Shown: in pieces, positions 1-64,000 of the stretch
Position numbering within the stretch: the first letter of the stretch is position 1
How the letters are laid out: each line of letters starts with the position of its first letter
Origin: Elsinoe ampelina
Taxonomy: Eukaryota
Length of the DNA: 64,000 bases
Reading direction: 5' to 3'
NCBI GenBank assembly: GCA_010093995.1
Contig: ML992502.1
Span: 62,001-126,000 of the forward strand
The notes under the pieces: generated by a model
Told to the model about the DNA's origin: nothing
Databases searched by the model: none
The model's input: only the letters and a program-made list of their open reading frames with translations
Translations under genes and position numbers: made by a program

Positions 1-139
1 AAAAGGCCGGCATCGCATCTATCCGGCATCAGGACCACTTCAGGACGTCCATCCGTTGTGGACTACTCGAGTAGCGCCGACACGAGCTGAAGTCAAGCAG
101 CCCTAGACGTCGAAATGCCGTAATCAGATTTTTCAGCGG

Positions 140-804
140 ATCAGATAACCTAATTGCTTTCCACCCATGTCACATTCCTGGAGGGTGTCAAATATCCGGT
201 CGATCGCCTGGGTTGGGGTTTGTCTTATATACCACACCTTGATCCATGTCACGGCGCCGCCAGCTGTTTCTTCTTTCGTCCTAGCCTTTGAAGGCCCAAG
301 CTGAAATTTCTGATCAGATTGATAAAGAGATAATCTCGTTTCTCGTCGATCTCCACCGCTTGGATCTGGTTGTGTCCACTCTTGACGACATTTCCGATGC
401 CTACCCATGTTTCTTTCCGTGCCAGGCCCATATTGCGTCTTCCAGACTGCCATGTCTAGCCGATCACATACTCGTTTAGGCGCGTATTCGTGATACATCA
501 AAATTTTCCTCTTCGTCAGCCTTCAGGGCTCGTCCAAGGCTTCGACTCCACCCTGCCCCCCGTTCTCGGACATTCACCTACCTCGGAGGTAGATGGTACG
601 AAGAGTAGTGAAGCCATCAGCGGGACGGGGTAATTTGAGCGACACTAGAAACTTCTTCACCGTCTTCTCCCGTGAACTTTTCGTCGTTCCACCACGTTTG
701 TTGTGCGTCCGGGTGTCGTCAGGAACCCCATCTGATTCGGGTGGCTTTTATATGACCCGGTTTACTGCTTCCTCCCATATCGTTCGTTGATCTAATCAGA
801 TCAA
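140..804. promoter_or_regulatory. Iron-responsive GATA (SreA/Sre1-type) sites upstream of sidA
   Basis: Exact ATCWGATAA consensus ATCAGATAA at 140-148; ATCAGATTGATAAAGAGATAA at 313-333; inverted repeat TTGATCT-aatc-AGATCAA at 787-804; all lie upstream of a siderophore gene. Confidence 0.55.
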
Positions 805-1076
805 ACACTACCATCCACGTGCGTTGTCACTGTAAGTCATCGATCCTGCATTTCTTTGTATCACCGACATCACATTCTGTGCTACCTTGGGCAACGGTCA
901 TCTAATCGCTGCTTTGAGAACTGGAGGGGCACGCCGTTACCACTATACCAACCGCGCAGCCTTCATACCATCAGAGACTGACAAACTTCAGAAATTTGTT
1001 GTTTCAGACTGGTGACGACACCACTTTCTAGCGAACAAAACATCAACAACAACTACATCTTTGTTGAATCACAACC

Positions 1077-2543
1077 ATGACACCGCACGCCATCTACGAC
1101 TATCCACGCACGCCATCCGCACGCTCGTCCAGCGTCAGCAGCGCTGCCTCTTCAACGACAAGGACAAGGACCATCGATCACAGCCCGTACTTGCGGACTG
1201 TACCCAGCGATGAGCTTCATGACCTTGTGTGCGTTGGCTTCGGACCAGCCTCGCTAGCAGTCGCCGTCGCTCTTCACGATTCCTTCTCCAACGCCTTAGA
1301 TGGTGCACCGGCTTCTGCTCTGCCAAAGGTGTCTTTCCTGGAGCGCCAGCCTCAATTCGCATGGCACGCAGGCATGCAAATCCCAGGTGCCAAAATGCAA
1401 ATCTCCTTCCTCAAGGACTTGGCCACGCTCCGTGATCCTCGCAGCGAGTTCACCTTCATCAATTATCTCCACCGCAACAAGCGTCTCACCGCATTCAGCA
1501 ACGTCGGCACCTTCCTCCCCCGCCGTCTCGAGTACGAAGACTACATGCGCTGGTGCGCCTCAGCTTTTGAGCCCGTCGTCTCCTACAGCCAAGAAGTCCT
1601 CTCCGTCGACCCCGAGCCCTCCAGCTCCGGCAAGCCCACCCGCACCTTCGCCGTTACCTCACGGGACACCAACACCGGCGCCACCACCACCCTTCGCACC
1701 AAACATGTCCTCATCGCGGTCGGCGGCCGTCCCAAGATCCCCGCTTCCCTCCCCCAAAAGTCCCCCCGCGTCATCCACTCCAGCCAATACCAACGTTTCC
1801 TCGCCAATACTTCGCTGGACCGCACCTCCCCACTCCGCATCGCCGTCATCGGCGGCGGCCAATCCGCAGCCGAAATCTTCAGCGACATCCCCAACTCCTT
1901 CCCCGCCTCCACGTCCCGACTACTCATCAAAGCCTCGGCCCTCCGCCCCAGCGACGACAGCCCTTTCGTCAATGAAATCTTCAACCCGGAGCGCGTGGAC
2001 GACATCTACGCCACGCCGGCCCAGCAGCGCACCGCGCAGATCATGCAGGATAAAGCGACGAATTACGGGGTCGTGAGGATCGAGTTGCTGGAGCATATCT
2101 ACGAGGAGCTGTACACGCAGCGCATCACGGTGGGGAACGACGAGGCCGAGTGGCGTAGACGGATCCTCGCGAATCGTCTCGTCGAGAGGGCCGAGGAAGG
2201 AGATGGGACGGTGAGGTTGCGCGTCAGGGGGACGGATGAGAAGGGCGAGGCGGTGGGGGAGGCGGAGGAGATGGAGGTGGATTTGGTGTTTGTCGCGAGT
2301 GGGTATGAGAGGGATATGCATGAGTGGATGTTGAAGGGGTGTAGGGGGTTGTTGGAGAAGGAGGATGGGAGGTTTGAGGTGCAGAGGGATTACTCGGTGA
2401 GGTTTGCTGGGGGCACGGTGGCGAGTGATGCGGGAGTGTGGTTGCAGGGATGTAACGAAAAGACGCATGGGTTGAGTGATACCCTGTTGTCAATATTGGC
2501 GGTGAGAGGGGGGGAGATTGTGGGAAGCATTTTTGGGAGGTGA
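1077..2543 (+). CDS. sidA: L-ornithine N5-monooxygenase (siderophore biosynthesis)
   Basis: 488 aa intronless ORF; FAD motif DLVCVGFGPASLA, FAWHAGM..MQISFLKDLATLRDPRS, NADPH motif IAVIGGGQSAAE, DDSPFVNE, ATNYGVV, C-terminal HGLSDTLLS. Confidence 0.96.
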   Translation: MTPHAIYDYPRTPSARSSSVSSAASSTTRTRTIDHSPYLRTVPSDELHDLVCVGFGPASLAVAVALHDSFSNALDGAPASALPKVSFLERQPQFAWHAGMQIPGAKMQISFLKDLATLRDPRSEFTFINYLHRNKRLTAFSNVGTFLPRRLEYEDYMRWCASAFEPVVSYSQEVLSVDPEPSSSGKPTRTFAVTSRDTNTGATTTLRTKHVLIAVGGRPKIPASLPQKSPRVIHSSQYQRFLANTSLDRTSPLRIAVIGGGQSAAEIFSDIPNSFPASTSRLLIKASALRPSDDSPFVNEIFNPERVDDIYATPAQQRTAQIMQDKATNYGVVRIELLEHIYEELYTQRITVGNDEAEWRRRILANRLVERAEEGDGTVRLRVRGTDEKGEAVGEAEEMEVDLVFVASGYERDMHEWMLKGCRGLLEKEDGRFEVQRDYSVRFAGGTVASDAGVWLQGCNEKTHGLSDTLLSILAVRGGEIVGSIFGR

Positions 2544-2741
2544 GTGATGGATGTCTTGTACATGTCGTTGTGAAAGGATAGCATATACCTGCAATGTTCA
2601 TATTTTTTCTCTCGGAGACTACTTGCTCCTCGAAATTCACTGATTCAAAGAGCTCTGCGCCAGTCAAGCAAACAGGGCATTCATCTTCCAATTCGAAAAT
2701 GAAGCCGTGATGCTACCACTCAGCTGGCGATGGTATAGATA

Positions 2742-4478
2742 TTCTCTGTTGCAAAAGGGTTAGGATTTTCTTGGCAAAATCGAGTCTGAATATCTAAACA
2801 AAACTAGATACCAAAATTGCTCTTTTTCTAGATATCTAAATAGCTAAGCATATTATTTATATATACTGACCTAATCTAGGTTTAGTAGCATATATATTAT
2901 AGAATAATCTATTTATACTTAAATTAAGTCTAGTTATTAGCTTCTTCTATAAGAAATAGTAAATTTTAACTAGTAAATTTATTATCTTATATAATGAAGT
3001 AAATAATATAGAAATTAATAACAAAAAGCTTAGACTATACTAAAACAGTGTAATATTACTTATTAGTTAAAAATTTATAGCTTAATAACTTATATATAGC
3101 TAGATATAAAGTAAACAGTTTTAAGAATTTCTAGAAAATTCTAATTAAGATATTAAGCTAATTAGACTAGATAGAAACTTATACTAAGCTATATTAGATA
3201 TAGTTACTAGTAAAATATCTAAATATATAGTTTATGTTTATATATATCTTCTTATAAACTAATTAGAGCTTTTTTAGTAAGTACTATTTTAGAATTTAGT
3301 TTTTTATATTTAATATACTAAACTAGCTATATTAGACTATATAAACTATATATAATTTAAGCTTATAGGAGACCTAAAGCTTTATAATAAGTATCCAGAC
3401 CTTATAAATTATATATAGCTTATACTAGTCTAAAAGAAATAAGTAGATTTTATTACTATTTTACTACTTATAATAAACTAAGTAAACTAGATATAAAGCT
3501 AAGAACTATATTATAATAAGTCTATTATATAAAATTTAATATAAGCTATAGAAATTTAGTTATACTTATTTACTTCTAGAGATATAAAGTTAAGAAAGTA
3601 AGGAATTTTAAGAACTTTAGCTTTTTAAACTCTTAATAACTTCTTAAGTTTAATTACTATTAGAATTCTATTTAAGAGATTTAATATTTATTATATAGAC
3701 TTACTAGTAAATAAATCTTAGCTTTATATCTAGTCTACTTAGATTATTATAAGTAGTTAAATAGTAATAAAATCTACTTATCTCTTTTAGACTAATATAA
3801 GCTATATAAGATTTATAAAGTCTAAGTTTCTATAATAAAGCTTTCTATACTCTAGAAACCTAAATTATATATAGTTTATATAGTTTAGTATTACTAGATT
3901 AGTATATAAAATATAAAAAACTAAATTTTAAAATAATACTTATTAAAAAAGCTCTAATTAGTTTATAAGAAGATATATATAAATATAAACTATCTATTTA
4001 GATATTCTACTAGTAACTATATCTAATATAGCTTAGTATAAGTTTCTATCTAGTCTAATTAGCTTAATATCTTAATTAGAATTTTCTAGAAATTCTTAAA
4101 ACTGTTTACTTTATATCTAGCTATATATAAGTTATTAAGCTATAAATTCGTAATAAATAAGTAATACTATACTATATTAATATATTCTAAGCTTTATCTT
4201 ACTAATTAAAGCTCTACTTAGAAGGCTATTAAGTAGAATTAGATACTTTATTTTTATTTAATAATTCTTATATATTAGACTAATTTAAAGCTTTAGATAT
4301 ATATATCTAATCTCCTTTCATAGTATAGCTTTAGCTCTATCTATATTAGGTTAGCCTATATCTATAGCTAGTCTAGATCTTTAGTTATTTAAGATATAGC
4401 GGGTTATAGTATGTTTTGTTATTAAGAAGTTCACGCTTCATTTTGCCAAGAAAATCCTAGCCCTTTTGCAACAGAGAA
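2742..4478. mobile_element. RIP-mutated non-autonomous TIR (foldback-like) DNA transposon with TA target duplication
   Basis: 39-bp TIRs 2742-2780 / 4440-4478 (TTCTCTGTTGCAAAAGGG[T/C]TAGGATTTTCTTGGCAAAAT, 1 mismatch), TA on both flanks; interior extremely AT/TpA-rich; no recognisable ORF. Confidence 0.88.
3025..4195. repeat. Long internal inverted repeat (~480-bp arms, ~210-bp spacer)
   Basis: ~3025-3503 is the reverse complement of ~3717-4195, e.g. tttatagcttaataacttatatatagctagatataaagtaaacagttttaagaatttctag vs ctagaaattcttaaaactgtttactttatatctagctatatataagttattaagctataaa. Confidence 0.9.
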
Positions 4479-5012
4479 TAGGGTTAGGGTTTGTGCATGT
4501 GGGAAATTTCTGGACGCGAACTTCAGATTGGAGCTTTGCAGTGTTATTACGCGAAAACTACCAGAGAAGAACAAATACTACCAGAACGTCTTCACCTGAT
4601 TCCACATCTACAGACAGGCGCGCCCGCTCGTGGCCCCTCGCAATGCTAGTGTAGTCAAGAAAAACAGGTCCTACCAGCATGGCTTCCGCAGCGAGTGAAA
4701 GTGCTGTGGATTCTGGCCGCGAGATCAAGCATGACAATCTGCGATCAACTTTCAGATACCTGGCATAGCCATCGACTTCTACCCACTTGAATGTAGAAAC
4801 CGAAGCAAATTGTCACAGCGAAAAACGACTCGTGGGACATGTTTCACTTGGCTTATTGCACTTTCCTTAATATCAAGGTTCGTCCTCATCTTTCTATCTG
4901 CCAGGTCGTATTGATCTCTCATACCGCTGGCTAAGCGAAGCATGTAGAGGATATTATACAAGTATAGCTACGGACCATATACCGTCTGCTCGTTCTAGAG
5001 GTCGGTGAGTAA

Positions 5013-6293
5013 TCAAAGTCTCTCTTCGTCTTGACGGATAGAGCGATAACCAAAGATACCGGCAACGAACTGGTCTAACAAGCTAGGATTTGCATTCCTC
5101 CGCGACTCAACTCTCGTGGCTGGAAGTGTAATGTGCTCACTATCGTCAGAATGCGGTCTGCTCTTGTCAAGTTGCGCCGGGACCCCAAAGACATGTGCCT
5201 GATTTGAAGCATGTTTACTGTCAAGGGAAGCTGAACGTGGCGATGTTTTCGAGTGCCTGTCGACATCGGTTCCGGTGCCGGTGTCTGTAATGGGTAGTCT
5301 ACCTCTGAAATGCCTAGCCCCTGCATCTGTGTCCTCATTACGGCTCTTATTCGATGAGCCCAGACTGGCTCCATATCTGTTGGGGCCTCTCGCCACGTCG
5401 AGGTCACGCTCGAGTTGTTCAATACGATTTTCTGCATCCCTGAGCTTCATTCGATATTGATCAAGTCTCCTCATTAGAGCTTCGTGGGAGAAGAGCACGG
5501 TTTCTCGCTGTATGGGCGGCCCAAACATGCAGGTCGCCAATGTATATGCCATTGTGGTATCTCCGTGCCCAATGCTGGTGTACCATGCCTTTCTGGTCAT
5601 CCCTACCGGTGGTATATATTTCTGGGAGTTCAGTCGCTTCGCAACTGGTGCCCTAAGGTCGTGCCACACGAAAAGCGCAAGCACATACCTTACATCATGC
5701 TCATCCCTCGGAGATTTCGTCCTGGCCCAGCGGGTTGCAGAGTCGGTCATGCATATCTTGCAAGCTGCTGTCGATAGAGGGGCCTGAATTATGTCATCAA
5801 GAGCAGAAGCATGGCGCTGACACAATTCGGCTTGAAGCTGGTGAATGTCGCGGAAACCCAATCTCATCTTTTGGAATGCATTCGGCCCGGATACGGAAGC
5901 ATTAGTCGAAAAGCGATGATGGCAGGGGCGCTCGATTCCTTCTATAGAAACGTGATAAATCACCTTTCGCACGACATCATCCAGGTCTGCACCCCAGAGG
6001 TAGGCCTTGGAATGGACCAGTGTACGGCCTTCAAGCCTTCGTACATGACTTTGAAGAATACCTTGAGTTTCGCTATCAACCGAGTTGTAGAAGTGTCGCA
6101 CTCTGCCAGAGTAGATGGTTCCATCGGAGGGGACATTGTCTAACGGCTCAGTATCAAGCTCGCGGTCGAAGAGCTGCTCGGGGGCAGAACGCATGTCCAA
6201 GTCTTTCCAGCACGGTAAGGCAACAGGTGATGCAGATGGTCCTAATTGATTGGCGACCCATGGTGAGGCTGGCAGCGTAGCTAGATCGGTCAT
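5013..6293 (-). CDS. Hypothetical protein (426 aa) with coiled-coil segment and disordered C-terminus
   Basis: Long ATG-initiated ORF in normal-GC DNA; heptad-like LMRRLDQYRMKLRDAENRIEQLERDL; no family recognised. Confidence 0.6.
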   Translation of the reverse strand: MTDLATLPASPWVANQLGPSASPVALPCWKDLDMRSAPEQLFDRELDTEPLDNVPSDGTIYSGRVRHFYNSVDSETQGILQSHVRRLEGRTLVHSKAYLWGADLDDVVRKVIYHVSIEGIERPCHHRFSTNASVSGPNAFQKMRLGFRDIHQLQAELCQRHASALDDIIQAPLSTAACKICMTDSATRWARTKSPRDEHDVRYVLALFVWHDLRAPVAKRLNSQKYIPPVGMTRKAWYTSIGHGDTTMAYTLATCMFGPPIQRETVLFSHEALMRRLDQYRMKLRDAENRIEQLERDLDVARGPNRYGASLGSSNKSRNEDTDAGARHFRGRLPITDTGTGTDVDRHSKTSPRSASLDSKHASNQAHVFGVPAQLDKSRPHSDDSEHITLPATRVESRRNANPSLLDQFVAGIFGYRSIRQDEERL

Positions 6294-6926
6294 TGTTCTC
6301 GATGTGCAATTTCAGCGCAAGTGGCCAATGAAGCTGAGTGGGTACGAGGATGGACAGGAAGGGAGTAGAACAGCGTCAAGGCGGAAATGAGTGTCGAATT
6401 TGTGAAAAGCAACCTTAGCTTATTATTCTTTTATAGTTTGGAGCTTGTGCAGCAATACTTGCTCGTATTTTTTCGTTCTGGAAAAGAAAATAGGAGAGAT
6501 GAGAGGACGAGTGAACAATGCACGAAAGCAACCGCTTGTGGTGTGGAGTTTGTAGCAGATGTCGCTCTGACAGGATTCCTGTGTCTTTTATAGTGTTCTT
6601 CATGCTATGGTCATCACTTGGCTATCGCAGTGTTGAATGCCATACAATAGCAGATGAAGAGCACGATTCAATTTAGCATGATCAATCATGCGTACAAAAT
6701 GAGTGAAGAAAGGCACGAATTCAGCGCCCAAAGGCCGGTCGCTCTTTTGAAAGATTTGAAGGTTCTTTTGGCGTGTCTTGGCAGCGGGAAGATTCCGCCC
6801 AGAGCTTGCATTCCTGAACCTGAAGGTTCGCGACGAAGATTCTTTGCTCATCAACAACCAGGAACAGCGGTCAGTAATTGGTCAGTGAGTCGTTGTGTGT
6901 GCAATTGTTGACCCTCGCAGAGTTCA

Positions 6927-7295
6927 ATGGCCGGATAGACTGCGGCTGTGGTGATTCAGCTGTGCCAGTGTATAGTCGCGGCGGGTCAGTTTGTGGCCTC
7001 GTCTGGCACCACCTTGGTCGGTTGGGCCGGCTTCGACCTCGACCTCGATCAACGAGGTCAGAAGAAAGAGAGGGAGGAGAAGTGGGAGGAGAGAGAGGCG
7101 GAGGATAGTCGTTGGGACCGTGTGATCGGTCCCCTGGAAGAGATCGCCGGTGCCTTGAAAGGCATCGAGGATAAGCTTGACAAGATCGAGCAGCGTCTTG
7201 CTGCTCACCCCCCTCCCCCTCCCGCCTCCCCCGCCTCCGGCCCCCTGCCCCCCGCCTCCCTCCCCTCTGGAAGGACCTCGCCATCAGAGACCTGA
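6927..7295 (+). pseudogene. Small coiled-coil/Pro-rich ORF with an in-frame TAG at codon 4 (pseudogene or uORF of the Aquarius gene)
   Basis: ATG GCC GGA TAG then ~118 open codons (TAAVVIQLCQCIVAAGQF..EEIAGALKGIEDKLDKIEQRL..PPPPP); preceded by an intron-like segment ending ttgac..cgcag at 6920; stop is 14 bp before the Aquarius ATG. Confidence 0.45.
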
Positions 7296-7309
7296 TTCGC
7301 CATACCAGA

Positions 7310-10300
7310 ATGGCTTCCGTGGCAGGTGAGGGTGCTGTGAGCAACCGGCCGACCATACAGGATCTTACTGGCGACAACCAATTCGCTCAGCTTGCGCGCA
7401 AGTACTGGCTCGGAAAGTCGAAGGTCAAGAAGGTCCAATCAAATGTCATAGTCGAGGTCTACCAGGCGATAGAGAAGGAGGGTCTTTCTACCGCATCCAC
7501 AAGCCTACTTCTGCTTGAGCAACTTCAGTTCCTGGATCGATATTTATGGCCGGGATACCCAGAGCAGGAAGCTTCAGACTACCATGTCATCTTGGTTGCG
7601 CTACTAGTCAACGTCAAGCGGCACGAGGGAGTCTCGCCATGGGCCACATTCTCCTCCGAACCAGCTCACTTCTCCCACTTCTTCAGACGAGTCCTCGAGC
7701 TATCAATCGACAAATCAATCTCGCTTCCAATCCGAACCCACCTTCTGAGCTTCATCATCGGCGCATTCCAGTCCTTGGACACGGGGATCATCAGGAAAGA
7801 GGCGGCTGCTTTGGTTTCGATTGGAATATGGCACAATTTGCACAGTGAGGAGGTACGGACACAATTGCTAGGGAGAACGGTCCAGCTCGGCAAGGCGTGG
7901 AGAGCTGCTGGAAAGAAGTACGACGCCGCAGATGAGGAGACCCAAGCGCGACTACGCTTCGAGAGATCGTGGCTGTACGAGCTGGTTCTGGACTTTCTGG
8001 ATCGTCTGTATGACACGAATGTGCAGAGCACAAAAGAGACGGTGCTGTATTGTGAGAGGGTGGTCGAACTATTGGCAGACCTGTTGAGCCAGCTTCCGAC
8101 ACGAAGATACGTGAACACACTGCTTGGAGATATCAACTTGCTCTCTGCCATCACACTCTCACCTTCGTACTCGGACGAGGATAACAACTTACTTCGGGAA
8201 ATGGTCGTACTACTGCAACATTTCCTGACATTTCCTATCGAAGACCATACTGGTCGAGAGATCACCGAGACGGAATTGGTTGAGCAACACAATACAACCC
8301 TTTCTCGGCTACAGAAGGTCGCGCTGCGGGACTTCAAGGATAAGTTGACTATCCTTGCCTTGTCAAATTTCAAGTCATTGGATTCTCGGACAGATTTGGA
8401 AGGGCATCTCAAAGGTCTAAGTGACGAGGAGCTGAAGAAGCTTTGCGAAGCTCTACATCTGCGGACAGAGTACCCAGCGTCATCACTAGTGGTTAGTGAC
8501 AGACAGCTCTTCACCGAGGTGCTAGTCAACATGCACGAGCGACGACCATCATACAAGGAAATTGTCCATGGCATGACGACAATGCCCACAGATACAACCA
8601 TCTACGAGAAGACCTTCGACCGTACTGAGGAATACGACGGATCCAGACCGTTGCCAGTCCCCAAGCTCAACCTCCAGTATCTCACAGTCAGTGACTTTCT
8701 CTGGCGATCGTTCATTCTGTATAGGTGCGAGAGCTTCTATGAGGTACGAAAGCATGTCGAAGATACGATCCGTAGGATCCAACCACGACAAGCTGGAGCT
8801 GGGCTACGTTTTGATGGTTTCTCTACAATGGCCATCCCGATCACAAAACCTGCTGTCATTGATGTCGCGCCTGCAAATGTCGGCGACGAACATCCATCAA
8901 AGGTCGAGGTCGAAGTCGCTCTTGACGTCAGCAAGTTCACTCCTGGCGTGAAACGAGAATGGGAGTCTCTGAGGCCAGATGATGTAGTCTATCTGGTCTC
9001 TGTGCAACCACCGCCTCCGCAAAACCGAGCTCTGACGAACGGCGGGTCTAGAGATCAAGCACCTCCCAAGGTCATCAAGCACCTTCGTTGTGCTGAGGTC
9101 ATCAACGTACTCGATGACGATGGCAAGCCGTTACGGGAAAGGCAGTCAGACATGAATGGCGCTGGACGAGGACGAAAACGGAGGCTATTGCTCAAGCTTG
9201 ATCCTCTGGCATATCAGAACGACATCAGTAAGCCCGAGGTCCTTGACGGCATCAATCTGATTGTCCGTCGCCGAGGACGGGAAAACAACTTCAAGCCTAT
9301 CCTGGAATCGATCCGACATCTCGTGCTGTCCGAGACGCCAGCTCCTGCTTGGCTACAAGAAGTGTTCCTTGGATATAGCGATCCCGCAGCCGCAACCTAC
9401 AAACGACTGCCCAGTCGGCTGAAAGCCATTGACTTCCGCGATACATTCCTGGACTGGTCCCACCTCGTCGAAAGTCTTCCTGGAAAGACCGTCGAGCCAG
9501 ACGAGTCTAGCAATGGTTCCTTCCCGCCGCCTTACGTGCTCGAGACAAGCACTGCAGAAGTCGCAGAGACGAGACCGACAAAAAAGCGGAGGAAGGAGAA
9601 GGAAGAGCCAGCGCGGACGGAGATGGTAGAGAATGTCAAAGTATCGACGTACAAGCCACCAAATGCGGGACCATACCCGTCAGATGCGCCAAAGACGAAC
9701 GTAATCAGGTTTACGCCTGCACAAGTTGAAGCCATCACCTCAGGGACTCACCCAGGTCTCACTGTCATTGTTGGCCCACCAGGTACCGGCAAGACCGATA
9801 CAGTTACACAGATCGTCAGCAACATCTATCACAACTTCCCTGAGCAGCGAACACTGCTTGTGGCGCACAGCAATCAAGCTCTGAATCAGCTATTCCAAAA
9901 GATCACGGCACTCGGCATCGACGAACGGCATCTGCTCCGGCTTGGTCATGGTGAAGAAGAGCTGGAGACAGATGCCGACTTCAGCAAAGGGGGCAGGATC
10001 GAGTCGTTGATGGAGCGATCTGCGCAATACCTTGGGGAAGTCCAACGACTCGCTGCTAGTATTGGTGCGCCTGGCGCGCATGGCAGCTCCTGCGAGACGG
10101 CAGAGTACTTTGACCAAGTCTACGTCAAACCAGCCTGGAGCAGATTCTGGGAGTTGGCCAAGTCCTCAACAGACGTGTCAGCCATCACATCCGCTTTCCC
10201 ATTCCATGGCTACTTCTCAAATGCTCCGCAACCAATCTTCCCAGCCGGTGCAACTCCAAAACAGGTGCTGGACATTGCCTCTGGTTGCCACACTCATCTC

Positions 10301-11557
10301 AAGCAAATCTTCACCACTCTGTCTTCGACCCGGCCGTTCGAGCTACTCCGTGCTCAACGCGACAAAGCCAACTACCTCCTTCAACACTCTGCTCGTATCG
10401 TGGCCATGACTTCGACCCACGCAGCTATGCACCGGTCTGAAATAGCATCACTCAACTTTCACTATGATACCATTATCATGGAAGAATCCGCTCAAATCAC
10501 TGAGATCGAGACTTTCATTCCGCTCGCCCTTCAGAAACCCATCAACAACTCCTCTCCTCTCCAACGAATCGTCCTAGTTGGCGACCACCTCCAGAACGCC
10601 CCTGTTGTCCAAAACGAAGCCTTCCGCTCGCACTCCCACCTCGACCAATCCCTCTTCCGCCGGCTCATTCGCCTCGGCGTCCCTCACATCCTCCTGGACG
10701 CCCAAGGCCGTGCCCGCCCTTCCATTGCCGCTCTCTACGCCTGGCGCTACCCCCGCCTTACCAATCTGCCATTCACCTCGACCCTCCCCGAATTTACTCA
10801 AGCCAACGCCGGCTTCCGCCATTCCTTCCAATTCATCGACGTCGGACCCTACAAAGGCAAAGGCGAAACCACACCCTCACCACACTTTGTCCAAAACCTT
10901 GGCGAAGCAGAGTACACCGTCGCACTGTACCAGTACATGCGTCTCCTCGGCTACCCCGCCAGCAAAATCACTATTCTCACGACCTACGCCGGCCAACGCG
11001 CTCTGATCCGCGATGTGTTGGCGCATCGTTGCAAGGGGAATCGTCTCTTCGGCTTGCCTCGAGCTGTGAGCACCGTGGATCGCTACCAGGGCGAGCAGAA
11101 CGAGTACGTGATATTGTCACTCGTGCGCACCGAACGTATCGGGTACTTGAGGGACGTGAGACGGTTGACGGTCGCGCTGTCGAGAGCGAGATTGGGGCTG
11201 TACGTGCTTGGGAGGCGGGAGTTGTTCGAGTCTGTCCTGGAGGTGAAAGGGGTCTTTGAGCGACTTTTCAGGGAGGACGGGAGGCTGGGGCTGGTGACGG
11301 GGGAGATGTACCCTGCCTCTCGCGGGGAGGCGGAGGAAGTTGAGGAGGGAAGCGAGGCCAGGATGGAGGGGGTGGAGCATTTAGGGCAGTATGTGTTTGA
11401 GATGACGAGGGCGAAGGTGGAGGATCTGAAGAGGGGTGGAGGAAGGTTAGAGCAGGTGGAGCAGTTTAGGGTTGGGAGTGATGGGGAGGAGGAAGGGGAG
11501 GGGGAAGTGGAGGGGGACGAGGAGATGGGTGATGAGGGTGGGGGAGGGGAGGAGTAG
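7310..11557 (+). CDS. AQR: Intron-binding spliceosomal RNA helicase Aquarius (Cwf11/IBP160), SF1 Upf1-like
   Basis: 1415 aa; Aquarius N-domain (PKLNLQYLT..DFLWRSFILYRCES), RRRGRENNFKPIL, Walker A VGPPGTGKTD, MEESAQITEIE, LVGDHLQN, TVDRYQGEQN, VALSRARLGLY. Confidence 0.96.
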   Translation: MASVAGEGAVSNRPTIQDLTGDNQFAQLARKYWLGKSKVKKVQSNVIVEVYQAIEKEGLSTASTSLLLLEQLQFLDRYLWPGYPEQEASDYHVILVALLVNVKRHEGVSPWATFSSEPAHFSHFFRRVLELSIDKSISLPIRTHLLSFIIGAFQSLDTGIIRKEAAALVSIGIWHNLHSEEVRTQLLGRTVQLGKAWRAAGKKYDAADEETQARLRFERSWLYELVLDFLDRLYDTNVQSTKETVLYCERVVELLADLLSQLPTRRYVNTLLGDINLLSAITLSPSYSDEDNNLLREMVVLLQHFLTFPIEDHTGREITETELVEQHNTTLSRLQKVALRDFKDKLTILALSNFKSLDSRTDLEGHLKGLSDEELKKLCEALHLRTEYPASSLVVSDRQLFTEVLVNMHERRPSYKEIVHGMTTMPTDTTIYEKTFDRTEEYDGSRPLPVPKLNLQYLTVSDFLWRSFILYRCESFYEVRKHVEDTIRRIQPRQAGAGLRFDGFSTMAIPITKPAVIDVAPANVGDEHPSKVEVEVALDVSKFTPGVKREWESLRPDDVVYLVSVQPPPPQNRALTNGGSRDQAPPKVIKHLRCAEVINVLDDDGKPLRERQSDMNGAGRGRKRRLLLKLDPLAYQNDISKPEVLDGINLIVRRRGRENNFKPILESIRHLVLSETPAPAWLQEVFLGYSDPAAATYKRLPSRLKAIDFRDTFLDWSHLVESLPGKTVEPDESSNGSFPPPYVLETSTAEVAETRPTKKRRKEKEEPARTEMVENVKVSTYKPPNAGPYPSDAPKTNVIRFTPAQVEAITSGTHPGLTVIVGPPGTGKTDTVTQIVSNIYHNFPEQRTLLVAHSNQALNQLFQKITALGIDERHLLRLGHGEEELETDADFSKGGRIESLMERSAQYLGEVQRLAASIGAPGAHGSSCETAEYFDQVYVKPAWSRFWELAKSSTDVSAITSAFPFHGYFSNAPQPIFPAGATPKQVLDIASGCHTHLKQIFTTLSSTRPFELLRAQRDKANYLLQHSARIVAMTSTHAAMHRSEIASLNFHYDTIIMEESAQITEIETFIPLALQKPINNSSPLQRIVLVGDHLQNAPVVQNEAFRSHSHLDQSLFRRLIRLGVPHILLDAQGRARPSIAALYAWRYPRLTNLPFTSTLPEFTQANAGFRHSFQFIDVGPYKGKGETTPSPHFVQNLGEAEYTVALYQYMRLLGYPASKITILTTYAGQRALIRDVLAHRCKGNRLFGLPRAVSTVDRYQGEQNEYVILSLVRTERIGYLRDVRRLTVALSRARLGLYVLGRRELFESVLEVKGVFERLFREDGRLGLVTGEMYPASRGEAEEVEEGSEARMEGVEHLGQYVFEMTRAKVEDLKRGGGRLEQVEQFRVGSDGEEEGEGEVEGDEEMGDEGGGGEE

Positions 11558-12143
11558 ATACCCGGAGTGTTGTACTACCAGAACAGCATTAGCTAGGCGT
11601 GACAGACTGGAATAGCTTTCAAGAACATGAGTGTTGCACGGGGAAGAATTGACACTATCGTCGAAGCGTTGCATTGTGATCTTGCACTGTGTACTATTCG
11701 TTGTTGGGGGAAGACAGGGCCCTGCACTTCCAGGCTGGCTTTCACATGTCCCAAAGTGAGCAAAGTTATCCACCAATAGCAAAAATTTGCTACATTATTA
11801 TTTCGACAACAACATGCACGCTCCGTTTACAGACTTGAGCAAATTCATCTGGGAGCTTTTCTGCTAGTCCGAGCCTGCTGACTCCGCACAAGCGCTCATG
11901 CCTGGTAGGATCAACACCCTCGCGACACGTGAAAGCGGTGCGTACCTGATTGGATGAGCCTCACTCTCCAAGCATGGAACATAAGGGCCTGTGAAGTCTT
12001 TGCTCCTTATTCGATAAGTTACTTCTTCTTAGCGATAAGTAACTGCCGTGAAGTCTAGTAAGGAGAATTAGCAGTACTAATGTAGCTAGTTGCTAGCTAG
12101 CAGCGGTTAAGGCTATCTAGCGTATATTAGTGCTAATATAGGC

Positions 12144-12197
12144 CCTTCTTATTACTAAACAAGTACCTCCGGAGGTACTTATTTAGTAATAAGGAGG
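12144..12197. repeat. 54-bp spacerless palindrome in the Harbinger left subterminal region
   Basis: ccttcttattactaaacaagtacctcc|ggaggtacttatttagtaataaggagg; the two mismatches are both C/T transitions. Confidence 0.85.
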
Positions 12198-12269
12198 ATT
12201 CTGCCGCTAAGAATTAAGTAACTCTACCTCCTCGAGCGTCCTTAGTTATCCTTCTATACTACCTTAATT

Positions 12270-13200
12270 ATAGCCTCTAACTCTTTATAGGCTCCTACGG
12301 CGTCTATAACTCTACTAAAGAAAGAGCTAGTTATTTAATAGACAAATAAGATAGTACTTACTACGCTAGTAGTATTCTAGAGGATAAAGGAGAGTAGTAA
12401 ATAAGCGTAGAGTAGATAGAAGGCTAAAGCCTTTAGAGACACTACTAAAGTAGTTACTACTTTAGTAAATACTCTAATTGTCTTACCTAAATAGGTAGAC
12501 AATAAGCTATCGAATTTAAAGCTAGAGTAGTTTACTTAGAAGGCGTTAAAGAGCTAGAGTAGCTAGTTAACGGACTAAAGAGGCATTCCTATTGCTAGTT
12601 ATAAGACTATAGAGGAGTACTATAAGGCTTATAAGCGTACTTAGAAGTACTATAATAAGGTATTCAAATTCGAGGCTAAGTATAACATAATAATAAACTC
12701 TAGGCCAATACTACTACTACTAGTAACTTTGTAATTAGCCTTAATCTACTAGTTAGAGATAGCGCTTATACTACTAAGGAGGTAGATAAGGATAAGGAGG
12801 AGTTAATCTCGTAGGCTATATTGTAGCTAGCGCTATAGGTACTAAGTATAAGGCTAAGTAACTCCTCTAAAGAAGTAAGTTAGAAGAGAAAGAAGAAGTT
12901 AGAGGTTAACGCTATCTATAAGAATCTTACTAAGTAACTATATATAATTAGATTTATAATAATAACGAGGAATAAGCTAACTACTAAACTAACTACTATT
13001 ACTGTTGCTACTAATAAGCTAGTAGCCGAGTTCTCCTTCTTACTACTAGCTCTTATTACTCGAGTTATACTCTAGCTTAACTCGAGCGTAGATTCTTTTA
13101 ACGCTATAACGGAGAATATAAGAGTAGAGATAGTAGCCTTATAGATTAGTATACCGTCGTTATAGCTTTATAAAGCGTAGTAACGGCAGCGTAAAGGAGG
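12270..13200 (+). pseudogene. Harbinger Myb/SANT-like DNA-binding ORF, RIP-destroyed (end approximate)
   Basis: Hand de-RIP of the + frame from ATA(ATG) 12270 gives ..RWTDEMVL..GKQAQSGWK..QVDNKLSNLKLEW..LKSQSGW, typical of the Harbinger accessory protein. Confidence 0.7.
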
Positions 13201-13479
13201 TAAAGGAAGTAGAGGAGGTAAAGAAGAAAGAGATTTATAGTAAGAGTTAGCTTATAGATAAGTAAAATTTATTACTTCTCTATATACTAATAGAGGAGGC
13301 TTTTACTATAAGATATACTAATAAAAACTCTTCTATTATAGTAAAGATAAATAGTTATATATAAATTACCTCTTTTAGACTATTATTTAGTAGTACTTCT
13401 CCTTATATCTAGTACTTCTTAATAATCTCTCTATATTCTTTTAGCTAGTAACTCTCTTTTCTTTACTATAGTAGCGTCT

Positions 13480-14590
13480 TCTAAAGTAACTATTAGTAGC
13501 TAGCCTTTAGTTAATTCATCTCTAGCACTTAAATCGTCTATAGCCTCTACTATAATAAGGTTAAGCCTCTAGTAATTAAGTAAGAAGTTATAAAGAGTAG
13601 TAAGCATATATACTAATTTCACCTACGTACGTATATCTAGATAGTAATTAGCATACTTTAAGACCTTAAATTAAGCCTTAAAGATGCCGAACGTTCGTTC
13701 TACTATATTTTATACCTACGAGTAATAGAGATTAAAGAGCTTATAAGGCGTCTAAGGCTTCTCCTAGGCTAGCTATTTACGAAGGTAGTATTATATACCT
13801 TAGTAAGGCACGAGAATGTCGCTTCTATTACTATAACTAGTATCTACTAGATAATAACAACCTTTAGGTGTTTTAAAGCCTTAGGTTCGAGCTAAATTTA
13901 GTACCTTAGAGTCGTATATAGACCTCTCCTATCTAGCTAAGATAAAGGTAAAGCGTATGTCGAAATTTACTACTACTAGTATATTCTAAGATAGCGTACC
14001 TTTATAATTCCTCTAAGCTAATAGCTCTCTAGTTATATAGACTAGAATATATAATCTATTAAGCGCTCTAATATAGCCTTTAAGATAAGGCTAGAATTTG
14101 TAATTTTAATAAAACTAAATAGGCATGTCCTCCGCTTTAGTTACTAGCTTTACCTCTCTTAAATAGAGGCTATATAAGCTATTAATAACTAAATAAAATA
14201 TACCTCTAATCTACTATAGCGAGCACTTTACTAGTACTACTATTTAATAATATAATAAGCTAGCTATAACGATATAGAGGAAGATAAGAAGATAGTAACG
14301 AGCCTTAAATATTATACCTCTAGTTAATAGCGCTCTTTTACCTCCCTCGAGGTACTAAAGGAGAGTGTTAAACATTAACTAGTAGCACCTTAAGAACTAG
14401 TAGAGGTACTTTAGATAGTCTAGTATAGTATTAAGGAAATTAACGCTTCTATATTAATTTATCTAGTACATTAAAGAGGTAGTACTAGGGGGGAGCTACT
14501 ACTTTTAGTAGTAATTGTATAGCTAGAGGAGGATAACTATAGCAAGGTAAATAGTAGCATTAGCTAGCATATTAATCTCTATACTATTAT
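13480..14590 (-). pseudogene. Harbinger DDE transposase (HARBI1/DDE_Tnp_4-like), RIP-destroyed (ends approximate)
   Basis: Hand de-RIP of the - frame gives GCIGALDGSHIP..WRNRKGTLSQNVL..FTFILAGWEGSAHDSKVL..YYLADAGY..YHL..LFNLRHS..VERTFGIFKARF. Confidence 0.9.
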
Positions 14591-15063
14591 CTATAGAGGA
14601 GCCTTACTAATTAATAAACAGATTAATAGATTATAAGCCCTATATCTAACTACTACTACCTTTAATAAAGGCCTCTCCTAAATAAAGCATTACTAGCTAA
14701 GTAGCTTTACTGCCTCTATAGCTCTAACACTAGCTTAAATAAGCTTAAACTAGCGCCAATCGTCGAACTTAACGTTAAGCCACCTTATCGAGCGTTTAGG
14801 AGAAGTAACTTATCGAATAAGGAGCAAAGACTTCACAGGCCCTAAGATATCGCCTGGAAGCTATTGGAGCAAGCCACGTCTCACTGGCTAGTGGGTATAG
14901 TGTCCCGACCGGCCCGGCACTGGCGCTGTGAATGTTCACCGTTCGCGTTGATAGCTAGCTTTGCAGCGCGGCATGGCCCATTACTGTACTTGTACTACCA
15001 GTATGGCACCTCAGGTCTATCGTCCACACTGTATATCCATAATACCAGCTGCTAGAAAAGGAG

Positions 15064-16007
15064 CTAACCCTCGGTCTTGACGTCCGGCCCCTTGAGTTCT
15101 TCCACCCTGTTCCTCTCGTCCTTGAAAGCCTGTGCAATGAACTTTGTGTGGCTCCCCCTCGCAACTAGTACTTTCTGGGCGTTGTAGAATTGTACTTGGG
15201 TATAGGCGAGGGTCTTGCCGAAACGGTCCAGAGTGACTTCCTGCTTGTAATGAGCATGAAGCACTGAGGAGAAGCAGATAAGATTGAGGAAGGGTTGTCG
15301 ATCAGCGAATGAAGCAGAAAGACGGAGAGAGGATGTAGGAAGGAGAAACAACATCTCAATGTCAAAGTGGGGCGGACTCACACCACGAATTGTGTCGCCG
15401 ACATTGCCGCCGCTTGCGAGATAGGTCACTATTGATGTCAGACATACTGTACAGTACATGGAGCCAGTCCCAAACACGACATGACATACCGTTTAGATCA
15501 GTCGAGACGCCAGTGAGGAAAAGCCCTCTCGATGCTACAGCGAGAGAGCCGCTGAGGTCCACCATACTAGCAATGGCTCCGCCATGAAGGATATCGAGTC
15601 TGTTCTAACCGGTATTAGGCCGGGGATTGTCTAACAAGTTGACGAAGAATCCAGGCTATAGATAGGACGGAACGAGTCTGGAGAGTCTCCTAGGCGACTC
15701 ACTGTGTGGTGCTTTTCTATTGGCAACTCGAATGATACTCGACCAGGTGTGGCGGCTGTGACTTTGAGCTTGAGCTATCAGTGCCATGCCATCTAGCGAA
15801 AGGTGATATGTACTCCGGAAAGCAGTCTATGAACTCTATCAATATGCATGCAGTCTTTGCTATGACCGTGGAACTGCTCACCTGGGCTCAAGTCCTGATG
15901 TGGCCATGAAATCACCCAGTACCTCGAGGATTCAGTCATGCTTCGGAGATTGGAGCGGGCATTCGTCTACCTACCTTTTGCACAAAGGGTAAACATTTTG
16001 TGCTCAT
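15064..16007 (-). CDS. Hotdog-fold acyl-CoA thioesterase (PaaI/ACOT13-like), 7 exons
   Basis: Spliced reading over six GT-AG introns incl. a 13-nt micro-exon: MSTKCLPFVQK..FELPIEKHHTNRLDILHGGAIASMVDLSGSLAV..GVSTDLNVTYL..GKTLAYT..VARGSHTKF; N..HGG..D catalytic motif. Confidence 0.88.
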
Positions 16008-16396
16008 CTTGGCGACCTCAATCTTCAGAATTACCAGGAGGAAATTGACAAGGGAAACGAGGTGTAAAACATAGTATGTAGATTATCGGATGATGGAGCA
16101 GCTTCGCCGCAACACTTACGGCATGGGAGGCTATCTCAGCAAGTACCTACGAGGATATTCTGCGCGAAATTCTTGCGATGGGTAATTACTGTGAGGAAGT
16201 AGACCTACTTGGACCGATCTTTGGTAGCAAGTATAACATTATAGAGTTCTCTCGGAGTACTATCATCAATTGCATGATCTTGTCCTGCCTTCTGCGACTT
16301 CACATGCTCAAAAGTTTCAGCCGAGGCTAACCGAAACGACCGCTCAAGCTCCAAAACTTCCTGTCTCTGATCATTCTCTCTCCCACGCACGTATCA

Positions 16397-17419
16397 ATGG
16401 CATCAATACTACCCCAAACGGCTGCAAGAAGCCTCCCTAGGCTCCACGCCAGCGTCTCCCGGCGGTGCCTCAGCATCTCCACTCCCCGCCATGCACCAGC
16501 CGAGATCAAGAAGCTCGGTGTCATTGGCGCAGGGCAGATGGTATACCCTCCACTCTGATCCCTCCTCGACCCCCTCTAACCTCCTCAGGGCCTCGGCATC
16601 GCCCTCGTCGCCGCCCAAAAAGCCGGCGTGACCGTCCAACTCGTCGACACGCAACAAGCCTCTCTCGACAAGGGGCTCAAATTCGCCGACAAGCTCCTCG
16701 AAAAAGACATATCCAAGCAACGCATCAGCAAAGACGACGCGGCAGCCACACGCTCCCGCCTCCTCCCCTCCACCGACCTCTCCTCTCTCTCCACAGTCGA
16801 CATGGTCATCGAAGCCGTCCCCGAGATCCCCGATCTGAAATTCAAAATCTTCCGCTCCCTGGCCGACATCTGCCCCCCTCACGCCATCCTCGCGACCAAC
16901 ACCTCCAGCATCAGCATCACCAAGATCGCCGCCTCCACGACGTCCCACCCCACTGACCTCTCCGCCTCGTCGAGGGTGGTGAGCACGCACTTCATGAACC
17001 CCGTCCCCGTGCAGAAAGGGGTCGAGATCATCACGGGCCTGCAGACGTCTCCGGAGACGGTGGAGACGGCCATCGCCTTCTGCGAGCGCATGGGGAAAGT
17101 GGCGAGCGTGTCGGCTGATAGCCCGGGGTTTCTGGCGAATCGGATACTCATGCCGTACATCAACGAGGCGGTGATTTGTCTCGAGACAGGCGTGGGGAAA
17201 AAGGAGGACATTGATGCCATAATGAAGAACGGGACGAATGTGCCCATGGGCCCCTTGCAGTTGGCGGATTTTATTGGGCTGGATACGTGTTTGGCCATTA
17301 TGAAGGTTTTGCATGGGGAGACGGGGGATAGCAAGTATAGGCCTGCCGTGTTGTTGGGGAAGATGGTGGATGCTGGGTGGATGGGGAAGAAGAGTGGGAA
17401 GGGGTTTTATGAATACTAG
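16397..17419 (+). CDS. Mitochondrial 3-hydroxybutyryl/3-hydroxyacyl-CoA dehydrogenase
   Basis: Arg/Ser-rich presequence, GVIGAGQM|GLGIA Rossmann motif across intron 16541-16588, VIEAVPE, ATNTSSISIT, HFMNPVP, PGFLANRIL, PMGPLQLADFIGLD. Confidence 0.93.
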
Positions 17420-17547
17420 ACCGGGGATGAGCAGGTTGTAAAGATGTTTGTTGGATCGGTCGTGAGATCTAGAAATACAGGAGCCCGCATGTGGGTGGTG
17501 GATCTATACCCAAACGCCAAATGCAGATATGCCGATCAAGAGGTTTA

Positions 17548-19038
17548 TTACCGTCTTGCAGGTGTCCCGTTCCCGCCACCGTCCCCTTGTGCCTGGCCCT
17601 CAAGCCTCTCTTTCTTCCGCATTGCTTCGGCTTTGAAATACTGCTGTACCTGCTCGAACCGATTGACGAAGAACCAGCCCTTCTTGTCATCTTTCCATAC
17701 TAGCACTCCCAGTGTCTCAGCGTGTCGGACAGCCTTCTCGTACTCTCCACTACCAGGCTTGCCTACGTCTCTGATCAGGAAGCCAGGCGTAGCTTTCATC
17801 CTTTCACCTTCGAGCTGCCAGAGACGGATCTGATCTACTACGGTCGGAGGGAGGATAGGAGTCTGCTTCCGTAGGATCGGGTGCGCGTGGGTGGTGAGGT
17901 AAGAAATGATCTGATCTGCTGTGATGCCACGTTGAATAGCTCGCTGAATAGACGTCTTGGTGAGAGTCGCAGTAAGCATATTGGGGTAGCGAGTCTTCAG
18001 CGAAGCGAAGAGAGCAATGATCTGGATGAGAAGTGGCGACGATGTGTAGGCGTACATCCGGTAATTGGTCTCGAGAATAATGAAGCCCTTCTCGTTCTCC
18101 GGCATGGCGCCGCCAGGCAGGGTACTGGTGACTGTCGTGGCAGTAAGCGCATTATTTGGCAGGGCAGGCGCGTCAGATGTCAGGGTAGTAGCGAGACGTG
18201 TGGGATAGTATCTAGTACTTCCTGAGCCACGAGAGTAAACAATTCCCATGTCTGACAAGTCATCCAGCATTTGTGTCTGAGTCGCGGTGAGGTTCGACGT
18301 GTCATAAGGCGTGCCGAGCTCTAGTGATCCAAGAGTGAACAGAAACGAGATCGCCTCGACAGAGTCCATTCCATATCCCTCTGCAAGCTTGAGATACTCG
18401 ATGAGAAGAGTCCATATCTGAGCATTGATCTCCTCGAGCAAAAACTCGAAACCCTTCTTGGTGATCTGCGGCCGCTTCATTCGCATGGCGACAAACTCTC
18501 CCTCGATCAAGATCTTCTTCGTCCCTGCCGAGATTTCCACCTCTGAGCGAGCGTCGGTATCGACACTTCCGACCACGTAGTAGAGGATAGCCTCCCATTG
18601 CTTACGTGCGTAGGTGTCCAAAAACTCGATTGTGATCTCGCTCTTGTCCGGCTCCGAGCTAGGTATGCCGAAAGATCTGTGGTTCCCACCTCCTGTCAAG
18701 GCCATCCGCAAAGACTTGCCAAATGACTTTGAAAGATTATACGCCGGTCGGCCAAGCTTGTTGCGTGTCTCTTCGAAGATTTTGAGCCTAGTGAGGATGC
18801 TGAGCGACTGATCCTTCTCCCGCAAAGAATCCGTATCCGACTTGCACCAAGCATCCAGGTCCGAGATGGCGAACGGCTTGGGCATGTAGAGCATCGCCAT
18901 GACCACATTTTTGGCCAAATGAGGCAGCATACGCCGGAAGATGGCCAAGGCAGTCGATGGCTGATGATAGAGCTTGTTGAAGATGATGCCTGGCTGGCCT
19001 TCAAGCCAGTCAAGGACCCGTTGTGAAGCCACTGACAT
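17548..19038 (-). CDS. TFB2: TFIIH core subunit Tfb2 (p52/GTF2H4)
   Basis: LYHQPSTALAIFRRMLPHLAK, YARKQWEAILYYVV, YYPTRLATTL, GFIILETNYRMYAYTSSPL, LPPTVVDQIRLWQLEGERM; first ATG at 19038. Confidence 0.95.
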   Translation of the reverse strand: MSVASQRVLDWLEGQPGIIFNKLYHQPSTALAIFRRMLPHLAKNVVMAMLYMPKPFAISDLDAWCKSDTDSLREKDQSLSILTRLKIFEETRNKLGRPAYNLSKSFGKSLRMALTGGGNHRSFGIPSSEPDKSEITIEFLDTYARKQWEAILYYVVGSVDTDARSEVEISAGTKKILIEGEFVAMRMKRPQITKKGFEFLLEEINAQIWTLLIEYLKLAEGYGMDSVEAISFLFTLGSLELGTPYDTSNLTATQTQMLDDLSDMGIVYSRGSGSTRYYPTRLATTLTSDAPALPNNALTATTVTSTLPGGAMPENEKGFIILETNYRMYAYTSSPLLIQIIALFASLKTRYPNMLTATLTKTSIQRAIQRGITADQIISYLTTHAHPILRKQTPILPPTVVDQIRLWQLEGERMKATPGFLIRDVGKPGSGEYEKAVRHAETLGVLVWKDDKKGWFFVNRFEQVQQYFKAEAMRKKERLEGQAQGDGGGNGTPARR

Positions 19039-20238
19039 GGTCGGGTGCTGAAGTTGCACAGGCTCTGTGCCGGTGCGATCTCAGCTGTCGATATAAAACC
19101 GGTTCCATATTCGAAATACTACCAGGCAGTCATGGTGGAGGCAAGAAAGTGAGTTGTTACTGATCGCTGGAATTCGTCCCGCATGAAGTCACAATGCCAA
19201 GGCTGGAGATGATCCCGGCCAGAGCCTCATGTTCTCCGTCTCCAAAATTCCATAACTTTCCTCATTTGCGAGTGTCGTCCGATTCCAAAGATACCATCAT
19301 CTCTTACAACCCGCAATCAACTCCGACAATTTCGCCAATATGTAACCCTACTTGTCTTGAGTTCCTGGCATCTTTACCGCCAATGCTTTGCCCCTTCAGA
19401 GGATAGGCGAAGCCAAGTTTGATATACACTCAATTCCATCTTATCGACAAGAACGATTGGGCCGTATTTATATCCACTTGACCCTTCACAACCACGTGTC
19501 CGAATAATTGGAAAAGAAGACATGATTGGCTCACCTCTGGATGCCTGGAATCCGGATCTTCAATTAGACACCGGTGAAGCGAGGAACCAGTTCCGTGGAT
19601 AGGGCTGGCGGGGTTGGCGGTGGGAATGAAAGCCATCTCGTCATGATCTGGAACCACCCTGACGGGAGATCACTATGTAACAAGCAATCTGCGTATTACT
19701 TGTTGCTGTCGACAGGTTGATCAAGGGGCTTGGCGTGCTCATCCCAGTTACCTAGGGTTTGGAGCGGATCGAGTATATGCTGCCTTTTGATTGGCCGGCT
19801 AGACGACAGACCGATGAACGAGTTGTTGTAACTGGCAAATCGGATCGAGAGACGTGTGTTTCATTCAGAGAGTTACAATAACCGATTTATCTACTGTGCG
19901 TGCGCTGACTCATCAGTGCCAGTTCTTCAGTACCAGAGAAGCTGTACCAGCCTTCCATTACAACACGAGTATACACCTCAGGGTGGAAACATCCGTCCGC
20001 GGATACCAGCACGCAGTCGAGTATCCGCAGCATCACACAAGCTTCATGATGTAGAAGGCTTCAAGGCAGCAGTATGGCATAGATATATCTTCATGCCTCG
20101 AGGTAAGGCCTTTTCGTTCCCATCTTATTCCATCCCTCTCCAATCATCTCCCATCAAAACCTGCAATTCCCTCAACATCAAATCCATCGACTGTTGATCG
20201 CTTCATCTTGCCCACAAAACCCTCGGAGACCTTTCTAT

Positions 20239-20936
20239 ATGGACTCTCGCTCCAACACCCACCAGCCACTACCTACCTACTACCAGGCCCAGCCGGGTCA
20301 ACGATACCACCAGTCTACACAAGACTCTAACTCCCACGAGATGAATCCCTTCCGTACCCCTCCCACCTCCGCCGACCGCGAAAAGGCATCCCGCTCCGAC
20401 AGTCATCTCGAGGAACCCAAACGCGCCGACGACGGCTTCAACCCCTACCGCCGTCTAATTCTCATCCTTCATCTGTGTATCCTCCCATGCCTCATCCCCA
20501 TCTTCGTCGTCGGCGCTCTGATCATGTTCGGCAACAAAGGGCAACCCCGCAACATGGGTGTCACCTTCACCCTCAGCATGGCGGCCAAGTCCCTCATCTT
20601 CATCCAGTACGAAGTCCTCACTGCTCACGTGCAACGGCTCAAGAGATACGGCGGTGTCAAGGCGTACATGATCCTCAACTGTATCGACGCCGCCCTATGG
20701 CCCGGCGCTGTTGGATTCCTCGTCCAGCGCCTTGTCTCCCGGGGATGCACGGGGAAGAATTGTACATACACTTATGTGGTTATCGCGGCTGCGGCGGTGC
20801 TCGCGTGAGTAACTACCAGAGGGTTCATATGAGAATAACTACTGACAGTGGTTCCAGCGTATTGTCCGCGCCTTGTGCTTTCATCACCGTTCGCAACTTT
20901 CGCTACTTCAAGCGTACTGGTATCGTCCCAGAGTAG
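20239..20936 (+). CDS. Small multi-pass (~4 TM, MARVEL-like) membrane protein
   Basis: ATG 20239; hydrophilic N-tail with LPTY; four hydrophobic segments; intron 20805-20857 (gtgagt..ctgac..cag) joins the two overlapping ORFs. Confidence 0.7.
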
Positions 20937-21767
20937 ACAGCGGAATCTGATGGTCTTGTGGTTAGGAATTTCTTATGTTCTGGACCGTTACACGCGGTCT
21001 TGTCTATAGATGATGTTGTGGTGTCAGCGCTTGGAAGGAACAGTGGTAGGACGAATGTACAGGATCTGGACTGGGCATTTCAGCGACACGGTGGCTTTGC
21101 TGATTTGTATTGCGTTTGTGGGGTTTGTTAGAGATAGATAGGGAGGAAGGTTATCCACCACCTTACGAATTTACTTGCTTGGCTCGCACGATTGACTCTG
21201 ACATGGTCCGAGGGTGGGTTCAAAAATCATGGCATCGCAGAAGTGCCAAACTCTGGGAAGGATATCCTATTTACTAGGTACTGCTATACTTCTCTAAGGA
21301 TCTCACCTGCTCTAAGCGATTGCTGGTAGCTCTATCCGGGTTGAAACTACCACAGCTCGTATAGTGCCACAAATGACTTCATGGTGTTAGGGTTTTAGGA
21401 GCTGCAGTTGCCGTGTAGTGAGCTCGGGGGAAAGCTTGGAGATGCATCGGCATAAGCTATGAATGCAAGCATATCTAATATATGCAGCACAAATAAGAAA
21501 GCAGAGGAAGGAATCAATTTGCTTGTCTTTGCCTTTGGACTTGTTGACCCTTGCATCGATGGCCAGAAATACCCCGCGTGCCCGTCAAGCTCCGAACTCC
21601 GCTTGATATGCTTGGCACGACCCGACCTCTAGAAGACGTGAGCATCCACCTTTCCACACAAGCGCACGCACCGTCGCAAAACAAGTTGTCGTCTTGGAAC
21701 GAGACAGCTCAAGAACGTCTCATATACGATTGTCAGCTCGTCATGAGATGAGCACGTGCAAAGCTGC

Positions 21768-24700
21768 ATGGCACAGATCAATCCCCAGCCATGGGATCGG
21801 TTTATTGGGGAGCTGAAATCGAGGTGAGACTGCCAGTGCAATTCAGACTGCATCACGACTGATCATAGAAGGCATGAGACAACTCGCCGTAATGCGGCGC
21901 TCAAGATCCTCAGGACTGTCCAGTCCGCGCAACGAGGTGAGTTATTGCGACCACGAACCCGACCAAGCCTAACATTCCCTAGAACTGCCTCCGCCGGCCT
22001 TCTCCAGCAACTACCTCGACTTGCTCAACAAGGTCATAGCTCTCATACAAATCAACAATGACCCGACTGAAAGGATTGGCGGCCTCACGGCCATGCAAAA
22101 GTTGATTGAATTCAAAGGTGAGGACATAGCCGGGCGAACAACCCGTTTCCATACTGCGATCAAGCGAGCCCTACAAGCCAATGACACCGCCGCTACGGTC
22201 ATCGCTGCTGAGACCCTTGGAATACTGGTCGGAAATGGTCCCGCACTTGCAGCAGATATCGTGGACGCCGAAGTCAAGATCTCTCTGGAATGGCTACAAA
22301 TTGAGCGACAGGAGCCGAGAAGATTTGCAGCTGCCGAGATCCTGCTACATCTCGCCAAAGCGTCGCCTACGCTCTTCTACAGCTACGTTCCTCAGGTCCT
22401 GGAAGTAATCTGGATTGCTCTTCGGGACATCAAGGCTTCTGTCCGCGAGGCCGCGGCTGCTACAGTCAGCCAATGTTTCCAGATATTGAGTGCTCGAGAC
22501 GCGCAAGTCCGCGCTGACTGGTTGGCTCGAACTTATGAGGAGATCAACAAAGGTTTCGTTCTCGGCACTCTTGAGGCTGTCCATGGATCACTCCTGGCGC
22601 TACGGGAGCTCTTTCTCAAAGGCGGCATGTTCATCAACGGCTCGAACGGAGAGCGATACGAGGAGTCTTGCAACAAAGTCTTCAACTACAAAGACCACAG
22701 AGAACTCATCATTCGTCGTGAGGTGGTCAGAATGATTCCTACCATGGCAGAGTACAATCCTCCCAAATTCCGACAGATGTACTTACATCGCTCCATGACA
22801 TATCTGCAGGGCCTTATGAAGTCGCCAAAAGCCTTCGAGCGCAACATAGCATTCCAAGCTGTCGGTGAGATCGCCAATGCCATCAGCAGCATGATTGCGC
22901 CTTATCTCGATCACATTATCGTCCTCATCCGTGGAGCTCTCAGTCCTCAAAAGCGGACAAAAGACAGCGATGATTCCGCCATCTTCGGCTGTCTCAGCAG
23001 TCTTTCAATCTCAGTCGGCCAGACCCTCAGCAAGTACATGGAAGCACTCCTGGATCCCATCTTTGCGTGCGGTCTTAGCGAGGCTCTCACCCAAGCTCTC
23101 GTTGACATGGCACACTATATCCCTCCGGTCAGGCAGACGATACAAGAGAAATTGTTAGACATGCTGAGTCGTGTTCTCTGCGGACGTGCGTTTCAGCTTC
23201 CTGGTCAACCCGGACACTCCGATACCCTGCCCCCAGTCTACACCAAGGATGTGCGAGACAGAGATCCGCAGAATCTAGGAGAGCACAAGCAGCTCGAAGT
23301 CAGACTGGCACTTCAAACACTCGGTAGCTTTGACTTCGCCGGACACATCTTGAACGAGTTCGTCCATGATGTGGCTATTCGCTACGTGGAGGATGAGGAT
23401 TCGCTGATAAGGAAGAACGCTGCTCTGACATGTTGCCAATTACTGGTCAAAGATCCAATCGTCAACCAGACAAGTCGACAAGCGATCAAGATTGTCAGCG
23501 ATGTGGTGGAGCGACTCTTGACCATGTCAGTCGCCGACTCTGACATCGATAATCGCAAAATTGTCCTCTCTGCACTCGATGGTCGTTTCGATATTCATCT
23601 CGCGAAAGCCGACAACATCCGGACTTTGCTTCTGGCAGCAAACGACGAAGTCTTCGCCATCCGTGAGGAAGCTATGAGAATCCTCAGTCGACTCACAAGT
23701 CGCAATCCTGCATACATCTTCCCACCATTACGAAAACTTCTCATTCACCTACTGACAGAGATTGAGTACGCTGGCAATGCTAGAAGCAAGGAAGAGAGTG
23801 CGAAGCTGATTAGCTGTCTTGCTTCTTCGGCTCCGAAACTGATCAAGCCATACGTTGATTCGATCGTCCAAGTCCTCCTGCCGAAAACAGAAGACATCAA
23901 TCCCGAAGTCGCATCCGCCTGTCTGAGAGCCATAGGAGATCTCGCAGCAGTTGGTGGCGAAGATATGAACAAATTCATACCTGACCTCATGCATGTCATC
24001 ATTCGGGATCTTCAGGACCAGGGTTCGATCTCGCGGCGCTTCGCAGCACTCAACACAATGGGTCAGCTGGCAAGCAACTCCGGCTACGTGATAGAGCCGT
24101 ATGCAGATCATCCAGACCTGCTCAATATCCTTGTCGATATGGTGAAAGGAGAGCCTGCAGGCGAATTACGAGCCACCACGATCAAGCTCATCGGTATCCT
24201 CGGTGCCCTTGACCCGTACAAGCATCAAGTCATGGAGCAGTCTCCTGAGAAGAATCTCATCGCTGAAGCGCAGAACGTTACCGACGTCACGCTTATCATG
24301 AACGGCATGACACCTTCCAACGACGACTACTATCCTACCATCGTCATCCAGACCCTGGTTGGAATGCTCAAGGAACCAGCCCTTGCTCAGTATCACACCA
24401 GTACGGTCGACGCGCTCATGTCGATTTATCAGACACTGGGGCTCAAGTGTGTTTCATTCCTTGGTCAGGTGGTACCAGGAATCTTGCATGTCCTGAATGA
24501 GGGCGACGAGAAACGCAGGGAAGCATGCTTCAACCAGCTGGCCCTGCTTGTCAGAATCGTCAAGCAACACATCCGACCACATCTCCCGAACATTCTGTCC
24601 GCCATTCACGAGCACTGGCGAGAAGGATCTGGACAACAAGCGACCATGCTTGCATTGATCGAAGCCATTGCAAATTCACTCGAGGGCGAATTCAATGTCT

Positions 24701-27700
24701 ATCTCTCTCGTGTTCTCCCTCTCATGCTGGACGTACTCGAACATGACAGCACCCCTAGACGGGCACCTTCAGAGCGAGTCCTGCGAGCATTCCTCGTTTT
24801 CGGATCCAGCGCAGAAGAGTTTATGCACCTGATCATACCTGTCGTGATTGGTCTCTTCGACAGAGCAGGACAGCCCGTACCAATTTCCAAAGCCGCCATG
24901 GAGACGATCGCAAAGCTGTCTCGAAGCGTCAACCTTTCGGAATTCGCTGCTCGCATCATTCATCCATTGAGTCGAGTCTTGGCTGGTCCCGAAGCGAGTC
25001 TCAAGCAGACAGCGCTGGACACCATTTGTGCGCTCATCTTCCAGCTCGGTCGCGAGTATCTTCACTTCGTGCCAATGGTGAACAAGATCATCGAGGTCAA
25101 TAAAGTTACTCATCAACAATACCACCTGCTTGTTGCCAAGCTGCAGAAGGGGGAGTCTTTGCCAGACTTTGGCATGGACGAGCGATCGAGGTTGGGCGTT
25201 GAGGATCAGATTGTGGCAGATGTCATGCCCACCAAATTGCCCGTCAATCAACGACATTTACAGAATGCATGGGAGGCATCGGCCAAAGCGACCCGAGAAG
25301 ATTGGATGGAGTGGATGCGGAGGTTCAGCACCGAGCTCATCCGCGAATCGCCGCAGCAAGCACTTCGAGCATGTACCACCCTCGCGAACATCTACACACC
25401 CTTGGCCAAGACTCTCTTCAACTCTGCTTTCGTTTCATGCTGGACCGAACTCTATGACAACTACCAGGAAGAGCTTGTGCGCGCAATAGAATGCGCCATG
25501 ACTTCTCCACATATCCCACCGGAGATCATCCAGACTCTCCTTAGTTTGGCAGAGTTCATGGAGCACGATGACAAGTCCCTGCCCATCGACGTGAGGACTT
25601 TGGGGATGTATGCCGGCAAATGCCATGCTTTTGCTAAAGCTCTGCACTACAAGGAACTGGAATTCAACGCCGAGCAAAATGCCAGCGCGGTGGAAGCACT
25701 CATCAGTATCAACAATCAACTACAACAAACCGACGCAGCATTTGGCATACTTCGTAAGGCGCAGAACTACAACGACGTTGATCTCAGAGAGACTTGGTTC
25801 GAGAAATTAAATCGCTGGGATGATGCGCTTATTGCTTATCAGAAGCGAGAGCGGGAAAGTCCTGACAACTTCGATATCATGTCGGGCAAGATGAGGTGTC
25901 TCCACGCGCTTGGTGAGTGGGATGTTCTGTCCACCATTATCAATGAGAAGTGGAACGTCGTATCTCAGGATGAAAAGAAGTCGATGTCCGCTTTGGCTGC
26001 CGCAGCATCTTGGGGGATGGGTCAATGGGAGAAGATGGACACCTACCTGCAAGTCATGCCATCAAGATCACCAGATCGCTCGTTCTTCGGCGCAATCTTG
26101 GCCATTCACCGCGATCAATTCCAGGAAGCAAACTGGCACATCGGTCGTGCAAGGGAGCAACTTGACTCTGAGCTTGCTGCTCTCTTCGGTGAGTCCTACA
26201 CTAGGGCGTACGGCATAGTGGTCCGTATCCAGATGCTTGTCGAGTTGGAGGAGATCATCAAGTACAAGCAGAGCGCCAATGCTCCCGATAAGAGAGATCA
26301 GATCCGCAACATGTGGTCGAAACGACTGCTCGGTATCCAGCGCAACGTCGATCTCTGGCAGAAGGTACTCAAGGTACGGGCACTTGTCATGAAGCCATCG
26401 GAGAACGAGCCCATGTACATCAAATTCGCCAGCATTTGCCGGAAGAATCAACGAGGGGGTCTGGCAGAGAAAGCACTCAACTCTCTGATTGGTCATACAG
26501 GAAGCTTGATGAGTCCAGAAGCACAGGACAAAGCCTCGAAGTCATCGTACGCCGTTCAATATGCGCTTTACAAGTTCATGTGGTCCAACAGTGCGCGACA
26601 GCAAGCTCTAGGCGGACTACAGGACTTCACACACAGACTCAAGGACGACTTCGAGACCAGGTCACAGGTTCTCTCGCAGATCACCAATCCACCTACAAAT
26701 GGCCTCATCAACGGAGTGAATGGACACCATCAAGTCAGTGCGCATGTCAATGGACACGTCAATGGCATGCACAACGGAGTAACTCCACCAATGTCCGAGC
26801 GAGATCTGGAGCAGCTACTAGATTGGCAGAAGCTTCTGGCTCGGGCATACCTCAAGCAAGGTGACTGGCTTATCAAAGAGCAGAATGGAGACTGGCATTC
26901 CGAGTCGGTGAACGATATCCTCAACTGCTACCGTCAAGCTACTCGGTACAACCACGATTGGTACAAGGCCTGGCATGCTTGGGCTCTCGCGAATTTTGAG
27001 GTAGTCACGGCCATCACTGGAGGCGCTGACCGGGAGAGTGCTCAGGTCACTCAGACGACACTGGATTCTCATGTCATCCCGGCTTTGCAGGGATTCTTCA
27101 GATCTATCGCTCTGTCCAACTTCAGTGCTCTGCAGGACACCCTTCGACTTTTGACGTTGTGGTTCGCGCATGGTGACAACCCAGAAGTCATTGGCGCTGT
27201 GACGCAGGGCCTACCCAGCGTGAGCATTGATACTTGGCTCGAAGTCATTCCTCAACTCATTGCTCGTATCAACCAGTCTAATAGGCTGATCCGCAATTCT
27301 GTCCACAGCTTGCTCTGTGAGATTGGGCGTGTGCATCCTCATGCTCTGGTGTGGCCCTTGACAGTCGCGGTCAAGTCAGACATCAAAGATCGCTCAAAGG
27401 CTGCGAAAGAAGTCCTGTCGACAGTCGAGCAACACAGTCCGGAGCTTTGCGAGCAGGCGGCTGTGGTCAGTCACGAGCTCATTCGAATTGCTGTACTGTG
27501 GCACGAGCTGTGGTACGAAGGTCTGGAAGAGGCCAGTCGAATGTACTTTGGCAACAACAACGTAGAGGGCTTCTTCCGTGTACTTGATCCTCTTCACCAG
27601 ATGCTCGACGAAGGCGCACATACGCTTAGGGAGATCTCCTTTATTCAGACATTCGGCAGAGATCTACAAGAGGCGCGAGACTGGTGCAATGCTTACAAGA

Positions 27701-29055
27701 ACTCTCATGACAAGGGGGACCTCCAGCAGGCTTGGGATCTCTACTACCAGGTCTTCAAGAAGATTTCGAAGCAGCTTCCTCAGCTCACCACTTTGGAGTT
27801 GCAGTATGTGTCTCCTCGACTGAAGACTCTGCATGATCTGGAGTTGGCGGTGCCGGGAACGTACAAGTCTGGCAAGGAACCGACCAGGGTCATGTCCTTT
27901 GACTCGAATGCGGCAGTCATTCAGTCCAAGCAGCGACCACGCAAGATCAGCCTTCGAGGCAGTGATGGTGTGACTTATACCTACCTGCTCAAGGGTCACG
28001 AGGATATCCGACAGGATGAGAGAGTCATGCAGCTTTTCGGTCTGGTCAACACTTTGATCGCCAATGATCCGGAGTGCCTGAAGCGGCACTTGAGCATTCA
28101 ACGATATGCCGCCATTCCCCTGTCGACCTCGTCAGGTCTCCTGTCATGGGTGCCGAACTCGGATACCTTGCACGTCTTGATTCGGGAGTACCGCGAGTCA
28201 AGGAAGATTCTGATCAACATCGAGCACAGGATCATGCTCCAGATGGCGCCTGATTACGACAATCTTACGCTCATGCAGAAGGTCGAGGTTTTCGGCTACG
28301 CACTCGACAATACCACAGGCCAGGATCTCTACCGTGTCTTGTGGCTCAAGTCCAAGTCATCTGAGTCTTGGCTGGATCGGCGTACGACTTATACACGCTC
28401 CCTCGCAACCATGTCCATGGTCGGCTATATTCTTGGTCTCGGCGATCGTCATCCTTCGAACTTGATGCTCGATCGTACGACTGGAAAGGTCATCCATATT
28501 GATTTCGGTGACTGCTTCGAAGTGGCCATGCACCGAGAAAAGTACCCCGAACGTGTACCATTCCGCCTCACTCGCATGCTCACTTTTGCCATGGAAGTTA
28601 GCAACATCGAAGGCAGTTTCAGGACGACCTGTGAGCACGTCACGCGTGTACTACGAACGAACAAGGAGTCCCTCATCGCCGTACTGGAGGCATTCATCTA
28701 CGATCCGCTTCAGATTTGGCGTCTCGACAGCAGAGATCAGCCCAGTAGTCCGGGCTTCCGCTCCGAACGTCGCGCCAGTCTGATCGGGGACATGGAAGTA
28801 GGCAGCCATAGTGTCAGAGCACCGGGTAGACCTAGAGCATCGACACTGCTAAAGCAGCAAGAAGAGCAGCCCAAGGAAGTGGTGAACGCGAGGGCCTTGG
28901 CGGTGCTGGCGAGAGTGAAGGAGAAGTTGACCGGAACAGACTTCAAGAAGGATCATGAGCTCGGGACGGATGAGCAGGTGGAGAAGCTGCTCAGTGAGGC
29001 GACGAATCTGGAGAATTTGTGCCAGCATTATATTGGGTGGTGCAGCTTTTGGTAG
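21768..29055 (+). CDS. TOR: Serine/threonine kinase TOR (PIKK family)
   Basis: HEAT repeats, FAT, FRB (LWHELWYEGLEEASRMYF), kinase (LLKGHEDIRQDERVMQLF, GLGDRHPSN, HIDFGDCFE), FATC (LCQHYIGWCSFW); two 5' introns 21824-21868 (or 21871) and 21937-21982 extend the ORF to ATG 21768. Confidence 0.97.
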
Positions 29056-29516
29056 TCTTCTCAGGCTAGAATGGGATGGGAGGGGATTAATGCATGGGCA
29101 TCAGCGTGGAGTTTCGGACGACGTTTCGGTGCTGGAACAGGTATTCTAGCATCAGGCATAAGGTATTCTGGTCAACGAATAGCATAGACGCTGGCAATGA
29201 GAACTTGTAGACGTGCATATATTTCCAAGAGGACGTGAAATTAGACCTTCTGCAGCCAAGGCCTTTGCCCGCGGCTGCGGCTCAAGCGAGCCCTTGGAAG
29301 TCACCTCAACTTCCCGCAAGTGGTCGTACGCCTGCGCTTGGCCGACTCCTTGACAATCTTTCACACTCCTTCACTTCTTGTACACGACGACAGACGAGTC
29401 TCTTGCGACCCAATTACATTGATTATCGACACTGCAGAAGATATCATGGACAGATGAAGACCACTGCTTGATCACAACCACACTCGCCCCATCCGCCCAG
29501 CGGACCAACCGGCACC

Positions 29517-32184
29517 ATGCCTACCCACGACTACTCCTCCCTCCCGATCCCTACCTACGAAGAAGCCACCTCCTCCCGCCCGGGCTCGTCCCAAACCCAC
29601 CTGGGCGCCAGCTACAACGACGCCGACGCCGAACGGCAAGGTCTGCTCCCCGCCAGCCAAAATGCCCACCGCCAACCGACCGTCGAGTCCGCCCGCTCCT
29701 CGCTCGACTCGGACCTCTCCTTCCACGAAATGCACAGCGACGGACGCCGGTCCTCTGACGCCGACGACGAAGCAAACCTCGTCCGCCGCGACATGGAAGA
29801 GATGGAAGTCCTCGACCCTTCGGTGGCCCAGAGCGCCTTCAGCAAACGCCTCTCCTACTTCACCCACACGCTCAGCACCCTCCGGCTGCCCCGCCTCAAC
29901 CTGCGCGAGCGCGGCTGGTCCTGCCCCAACCCGCGCATCCTCCCGGAAGGCAGCGGCGTCAGCGTCCCCATCGTCGCGCGGGTCATCGGACTCCTCTTCA
30001 TCGCGCTGATGGTCTACTCCCTCTTCGCGCTGAACGTGATCCCCAACCGCGCGGGGTTGGCGCAGCACTACGACCCGGAAAGCGTGCGGGCTAGGGTGCA
30101 GCAGGAGGTGGACAAGGAGCGCATCAAGGGGTATTTGCAGTATTTCACGAGTTTCGATCACGTGGCCGGCACCGAGGGGGATTGGTTCATGGCCAAGTGG
30201 GTGAGGGATCATTGGGCGGCGTCGGGCATGGATAAGGTGGATTATTTGGATTACTGGGTTTATTTGAACTATCCGACCGTGACGGGGAGGAGGGTCGGGA
30301 TTGTGGACCCCCCGGAGTTGAGGTGGGATGCAATGTTGGAGGAGGAGAACGTGTATAGGGCGACGGGCGAGGGGAAGCAGCAGACTATGAGTTGGCATGG
30401 GGGGAGTAGGGCGGGCAATGTGACGGGGCATTTGGTGTATGCGAATGCGGGGTCGAGGGAGGATTTCAGGAAGCTGGAAGAGATGGGGGTGCAGGTCAAG
30501 GGGAGTGTGGTGTTGGTGAGGTATGGAGCTGGGTTGGAGGATGTGGGATTGAAGGTCAAAGCGGCCGAGATGGCAGGGGCGGTGGGGTGTTTGGTCTACT
30601 CGGACCCGAAGGAGGATGGCTTCGAAAAGGGCACAGCACTACCAGAAGGACCCTGGCGACCGGCGGATGCGGTGCGGAGAGGGAGCGTGGCATTGATGAG
30701 TTGGGTGTTGGGTGACGCTTTGACGCCAGGCTGGGCTTCCGTGTCCAAGGCGGAGAGAAAGAGCGAGGATAACAACCCTGGGCTGGTGGGAATCCCGAGT
30801 TTACCCCTGGCGTGGAGGGATGCGCAAAGGCTATTGCAGTCGATACAAGGACAGGGCAAGGAGGTGCCGGAAGGCTGGGATGGAGCTGTGCCCGAGGTCA
30901 AGGAGTGGTGGACAGGCGCTGCGGACGGGCCGAAGGTGCTGCTGCAGAACCAGCAGGACGAGAGCAAGAGCCAACAGATCTGGAATGTGCGCGGTATAAT
31001 ACAAGGGCTGGAATCGCCGGACAAGCGAGTCATGGTGGGAAGTCACCGAGACGCCTGGTGCTTCGGCGCTGTGGATCCCGGATCAGGATCGGCTGTGCTC
31101 ATGGAGGTCGCGAACATTTTTAGCACTCTACGGACGTATGGTTGGCGACCTCTGCGGACGATCGAATTCTTCAGCTGGGATGCGAAGGAGTACAACATGA
31201 TTGGGTCGACAGAGTACGTGGAGGAGCATGTCAAGTTCCTACGCGATCACACAGTCGGCTATCTCAATGTCGACGCAGGGGTCTCTGGTGAGAACTTCCG
31301 GGCGGCCGCCTCTCCTCTGTATGGCAAGATCTTGAAGCATGTTTTGGATCGGGTGGGTGCTCCGGGCGCCAACAAGTCCTACCAGGCTCTTTGGGACGAG
31401 AATGGGTCCAAAATCGCAGGTCTCACTGGTGCGGGCGACTTTGTGCCCTTCCAGAACCTCGCGGGCGCTTCGTCCTTGGACTTTGGGTTTACTGGTCCTA
31501 AGCACGGCTACCCCGAGAACAGTTGCTACGAGACCTTCGAATGGATGCAACGATTCGGCGACACGGATTTCGAGTACCACAAGGCGCTGGCGCAGATATG
31601 GGCGCTCATCATCCTGGAGCTGGCGGATAGGCCAATCCTGCCTTTCGACCTGAATGAGTATGCCAAAGCGGTGATTGGCTACGTTGATCAACTCGAGGAA
31701 GACACAAAGTCTTCTGGCACGAATGTCGGCAAGTTGAAGGACGCTGCACATCTGCTGGAGAAGAATGCGGCCGAGTTCCACAAGTTTGATGACCACTGGA
31801 TCGCTGATGTCATGGGCCGTGGCGGCTTCGAGACGAACGTGTATGCTATCAGACGAATGGAGCACAATGATCGGCTTCAGGCGTTTGAGACGGACTTGTT
31901 GGATCTGCCGGGGATGTTCGAGGGGGATGAGAAGGAGCAGCACGGGGTAGGACCTTTCTCGCAACCTATTAGACATTTCATTAACAAAACTACAGGTTCC
32001 TGGCAGAGAGCAATACAAGCACATCATCTTCGGTCCGCATGCGTGGTCAGAGTCCAGCGAGTCGTACTTTCCAGCGGTGAGAGATGCGATGGACGCAAAG
32101 GACGATGCAGCGGTGCAGTTTCATATCGACAAGGCGGCGAGGATTATTGAAAGAGCAGCGCAGAGGTTGATGAGGGAAGAGTAG
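29517..32184 (+). CDS. Type II membrane M28B / transferrin-receptor-like protein (Tre1/Tre2/Vps70-like)
   Basis: N-terminal IPTYEEA PY-like motif, one TM helix, PA domain, GSHRDAW..VDPGSG, TfR dimerisation region; intron 31947-31995 gives the C-terminus VPGREQYKHIIFGP..LMREE*. Confidence 0.9.
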
Positions 32185-32388
32185 ATGTTTTTTCATGTCT
32201 ATAGGTTTTGTCGATTTTCAGGACTGCATGGCGTTGGATGCCCGACCGGACATTGGGCCAGGTATGCATGGGAGGAGTTGAGCATGTAAGACGTAACAAG
32301 GGTGGTTATCAGGTCAGGCATGGGTATGCTGGCCGTTTGTACAGTCTCGAATCTATAGAGCCAGTCGTCTCTCCGCAAAAGTGGGTAT

Positions 32389-34161
32389 CTAGAACCTAGC
32401 ATCCATATCCTCGATATCCATCGTCTCATATTCCTCATCGCTCGCGCCTCCCAAGCCATCCTCTGCTTTGTGCTCGTCCTCATCATCGCTCTCCTCCACC
32501 ACAACCTGCGACACCTCTCCAGTTCCCAGCTCCTCTCTCCTCGCCTTCCTGTCTACACTCTGCATCCCCGGCGTCCCCTCTATCCCCAACTCATCCATCT
32601 GCTCCTGCGTCAACTCCACAAAAGCAGGCGCGTACTCCCCATCCTCATCGTCCTCATCTTCTCCGCCGTCCTCCGCAAACCCACCAGCCACCCCTCCGTC
32701 CCCGTGCCCCACCCCTCCCGAAGAGATAGGATAGTGGGCCACATCATCGAGTTCCCACCCATAAAGCTCGAACAGTGTCCCCTCCAACGCCCTGAGCGCG
32801 GCCCAGACGTCCTTGAGCCCGTTCGCGCCGGCATCCTTGCCATCTCCAACGCCCGGTCCTTCACCCCCGTTACGATACGAGAGTGGGAGACTCTCCACCC
32901 CCTTCCTGAACCCCGCCAACAACCCCGCGAGAAAACTCCTCCCCTCGGAATCGACTTCTTCCTCGAGGAACAGCGTCCTCAACTCATCGTCCCCCGCCCC
33001 TTGCGCGGCCGACGCCATAGCGCGGGACTCGGCCTCTGCTTCCTGCGCCATGTCATCAACGGCGCGGCGGAGGGCGCGGGTGGATCTGGATGTCGACGCG
33101 CCTCGGACGGGCAGGTCGTATTGGAGGAGTTCGTCTTCTGTTTGGTCCTCTAGACTCTTGGTCCTGCGACTCGTTGGGTCTCCGGGGGGAGGGGTGGCGT
33201 TGGACGCGGTGGGAGGGTCGGGGAGTAAGGAGTCTGTGCCGAGACGCTGCATTTGGGCTTGAAGGGTGGAGAGGAAGGAGGTGAAGAAGGTGGGGTGAGA
33301 AGGGATGGCGGATCGGCAGGTTAGGACGAGGCGGAGGAGGCGGCGCCATTGTTCGAGGGTGGCGAAGTTGTTGAGGGTGAGGGAGGTGAGGAAGGTGAAT
33401 TGGAGTTCTGCAAGGATGGGAGCGAGGTCGGTAGAGACTGGGGATTGGGACGAGAAGGGCGGATATGGGGTTGACGGGGCAGTCGAGAGTGGGCGCTGGC
33501 TACAGATGTCGAGGAGGTACCACGATCTGTCTCTCGCGGCTTCGGTGCGTTCCCGCCCGGTTGCGGTGGAGGGCCATGTGCGGCGGAGGTCGATGGGAAG
33601 GAGGTGGAGAGGAGGCTCGGGCTCGTAGGTCTGTGTTGAGGGTACAGATTGGAGAGCCGAGTTTAATGAGAAGGTGTCCGTGTATGAGGTCAAGTGCCAG
33701 TGTTCTTCCGGTGATGCGAAGACGTGTGAGAGGTAGTCGGCCGTGATGGACGATGTCAATCCAGGGAACGAATTGGGGTCTGAGGATGAAACCGGACCTG
33801 TGTGGTCTCCAGCTCGCTGACGATAGGGAGCCATGCCGGTCTTCCAGATACTCCCAAGGTTTGCCCGTCGTGATAGGATGGCCGCAGGGTCTGTGACGGG
33901 GCGAAGAGATTCGGTCGCAGTATCCCATTGCTTGAGCACAAGGGCCGGCGGCGACGAGCTGGCATCATTTGGTATACTGAACCATGATCCATGTCTTACT
34001 GCTAGTGTCGAGTGAGGTGCTGTGAAAAGAAAGTGCAATCCTGGTGGCAAAGATTTTATGCCGCGGAAAGACGGCGTTGTGGTGAAAGAGAGAAGATCTA
34101 TACCGCAGAGTGCTTTCGACGGCAAGTCAATCAAGAGGAGAGCAGGCGATATTTCATCCAT
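32389..34161 (-). CDS. AAR2: AAR2 U5 snRNP assembly factor
   Basis: GIDLLSFTTTPSFRGIKSLPPGLHF, TGRERTEAARDRSWYL, LAELQFTFL..NNFATLEQWRRLL, acidic tail with EDGEYAPAFVEL. Confidence 0.9.
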   Translation of the reverse strand: MDEISPALLLIDLPSKALCGIDLLSFTTTPSFRGIKSLPPGLHFLFTAPHSTLAVRHGSWFSIPNDASSSPPALVLKQWDTATESLRPVTDPAAILSRRANLGSIWKTGMAPYRQRAGDHTGPVSSSDPNSFPGLTSSITADYLSHVFASPEEHWHLTSYTDTFSLNSALQSVPSTQTYEPEPPLHLLPIDLRRTWPSTATGRERTEAARDRSWYLLDICSQRPLSTAPSTPYPPFSSQSPVSTDLAPILAELQFTFLTSLTLNNFATLEQWRRLLRLVLTCRSAIPSHPTFFTSFLSTLQAQMQRLGTDSLLPDPPTASNATPPPGDPTSRRTKSLEDQTEDELLQYDLPVRGASTSRSTRALRRAVDDMAQEAEAESRAMASAAQGAGDDELRTLFLEEEVDSEGRSFLAGLLAGFRKGVESLPLSYRNGGEGPGVGDGKDAGANGLKDVWAALRALEGTLFELYGWELDDVAHYPISSGGVGHGDGGVAGGFAEDGGEDEDDEDGEYAPAFVELTQEQMDELGIEGTPGMQSVDRKARREELGTGEVSQVVVEESDDEDEHKAEDGLGGASDEEYETMDIEDMDARF

Positions 34162-34574
34162 CTTCGGTGAAGAGGGACAGCTTTTGCACGAAGTAATGCG
34201 CTTCTATGCTGAGCATGATATCGCAGGGTGTGAAGGTTACTACTGAAACTTTTGTAAGCTCACCAGGTTAGAGAATCACCACATGGCTCGTTTCTGAGGA
34301 TGGTACTATGTGCAATTCATTTCAGCATTCAGCAAGCTAATTACAACAATCTCTACCCTCTTTTCGACCAATCTTTCCCAACATATCCATGTCCATAGAG
34401 AGCGTAATGCAGAACGTTGAATCGTCCTCCCCATTGATTGTAATTTTGTGCGAGAATCATTACCAATACAGATACCCTCATTGACGCCATTGCCCAAGAA
34501 AATGCAGAAACCTCGCAGTGATGCCAAACCGCGCCGGGGGTGTCAAATCGTCTTCTTCCTCCTTTTTTTCCAGT

Positions 34575-35521
34575 CTAGATCAGAGCTCCCAGACCGGTGA
34601 ACCACGTCGCGCCCAGCACGGCCATGGTTGCAAAGACGGCTACGACGGCCAAGCTTTGCTTCTCCATGGCAGTCATTGCGCCGCTGCAGGTGACGCAAAC
34701 ATAATCGGCAAGTGAGGTGTAGGGCTGTGGATTGTACATGCCGAAAGTGAATTGATTAAAAGTTCCGAGGTAGCCGGCTCGTGGGGTATCTGACACCTCT
34801 CTTGCGGCATCGTGAATGACGAGCGTGTAGGTCTCGGTGAGCAGAGGAACGGTCATGGAGGCTTTGGTGTCCCATGTGATGGCGCCGGTCTCGTTGGCAA
34901 TGGTCTGGTTGAGTGCGAGAGTGTAGGTCTGCTGGTTCTTTGAGCAGTAGGCGAGAATGTCAATGGCGGAGGGAGTGACGGAGAGCGACGTGTAATTCCA
35001 AGCAAATGTCACATAGTCTCCGATCTTGTAATATGATGCAGCACTTCTCGAGTTTGGTGTGATCATGGCGATACCTCCGGCCGGCAGACGCGGGTCGAAT
35101 GTCGTCTGAGTGGGAGATGTGTTTGTTCGTGATCCTGACCCTGAAACAGAGCCTGTTCGGGATGCAGAGCCGGAAGCTGAATCTGAACCTGATCTTGTGT
35201 TGCTGCCAGATGCGGATGCAGATGCACTGTCTGACTGGCTCTCGTTTGTGCTACTCGACTCATCGGATGCTGTCGTTGATGGCACGTCGGTGGCTTGTGA
35301 GGGATTCGGTGTAGGAGCATCGCTGTTGCCGAGTGTCACTCTTTGTGGTGCTGATTCTGTCAGTCTCTTGTCTGTTTTGCGAAGCCGGAAGAGTACTCAC
35401 ATCGCTTGTGTGGAAGAATGTAGTCTCCTAGGGCATTCTCGATTGCGCTACCCGTCCATGGCCAAGCTGAAACGACTGTCGAGCACAAGAGTGCTGATGA
35501 GAGAAACTGAACTGGACGCAT
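34575..35521 (-). CDS. Conserved fungal Ser/Thr-rich single-pass membrane protein with signal peptide
   Basis: ATG 35521 signal peptide MRPVQFLSSALLCSTVVSAWPW; intron 35400-35351 restores frame; DPRLPAGGIAMITP..YYKIGDYVTFAWNYTSL domain; C-terminal CxTC + TM helix. Confidence 0.85.
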
Positions 35522-36183
35522 TGTGATATTAAAAGTGATTATTTGCTGAAGAGGACGTGGTTGTCAGGCTCTCGCCTCTCGTGTTGAGATTCCGGGGTTC
35601 GGCAGGAAAGGGGAGATCGACTTTGTTGTGTCGTGCCTGTCGAGGCAGTGCTGGCGGATTGAAGTCTCGAAAATGGTGATTGAGCGAGTGACAGATGTAG
35701 CGACTGGTTTTTGCGAGGTGAAGAAAGGTCGTGATGGACTGTTTGAGGAAATACACTCCTGCCGCTCAAATTCCCTTGGCGAACCACGACTAGGCTCATT
35801 TCGGCTTAGACGACTCCTCAACGGGCAACACACATCTCGTGTTTCTTACCTAGAAGGCAAAAGATCCGCGTCCATCTCTCCTCAAATAAAACCCCCTCGT
35901 ATACCATGTATTCCATGGGACAGGGTTCGTCTGGTGCAAGAGTCGATGTTATCATGCCCGAAACGCAGTAGACCATGTACTGAGAATGAACAAACCACCG
36001 CTCTTGATGCTCGCTGTCGATCTTGTCTCAACCCCTCGACTCACTCCGATACCAGAGCTGCACTATGGCTTCTACTGTGGAGGCCCACCTCTGGGCATTC
36101 TGGTAGTATCACCCATGGTGTAGGTTGCCAATGTATTTATCATCTATCATGTCTATCATACCTCGTGGCTCTTGATGTCATAA

Positions 36184-37858
36184 TCACGTATTCCCTCCAT
36201 CCCTCACAGGTGATGATTGCTTCGGATCCACATCATCGTTGTCTTCAACACCGCCATCTCGATAGTCCAGTCCCGCCATGCTCTCGACGTCCGTGTGAAC
36301 GCCTGTAGAAGTCGCCACTCCATCCTTCTCAAAGACCCATCTCCCCTCGTCCTTGTCCTCCTGCTTCTGTGGCCAGAGGATCTGCTTGAGATAGACAGCC
36401 CTGATCATTGCCCCAAAGACAAACATCCAGACAATGATGATCAGAACCATGAAGACGCATCCCAGAATTTGTACCGGCTTGTTCGCAAACGCGGATCCCA
36501 CTGCGAACGTCCCGGTCTGTGTATCGTCAGCGTTTCTCCCACATTGTGCTGGTAGTAACTTACCGTCAGCCCCGTATTCGGAAACACAAAACTATACCAC
36601 GTCATGGCAAACCCCATCCTCTTACTTCCCACACAACTCCAATGTGCCCCGAGACTGACGACAAAGAAAAACACCGCCAGACCCCACAACCACACTCCTA
36701 CCCAATTCGCCACGACCATGCTGACCACGCCCGCGATGTCCCCGACCCCCATGAACCCCTCCGGACTCACCCTGCCCACTACTTGTCCCAACCCCACCAG
36801 TCCCGCGACGGTAAACCCGGACGGACCCACACTGATAAACATGCCCGGCCTGAGACTCTCCTGCGGCAACTTATTCGTCATCAACCGATACAAAAACGCC
36901 GCATACACCATCAAGCTGACCATGAAGCCGATCCCCTGCAACGCCACACCCCCCACCACCACCCCCAACGCATGCTCATGATTCTCCAGCCTCTCCGCCA
37001 ACACCGCCGCATGAGGCGCAACTACCAGCAGCGGGTACGCCGGGAAGATCCACACCGGCGTCATCCGACTCAACGTGAACGTCTGCGTGGACCACATGAT
37101 GAGATAAATCCCACACGCACTCAGCATCGCGAGGGCACAATACGCCCAGAACAACCCCAGCATGGCAGTCGTGAGCCACGGCCGCGAAGGTCCGATGCCG
37201 TACAGCGTGATGTTCATGAGGATGGTGCCGAGGGAGATGACGAAGGCGGGGACGAAGAGGGATTCGGTCGGGTGCGTCAGGGAGGACCAGAAGGTGGATG
37301 GGTAGAGGCGGAAACGCGCCAGGATGCAGAGTGTGTTGAGGAGGAAGAGGAGGATGTTGAAGAGCATGAAGAATTGGCCGATGCGGTTCAGGCCCGAGAA
37401 GCGGTAGGGGATGGCGGCGAGACAGTTGGCGATTTGGCCGGTGGCCATGCTGGGGGGGGGTGTTAGTGGTGGTTTAGAAGGGTGGGTAGGAAAGGGAGGA
37501 CGAACGTCATGCAGAACCATGTCCAGGTAAAGTGCTTGATGCGGCGTCTCCATGGCAAATGCTCGGGCTCGGACGACGTTTCATCGTGTCTAGACGCAGC
37601 CTTTTCATTGTGATTCTCCCTATCGTGGGAACTGGAGAACGACACGGCGGTGCTCGGATTGCGACTGTGATTCGGACTGTGCAGTGGCGTCGGTATAGCA
37701 AATTGCCGCTTCAACACGGCCTGAGAATGTGTATCAGCTGATCGACCAGTATTTGTCCTGGCCTGAAGAGGTCGTAACCTATCATGGTCGTGACGGGATC
37801 CTGTCGTGTCTATCCTGATGATGGGTTCGCCACGGTGCGCGCCTTCGACTGTCGCCAT
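36184..37858 (-). CDS. TDT/SLAC1-family C4-dicarboxylate (malate)/sulfite transporter, Mae1-like
   Basis: HFTWTWFCMT|MATG, HPTESLFVPA, WIFPAYP, RPGMFISVGPSGFT, WYSFVFPNTG; introns 37505-37450 and 36563-36517 join three ORFs. Confidence 0.92.
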
Positions 37859-38395
37859 GGAATAGACATGGGGTCAAGGAAATGGCAAAAGGCTGTAGAG
37901 ACAGGTTTTGGATAAAATGCAGATAAGATCAGATGTTATACCCGACACTACCTTACAGTAAGGTTGTGGAAGGAGAAAGATGCCGTGAGGCTGGCGGGGA
38001 TTATTCGTCATTTGGAGCCGTGTAGCCGGCCTCGATTTCTGGCACGGCACATGTTGATCTTTGGTACAGACGGTTGGAGGCGTGAAGCTTGAATCTCAAA
38101 GGACGTCCCGTGAGCGATGATGCTGGACATACGTGAAGTTGCATTATTTCTTGTTGTGGTAGTAAGAAATGGTCACATGGTCTTTTGGTAGAGAAGCCGT
38201 CATCAGCAAAAACCTCCCAGGGTTGAATGAATAAGTCGTGGCACTGCATCAGCTGTTGCAGTTTCAAGCCAGGATAGAACTACCAGTGATGACATAGAGC
38301 GGACGAAAGGTCTTGGAAGAGTATACGCAGAGCAGCAAAACCTAAGCAAATCCGCGCTGCTCTTAAATATCTACAAGAATACTACCACCACCACT

Positions 38396-39809
38396 TCACA
38401 CCCCACCAATAGTTCCCCCAATCAGCGCGACCACCCCCTTCGAGGCCATCGACACGAAAAAGCAATCCACCACCACATCCCCAAACACCGTCTCCTGCAA
38501 ATCCGGCCCCTTCAAATACTCCACATCCGTCGTTCCAAACGGCACCAAAAACACCCTCACCTCATCCGTATTCTGCAGCGAACAGGCCACGGTCGCGAAC
38601 GGAGTCTGCAGCCCCCCAGTCGGCAACAGCACATCGCCCTGCGGAGACGAACTGCCCGCGAAGATCACGACAGAGGCGGTTTGGGGCATCTTGTCCAGCG
38701 GCGCGAGGCGGAGTCGGGAGACGCCGGTCGCGGCCATGACGGAGGGGTAGTAGATGAGGTACCGGTCGGTGGAGCGGAGGATGAGGTCGTTCTCGGCGTT
38801 AAAGGCCGAAGGGATAGAGGAGCCATTGTTGGCGTTGATGATGACATGGTTGGAGGAGGAAGGGGCGAAGAAGAAGGCGCCGGCGAGATCGGTGATGGAG
38901 ACGCTGGTGTTGTCTGCTGTTGTGAGCAGGGGAGCCACAGGGTTGCTGTTCCCTGCTTTGGCGCGCGTGACGGGTCCTGCACTGCAGACGTTGGTTTGGA
39001 CGCGGACGGCGGTGACACCGGTGCTGCCGTCGACGATGCTGGCGGGTGCTTGTCTGGAAGTGCCTTGGACTAGTGTCCAGCAGGCTGCGTTGGCGCCACT
39101 GTAGACGGCGGCGCGGCAGGTGTTGCCGATTGTGACACATTGCTCGATGCAATTCTCTCGGCTGGTGCCCGCTGTCATTGTGAAACCACCCTCGCTGAGC
39201 TCGGTCGCATTGACAGGCTGGGGGTCCGACAGAGCCCATACTTGACTATCGGAGGACACGTAGGCATGATCGGCTGGAATGCAGTCAGGGTCGACCGAAG
39301 CGGTAGCAGAGGCGGAGGATGTGGTCGTCGTTGTCTCGGTAGATGGAGTTGATACGGACGTCGAAAGTAGGCTTGTAATCGACAATGATGTTGTGGTCGT
39401 TGTGAGACTGCTCGCGAGTGCAGTGGTCGTGCTTGTGGTAGTGCTTATGGTAGTGCTTGTGGTAGTGCCTATGGTAGTGCTTGTGGTAGTGCTTGTGGTA
39501 GTGCTCGTAGTAGTGCTTGTGGTAGTGCTTGTGGTAGTGCTCGTGCTACTTGTGGTTATCTCGGAGCTTTGGACAGCGCTGCTACCTGAAGTGATAGTGG
39601 TCGAAGTGGTTGTGATCGGTTGTGTAGTCAAGCTTGACGTGGTCATACTAGGCGTCGTTGTGGTCCCAATCGCTGTCGTCGTTGTCGTGACTGACGGCAG
39701 TAGAGTTGTCGTAGTAGTCGATCTAGACGTGATCGTGGTAGTTGTGGTTGTTGGACGAGTTGTCGTCGTTGTTGTTCGACTCGTCGTCGTTGTCGGTCTG
39801 GTAGTTGTG

Positions 39810-39847
<38 letters not shown>

Positions 39848-42417
39848 AGGACCCGTGTACAAAAGGCCTTCACACAAATTAGCTATCATTCTCTAGTCGT
39901 GTTTGATTCTGCCATACCAACACATTGCTGTACCAGCGGGACAGTAAAGGCTGTCAACGAAATGGTCTTGAGCTTGAAAATGCTCAGGGAGACGGTCTGG
40001 AGGAATTCGACACCCCATGAGAACCCAATACAGTTCCCGACTTTGATATCCGGGACTTGTCCTGACAGAAACTGTGCGTGTGCGCCGAGTCCAGGCTCGA
40101 CGACCATGGCTACTGGAGGTCCAAGCTTGCCAAATAGTCCAAGTTTCGCTCCGACCGATATGGGAAATCTGAACGCAATTCCGGCTCCTACAACCGCCCA
40201 TGCCGTGAATTTCTTGTTGGACTGCTCTGGAGCGAATCCAGTCGCGTAAGACTTCTTATCGTCAACCAAGTCGATATGTACGTAGTAATTGGGCCATTTC
40301 ATTCGTAGACCGTACAAGGCTTGCCCCAGAGCCTTGACTTCAAGACTCGCTTTCGCCTTCAGAGCGAAGTATGGGGCTAGGCTCAAGACCTTGAAGATGG
40401 TGACACCCTTAAAGTCCGATTGGAGTGTGTCGGTCTCCCAATCAACCGTGTAGCCAAAGAGCAGGCTCAGACCAAGGTACAAGTCTAGCGTCATGTCACC
40501 TCGGAAATCGACCCAACCAGTCGACCTCTCGCCGTTAACGAGCGAGACGGATGCCGTCATCTTGGTATTCCTCCGGAAGGCGCAATCCACGCAAAACACT
40601 TCAACAGAGAGACCATTGACTGGCGCACCTGCAGCAGTGGTAGTACCAGGCAATAGCTTCTCCTTTATGCTCATGATTTGGTCCAGAGCTGCTGCTTTGA
40701 GGTGGGATTGTGTGTCCAAATTCGCGGACCACCTGAAGAAGCGATATTGATTGCCCCAAGGAGAACTTGCAACAGCTTTCGGCAGCTCTTTATTCAAGGT
40801 GAAGTCCGAATTGAAATCTACCCCATTCTTTCCACTGCCGGCCCCGTCACGGGCGACCAAAAGACGAGCGAGGGCGGTAAAGACATTGCCAGAGGTCTGC
40901 AAAGTCTTCGTCAATACTGTATCGAGTGCAGCAAACCAGGAATCAAGCAGACCGCTTCGGGACGGCGAGTAATTGTTTTTCTCTTCGGTGCACTGGTTAA
41001 GCAATTCATCACTAGCTTGACCGCCGTGTGGGAACTTGGCATTGACTTGCTTGACGCACTCTCCAAGCTGCAGAACGGGTCCCATTGCTAAGTCCCAGGC
41101 ACCCCGCTTGGTCAATGTAGTGGAAGTTGTTGGCCCATAGAGCTCTGGCGCAATTTGACCAAGAATTTGAGAGTCGTTGCCAGTATAGTAGGACAGTTTG
41201 TCATCCAGGGTTTGATCAAAGGTTGTGCCACAAGCGGCGTTCGGTAGAGACAGTGTTGATTTTGTACAATCGGGAGCTGCGGGTGGAGAAGTGTTTGAGC
41301 TGGTAATATTCACCGTGCCGAGATCGACCTGCATAGTCTTATAGACTGCTTGCATGTCCTTCAAGCTGCCACTTGCGGTGATGGTCGGGTATGCTGACTT
41401 GATGGATTGCACCACGAAGATTGAATTCTCACGCTCGTCGCCACAAGTTGAAGATCCCGAGATAAGTATGAAAGGCGCTCTCCAAGACGACACAGCCTTT
41501 TGAAATGCAGATTTGTCGTTGAACTTGACAGTCATCTCAGTCGCCGAGCAGGAGACGCTTTGTACAAAGGCTGAACGGTCTAGGACCACTGAGTCATATT
41601 GCAAGACAGCATTGACCTTTGCGACCATGCTTTCGGACGATCCTGGTTCAGACCCTGCGTAGTAGAGGGAGGCATTGGAGGCGGGTGCAAGTGCCTTTAG
41701 CGAGCGAGTAATTGCGTCGGTCGGAACCACCGGCATGAGGGAGACTGGACTGGCCGTTTCCTTACTGGTGACTGGCTCGGCAAGTGTCATATCGCCACCC
41801 AGGGAGCTGTTGAAGCTCACAGAAGGGCTACTCGTTGTGACTATAGCATCCGACTGTGTAGCTGTGGTTTGGAAGGCCGTGACTGTGGTACTGGGTTGCT
41901 TCGACGTGATAGCCGCACCTTTTGAAGTGGTGGTCCTTGCAGCCTTGAAGATGCCCGGTGTCTTGGCAGCACAGTTACAGATACTGGAGACCTTCGCAGG
42001 AGGCAATTGCGTAAATGGCGTAAGTTTCCTTCCGGCTTGCCCCCAGAAGCGGCAAAAGTTCAATGGTCTAATGATCTCTTGCGAGAAGACGCTGTAAGCG
42101 GGATCCCGAGCAGCGCATCTACCTGACACAATCGAGGGAGCCGGGATCGGTGTCGGTATACTACCAGCAAGTGATGATGTCGCTCGAACGCACCGGCATG
42201 CTGCTGAAAGGGCTGGTGCTTTGACTCCACTGAGAGGACTGTTGCCTCTTTCCTTGACCTTGAGCCAGTAATTGCAGAATGACCTTGGCGAACGGACGCC
42301 GGCGCGCAACTGCACAAGAGCAGGGTCGTTTTTCGAGCATGGTTTGCTTTCGGCATAGAGCGTCCACAGCTGCAACCATAGCAAGACCGCCAGCCATATA
42401 CCGCTAGAACGTGTCAT
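38396..42417 (-). CDS. Large secreted protein (~1323 aa): two Cys-rich N-terminal repeats, beta-rich core, Thr-rich stalk, PAN/apple-like domain
   Basis: Signal peptide; 50-nt intron 39917-39868 (gtatgg..gctaat..aag) fuses the 843-aa and 497-aa ORFs in frame; apple-like C..CIEQC..TCRAAVY..ACW. Confidence 0.82.
39425..39846. repeat. Coding tandem repeats (12-bp GTGGTAGTGCTT array ~39425-39545; (GTC)n ~39810-39846)
   Basis: Directly visible; encode TTST repeats and poly-Thr on the - strand. Confidence 0.9.
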
Positions 42418-43331
42418 GATCAGTGTCGTCTACCAGCAGTATGTGAGGAACGAGACATGGGCCAAGTCTTGTACCTACAATTCCCCTTTGGTATCTCGGC
42501 TTTGAAATCAACAATGGATTTTCGACCAGGTGGACTACCGTCTGCTAACGTTGAAACCCGTTGACTGTATCGGCCTCTGGTAGCCGCTGCTCCCACGCAG
42601 TCTCGTCGGGCACCAGACATTTGATGTGAAATCTGACGAGTTCCCCAGTGTAACCGAGAGAAGTTATTTGGAAGGTCGCTGGTCCGGAACAGCACGTCTG
42701 GTCTTCCTGTGCTGACTTCAGGTGGCGCAACGAAGCCGACATCTACGACTTAAGCATACTGTTGGCCCCCATTACTTACGACAGACCATCTCAGCCGCAA
42801 CTACGCGACCACGTGGTAGCCTCATCTACTACTCCACAGTGGGACGTGTTCCGCTCGGCTCGCGAGTCTCCCGACAATCTGCGAAGGGGATGGCCGTTGT
42901 GATTTTAAGCAAATTCGACAAAACGTCGTCGAGGAGTCGCAACGTCTACCGGATGAGCCCCATTGAGCCCCATTGAGATTAGTTGGACCATCTCCGTTAG
43001 CCTGGGCTAACACACTTAGCAGAACATGTTTTCGTCAATAGTTCGTGCTGATGCGATGAACGTCACGTTGGCAGGTGTCCAGTCCCGGAAATGCGGCACA
43101 AGTCGACATGCAAGTGATATTTGCTCGGTGATAGGCCAGTACATCTATTGTCGCCATCAACTCTTCTACATCATCCAGCTTCACAGACGTTAGAATCATG
43201 GTGGTGAATATAGAAACGATGAAGTCGAATTCAGGATCGAGCGTGTGTGTCGGGTAAAAGTGGGTGGTGTTGACTTGTGTGGGGGAGGAAAAAGGATTGA
43301 TTACTGCCTAAACCACCAAAATAAGGTAGAT

Positions 43332-46300
43332 TGTAACTATATAAATACTTAACCTAGTGTACTAAAAGATAGCTAAATCAAAAGAACTCCTTAATAGTAG
43401 CAGATTAAGACAATAATTATCTAATTTGATTATAGATTAGTAAAATAGTAAGATAGTGTTTAGTTTAACCTTAGGATAAACTAAATTAGGGTCTTCTTAG
43501 CGCTCTAGCTTATACCTCAGTTAATATACCCCTTTACTAAGTAGCTATAACTCTATAATAGCTAGTTAGTAGACTACTAACTCGAGAGATAGCTATTATA
43601 AGAAGGCCTTATATCTCCTAGGTAGTAATAATTTAGTAAATCTATTAGCTAGTATATCTACTAATAGTGTCTATATAACTAAGATAGGACTAGATAGATC
43701 TCTAGCTTAATTAATCTCTTGTTTTAGCTAATAATAATAAATATTAACATAGTAAAGATATATATTTAGCTTCTTAATTAGAGTAGTAATAAGACTAATA
43801 GTTTACTAATTATTACACTAAATACTAACATATTTAAGAGGATAGATAGAAGCTATTAGCCTCCTTTACTATATAGCTTACTTAGTAGTCTTTATAAAAG
43901 TAAGTAGCTTAGCCTCTATAGTTAATATTATAACTATTAGTTACTTTATAGCTTTCTAGTTAATTAATNNNNNNNNNNNNNNNNNNNNNNNNNNNNNNNN
44001 NNNNNNNNNNNNNNNNNNNNNNNNNNNNNNNNNNNNNNNNNNNNNNNNNNNNNNNNNNNNNNNNNNNNNNNNNNNNNNNNNNNNNNNNNNNNNNNNNNNN
44101 NNNNNNNNNNNNNNNNNNNNNNNNNNNNNNNNNNNNNNNNNNNNNNNNNNNNNNNNNNNNNNNNNNNNNNNNNNNNNNNNNNNNNNNNNNNNNNNNNNNN
44201 NNNNNNNNNNNNNNNNNNNNNNNNNNNNNNNNNNNNNNNNNNNNNNNNNNNNNNNNNNNNNNNNNNNNNNNNNNNNNNNNNNNNNNNNNNNNNNNNNNNN
44301 NNNNNNNNNNNNNNNNNNNNNNNNNNNNNNNNNNNNNNNNNNNNNNNNNNNNNNNNNNNNNNNNNNNNNNNNNNNNNNNNNNNNNNNNNNNNNNNNNNNN
44401 NNNNNNNNNNNNNNNNNNNNNNNNNNNNNNNNNNNNNNNNNNNNNNNNNNNNNNNNNNNNNNNNNNNNNNNNNNNNNNNNNNNNNNNNNNNNNNNNNNNN
44501 NNNNNNNNNNNNNCCTCTAATAGAGTAATACTAGAATAGTCCTTTATAAGATCCTCTACTACTAGCTTAAATCTAGTAGAGATAGTATAGTAAATAGTCT
44601 TATTAATAGAACTATTAATATAGGTATTAACAATATCTATCTAGATAGCCTCTATATCTTTATAAGTAAGTAATACTATAAGCATTCTAAAGATCTTAGC
44701 TACTAGAGTTACTATATAAGTCTTAGATTTTATTAATTAAAGATTACTCCTTATATAGACTTTTACTTTATACTTTATAACTTCTTCTTTATTATTAACT
44801 TTATAGGTAAATATCTATATTAAAGAGATAGGCTTACTAGTAGCTTAAGCTACTAGTATAATAGTCTATATATGTTTTAAGTATAAAGTAAGTAATTTAA
44901 CCTTTATAGCCTCTTAAAATTACTTCTTATAAGAATAAGCCTTAAGTTCTCTAATATTAGCTAGTAGTACGTCACAAAAACACTTTTCGTGGGGAGTTAG
45001 GGAATTAGGTTTATTGCTTAGGATTGCGTTGGAAAATCCTAAAAGAGTTATATTACCTTACTATTTTTCGTACTATTTTCGCGTTTTTCGCGATTTTACG
45101 TGTCTATTTAGAGTAAATTTACTTTCCCTATATATTATNNNNNNNNNNNNNNNNNNNNNNNNNNNNNNNNNNNNNNNNNNNNNNNNNNNNNNNNNNNNNN
45201 NNNNNNNNNNNNNNNNNNNNNNNNNNNNNNNNNNNNNNNNNNNNNNNNNNNNNNNNNNNNNNNNNNNNNNNNNNNNNNNNNNNNNNNNNNNNNNNNNNNN
45301 NNNNNNNNNNNNNNNNNNNNNNNNNNNNNNNNNNNNNNNNNNNNNNNNNNNNNNNNNNNNNNNNNNNNNNNNNNNNNNNNNNNNNNNNNNNNNNNNNNNN
45401 NNNNNNNNNNNNNNNNNNNNNNNNNNNNNNNNNNNNNNNNNNNNNNNNNNNNNNNNNNNNNNNNNNNNNNNNNNNNNNNNNNNNNNNNNNNNNNNNNNNN
45501 NNNNNNNNNAACGTAATCTAATGCAATCTAATGCAATTCCCCACGAAAAGTGTTTTCGTGACGTAGTAGAAGATTATCTCTTAATTCTAGCTTAGGCTAA
45601 GTTAGTGTTATTAATAGATAAGTATTAAAGGCTTAGTAATATTTAGAAGCCTTATTAGTTTATATAAGGGTAGTAATATATACTTACCTTCTTAGTTTTC
45701 TTATTCTTCTTATTATAAGAATATATTTAGAAAGAAGATTAGCTAACCTTATAGTAATTCTTTAAGAGAGTTACTTAGGCTAAGCTTTAACTACCTCTTT
45801 AGTCTAAACTTCTATCTTATTTCCTTTAGCTTTATCTCCTCCTAGTAGTAGAGGAGATAGCTATACTACTATAGATAGTAGTAAGGCTAGAGTATTAAAG
45901 AACTATTTATTTAGTAAAGATTCCTAGATTTAAGCTAGGTTTAGATCTAGAATAGTCTCTTCTAATTAGTCTAATAGAGGTAGTAACTAATCTAGTATAA
46001 TAGAGTAACTCTTATCTAGCTACTAAAATAGGCTTAGCTCTTAATCTAGATTACTCTAACTTAGAGTCTAAGATAGTATCTAGTTCGGCTACTAAACTAG
46101 ATTCTAAACTAGATTCTAAACTAGATTTAGTTTAGTTATTCTCTCTACTTTATATACTCCTTTAGATTTATTAACCTCCTATAGAAGCCTTAGTAGATTA
46201 AGTAATCTAATTAGTTTTAGCTAAGATTATTCCTCTAGCTTATAGAACTAAGTTTTATTAAATCTAATATCTCTTATTCTAATAACCTTCTTAGAGGCTA

Positions 46301-47905
46301 GTATAAAGATNNNNNNNNNNNNNNNNNNNNNNNNNNNNNNNNNNNNNNNNNNNNNNNNNNNNNNNNNNNNNNNNNNNNNNNNNNNNNNNNNNNNNNNNNN
46401 NNNNNNNNNNNNNNNNNNNNNNNNNNNNNNNNNNNNNNNNNNNNNNNNNNNNNNNNNNNNNNNNNNNNNNNNNNNNNNNNNNNNNNNNNNNNNNNNNNNN
46501 NNNNNNNNNNNNNNNNNNNNNNNNNNNNNNNNNNNNNNNNNNNNNNNNNNNNNNNNNNNNNNNNNNNNNNNNNNNNNNNNNNNNNNNNNNNNNNNNNNNN
46601 NNNNNNNNNNNNNNNNNNNNNNNNNNNNNNNNNNNNNNNNNNNNNNNNNNNNNNNNNNNNNNNNNNNNNNNNNNNNNNNNNNNNNNNNNNNNNNNNNNNN
46701 NNNNNNNNNNNNNNNNNNNNNNNNNNNNNNNNNNNNNNNNNNNNNNNNNNNNNNNNNNNNNNNNNNNNNNNNNNNNNNNNNNNNNNNNNNNNNNNNNNNN
46801 NNNNNNNNNNNNNNNNNNNNNNNNNNNNNNNNNNNNNNNNNNNNNNNNNNNNNNNNNNNNNNNNNNNNNNNNNNNNNNNNNNNNNNNNNNNNNNNNNNNN
46901 NNNNNNNNNNNNNNNNNNNNNNNNNNNNNNNNNNNNNNNNNNNNNNNNNNNNNNNNNNNNNNNNNNNNNNNNNNNNNNNNNNNNNNNNNNNNNNNNNNNN
47001 NNNNNNNNNNNNNNNNNNNNNNNNNNNNNNNNNNNNNNNNNNNNNNNNNNNNNNNNNNNNNNNNNNNNNNNNNNNNNNNNNNNNNNNNNNNNNNNNNNNN
47101 NNNNNNNNNNNNNNNNNNNNNNNNNNNNNNNNNNNNNNNNNNNNNNNNNNNNNNNNNNNNNNNNNNNNNNNNNNNNNNNNNNNNNNNNNNNNNNNNNNNN
47201 NNNNNNNNNNNNNNNNNNNNNNNNNNNNNNNNNNNNNNNNNNNNNNNNNNNNNNNNNNNNNNNNNNNNNNNNNNNNNATTAGTTATAATTAATAGTATAT
47301 AGGCTACCTTTATAAGATAGATAGTTATAGGCTTTCCTTTATAAAGAGCTATAATATTAATAGTTCTCTAACTCTTAATACTAAGTAAGGTATTACTATA
47401 GAATAGCTTCTTATAAAGTTCTATAATTCTAGTAACCTTATATCTGTCCTTTATAGTATAATTATAGATATAATTAGTTACTCTAGAATCTAGTATCTAT
47501 AAGTTAGAGATGTTACTAGTAGCTAAAATAAATACTAAGTGTAATCTAATAGTAATAGCTATATTAATTAATACTAGTAGAGTTAACCCCTTTTAATATT
47601 ATACTTCCTTAGTAAAAGAAGTCTTAATTCTCTCTTTAAGAGTCTTATTATTTAGTCTTTATTTAACCTCCTTTATAGTCTACTAGTTTAGTGTCTATTC
47701 TTCTAGCCTTAGATACTTATTTAAGTAATAGTACTTAATCTACTTATACTAGCCTTAGTATATATATTTAAGCTCTCTAGAGAGACTAGGTTTCTTATAA
47801 AGAATATTCTTAGTAGCTATAGAGAAGGCCGTAGCCCCCTTACTAGCCTTTATAGTACTATATAGCTTATAAAGTTTATAAAACTATCTAAATATAAGGG
47901 CTTAG
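43332..47905 (-). mobile_element. RIP-destroyed Ty1/Copia LTR retrotransposon (gapped, interrupted by nested elements)
   Basis: De-RIP motifs in Copia order on the - strand: gag knuckle ~47760, protease WILDSGAT ~47490, integrase C-term KKVIRTRDVRFD ~46290, RT LPPPP..WIFTYK ~44820-45570, RNase H ~43650-43950; PPT and putative 3' LTR ~43525-43332 ending in CA. Confidence 0.8.
44970..45563. mobile_element. TIR element/MITE with TA duplication inserted in Copia pol (interior is an assembly gap)
   Basis: CGTCAC[A/G]AAAACACTTTTCGTGGGGA inverted termini; TA on both sides; removal restores the Copia LPPPP frame. Confidence 0.8.
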
Positions 47906-49414
47906 TATTAGAGCGGTACTTAGTAGCGGCTAGTCCTACTTACGTAATGTACTTAAATATTCTATATAGCGCTTACGCCTAGGGCTTAATAGTAATTAGT
48001 TCTACTACTAACAGACTATTCGGTTAAATAGACATTCTCTATATTACGACATATATAGCTTTAATATAAGACATTAATAGTTCTAATTACTCCTCTATAG
48101 TTATAATCTATTAGACCTTATAGACAACTAGAACTCTATTAGTAAGGCGCCTATACCTCGTATAAACGATGTTATAGAGATAGACTCTATTAAGTAGACT
48201 TCCCTAGAGAAAGAAGAAACTCTTATAGAGTAGCTACTATACCTACGCGCCGAGCGTAAGTATTTAGAGCTAGAGCTTAAGGCTTAGAGCCTCGAGGAAG
48301 AGATTAAGTAGATATATTACTCGCGCGATATAGAATATACTTCTACTAGCTTTAGCTATAGCTTATATACCTCTATAGAGTATATAGTAAGTAAAGCTAG
48401 TACTTAGAGTATATATAGCTTAGGTAGATTATTTATAAGACTATTCTTAGAACAACCTTAATTAAGAGAGCCTTATCTCTATTAAGGTAAGACGCTTAAA
48501 GAGGTAAGATTCTTCCTAAAGGATCTTAAGGTTATCTTTACTCTAGCCTCTAAGGCTTATTCTACTAATTAGTAAAAGATACTATATAGAGTTATATTTC
48601 TCGCTAGCGAGCTAAATAAGATATAGTATTACTACTACTATATAAATAGCCTAGAGAGCTATATATAGAAGTAATTTTGCTAGTTTATATAGAATATAGT
48701 TAATAACTCTATTAACTATAGAGTGTATATAACTCTTATATATAAGAGTACCTAATAACGTAAGAGCTAATCTATCTAGGTCTTTACCTTAGAACTTACT
48801 ACCCTAGAGAAGTAACTAGCTCTCTACTTAGAAGAATAAAAAGTATACTATCTCCTTACTAAGTTATAGCCTACACTACGTACTACTATTATTAAGTACT
48901 ATACTATTCTAGCTACTCGCTAAGAATTAGTATCTCTTAGCTCTTATATTAAATTATTAAACTATATAAGCTAGTATAACTGTTAGAGCAGAGTTAGGGT
49001 AGCTAAAGGCCGACCCCGGTACTAGTATAGAGCTATTCTTAGTAGGTTAGTACCTAGTGCTAAACTAAATAGTACTAGCTCTATACTCTACTATATTAGT
49101 ACTAGTACTAGTACTACGCCGAGCTATACTAGTACTAGTACCGTACTATAGTTAAGCAAGAATAGTACTATACTATAATAGCGCTATACTATACTATAAT
49201 AGCACTATACTAAATTAGTACCGGGGTTAAATCCTAGTATTATACTACGTTATAGTACTACGCCTTAGTTAGGCTTTAAGGCGACTATAGTTACTATACT
49301 ATACTTTAGTATTATAATAAGTCTATAGAAAGGAAATTTAATAGTCTAGTCTATATAAAAATATACCTACCTATTTCTTATAGTTTATTCTTATAGTATT
49401 ATAGAGAAGAGGTC

Positions 49415-49999
49415 TTAATAATTAGAGAAAGTAAGTAGGTAGTACTTATTATAATATTTCTTAGCAAGCTAAGAGTCTTTCTATATAATAGTATAATACT
49501 TAGCATAGATAGTGTTAAGATTATAGTCTACTATAGTTATTAGTATAAGGTATTATATATTCTAAATATATAGTTAATATACCTTCGAAATATTCTACTA
49601 GTATTGTCTTACTTACTTTCTAGAGATACTTAATAGTATCTAGCGTAAAGCGTAAATCTTTACTTATAAGTGTTAACTTAATATCTTACGTAATGTTATA
49701 AATAATATAGAAGAAGAGGAGCTTATATATAAGAAGTTTAGTTATCTTCTAGTAGCGATAAATCTCTTAGAGGGTAATAGCTATACTATATTAGATATAA
49801 GACTATAAGAATTTACTATAAGAAACTAACTACCTAGCTTAAACCTATAGCTCTTCGCCTAGTAAATTTATCTAGTTAATACTAGTCTAAATTTTGTTAC
49901 GTAACTACCTATAGTAGACTTTTTAGTAGTAGTTTTCTTAGCGCCTTACTTCCTTAGCTTTACCCTTTTTAGAGGTGTTACTTACTTCTTACGAGCTAT
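49415..49999 (-). pseudogene. Histone H3-like gene captured in the hAT, RIP-inactivated, 3 exons
   Basis: Exons 49999-49831, 49780-49583, 49527-~49415; literal reading ..YRFKLG|TITL*EIYRY*KITKLLIYKLLF..DLRF..L*KVSKTILVEYFE|DYNLNTIYAK..TII*KDS*LA converts by C>T/G>A reversals to [63 protein letters not shown]. Confidence 0.9.
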
Positions 50000-50375
50000 A
50001 GCTATATAAATTTATTAAATTAATTGTTAAAATTTGTTTATAAAGGTAAAGAAGAGTAAGGCGAAAATACTAAGAGTAAGATATTAAGCCTTATTAAGGA
50101 ATTTATAATAGTATATAGAATATAAATTTCGTATTGTTATTCTCTACTATAACAACTTTATATTAACAATATTAACAACTTTATATTAGTATAATAATAG
50201 AATAAATACCTATTGTTACTTATATTTCTAGCTACTCTATTTACTATATATATAAGAAATACTAAATTCTTCTCTCTTTATCTTCTCTTTATAAAACTTA
50301 TATCTTATATCTCGCTCCCTATTATACTTAATATTCTACCTTCTCTTATAAATTACTACTAATTCTCGATCTATA

Positions 50376-51647
50376 ATGTCTACTAATCCTATAGATTAGT
50401 AAACCTTTAGTAAAGAGGAAGAGATAACTAATACTCTAGTAATTAAGACTAAAGAAATAACTAAGGAAGAGAAAGTAATTCTTACTATAATAGGAGTAAT
50501 TCTTATAGATACTTCTTATAGTTAAATACTAACTAGACTATAGAGTTTTAATTCTAAGGCTAATAAGATTAAATACTAGATTAAAAATCGCTCTTAGAAT
50601 ACTAGAACTTCTTACTATAGCTACTCCCTTAGAATTCTATAGTAGAAAGTATAGCTTAGTAATACCTAGTAAGTAATTTAGTAAAGAGATTACGCTATAT
50701 AAGCTAGTATAGAGAAGAAAGCTCTTACTACTACTAGTAATGCTAATTGCTCTATAAAATATACACTTAAGGCAAAACTTAAGAACTCTAAGGAATTCTA
50801 AGTAATATTTAATAAGAAGAAAGAAGCTACCTTTAATATAGTATACGAGAAGATAGTAGAGACTCGCTATTATACCTAGTAGAGTAGTATATTTCTTATA
50901 GCATATTCTTATAGTATATCTACTAATTCTATATAGGGGAATAGTTAGAGGACAAGTTTATATCTATTTACTAAAAATAGAGTAGTATCTATAAAGCTAA
51001 TACTCTCCTTTACTATAAGTAACTCCTTACTAATTATATAAAGAAGATACTCTATAATAAGACAAATATATTTCTAAATTGCTAAGTAAAACATCTTCTT
51101 AGTACTAGCGGAATTCTTAAGAAATAGACCTATAAGATCTACTACGACAGTGTTAACTTACTATATAATACTAGTAACTATAATAATAGTAACTAAGCTA
51201 AGTTTAAGAAGTTTATTAAGAATATAATACCTACTAAACTCTAAGTAGTATAGGTAGATAATTAGGTATATATTATTTCTTATAGTTATTTCTTATAGTT
51301 ATATACTAATCTATCGAAGCAAATATAAACCTACTCCCGAACTAGAATTTAAGTACAAGAATAATAATATTTTACTTAAATCTAATAATTACTATGTTAA
51401 GTATAGTAATAACAAGGTTAAAGAAGAAGTTAAGAATAACTCTAAGATTAAGAACCTTCTTAATAAGAAACTTAATAAGTATAAGACTAAGGAAGTAGCT
51501 AAAATATACTATAAGGTAGTTACTACTAGAGACTTTAATAATTCTAATTAAGAGAATTAGGATAAAGATAATAATAAGGCAATAGATAAGAGTAATAATA
51601 ATAATAAGAAGAGTAAGAGTAAGAATAATATAGATAAGAATAAATAG
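50376..51647 (+). pseudogene. Second hAT cargo gene of unknown family with inferred acidic C-terminal tail, RIP-destroyed
   Basis: ATG at 50376; frame interrupted only by TAA/TAG (RIP-type) stops; intron-like segments 50887-50936 and 51266-51319; gat-aat-aat-aag runs at ~51540-51647 de-RIP to D/E tracts. Confidence 0.55.
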
Positions 51648-51821
51648 ATTAACCTTAAGTTAGGAAAATTAGACTATAGTTTTAGTAGCTTTCTAGTTCT
51701 ATACTATTAAAAATTTTTTAATCTACAAATTAAGAGTAGCTAATAGATTCTTATAGAGTATTCTTATAGTCTTCTACTTCTTATTATATAGCTAGTAATA
51801 TTCTATATTTCTATTCTTAAA

Positions 51822-54600
51822 ATGTTAGTGTTTAATAAAGACTTAGTTAATCCTTAACTATAGATACTCTTAGAAGTTGTTACGCTACTACTACCTCTCC
51901 TTTACGAGCTTAAAGAGTTCTATATTAATTACTAGAATAATCTATTCTCTACTCGATTCTATAAAACTATTAAAATTATTAGCTATCTACTCTACTAACT
52001 AGATATACTACTCGAAGAATAGCTAGCTATATAAGCCTAGAAAATATAGTAGCCTATAATATTAATAGGTAGCGAATTAAGAGTTAGCGAAATACGAAAC
52101 CTACTAAACTAAAATTCTATAACCCGCTATAGAGTTATTTAGACTAACTTTAATAAAGGTACTAAGCTCGCTAATAAAATACCTCTTATATATTATCTCT
52201 ACTATAGTAGAGCTTTATAACACTTAATAACGAACTTAATTAGTAATAAACACCTAATAAAACATCTTAGACACTAAAGCTACTAGAATATAAAATCTCC
52301 TAGCTATAAATAATTAGTAGCTTAGATAGCTCTAACGTAATTAAAAGCGAATACTACTAGCACTATATCTTATATACTATAATTCTCCCTAGAACAATTT
52401 AAAAAAGAGCTTATTAAGGTCCTTATTAATTATAATTAGTTATTCCGAATAGTTAATAATTCCTCCTTTCTCTAATTTATATATTTCCTCTAGCTATATA
52501 CTAATATTCTAAGTTAGACGTAGGCCTTAAGACTATTAAAAGAGCACTATAAGGACATTTAGTCTAATCTTCTTACTAATCTTAGTAGTTAGACGAAAGT
52601 TTTAATTACGCTAGATAGCTAGTCTATAAATAACTATCTAAGTTTTATAGCTATAAAGGTATACTATATTAATAATAACTAGTAAGTATATAAGTGCCTA
52701 CTAGATTTTATACTAATTAGTAGATAGTATACTAGAGTTATACTTAGTATAGAACTACTAAGAGTTCTAAATAAAAAAAAGATTAACATATATCTTCTTA
52801 CTATTATAGTAGACAATATAAGTAACAATAATACTCTACGATCTAAAGTATAATAAGGTCTTAAGAAGAAGAGTATATACTAGTTCTCTATTAAGAATAT
52901 AATTCTATATCTAGCCTATGTAATTAATCTTATTATATAAGATATTATTTAAGCTCTATAGCTAGAAACTACCGAGGATAATAAGAAAGCTAATAAGCTT
53001 AAGAAGTAGTATCTCTATAATATTTAAATAACTCTATTAGTTCCGAATTCTCTTTATAAAGTAAGTTATATTTCTTATAGTTCTTTCTTATAGTTTTTTA
53101 ACTAATTTTAAAGCTCTATATAATTTATATTATAATTAACTAATCCCCTTAACGCTACTAACACTTTAAATCTCTTTAAGTATATCTACCTCCTTATAAA
53201 TAACTCTTAGTCGTTTAGGACGTTTATACCTATTAGAACTTAATATATAATATATATAAGCGAGCTATTAAACTTTAACTAATTATTAATAAATAGCTTA
53301 ACGTAGAGATTATAATTGTATATAAGCCCTAAACTAATAAAGCGCTAGCTAATTAAGATATAGTATCTATTAATTACATAGATATAAAACACCTTTACTT
53401 TAGCTATACTAAATAGGCATATCTAAAGATTGTTATCTAAATACTAGAGAATTTTAAGAATATAACTAACTAGCTAAGTTAGTCTTATACGCTATTAGTA
53501 TAATATATATAGCTTATGTATAATACTCTTTTTAACTTTCTTAACGTAGTTAAGTCTACTTAGGAAGAGAATAATAACTTAGACTAGCTATTAGTTATAT
53601 AAAATGTAGTAAAAGCTAGTTATACTAAGCTTTCTAAGTATTATAAGTAAACGAGTAAAGGTTAAGGTTTCTTGTTTAATTATAGTATAATTTTAAATCT
53701 AACTTAGAAACTTAGTATATATAAGTATACTTCGTAGGAACTACATTTTAAATCGCTTTACTATAAATAGTTCCTTAACTACCTTAATTACTATAATAAT
53801 AACTACTCTCCTTAAACTACTCTTCTATCTCCTCTACTAGCCTTATCTATTACTTACTAGTTTAAGAAGCTTTCCTTATTAAATACGAGAAGTAGCTTTA
53901 TACCTCTAGTATCTAGCTAAGATAATACACTTTTATAAGAGTAGAGTAATATCTATATAATAAGAATAGAAGGAGAGAATTACCTTAGAACTTCGCCTAT
54001 ATAGGAAATATCGGAATTTAATATTCTTTCTTAGTAGAAAGAAAATAAGTACTTATTTCTATAACTAGCTTATATTACTTATAATGTTCTTATAATACTA
54101 ATCGCTAGCGTAGGTATTAAATGTGTTTTAATATAGTAAAGAATGTTATTAGCGATTAAAGGTATAGACTACTTCTATAGATAATCTAATAAATTATAGT
54201 CTCTAAGCTAGTAGAAAATAATCTTTAAAATATCTAATCGGCTAAGACGAACAATTTTACTACTACTAACAATAATACTAATAGTAGGATAAATAGTATA
54301 AGTAACAACTTTAGAGATATTACTATCTATAGTTTAAGTAATAAAGAGATTAACGAGGAAGAAGAGTATAATAAGGACGAAGATCTACTATATAACGTTA
54401 CTAAGGTTAGAGGCTAGTATTTTAAGTATATCTAGTTAATAGTCTCTAAGTAATAATACTCTTATAGTATCTATACTAATACCTACTCTAAAGCACTTCC
54501 GCGCGTATCTTCTCTATTACTATATATAATTCTACCTACTAATACTAATAGTCTCTCTTTGTTAGCTACCCTAAGGAAGCTTATTCCCTTACTCGCTAGT
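51822..54600 (+). pseudogene. hAT transposase, RIP-destroyed (end approximate)
   Basis: De-RIP: BED-like CxxC..KHL, SIALDGWS..FMAVKAHYID, ITADNASNN, IPCLAHVINL, intron 53061-53113, QDVHTRWNSTY, dimerisation domain LSWWKENE..FP.LA..ARDVLAIPIAGVGIERVF. Confidence 0.9.
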
Positions 54601-57600
54601 ATCTTTAATATAACTATATTTGTATCTACATTAGTTATACTAGATTCGCTTATAAAAACATTAACGAGAAAATCGTATAGATCGACTATAATATAAAGGC
54701 TAAAGCTATAACTAATCTCCGCGCTACTTCTCTTATTATTAACCTTAATAACTACTTCCGCTATAGTACCTATAACCTTAGCTAACTTATTACTAACGCT
54801 ACTCTCTATACTATTACTAATATCTACCTTATTATACTCTCGACTTTCTTACTAGGTTTAAGCCTAATAATAGTTAGGTTACTTTCTAGAATAATACTAA
54901 TAGTAAAGAGAATAACGAGGAAGGTACTTCTACCGCTAGTACCGATAGTACTACCTAGAGTAGTAATATAACTACTAGTATAGCTAGAGGTAATATAAAT
55001 ACTTCTACTTTAAGAGCTTATATACACTATTGTTATAGTTAATTTTAGTTACTTACGGGAAGAGATAATATAATTAAGTCTTTATAAAGTATAAGTCTAT
55101 ATTATTAATAACTAACTAAAGCTATTAGCCTACTAACGCTTTAACTACGCTACCTTAATTAGATTAGTTATCGGAAGAAATACTATCGTTACTATCGTTA
55201 ATATAATTTAACTTCTCCTACTTATATTTAATATTATAGCGTATAGTAAAGAGTAAGAGTAGATCTACTCTTCTATTAAGAATAAGACAATTAATAGTAC
55301 GCTACATATTAATTAGGTTAAAGATATTATTAGTCTATAAGATATTATACTAATATTTGTTAGATTATAGAGAAAGATTAGATTAGGAACACCTATAAAG
55401 TTATAAGGAGTATCGTAAGTGTAGTAGGCTTTATAGTAAAGTACTAAACCTCTATAGTTATTATAGATATATTTAGCTTAGATTTTGTAGTTATTATTAA
55501 AGTTAAGATATATAAGAGTTATATAGTAGATATAGGCTTTACACTAACGTAGGTATAAGGGCCTAGCGTAGTTACTAGGAGTTATCTTATAAGGCTAAAA
55601 GGGAATTAGATCTACTAGGTCGAGGTAGAGTTAAGCGTAAGAAGGAGACATTATAGAAGAAAGTATTAAATAACAAGAAAGAGAGGTTTAAGAGAAAGAA
55701 GGAGAAATAGCAACTAAAAGGTATATATATCTAGCATTACCTATTATAAGAACAATAATATAGATAATAGCTATTATCTATTATAAAAAAACAACAATAC
55801 TAATAATAGCTATTGTCGAATAATAGCTATTATTATACTAAGGGATATAAGTAGATTATTAGCTAAGTTACTTCTTTCTCTCCTTAGAAACATTTAAATA
55901 ACTATCTAGTATACCTTTACGTCGCTATAGTATAACTTATACTAACAGTTGCTAGAATTTAAGTAAATCTACTACTATATCTACTACTTACCCCTCTATT
56001 ATTTATTAGGCTAATATTACTTACTATAAATTTATTAATAATCTTTAGGTAGAGATTAAGGCTCTAGATAGCCTTATACTTACTATTAACTAGTAATCTA
56101 ATAGTATTAAGACAATTCGTAACTATACTATAAGTTAGTAAGAAAGCTAAACTACCTAGAACTAATTATTCTAGTCTTAGACTCTACCTAATAGCTTTAG
56201 TACTCCGGTTTACTAGTTAAGAGTTATAATTTATATAAGAGTAAACTTACTAAGGATAGAATATTCTCTAGATAAAGTAGATAATAAGATAATAAAGTAT
56301 TAGTTCTAGGTAGTATATAGCTTACTAGCTAAGTATATAAAATAGACTTATAGAGGTTATATAGATAATATTAATTAGGTTAATCTTCTATAAATTACTA
56401 TTAGGTCGTAATTGTATATAAGAGTTAATAATTAATAACTTTTACTTCTCTCTAGTATTCTTTACCTACTATAACTTTAAGCGTTTAGAGTAGAAAAGTA
56501 ATAAGAGTTATAAGATATAGTAGTTACTATAAGAATTTACTATAAGAATAGCAACCCCGGTATAGTACTAGTAAAGGTACACTAAGGACTTAATAGTACT
56601 ACACTACTTATCTGCCGACCTAACTTAGTACTATACTACGTCTAGAATATATACGACCTAACCTATACTTAGTACTAGTATAGTGCTATTATAGCTATAG
56701 TATAGAGCTAGTACTAGTACTACTAAGCCCTTAGTAGTACTACGCTAGCTAGAGGCCGATCTAAACCCTAGTATAGTACTAAACCTAAAGGGGCTAACTC
56801 TACCCTAATAGTTATACTAATATAAGCTATAAGCGTTTCGCCTATAAAGAGAACTTAGACCTACTATATAAGTATAGAACTTAAGGTAGCTCTTAAGAAA
56901 GAAACTACTACTAGTCTAGTAGTAGCTCTTAAGTTTATCGCGAGTAAGAGGCTACTAACTTATCTACTAAATAGTTTAGTAGGTAAGAGAGCACCTTCGA
57001 GGTATAGAAGAAGAATACTAAGTATTATAGCTATAGTAGAACTAGCTATATTAAGCCGGAGTATAGATCGAAGTACTTATAGAAAGATAAGAAGTTATAG
57101 ATAGTATATAAGGTAGCTACTATAGATAAGGTTAATAACTCTAAGCTAGTAAACTCTAAGAGCTTAGCTAATAAGCGTAACTAAGCTCTACTCTTCTTTT
57201 AATCGATACTTACCTATCGCTACTCTATTATAGCGCTATTATAGCGCCTATAGAGCATAAAGACTATATGTTTCTTATAAATAATTATATAGAAGTTAAT
57301 CTTATATCTTAGGTATTTACTCTTCGTTATAATTTACTAAGAGTTAAGTATACTTAGTATCTAAGTATATCTTTCTTTATAGAGTAAGCCGGATTCTACT
57401 ACGACATATACTAGCTTCGCGTATATCTAGTAGACTTCTATAGTAACCTTAGAGAGATAATTAGCCTCTTCTACGCTATAGACTTAGGACTAGGCTCTCT
57501 AGTTATCTTAGAGCGTCTATAGCGAAGAAGATAATATATAATTATAGATAGCGCTATAGATAACTAGTTATATAGCTACTTCTTATATATAGTTTACTTA

Positions 57601-60600
57601 TATAAACTAGAAGACTTTATAAAGGACCTTAAAAACAAGCTAAGGGTATATACTATAGTATAGACTCTATCTAAGGAGAGTACTTATACTATAGGTAACC
57701 TAGCTTTTCCGCTAGAGTTTATAGAGTTCTTTAATATCTTTATATATAAGAATATTACTAATCTACTATGCCTACTAGGCGTAGAGTATATAATTAAGCT
57801 AGAGCTAGGTAAGAGGCCTCTATTCTAGCTCTTATATAATCTCTCGGTTAAGAAGCTTAAAGTACTTAAGGACTATCTTAAGACTACTTAATTAAATAGG
57901 TAAATTAGGTACTCTATAAGCGAGGTAGATACTTCTATCCTATTTATGCCTAAGAAAGATAGTAGTCTATACTTATACGTAGATTATTAGGGCTTAAACG
58001 AGGTAACTATTAAGAATTACTACCTACTTCTACTTATTAGCGAGACACTTAATTAGCTTAGGTAAGCCTAGTAGTTTTCGAAGTTAGATCTTAAAGATAC
58101 CTACTATAGGATCTCTATTAAGTATAGCGATAAGTAGAAGACTATATTCTACACGTACTATAGCTATTTTAAGTATCTAGTTATACTCTTTAGATTAACT
58201 AACGCCTCTACTACCTTTTAAGTATATATTAATAAGGCATTAGGGGAGCTAGTTAATAATATTTATATTATCTACCTCGATAATATTCTTATCTATAGTA
58301 ACTTAAGAGAGAACTATATATACTATATATATAAGATCCTTATAAGACTATAGAAGTTTATATTATATACTAGCCTTAAGAAGTATAAATTCTTTACTAA
58401 GGAGGTAGAATTCCTTAGCTATATTATCTCTACTATAGGCGTCTTAATAGATCTAAGTAAAGTAACTATAATTAAGAATTAGCTAAAGCTAAAAAGCTAT
58501 TATAAAGTTTAATAGTTTATAGGCTTTATAAACTTCTACTAGCGCTTTATATAATACTACTCTAAGATTATTACTTCTCTCTTTAGCCTTCTTAAAGGCT
58601 TAGTTAAAGGTCGTAAGTATAGCTCTTTTATGTAAGGTATAAGTAAATAGTAGACATTTAAGAACATTAAAGATACTTTTATACGTGCCTCTATTCTTCG
58701 CTACTATAATTCTATACTGCCTTTATATATTAAAAGTAATATATCGAAATTTGTAGTAGTAGCTATACTATTATAGCTATTTAATAGTGCTTAGTACTCT
58801 ATTGCCTTCTAGTTAAGAAAGATAATTCCTACTAAATATAACTATAAAACGTATAATTAAGAGCTATTAGTAATTATATATTTATTTAAGTAATAGTAAT
58901 ACTACCTCGAGAGTATCTTATATATAATCTAAGTACTTACTAACTATAATAACCTTCGAGGATTTATAAAGCTAAAATAGCTAAATAGCTAATAAGCTTA
59001 CTAGGTAACCTTCCTTACTACTTTTAACTTTACGATAGAGTATTAGCTAGGCATAAGAAACCTAGCTAATACACCTTCGAGGCGCTCTAACTACGTAGCG
59101 AAAGAGTAAAAGGTATTATACCTCCTTTCTACTCTTTAGAATAAGCTTCGTATATAGGACTAGACTACTAACGTTAAGAAAGCTACTTCGCTTATTAGAT
59201 ATATCTACGCTATATATAAGGCTACTCTAGAATAGGCCTAGGCTACCTATACGCCGTATAGTAGCGACTTCTCTTCTAAGAACTCCTAGAGGCTTATAAT
59301 AACCTAGCGAGTTATAGTTATAGTAACTATAAGGGAGAATCCCTTTAAAGATCTATCTACTAATCTAATATTAGTAGTAGAGCTACTATAAGGATAAGAC
59401 CCCGAGATTATAAAGCTATATTTATAAGTAGAGAGTAGTAGAGACAAGAGTAAGGCGCTATAGAACCTATAAGATAACCTCTTATTCTACTAGAATATAT
59501 TAGTTATTCTAAATAATAGTACCTTAAGAGCGTAGGTACTATATATATACTATAATAGTAAATAGGCTAGTTACTTTAGTAAAGATAAGACACTTTATCT
59601 CCTCTTATAGAAATACTTCTAGCTAACTATAAGAAAAGACATTAATAACTATATATAGTTATACTAAGTATACTAAAAATATAAGGCGTACTACTATTAC
59701 CTCTATAGTAAGCTATATACGCTACTAATGCTAGACTACCTATAGTAAGAAATTATAATAGATTTTATTACTAACCTACTACTAAGTAAGTAAGGTAGTA
59801 GCGTCTATAATATAGTACTAGTAATTATAGATCGTTATACTAAGATATTACTATATGTCTCTACTACTAAGAAGTATACGTTTATAGAGCTAGTAGAGAT
59901 TCTACGTAACTATATTATTCACTATTATAGTATTCTAAGGGGAATAGTAAGTAATTAAGAATCGGTCTTTACTAGCTAGTTCTAGAGTAAATTCTGTTAC
60001 GAAACATATATAAAGCGTAGGCTTAGTATAGCCTTTTACCCGTAGATAGATAGTTAAACTAAGTAGTAAAACTAGACGTTAGAATAGTACCTAAGGTACT
60101 ACTATATAGAGCTATAGAATAACTAGACTAAATATCTATTATAAGCGGAATTTATAAGTAATAATAGCGTTTATACTACGCTACGTATAAGCCTCTTCTA
60201 AATAATATATAGCTACTATCTAGAGTTAGAGGTAATAGTTATTAAGTCTTAGAATAAGACTTTAAGGAGAAGAGTACTAGTAGTAGTAGAGTTAGTATAA
60301 CACTTACGAGATATATATATAAAGCTAATAGAGTAATAGAAAGAGGCTTCTACCTACTAGGCTAAGTACTATAATAGGAAGTATACGCTAAGGGTATATA
60401 GTATAGGTAACTTAGTACTACTCTTAGCTAAGAACTTATAGCTACCTATACTAAAGAAGAAGATAGAACTATAATTCCTTAGCCTATTTCGTATACTTAA
60501 CACAATCGAATTATAGGTATATCGCCTAGCTTTACTAAGTTAATATTATATCTATAATGTCTTTTATATATTTCTTCTCGAACTATAGATAGGTAGAGCT

Positions 60601-61479
60601 AGTAAGGAGCTAGAAAAGAGTATACCTCTTACTAATAAAGTAAATAAGTAGATAGTAGAGAAGATCCTAGGTAGAAGAACTATAAAGAGTAAAGTATTCT
60701 ACTTAGTAAAGTAGAAGGACTAGCCTATTAAGTTTAATAGCTAGGAACCTAAAGAGAATTATATAAATATAGGAGAGCTAATTACTATATATAAGTCGTA
60801 GCTAAGAGTAGCTAAGAAAAGTCGCTAAAGGTGTAGATTATAGAGCATATAAGTAGACAGATTATATAAATACATAAATAGAGTAAAGAGTAGACTTCTT
60901 ATCTAGGGAAATACATTTTAATAAAGTACTACGCTTATACTACTATTACAGGTATTAACCTAAACTCTATACTCTATTATACTCTATATAAGGCCTTATT
61001 ATAGGTATAGTGCTAGAGATATATACCTAGCTTATATATGCCTACTTGTTCTTATTACTATCCTCGTCTACCTCTATACTAAGATTCTCCCCTATAGGTA
61101 CTATAGGAGCTATAAGCTACCTACTAGCTATAATATAGTTAATTTTAGTAGTAGAACTACTAGAGTTATATACTATCTAAACCTATTAGCTATATTTATA
61201 ACGTATAAGGAGTATAGTCTAACTTACCTCCTTACTAATAGTAATTAAGCTATAAAGGCTATACTTAATCTTCTATAGCTTCTTAACCTTCTTATACTCG
61301 AGCGCGACACTACTAAGTAAGCTACCTATAGGCCTTATATAAGGAGTCGAGACCTTACTAACAATCTTATTCTTATTAGTGTAGTATACCTTAAGTATAG
61401 TCTTAAACTTCTTAACCTTAGGGACATTCTTATAGGCTATAGTATATATATACTTCTTAGCTATAGTAATACCGGCCTA

Positions 61480-64000
61480 CGTCACGAAATTCCTAACGCT
61501 AGGGAGCTACGTTGGACTACTTCTAAGCAACTAACTTAGTCCGATTTAGTTCGATGCAATTCCCTAGTTACCCCTAGGTCCTACTTAGAAGTAATGTATT
61601 TTTTTTTGTAAGAACCCACTAAACGTAGCACATATAAAATGCAATAGTATATAGCGTATCCCGACGTATTAGTTCGTCTTAGTTAGAGTATCTCTTAGTT
61701 CGTAGATCTATTAGTTCGTTGTTATAAAGGCGATTAGCTCGATTTTAGACTACCTACCTCGTAGTATGTATTATATATGTCTATAAAACACATAAAGCCT
61801 TATTAACTATCTATTACGTCTAGTAAGGATACGAGATTATCGAGAGTATATATATATTACTTAACGTTCTACGTAACGCTCCTCTTAATAACAATATATG
61901 TATTATCTACTTACGATCTAATATCTCTTCTTATTAGTTCTAGGAAAGTATCTCTATCTAGTAGTCGTCTATCCCCTTCTATTACTAAGCTACCGCTACT
62001 ACGCCCCTAGGCTATTCGGTACTATAACACTAGTTTACGTAATAAGCCTCTAAACTCCTTATATACAAAGGACAAAAAATTTATCTATGTCTATGTATTT
62101 AAGAAATCCTTCCACCGTGCCTCTATTATTAGTAAATTGCTATTAGGTTCTTAGGACGGTATAGCACGCGTATAATCGAGTAGCCCGTAAGGATGTTGTT
62201 AACGAGTCTATTAATCCTTCTCGTGTGCTTTAACTACGACCTAACCTAGTTTAGGAGCAGTTATAGTTACAGTTATAGTTACGGCGAGGTTGTTGTCTAT
62301 ATTAGGCACTTACGCTAGTTGCGCTTATGCCGTGGGAGTAGCTATATAGTGTTTTAGTACTCCGTTCCTATATGCGAACTAAGTAGTACCTTAATATATA
62401 GCGATTAAGTATTTGTTATTAGCTTAACGCTCTTCTCTATCTATTTGTGTTAAGACTAAAAAGCCGATAGGACGATTAAGCCTACCTTGTACTAGCTGCT
62501 TAGTAGAAGCATTACATGCCGGCGCTATGTTATAGCTATCCCCTTTGTAATTAGGTCCGCCCTTAAGCACGTAACTTCTCTATAGGTCAGTTTAAATTTA
62601 GGTAGACCGAACTAAAATAGGAAGGTATCTATGTACCTTTAGCGTGTATCCTCCTTATCTAATAACCCTTCTATAGTAGCAGCGTAAAGGGAGATATTCG
62701 ATACTACTACAATAATAGTGAGCCTATTCTTCTCGACACACTCGGTAAAGCTAAGCTTTAGCTAACGAAAAATAAGAGCTTGTCTCTAGCTAATCTACGC
62801 GAGGAAGTTATTTTAAATACTTAGTCGGACATAATCGAGTTCTAAGGGTTTAATGTAATAGAACACTACTACTCCCTTAGGTAAGTAGGACTTAATACTA
62901 TCTACTTACTTAACTAAGAGCACATAAATTGTCGCTAGGAGGGAGGAGACGAGAAAGAATATCGGTTCCTAGAAGTAATAGCGAGTGCTATCTATTATAG
63001 CTAAGCCCCTATGTTCGACAAAGGCTACTCGGAAGGCTTTATATATTAAAGAACTCCTAAAGCGTTTCCGCTACTATACGTTAGTAGTTAATTAACAAGT
63101 ACATCTATCGCGTACTAGATCGCTATTCTTGCATTAATATATTTATTCCTCTAGTAGCTTACGTGCCTAATTCGGTAGCTCGCTATTCTTTAGCCCTTAT
63201 ATAAGCTATTCGCGCTAGAGCATCTCGCTTACTAATTATGTAATGTTATTACGACTGTAGTAGAGCACCTCTCGGAGCTAGACGTTGTTAGCGAGTAATT
63301 AACTTTAGCAAGTAATATACTTTGCTAGCTATAATTACGAAAGGGTATTTGCCTATTGTCCTCTATAGATAAGCTACTAGTAGCTGCTTATAGATCGAGC
63401 GCTAGTGCCTTGTAATTCGCGTAAGAAGCTATCGATTACTTAACGTTAGTAACATTATATTATAATTCTACCTAATAGCTATACTTACATGTAATTCGTC
63501 TTACACCGCTGCGAAGATGTCGCTATACTTGTTTAGTATGTCCTATAAATGTCGTTTTACTAACCGAACTAGCATAGAGGCTAACGCTAGGCTATTCTTA
63601 TCGGCTTATAGCTCTCTTAATCTTAGATCGAGCGTAGCGATGTCCGATCTATGCCTTCTCCTTTGTCTTTGATATTGTGTTTACGGCCTGCGTAGTTAGC
63701 CTAGCTCTCCTTACTAATAAAGCTATACTCTTCTTCGTCCTAGTCTACCTAACTTGAATTGTCGTCTTTGTAATAATTATCGGCCTTATAGCCTAAGCTA
63801 TACTAACGCTAACGTAACTAGGACATTACTTATCCTAATCGTTTTAGTTAAGAGATATATAGGTATAAGAGAGTTTAGTACGACAGGCCCTAACAATATA
63901 TACTATAACGGGAATAGTCGTCTTATGCGAGTTATAGTGACTTAGCGTTAGTTTAAGTTAGATAATAGCTTAGTTTAGTATTTAAAGTACGCAACTTTCT
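61480..64000. mobile_element. Left end of a larger TIR element related to the 44970 MITE, containing moderately RIPed gene-like sequence; runs off the window
   Basis: TA|CGTCACGAAA terminus plus TAGGGAGCTACGTTGGACT, which differs only by transitions from the MITE subterminal TGGGGAATTGCATTAGATT; abrupt rise in GC; intron-like gtaagt..ctaac..tag at 63488-63429 (-). Confidence 0.55.

Follow-up and report, generated by a model that had tools for sequence, protein, structure and literature searches.

A strictly spaced sequence doublet recurs within a single RIP-mutated hAT transposon of Elsinoe ampelina and is probably a shared control element of that transposon. In the window, i.e. the whole 64-kb stretch of contig ML992502.1 that we analysed, there are eight exact 9+4+9 doublets with a 13-bp period, all inside the hAT element, and none, exact or degenerate, outside it. 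The reading we favour, to which we assign a probability of roughly 0.45, is that the doublet would be a bipartite cis-element, most likely working at the pre-mRNA level, that controls splicing of the element's genes. An element-wide cis code had been proposed in the initial annotation, and this idea gains support from the exact half-sites, from their sense placement in both verified introns and from what appears to be the same 13-nt period in relatives. Histone-carrying hAT transposons are already known, and our literature search found no description of the doublet.

The element and its genes

The transposon spans 48972..56819 (+ strand, 7,848 bp): contigs of other copies end at these borders and have unlike flanks, and one contig of run X1 joins 48963 to 56820, that is, the flanks without the element. 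It bears the hallmarks of hAT elements, namely an 8-bp target-site duplication, ATATAAGC, identical on both sides (48964..48971 and 56820..56827), and short terminal inverted repeats, with 26 bp at the left end (48972..48997, +) paired with the right end (56794..56819, -) through 23 identities and 3 transitions. The classical subterminal repeat of the element is the palindrome TAGTACTA and not the doublet: 15 of its 17 copies are subterminal, seven in a left array (49070..49260; element positions 99-282) and eight in a right one (56563..56781; element positions 7592-7803), with the other two internal. RIP is near saturation (61 CA, 43 TG and 1701 TA in 7,848 bp), and the element is heavily mutated and dead. 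Its gene set comprises an H3-like gene, a candidate central ORF and a transposase.

The H3-like gene lies on the minus strand, inside the terminal inverted repeats. Its exon 1 (49834..49999), delimited by eye, encodes the N-terminal tail, about 11 residues longer than the canonical one, and its start codon now reads ATA. Exon 2 (49503..49780) encodes the histone fold and matches PDB H3 residues 47-106 (E 3.7e-7) and the Pfam Histone family at a value under the cut-off (E 1.4e-4); in a six-frame Pfam scan of the read-through element, Histone was the sole match, likewise sub-threshold. Between the exons lies an intron of 53 nt (49781..49833, GTAGTT ... CTAAT ... TAG), whose excision joins the two frames. 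KPHRYKPG, in a RIP-compatible form, closes the upstream frame, and the downstream one opens with a stretch that resembles an 11-residue peptide. Doublet 2 (49803..49824, -) falls within this intron, in sense to the gene. A search among longer proteins found no H3-like relatives that read through it.

The transposase is encoded on the plus strand. Exon 1 (51822..53060) matches 416 proteins at E ≤0.001 (best 2.5e-42) and aligns to residues 91-401 of its best full-length match, P0003, ending in VPNSLRK, while exon 2 (53114..54253) aligns collinearly to residues 418-623 (E 9e-42). A frame shift separates the exons, and the 53-nt intron between them (53061..53113, GTAAGT ... AACTAAT ... AAG) harbours doublet 7 (53072..53093, +); spliced proteins of Pyrenophora tritici-repentis (Ptr) read SLRK[I/L]RAIC across this point. 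The top named relatives of P0003 are P. tritici-repentis 'Dimer-Tnp-hAT' proteins. The Dimer_Tnp_hAT domain itself scores under the Pfam cut-off in our element (E 0.019, 15.2 bits); close relatives carry PF05699. Doublet 6 (51748..51769, +) had been placed upstream of the transposase start and indeed lies 74 nt from the ATG, in a possible 5'-leader intron (51736-51791).

The central ORF (50376..51649, +) is a candidate, called from an ATG and an A-rich open frame only; stop-density mapping and ORF openness do not discriminate in the element's composition. Word search found no homologue. The first 320 residues of the chimeric protein P0172, its Pyrenophora central-ORF part, matched nothing in the element when used as a tblastn query, although heavy RIP may hide a likeness. 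Doublet 3 (50500..50521, +) lies in an intron-like string of 48 nt (50496-50543), doublet 4 (50893..50914, +) in one of 53 nt (50884-50936) and doublet 5 (51277..51298, +) in one of 54 nt with an AAG end (51266-51319). As the gene has no detectable homologue, its three introns are candidates drawn from splice-signal patterns. The initial annotation had seen doublet-bearing introns in three genes: for the H3-like gene and the transposase these were verified independently, while the central gene turned out to hold three doublets, not two, in candidate introns. Tandem units spaced 384-471 bp apart within the central ORF were also considered and rejected, their units not being clearly alike (best z 3.8 vs mononucleotide shuffles).

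The doublets are not chance repeats

The invariant block, TTCTTATAG-N4-TTCTTATAGT, amounts to 23 nt common to the copies, beyond which the flanks are unalignable. Seven doublets had been reported, and each is present where and on the strand it was claimed; that at 50500-50521(+) had been missed. All 16 half-sites are identical and the N4 spacers vary, transversions included, a pattern that suggests constraint on half-sites and spacing rather than recent copying. Among the 40 listed of 540 differences between element copies, none falls within a doublet, a sample that does not amount to a conservation profile.

We confirmed that the doublets are real and not due to chance. Dinucleotide-preserving shuffles of the window (n=100) contained no doublet and shuffles of the element alone (n=1000) at most one. 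No other 9-mer in the element is as frequent as the half-site (16 occurrences; shuffle mean 1.05, maximum 6), which occurs 20 times in the window, as the 16 doublet halves plus four solo copies outside the element. When repeated 9-mers were counted by offset from 9 to 30, offset 13 gave 8 and all others 0 to 5. A tolerance of three mismatches added only one weak match in the window, at 59627, and in the 64 kb no doublet compatible with a pre-RIP ancestor, or purine/pyrimidine-collapsed, occurs elsewhere.

With RIP so close to saturation, one might suspect that it collapsed unrelated sequences into one AT-rich word, or that low-complexity repeats arose by chance. Three metagenome loci (L009, L092 and L114), RIP-like and unrelated to the element as far as detectable, do carry one exact doublet each. 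Nevertheless, such an artefact is highly improbable given the shuffles and the enrichment at offset 13 alone. The area outside the element includes ~11.3 kb of AT-rich RIP-like DNA and 43 kb of normal-GC DNA, and the former has no doublet, which bears out the claimed absence from other RIPed DNA. RIP cannot produce the G and C of the half-site, and the same period is found in un-RIPed relatives. The earlier caveat that the pre-RIP sequence is unknown is likewise weakened: the half-site lacks both CpA and TpG, a copy in a second organism has it unaltered, and it shares TCTTAT/TTTTAT with the word inferred for those relatives. The exact doublet occurred at at least 115 loci in a metagenome scan; by eye, many of these proved to be simple tandem duplications of 13 bp in DNA of other kinds, and among the matches listed none resembled the element beyond the motif.

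Doublets in introns and a possible role in splicing

Both verified introns contain a doublet (2/2), in sense in each, the two genes lying on opposite strands, and orientation is sense in 5/5 cases once the three intron-like strings of the central ORF are included. A GT start lies 4-12 nt upstream of 7/8 doublets (background 0.40, P 0.008) and CTRAY at most 17 nt downstream of 5/8 (background 0.088, P 2e-4). The five intron strings total 261 nt, or 3.3% of the element, and hold 5/8 doublets, an enrichment that is partly circular because three strings were found via their doublets. Similarly, a 22-nt block fits a 50-nt intron only between the 5' splice site and the branch point, so that this position is not independent evidence. 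The intron RNAs are unstructured (z -0.6 to +2.0; 5/6 fold worse than the shuffle mean), and the doublet would thus be accessible. Two presumed RNA runs yielded, respectively, two partial contigs on the low-complexity stretch 51586-51630 and no contigs.

We infer action on RNA, a splicing role and a specific binding factor, all three, together with co-regulation of the element's cargo genes. The two 9-nt half-sites, as a direct repeat, would mark the non-coding transcribed parts of the element, i.e. introns and 5' leader. As an unstructured stretch that follows the 5' splice site and precedes the branch point, the doublet could be bound by a sequence-specific factor with two RNA-binding units, or by a dimer, and the bound factor might help or gate the excision of every intron in the element. 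Transposase, H3-like gene and perhaps the central ORF could then be expressed together under one condition. If the splicing reading is true, the H3-like gene would be integrated into the regulation of the element and not simply be carried along.

Alternatively, the doublet could be the conserved core of an intron that multiplied in the element lineage, whether through gene conversion between introns, reverse splicing or an introner-like insertion. It would then be retained because very short introns have generic splicing needs, e.g. for a pyrimidine-rich tract ahead of the branch point, and neither a dedicated factor nor regulation would be involved. The introns are indeed minimal (48-54 nt), with little sequence left beyond the two splice sites, the doublet and the branch point, and the half-site is pyrimidine-rich, with a weak branch-like CTTAT followed by AG. 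The captured H3 is reported to be intron-less in other H3-carrying hAT families, in the accessible part of that report (Dhillon et al. 2019, PMC6710886), and the H3-like intron here could therefore be a later gain. Yet we consider this unlikely. A generic pyrimidine tract would not hold 16/16 exact 9-mers at an exact 13-nt period, similarity is confined to the two 9-mers, with unrelated spacers and flanks, which argues against whole-intron copying, and the transposase intron is orthologous across relatives and hence not a recent gain. Doublets also occur outside introns (1, 8 and perhaps 6), and host DNA, which makes up 43 kb of the window, has none.

Doublets near the element ends

Doublet 1 (49375..49396, +) and doublet 8 (56527..56548, -) lie directly inside the TAGTACTA arrays, in inverted orientation and both facing inward, and their distances to the nearest element end are 404 bp (doublet 1, left) and 272 bp (doublet 8, right); the placement of doublet 8 near the right end had been noted before. 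Doublet 1 has no GT or branch signal nearby, and doublet 8 has GTTGCT 1 nt upstream and no close branch signal. In the copy from organism B, doublet 8 keeps both half-sites with a different spacer. The geometry of this pair goes against the splicing reading and would suit a DNA-level role in transposition.

In hAT elements such as Ac and Hermes, short subterminal repeats are bound by the transposase. The doublets could be DNA sites for an element-encoded protein, either the transposase through its zinc-finger region or the product of the central ORF, or for a dimer of one of these, with the subterminal copies serving end recognition or synapsis and the internal ones transcriptional autoregulation. 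Like the repeats of Ac and Hermes, they are short repeated words; two of the doublets are inverted in the subterminal regions, and fixed 13-bp direct repeats with free spacers are typical of dimeric DNA binders. The transposase retains a RIP-compatible CxxC...HxxxH pattern, aligned to 'YCLxCG...HLxxH' of its relatives, and the BED fingers of proteins derived from hAT elements reportedly recognise short words with ATC/GAT, a further point in favour of DNA sites. A half-site that varies by subfamily is also what one would expect if site and element-encoded binder co-evolve. However, 6/8 doublets are internal, unlike subterminal transposase sites, and TAGTACTA, a different word, fits that role. 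Orientation tracks transcription in 5/5 intron contexts, including the minus-strand H3-like gene, and the doublets concentrate in introns of 48-54 nt, none being present in over 2 kb of apparently non-coding element DNA (54.3-56.5 kb). Moreover, internal high-affinity sites would titrate the transposase or invite aberrant cleavage. Binding to DNA is thus somewhat unlikely as the explanation, although it stays a live rival: of the two mechanisms in the initial annotation, shared splicing control is favoured over a DNA-binding protein by the intron association and the strand-tracking.

A probable counterpart in un-RIPed relatives

The transposase intron is orthologous in relatives, from Pyrenophora-like proteins down to 22%-identical ones. 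In 33/38 relatives with the VPNSLRK motif, the called ORF continues into this intron, and the peptides FIT, YH and LS[Q/H] in these read-through tails are consistent with a single word, TTTATCACA, translated in the three frames. Among tails of at least 12 residues (n=32), 25 carry two or more inferred words, and the first two are spaced exactly 13 nt apart in 25/25. The words follow one another as FIT then YH, YH then LS[QH], and LS[QH] then FIT, the cyclic order predicted by a period of 1 mod 3. A period that is not a multiple of three leaves such a cyclic peptide signature in ORF calls through unspliced introns, and looking for it may be a reusable method.

The same inferred word pattern is found in intron 2 of P0151 and P0152, and the doublet pattern in the 5' leaders of P0163 and P0122. 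Hence a 13-nt-period counterpart can be inferred in un-RIPed transposase relatives, from amino-acid read-through and not from DNA, in line with the earlier suggestion to look for the doublet in other fungi. Antisense copies would mostly meet stops and be invisible in the tails, which biases relatives toward an 'always sense' orientation. Because these tails keep the period, also in a second intron and in 5' leaders, the 9+4+9 doublet with its 13-nt period appears, from sequence comparison, to be a conserved, family-wide feature. A strictly spaced doublet across distant relatives, in introns and leader, would point to one switch for the whole element.

The half-site itself differs, being TTCTTATAG in this element and a predicted T[T/C]TTATCACA in the relatives, which would be unexpected if a conserved host splicing factor read the site. 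A bolder version of the splicing reading is a private splicing code of this fungal hAT family, histone-carrying members included, in which an element-encoded reader (central ORF or transposase) would act on every intron and the 5' leader and set the time at which the transcripts of all genes, the captured histone among them, undergo splicing and are expressed, with site and reader co-evolving between subfamilies (TTCTTATAG here, TTATCACA in relatives). We regard this version as doubtful.

Comparison with known systems

Splicing control of this general kind has precedents. The targets of yeast Mer1 form a splicing regulon whose introns share an enhancer close to the 5' splice site, and the P-element has a third intron whose splicing is controlled. 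By analogy, a short transcript element common to several introns might let one factor decide splicing here too, and the placement expected of such an element is found in our transposon: the doublets are in sense and near the 5' splice site in 2/2 verified introns and the three intron-like strings, and in the relatives' introns 1 and 2. In contrast to Mer1 and the P-element, the doublet consists of two direct repeats held strictly at a 13-nt period and occurs in every intron (some of them candidates) of one mobile element as well as near its ends. Restless, likewise a fungal hAT, reportedly has an alternatively spliced transposase message, and we know of no motif that it has in common with the doublet. 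Full-text searches for the 9-mer returned, among the matches listed, only unrelated primers or human splice sites, and those combining fungal hAT transposase with intronic splicing enhancers gave unrelated matches only.

Introns of different genes that share sequence also recall the introner-like elements known from the host lineage, the Dothideomycetes, which are described in the available part of the source as occurring by the hundreds, exceeding regular introns in length and having a stable predicted structure (PMC3609843). The introns of our element are instead short (48-56 nt) and unstructured and are alike only in the 23-nt block, not over their whole length, and nowhere else in the 64 kb, host genes included, is there a doublet, whether exact or compatible with a RIP ancestor.

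Two further systems are hAT elements that carry an H3-like gene. The first, a set of families in Pseudocercospora, Cercospora and Sphaerulina that RIP has inactivated, shares, according to the accessible part of the report, the 8-bp target-site duplication, the H3-like cargo and hundreds of RIP-mutated copies in AT-rich blocks (PMC6710886). These families differ in that six consensus sequences available from the report contain TTCTTATAG once, solo, and no doublet, a count that misses 9-mers split by 72-nt line breaks. The words 'motif', 'subterminal' and 'binding site' are all absent from the portion of the text at hand. The second is the 5.6-kb H3-like (H3L) transduplicating hAT element of P. 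tritici-repentis, for which the accessible text describes no intron motif (Manning et al. 2013, PMC3538342). As far as that text goes, the two elements have the same build (H3-like gene, central ORF and transposase) and an H3-like protein whose N-terminal tail is extended and whose fold carries an insertion, to which the kinship of the transposases adds. Ours is larger (7.85 kb vs 5.6 kb), RIP-mutated and dead, and similarity between the central ORFs is undetectable. P. tritici-repentis has intact, transcribed copies, which makes direct testing possible there.

Within the window, doublets are confined to the hAT element

Eight copies of TTCTTATAG-N4-TTCTTATAG were counted in the 64-kb window. 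The initial annotation had claimed seven, all of which are present where it had placed them, and had overlooked an exact match at 50500-50521 (plus strand). The block common to all eight sites is TTCTTATAG-N4-TTCTTATAGT only: spacers vary, transversions included, and flanks are unalignable. Doublets were absent from 100 dinucleotide-preserving shuffles of the window, and shuffling the element alone gave at most one in 1000 shuffles. The half-site is the most frequent 9-mer of the element (16 copies vs a shuffle mean of 1.05), and 16 of its 20 copies in the window are doublet halves. Among repeated 9-mers at offsets from 9 to 30, eight were found at offset 13 only, and 0 to 5 at the others. Permitting three mismatches added a single weak match, at 59627, showing that degenerate copies are absent. 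Outside the element, the 64 kb held no exact doublet, none consistent with a pre-RIP ancestor, and none after reduction to purines and pyrimidines; the claim that other RIPed DNA lacks it was borne out in the remaining AT-rich, RIP-like DNA of the window (~11.3 kb). RIP is near saturation in the element (CA 61, TG 43, and TA 1701 per 7,848 bp), and the possibility that RIP or chance generated the doublets is nearly excluded.

Neither CpA nor TpG is present in the half-site, and RIP cannot create the C and G that it contains. CA and TG together are ~nine-fold depleted in the element compared to an even composition. Under the rough assumption of ~90% conversion at CA/TG sites, and supposing that each of the 32 TA steps in the 16 half-sites derived from CA or TG, full conversion would be expected ~3% of the time. 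Additionally, one copy in organism B (the organism label of DNA run X3) retains both half-sites exactly at the right-end site, with a different spacer. Taken together, these data suggest that the word probably read TTCTTATAG, at least partly, before RIP, narrowing the earlier view that the ancestral sequence was unknown and every TA open.

Some regularities accompany the doublets. Five of the six on the plus strand (49375, 50500, 50893, 51277, and 51748) begin in one genomic phase, their successive spacings (1125, 393, 384, and 471) all being divisible by 3 (chance ~1 in 81). Two metagenome copies of an unrelated RIP-like repeat (L009:2001-2022, and L092 on the minus strand) contain, among the matches listed, one exact doublet each, whose TTTA spacer precedes TCTT, as it does at 49803; between them, transitions are found in the flanks while the doublet is constant.

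Structure of the element

Mapping contigs at 80% likeness from two DNA runs retrieved 3,782 contigs in X1 and 12,000 in X3, which bears another organism label, pointing to a high-copy family; differences from the element were nearly all transitions. Contigs of other copies stop at 48972 and 56819, and a single X1 contig links 48963 directly to 56820. Both ends carry a 26-bp terminal inverted repeat (23 positions identical, 3 transitions) and are flanked by an 8-bp target-site duplication, ATATAAGC. An 8-bp duplication and short terminal inverted repeats are hallmarks of hAT elements. The palindrome TAGTACTA occurs seven times at element positions 99-282, eight times at 7592-7803, and only twice internally. 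Since this is the word that builds the subterminal arrays, the doublet is not a classical subterminal repeat.

The ~2.3 kb that separate the transposase from the right-end doublet (54254-56526) show no clear gene, and neither a Pfam match (six-frame scan) nor a doublet was found there. The right-hand portion of the element also contains a 39-bp tandem duplication, 77% alike (55745-55822). The AT-rich region to the left of the element contains masked N runs (43969-44513, 45139-45509, and 46311-47277). A low-depth organism B contig from X3 jumps from 51284, in the doublet at 51277, back to 50510, in the doublet at 50500, a hint that doublets may have recombined or rearranged with each other.

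Doublets in introns and leader

We translated 51822-53060 keeping stops as residues, and matched 416 proteins at E ≤0.001 (best 2.5e-42). This first transposase exon aligns with residues 91-401 of P0003, a transposase-related library protein, and its last residues are VPNSLRK. The segment 53114-54253 aligns in a different frame with residues 418-623 (E 9e-42) and contains a Dimer_Tnp_hAT match below threshold. The nearest named relatives are the 'Dimer-Tnp-hAT' proteins of Pyrenophora tritici-repentis, whose spliced forms read SLRK[I/L]RAIC exactly across the 53-nt gap. The frame change and these spliced relatives verify a plus-strand intron at 53061-53113. In the H3-like gene, on the minus strand, the upstream frame ends at 49834 with a RIP-compatible KPHRYKPG and the downstream frame begins at 49780; taking out 53 nt, which places the intron between residues 44 and 45, joins both. 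Its exon 2 matches residues 47-106 of solved H3 chains (E 3.7e-7). Both verified introns (2/2) contain a doublet in sense orientation, in genes on opposite strands.

The third, putative gene is a central ORF candidate (50376-51649, plus strand), an open frame with putative introns placed from splice signals, although openness is non-discriminating in this base composition. It has no detectable homologue, nor did we find similarity to the Pyrenophora central ORF. The initial annotation, which called it cargo gene 2, had doublets in its introns; we find three, each within a GT...doublet...CTAAY...YAG/AAG string of 48-54 nt, intron-like on the basis of splice signals only. The five intron strings represent 3.3% of the element, but the doublet enrichment in them is partly circular, because three were recognised via their doublets. 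A GT starts 4-12 nt upstream of 7/8 doublets (background 0.40, P 0.008), and CTRAY follows within 17 nt in 5/8 (background 0.088, P 2e-4). One further doublet lies 74 nt 5' of the transposase ATG, downstream of GTAGCT.

Two of the five intron strings (3' ends at 51319 and 53113) finish in AAG instead of YAG. In P0153, an un-RIPed relative of the transposase, the orthologous intron likewise closes with a lysine codon, followed by LRAIC; AAG at the 3' splice site may be characteristic of the family. The first two doublets constitute an inverted repeat of 30 nt (49374-49403 and 49796-49825; 90% complementarity) and flank the H3-like exon that encodes the histone fold; they could pair on the transcript of this gene, provided that the 3' end extends that far.

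The 13-nt period appears to recur in relatives

Many library relatives were predicted by ORF callers that ignore splicing. The VPNSLRK motif is present in 38 proteins; 5 of these are spliced, and the other 33 read on into the intron, with tails containing the peptides FIT, YH, and LS[Q/H]. We infer that these are one word in three frames (TTT ATC ACA; TAT CAC; TTA TCA CAN). As a period of 13 equals 1 mod 3, FIT should lead to YH, YH to LS[QH], and LS[QH] to FIT, and every 13-nt-apart pair in the tails follows one of these cyclic orders. Tails with 12 or more residues number 32, a set that covers a second intron, behind QKLTAYE, in P0151 and P0152, which are encoded on contigs of roughly 5.6 kb. 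Two or more of the words occur in 25 of these tails, one in 6, and none in 1; the first two words are exactly 13 nt apart in 25/25. Beyond the tails, 82,344 residues contain only five further 13-nt pairs: an ordinary coding motif in P0104, another tail past an exon end in P0039 (a more distant relative), a rearranged C-terminal stretch in P0018, and 5' leaders translated upstream of the true start in P0163 and P0122, paralleling the element doublet at 51748. No H3-like relative with a read-through intron was found among the longer library proteins.

The word of the relatives is read from amino acids, and antisense copies, which would mostly run into stops, would be invisible. The half-site deduced for the relatives is T[T/C]TTATCACA, overlapping with that of the element in TCTTAT/TTTTAT only.

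A possible role in splicing

Half-sites that are exact, spacers that vary freely, and a constant 13-nt phase, kept at orthologous and independent sites across proteins down to 22% identity, indicate that the doublet is recognised by a reader with two identical heads. We tentatively favor (probability roughly 0.45) that such a reader would bind the doublet on pre-mRNA and act on the splicing of all element genes. The doublet is associated with introns and leader, its orientation tracks the gene, including the minus-strand one, the intron RNAs lack a stable fold (z −0.6 to +2.0), and the subterminal repeat is another word. Two inward-facing doublets, 404 and 272 bp from the element ends and immediately inside the TAGTACTA arrays, speak for DNA binding by an element-encoded protein, as does a half-site specific to the subfamily; we regard this putative role as a live but less likely alternative. 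Both proposals stand within the element-wide cis code of the initial annotation, which is upheld insofar as introns and leader share the doublet and relatives appear to keep one with the same period. We consider a purely historical origin, or one in generic splicing, still less likely, given that likeness is restricted to the 9-mers and that the transposase intron is ancient.

Introner-like elements, as described in PMC3609843, differ from this case in three defining features: copies in host genes (none in the 64-kb window), long structured introns, and likeness over the whole intron.

Relation to known elements

Full-text searches gave nothing relevant among the papers listed for the 9-mer, nor for hAT elements with intronic splicing enhancers in fungi. 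H3-carrying hAT families are already known, and the available portions of the two reports (PMC3538342; PMC6710886) make no mention of an intron motif. PMC6710886 nowhere uses the words 'motif', 'subterminal', or 'binding site', and its six consensus sequences contain no doublet, although a 9-mer broken across line ends would escape. The element matches the 5.6-kb Pyrenophora element (Manning et al., 2013, PMC3538342), which is 2.2 kb shorter, in its gene order (H3-like, central ORF, transposase). In the Pseudocercospora element, the second H3-like copy bears a 16-residue insertion that is missing from the native gene (PMC6710886). Sixteen codons correspond to 48 nt, about as long as a short intron, and we speculate that this insertion might be an unrecognised intron.

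Follow-up and report, generated by a model that had tools for sequence, protein, structure and literature searches.

The window, by which we mean the whole 64-kb stretch of DNA that was analysed, contains at 48972-56819 an entire hAT-type element of 7848 bp, which is heavily RIPed and present in many copies in two organisms, and which encloses near its left end a dead gene that derives from histone H3 and yet is not canonical H3. The explanation that we consider probable for the whole of these observations is that this is a RIP-inactivated copy of a multi-copy hAT, the cargo of which was an H3 variant that had diverged before RIP. A divergent histone on a hAT, neither H3 nor CenH3, is already in print, and the gene described here is another, dead case.

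The ends of the element are defined by a left terminal inverted repeat (48972-48997, plus strand) and a right one (56794-56819, minus strand), with arms of 26 nt that are 88% complementary and whose three mismatches, when the arms are read side by side, are all transitions. Immediately outside, an 8-bp target-site duplication, ATATAAGC, is read in both flanks (48964-48971 on the left and 56820-56827 on the right, the latter with contig support). One public contig of organism A, the window's organism, holds the empty site: it joins 48963 to 56820, and the 7856 bases that it skips are the 7848-base element plus one 8-bp duplication, which is an independent proof of the transposition event. Five contigs of organism A enter unrelated sequence exactly before 48972, and five do so exactly behind 56819; these contigs, which leave the element ends for other sequence, represent other insertion sites. 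The exact boundaries of inverted repeats and target-site duplications that had been claimed in the original prediction are therefore confirmed by the arms, the duplicated flanks, the empty-site contig and the alternative flanks. The element flanks are found at repeat-level depth in the contigs of organism A, and from this depth, together with the empty-site contig, we infer that the flank hit by the insertion is itself a repeat; nesting of the element in another repeat explains why an empty-site contig exists at all.

The duplication of 8 bp and the short inverted repeats (26 nt) are those of a hAT element. For a remnant of the transposase, raw six-frame translations of the element were searched as 42 windows of 450 residues against the 24736 families of Pfam, and two families were matched, an Ig domain at E=0.1 and PF05699, the hAT C-terminal dimerisation region. 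The latter was located at 53969-54112 on the plus strand with E=0.0028 and 17.8 bits, which falls short of the Pfam gathering score of 21.4; the H3-like gene is on the other strand. Taken alone, the PF05699 match is weak. We accept the hAT assignment on two grounds: of 24736 families, PF05699 was the only one to be expected in advance, and it is accompanied by an 8-bp duplication. On the six full-length raw frames, Pfam gave nothing at E<=1. Neither a catalytic core nor a BED finger nor DUF659 turned up in the raw readings, full-length or windowed, but RIP has altered them too heavily for this result to mean absence. A word-index protein search with the hAT C-terminal region returned 339 candidates, none of which scored, and the purine/pyrimidine codon periodicity did not resolve strand or frame.

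Bases 1-43000 of the window are gene-rich, with ~50-60% GC, and from ~43 kb on the sequence is AT-rich (9-38% GC) with three masked N runs; the element, with a GC content of 26%, sits within this AT-rich, RIP-type stretch. Its RIP indices, TA/AT = 1.85 and (CA+TG)/(AC+GT) = 0.127, compare with 0.81 and 1.15, respectively, for bases 1-43000, and this signature marks the host as a filamentous fungus proficient in RIP.

The H3-like gene lies 443 bp inside the left inverted repeat and occupies 49415-49999 of the minus strand, with the three-exon frame and the introns (49830-49781 and 49582-49528) that had been predicted. Exon 1 (49831-49999) carries the basic N-tail in 56 codons, with ATA for ATG at 49999-49997 and four in-frame stops. 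It is followed by intron 1 (49781-49830, 50 nt, GTTAGT...CTAAT...TAG), in phase 1 within the Thr45 codon, and by exon 2 (49583-49780), which holds the equivalents of Thr45-Glu105, that is, the end of the N-terminal helix, helix 1, loop 1 and most of helix 2. Intron 2 (49528-49582, 55 nt, GTATAT...TACTAAT...TAG) is in phase 1 within the Asp106 codon, and exon 3 (49415-49527) extends from the Asp106 equivalent to a TAA about 7 codons past the H3 end. Both introns have GT...AG ends and branch-site-like motifs (CTAAT and TACTAAT). We assign exon 1 to the gene because it continues in frame into exon 2 via a good intron, and because of its opening, ATA-GCT-CGT-AAG-AAG-TAA (M?-A-R-K-K-Q?). There is no frameshift over the 160 codons of the frame, and its C-terminus reads T-I-(I/M)-(stop, reversible to Q)-K-D; the original prediction had given both, the second as TI(M)QKD. 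With ten in-frame stops (codons 6, 18, 44, 47, 61, 67, 88, 110, 138 and 142), the ATG lost and strong RIP indices, the window copy of the gene is dead.

The match to the H3 fold had been claimed for the frame once RIP was reversed. That conclusion was right, but the reversal criterion was loose: every TAA, TAG or TGA is RIP-reversible by definition, and RIP-aware scoring is so permissive that the 418 observed here has to be set against a null of 166.5±17.6 (max 215). Since stops are always reversible and this null is permissive, it is not the disappearance of stops after reversal that counts as evidence but the raw scores, along with the unbroken frame. Without any reversal, the spliced frame reaches a Smith-Waterman score of 151 against canonical H3; random RIPed segments (n=400) average 22.0±3.5, with a maximum of 39, and codon shuffles (n=300) average 24.1±3.6, with a maximum of 44. 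The alignment extends from Lys37 to Arg129 across both exon junctions, and its sole gap is a 5-residue insertion in loop 1. Scored separately as raw readings, exon 2 gives 81 (null 19.5±3.8) and exon 3 gives 42 (17.5±3.5, max 35), and the 27 of exon 1 is not significant (19.2±3.8, max 39). A six-frame H3 scan of the whole window recovers exon 2 with 81 and exon 3 with 46. The same scan scored 54 near base 1189, which is spurious, being antisense to an ornithine-monooxygenase-like gene as judged by reading of the translation.

Database searches with exon 2, used as the raw reading with X at stops, point in the same direction. In the PDB it finds H3 at E=1.6e-4, the best 60 of 154 rows are all H3, and in both of the alignments read, H3 is gapped by 5 residues at loop 1. 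The Pfam family PF00125 is matched at E=0.0013 with 19.4 bits, under its gathering score of 26.4. An exhaustive search of 1.84 billion representative proteins yielded 12 matches, all at E<=0.001 and the lowest at 2e-12; in 12 of 12 the query residues 2-65 (64 residues) are aligned to 59 target residues, and the loop-1 insertion is present in none of the matched proteins. Seven of these 12 proteins were inspected, and each holds two or three canonical H3 copies; the E-values down to 2e-12 were helped by these repeated copies. Two word-index protein searches gave 18 candidates and 2 candidates, none of which scored. The similarity to the H3 fold is thus significant. A chance resemblance, arising from generous RIP reversal in AT-rich DNA, could appeal to the high RIP-aware null and to exon 1, which fails on its own, but it is practically inconceivable next to a raw score more than three times the maxima of both nulls, the PDB and protein matches, and the recovery of exons 2 and 3 by the window-wide scan.

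The element belongs to a large family. In organism A, 3907 contigs lie on it at >=80% identity and fill 30 of 30 depth bins (1117 contigs at >=99%, 1217 at 95-99%, 1269 at 90-95% and 304 at <90%), and the variant places comprise 394 transitions and 4 transversions; the family has diversified almost only by RIP. In organism B, the second organism, 12050 contigs at >=80% identity fill 29 of 30 depth bins, with 196 transitions and 32 transversions at the variant places, and because of these 32 transversions its copies are truly diverged relatives. Pieces from organism B cover the H3-like gene at 49525-49626, 49664-49763 and 49869-49962, and the contig on 49664-49763 is ungapped and spans, of the loop-1 insertion, four codons (92-95) and base 1 of codon 96. 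Among the 12 rows listed, out of 38 indel rows for organism B, five lie within 49415-49999, four of them in intron 2 and one in exon 1, where 2 contigs lack a single base at 49908. Within the 64-kb window itself, neither a second copy of the element nor a second H3-like stretch was found by blastn, two-letter blastn or the six-frame H3 scan. The RIP-tolerant R/Y pattern of exon 2 matches only its own site in the window, and it has no match in metagenome contigs. Of two presumed RNA runs, one gave 2 partial contigs on 51586-51630 that run into unlike sequence and the other gave none, which is uninformative on expression.

These copies also bear on whether the gene could be a relic of the host that lies beside or under the transposon and is no part of it. 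Its position near one element end, and nothing else, speaks for such a relic, which we consider highly improbable: the gene is located inward of the left inverted repeat, it is missing along with the rest of the element from the empty-site contig, and the H3 part is found at repeat-level depth in organism A and in many contigs of organism B.

To measure the distance of the cargo from canonical H3, we compared codons with residues 1-136 of the reference P0004, an animal-type canonical H3. Of the 91 fold codons aligned (H3 45-135), 39 already give the H3 residue, another 32 become compatible with it on C>T/G>A reversal and 20 are irreconcilable (S57, Q68, L70, E73, F78, T80, Q85, S86, S87, M90, A91, Y99, L103, T107, C110, V117, P121, I124, I130 and A135), a count that a fungal host H3 as reference would lower slightly. 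Fungal H3 has Ile89 and Gly90, and codons 106-107 are compatible with both. The upper limit of fold identity to H3 is therefore 78% (71/91), besides the 5-codon insertion. This insertion (codons 92-96, L-T-L-I-S, at 49662-49676 of the minus strand) lies between the equivalents of Lys79 and Thr80 and agrees with the 5-residue insertion originally reported. The predicted tail extension of ~10 aa is likewise borne out: Thr45 corresponds to codon 57, which makes the N-tail 12 residues longer than that of H3, if the ATA at 49999-49997 was ATG. The C-terminus is ~7 codons longer. Codon 80 (49710-49712, minus strand), at the Gln68 position, is TTC, for which the codon table allows only F, L, P or S before RIP and never Q, so that its derivation from CAA or CAG by RIP was correctly excluded. 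The two insertions relative to H3, of 15 and ~36 nt, are both in frame; by chance this would happen in ~1 of 9 cases. Six arginines (49, 63, 69, 72, 83 and 116) and the residues His113 and Asp123 are either kept or recoverable by RIP reversal. At the hydrophobic core positions Tyr99, Leu103, Val117 and Ile130 the H3 residue is not restorable in this way, which might just as well reflect decay before RIP. With 20 of 91 codons irreconcilable and two insertions, the gene departs from the near-invariant sequence of H3, whether canonical or H3.3, as had been stated on the grounds of tail, loop 1, Gln codon and C-terminus.

In the tail, codons 26-28 of the window read K-K-S. In two contigs from organism B, position 49923 is C, so that codon 26 becomes AGA; R-K-S would result if the neighbouring codons match the window. 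R-K-S is the core of the Lys27 context, and the flanking ACT codons could have been GCT. No ARKS is readable at the Lys9 place of the H3-like tail. The suggested loss of normal K9 and K27 contexts thus holds for K9, but the K-K-S of the window and the change in organism B speak against it for K27; tail alignments are ambiguous, and these readings of tail marks are leads and not results.

The gene had also been described as having CenH3-like traits. The diagnostic features of CenH3 after Malik and Henikoff, as given in PMC4359364, are a lengthened loop 1 and residues other than Gln, Phe and Thr at H3 69, 85 and 118, respectively. Two of these four are found here, the five extra residues in loop 1 and the TTC codon at H3 68 (69 with Met). 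The other two are not, since codon 101, at H3 84 (85 with Met), is TTT and reads Phe, which bears out the earlier view of DLRF as H3-like, and codon 135, at H3 118, is ACT and reads Thr, with Ala as the sole other option before RIP. The tail, moreover, starts ARKKQ like H3. Judged by these residues, the gene does not appear to be a CenH3, and the label 'CenH3-like' is weak: loop 1 and Gln68 bear it out, and Phe84, Thr118 and the tail do not. For the same reasons, it is quite improbable that the cargo is a captured host CenH3 instead of an H3; the two diagnostic features of PMC4359364 would be accounted for, but Phe84 and Thr118 are retained as read, up to 78% of the fold is compatible with H3, the tail has K-K-S after its ARKKQ start (with R-K-S in prospect from organism B), and none of the best 60 of 154 PDB rows is CENP-A or Cse4.

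The ratio of 394 transitions to 4 transversions in organism A, taken with the 20 fold positions that RIP cannot explain, places the divergence already in the master element, before RIP. Because the divergence precedes RIP, and because copies in organism B extend over the H3 part and over most of the insertion in loop 1, a recent passive capture of a housekeeping H3 seems unlikely for this family. The in-frame insertions and the DNA-contacting arginines checked, all of them reconcilable, fit past purifying selection, without proving it. RIP makes no indels, and an intact frame after RIP therefore says nothing about selection.

The main alternative, a different origin of the same divergence, would be a genomic H3 that was transduplicated into the hAT long ago, decayed as a pseudogene before RIP and was never a working transposon protein. 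Such a neutral passenger would account for the four core residues, Tyr99, Leu103, Val117 and Ile130, that are irreconcilable with H3, and it has parallels in the Mycosphaerellaceae, where the extra H3-like copies described are all killed by RIP (PMC6710886), and in the suggestion of Manning et al. that the H3L genes of Pyrenophora tritici-repentis (Ptr) 'may have undergone drift' (PMC3538342). It sits less well with two insertions that are both multiples of three in a frame without frameshift, with the six arginines, His113 and Asp123 being kept or reconcilable, with two introns that still have their GT...AG ends and branch-site-like motifs, and with the clustering of organism B indels in intron 2 (4/5 within the gene, among the rows listed). 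We regard a neutral passenger as possible, though rather unlikely. As to the stronger form of our preferred reading, that the master copy still coded for an H3 variant which could be translated and whose fold was maintained by purifying selection, these codon comparisons leave the chances about even.

In the explanation that we favour, the insertion itself is shown: a hAT of a RIP-proficient filamentous fungus, 7848 bp long, inserted with duplication of 8 bp of target. It bears the remnant of a hAT transposase on the plus strand and, near its left end, the two-intron H3-like gene on the minus strand. In the master element this gene would have had an unbroken reading frame and would by then have differed from canonical H3 at no fewer than 20 of 91 fold positions, with loop 1 longer by five residues, the tail longer by about 12 and Gln68 lost. 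The start of H3, the RKS motif, Phe84, Thr118, the DNA-contacting arginines, and His113 and Asp123 of the H3-H3' interface would have been kept. Most likely, it would have been translated into an H3 variant capable of pairing with H4, in the manner of the H3L that is expressed in Ptr. Loop 1 and helix 2 form the region read by chaperones, and the changes there would give a deposition path different from that of H3. RIP has destroyed both the transposase and the H3-like gene, and the window copy has no present function besides adding to the AT-rich, RIPed compartment.

To our knowledge, histone genes are rare as transposon cargo, and we know of nobody who has established their benefit to an element. 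The present case adds a third, apparently distinct hAT family with histone cargo. By the time the family expanded, this cargo had already diverged from H3, having lengthened loop 1 and lost Gln68 while its tail stayed H3-like, and it is common to two organisms; it points to concrete residues for comparison in the intact, expressed H3L genes of Pyrenophora. It could further be proposed that the H3-like genes of different Dothideomycete hAT families, namely the present one, that of Ptr and those of the Mycosphaerellaceae, form one old, selected lineage of transposon histones, the hallmarks of which may be the loss of Gln68, a remodelled chaperone-recognition region in loop 1 and helix 2, and H3 tail marks that were kept (K4 and the ARKS motif). 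We think this improbable. Hints of it are a family common to two organisms with loop 1 conserved, the in-frame insertions and, in the printed consensus of Cercospora zeae-maydis (Czm) read by eye, the same two intron positions and the absence of Gln68. If it were true, these histones could follow a different deposition pathway, and the chromatin state of the elements or of their AT-rich compartments could be altered.

That capture of H3 by hAT elements had already been reported, as the original prediction stated, is documented in two papers, beyond which we found no further literature reports of an H3-bearing hAT. Manning et al. (2013, PMC3538342) describe in Ptr a 5.6-kb hAT, with a short form of 2.3 kb, that carries a transposase, a central ORF and H3L. 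It has 26 near-identical copies that are nearly mutation-free, with ESTs. Its H3L proteins, with insertions in the tail and variation in the helices of the fold, are described as 'matching neither H3s nor CenH3 completely'. Dhillon et al. (2019, PMC6710886) describe H3-like copies in six Mycosphaerellaceae, inactivated by RIP and numbering hundreds per genome, within 9.5-kb hAT elements, which have an 8-bp duplication and inverted repeats of ~18-20 bp and are located in AT-rich blocks only; the H3-like copies, one or two per element, are interpreted there as intronless retrocopies.

The element of the window is not obviously either of these families, as far as strings and repeats could be compared for the Mycosphaerellaceae and the published description for Ptr. 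As in the Ptr element, so described, a transposase and an H3-like gene with tail insertions, neither H3 nor CenH3, lie between the inverted repeats of a multi-copy hAT, but the Ptr element measures 5.6 kb, is nearly free of mutations and is transcribed, whereas the one described here measures 7.8 kb and is destroyed by RIP. With the published elements of the Mycosphaerellaceae it shares an H3-like sequence in a large hAT, an AT-rich location, inactivation by RIP and many copies. It differs in having one copy of the gene with two introns that interrupt the frame, where intronless retrocopies, one or two per element, are reported. The inverted repeats also differ (TAGAGGTTAGAATAGGTC in Czm and TAGTATAACTGTTAGAGCAGAGTTAG here), and none of the window-derived strings searched for occurs in the six Mycosphaerellaceae consensus elements as printed, a weak test in view of the exact strings, the line breaks and RIP. 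Read by eye, the printed Czm consensus has no extra residues in loop 1, but Gln68 is missing there too (PF-Y-RL), and its introns are apparently at the same two places as here.

Compared with CenH3 (CENP-A/Cse4), the gene of the window is alike in its longer loop 1 and in the absence of Gln68, both in the region that specifies chaperone recognition, and it is unlike in its Phe84, Thr118 and H3-like N-terminus, in a fold identity to H3 of up to 78%, and in being transposon-borne with many copies. With canonical H3 it has in common the histone fold, the N-terminal helix, 71 of 91 fold positions that are compatible as read or after RIP reversal, the ARKKQ start and DLRF, and it is set apart by at least 20 substitutions in the fold, five additional residues in loop 1, about 12 in the tail and about 7 at the C-terminus, and a Lys9 place without ARKS.

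Over the flanks of the RIPed hAT-type element (48972-56819), at 48800-48971 and 56820-57000, the depth of public Elsinoe ampelina contigs is at repeat level, and in one contig of this organism the empty site of the element is present. These two observations indicate that the hAT element is nested in another RIPed repeat. The AT-rich block of the window also includes N runs, either masked or unassembled, at 43969-44513, 45139-45509 and 46311-47277.

In the gene-rich part, the GC skew (1-kb windows) is strong and alternates (±0.3), probably tracking gene orientation. On visual inspection, an open frame of 491 codons on the plus strand (1068-2543) resembles a siderophore-biosynthesis gene for L-ornithine N5-monooxygenase. 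Antisense to it, an arginine-rich frame scored 54 against H3, a match taken to be spurious.

Inside the element, G+C-rich motifs, such as GGCCGACCCCGG and GGTTTAGATCGG, are kept amid RIPed DNA in the subterminal stretches 49000-49030 and 56740-56790. One of them is a single transition apart from a subterminal motif, GGTTTAGGTCGG, in the Cercospora consensus. Such motifs may serve as sites for transposase binding; alternatively, the similarity may be due to chance. Rightward of the transposase remnant, approximately 2.5 kb of the element (54300-56790) gave no recognised content in a Pfam search with raw six-frame translations of the RIPed DNA, and might be the counterpart of the "central ORF" of the Pyrenophora tritici-repentis element, or other cargo.

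The H3-like part of the Cercospora zeae-maydis hAT consensus, published in supplement 2 of PMC6710886, reads by eye PF-Y-RL, without Gln68, and seems to be split by two GTAAGT...TAG introns that coincide in codon position (Thr45 and the Glu105/Asp106 boundary) with those of the H3-like gene in the window. PMC6710886 describes the P. fijiensis H3-like copies as intronless retrocopies and gives a "16-amino-acid insertion" for the second copies, of which an unspliced intron could be the source.
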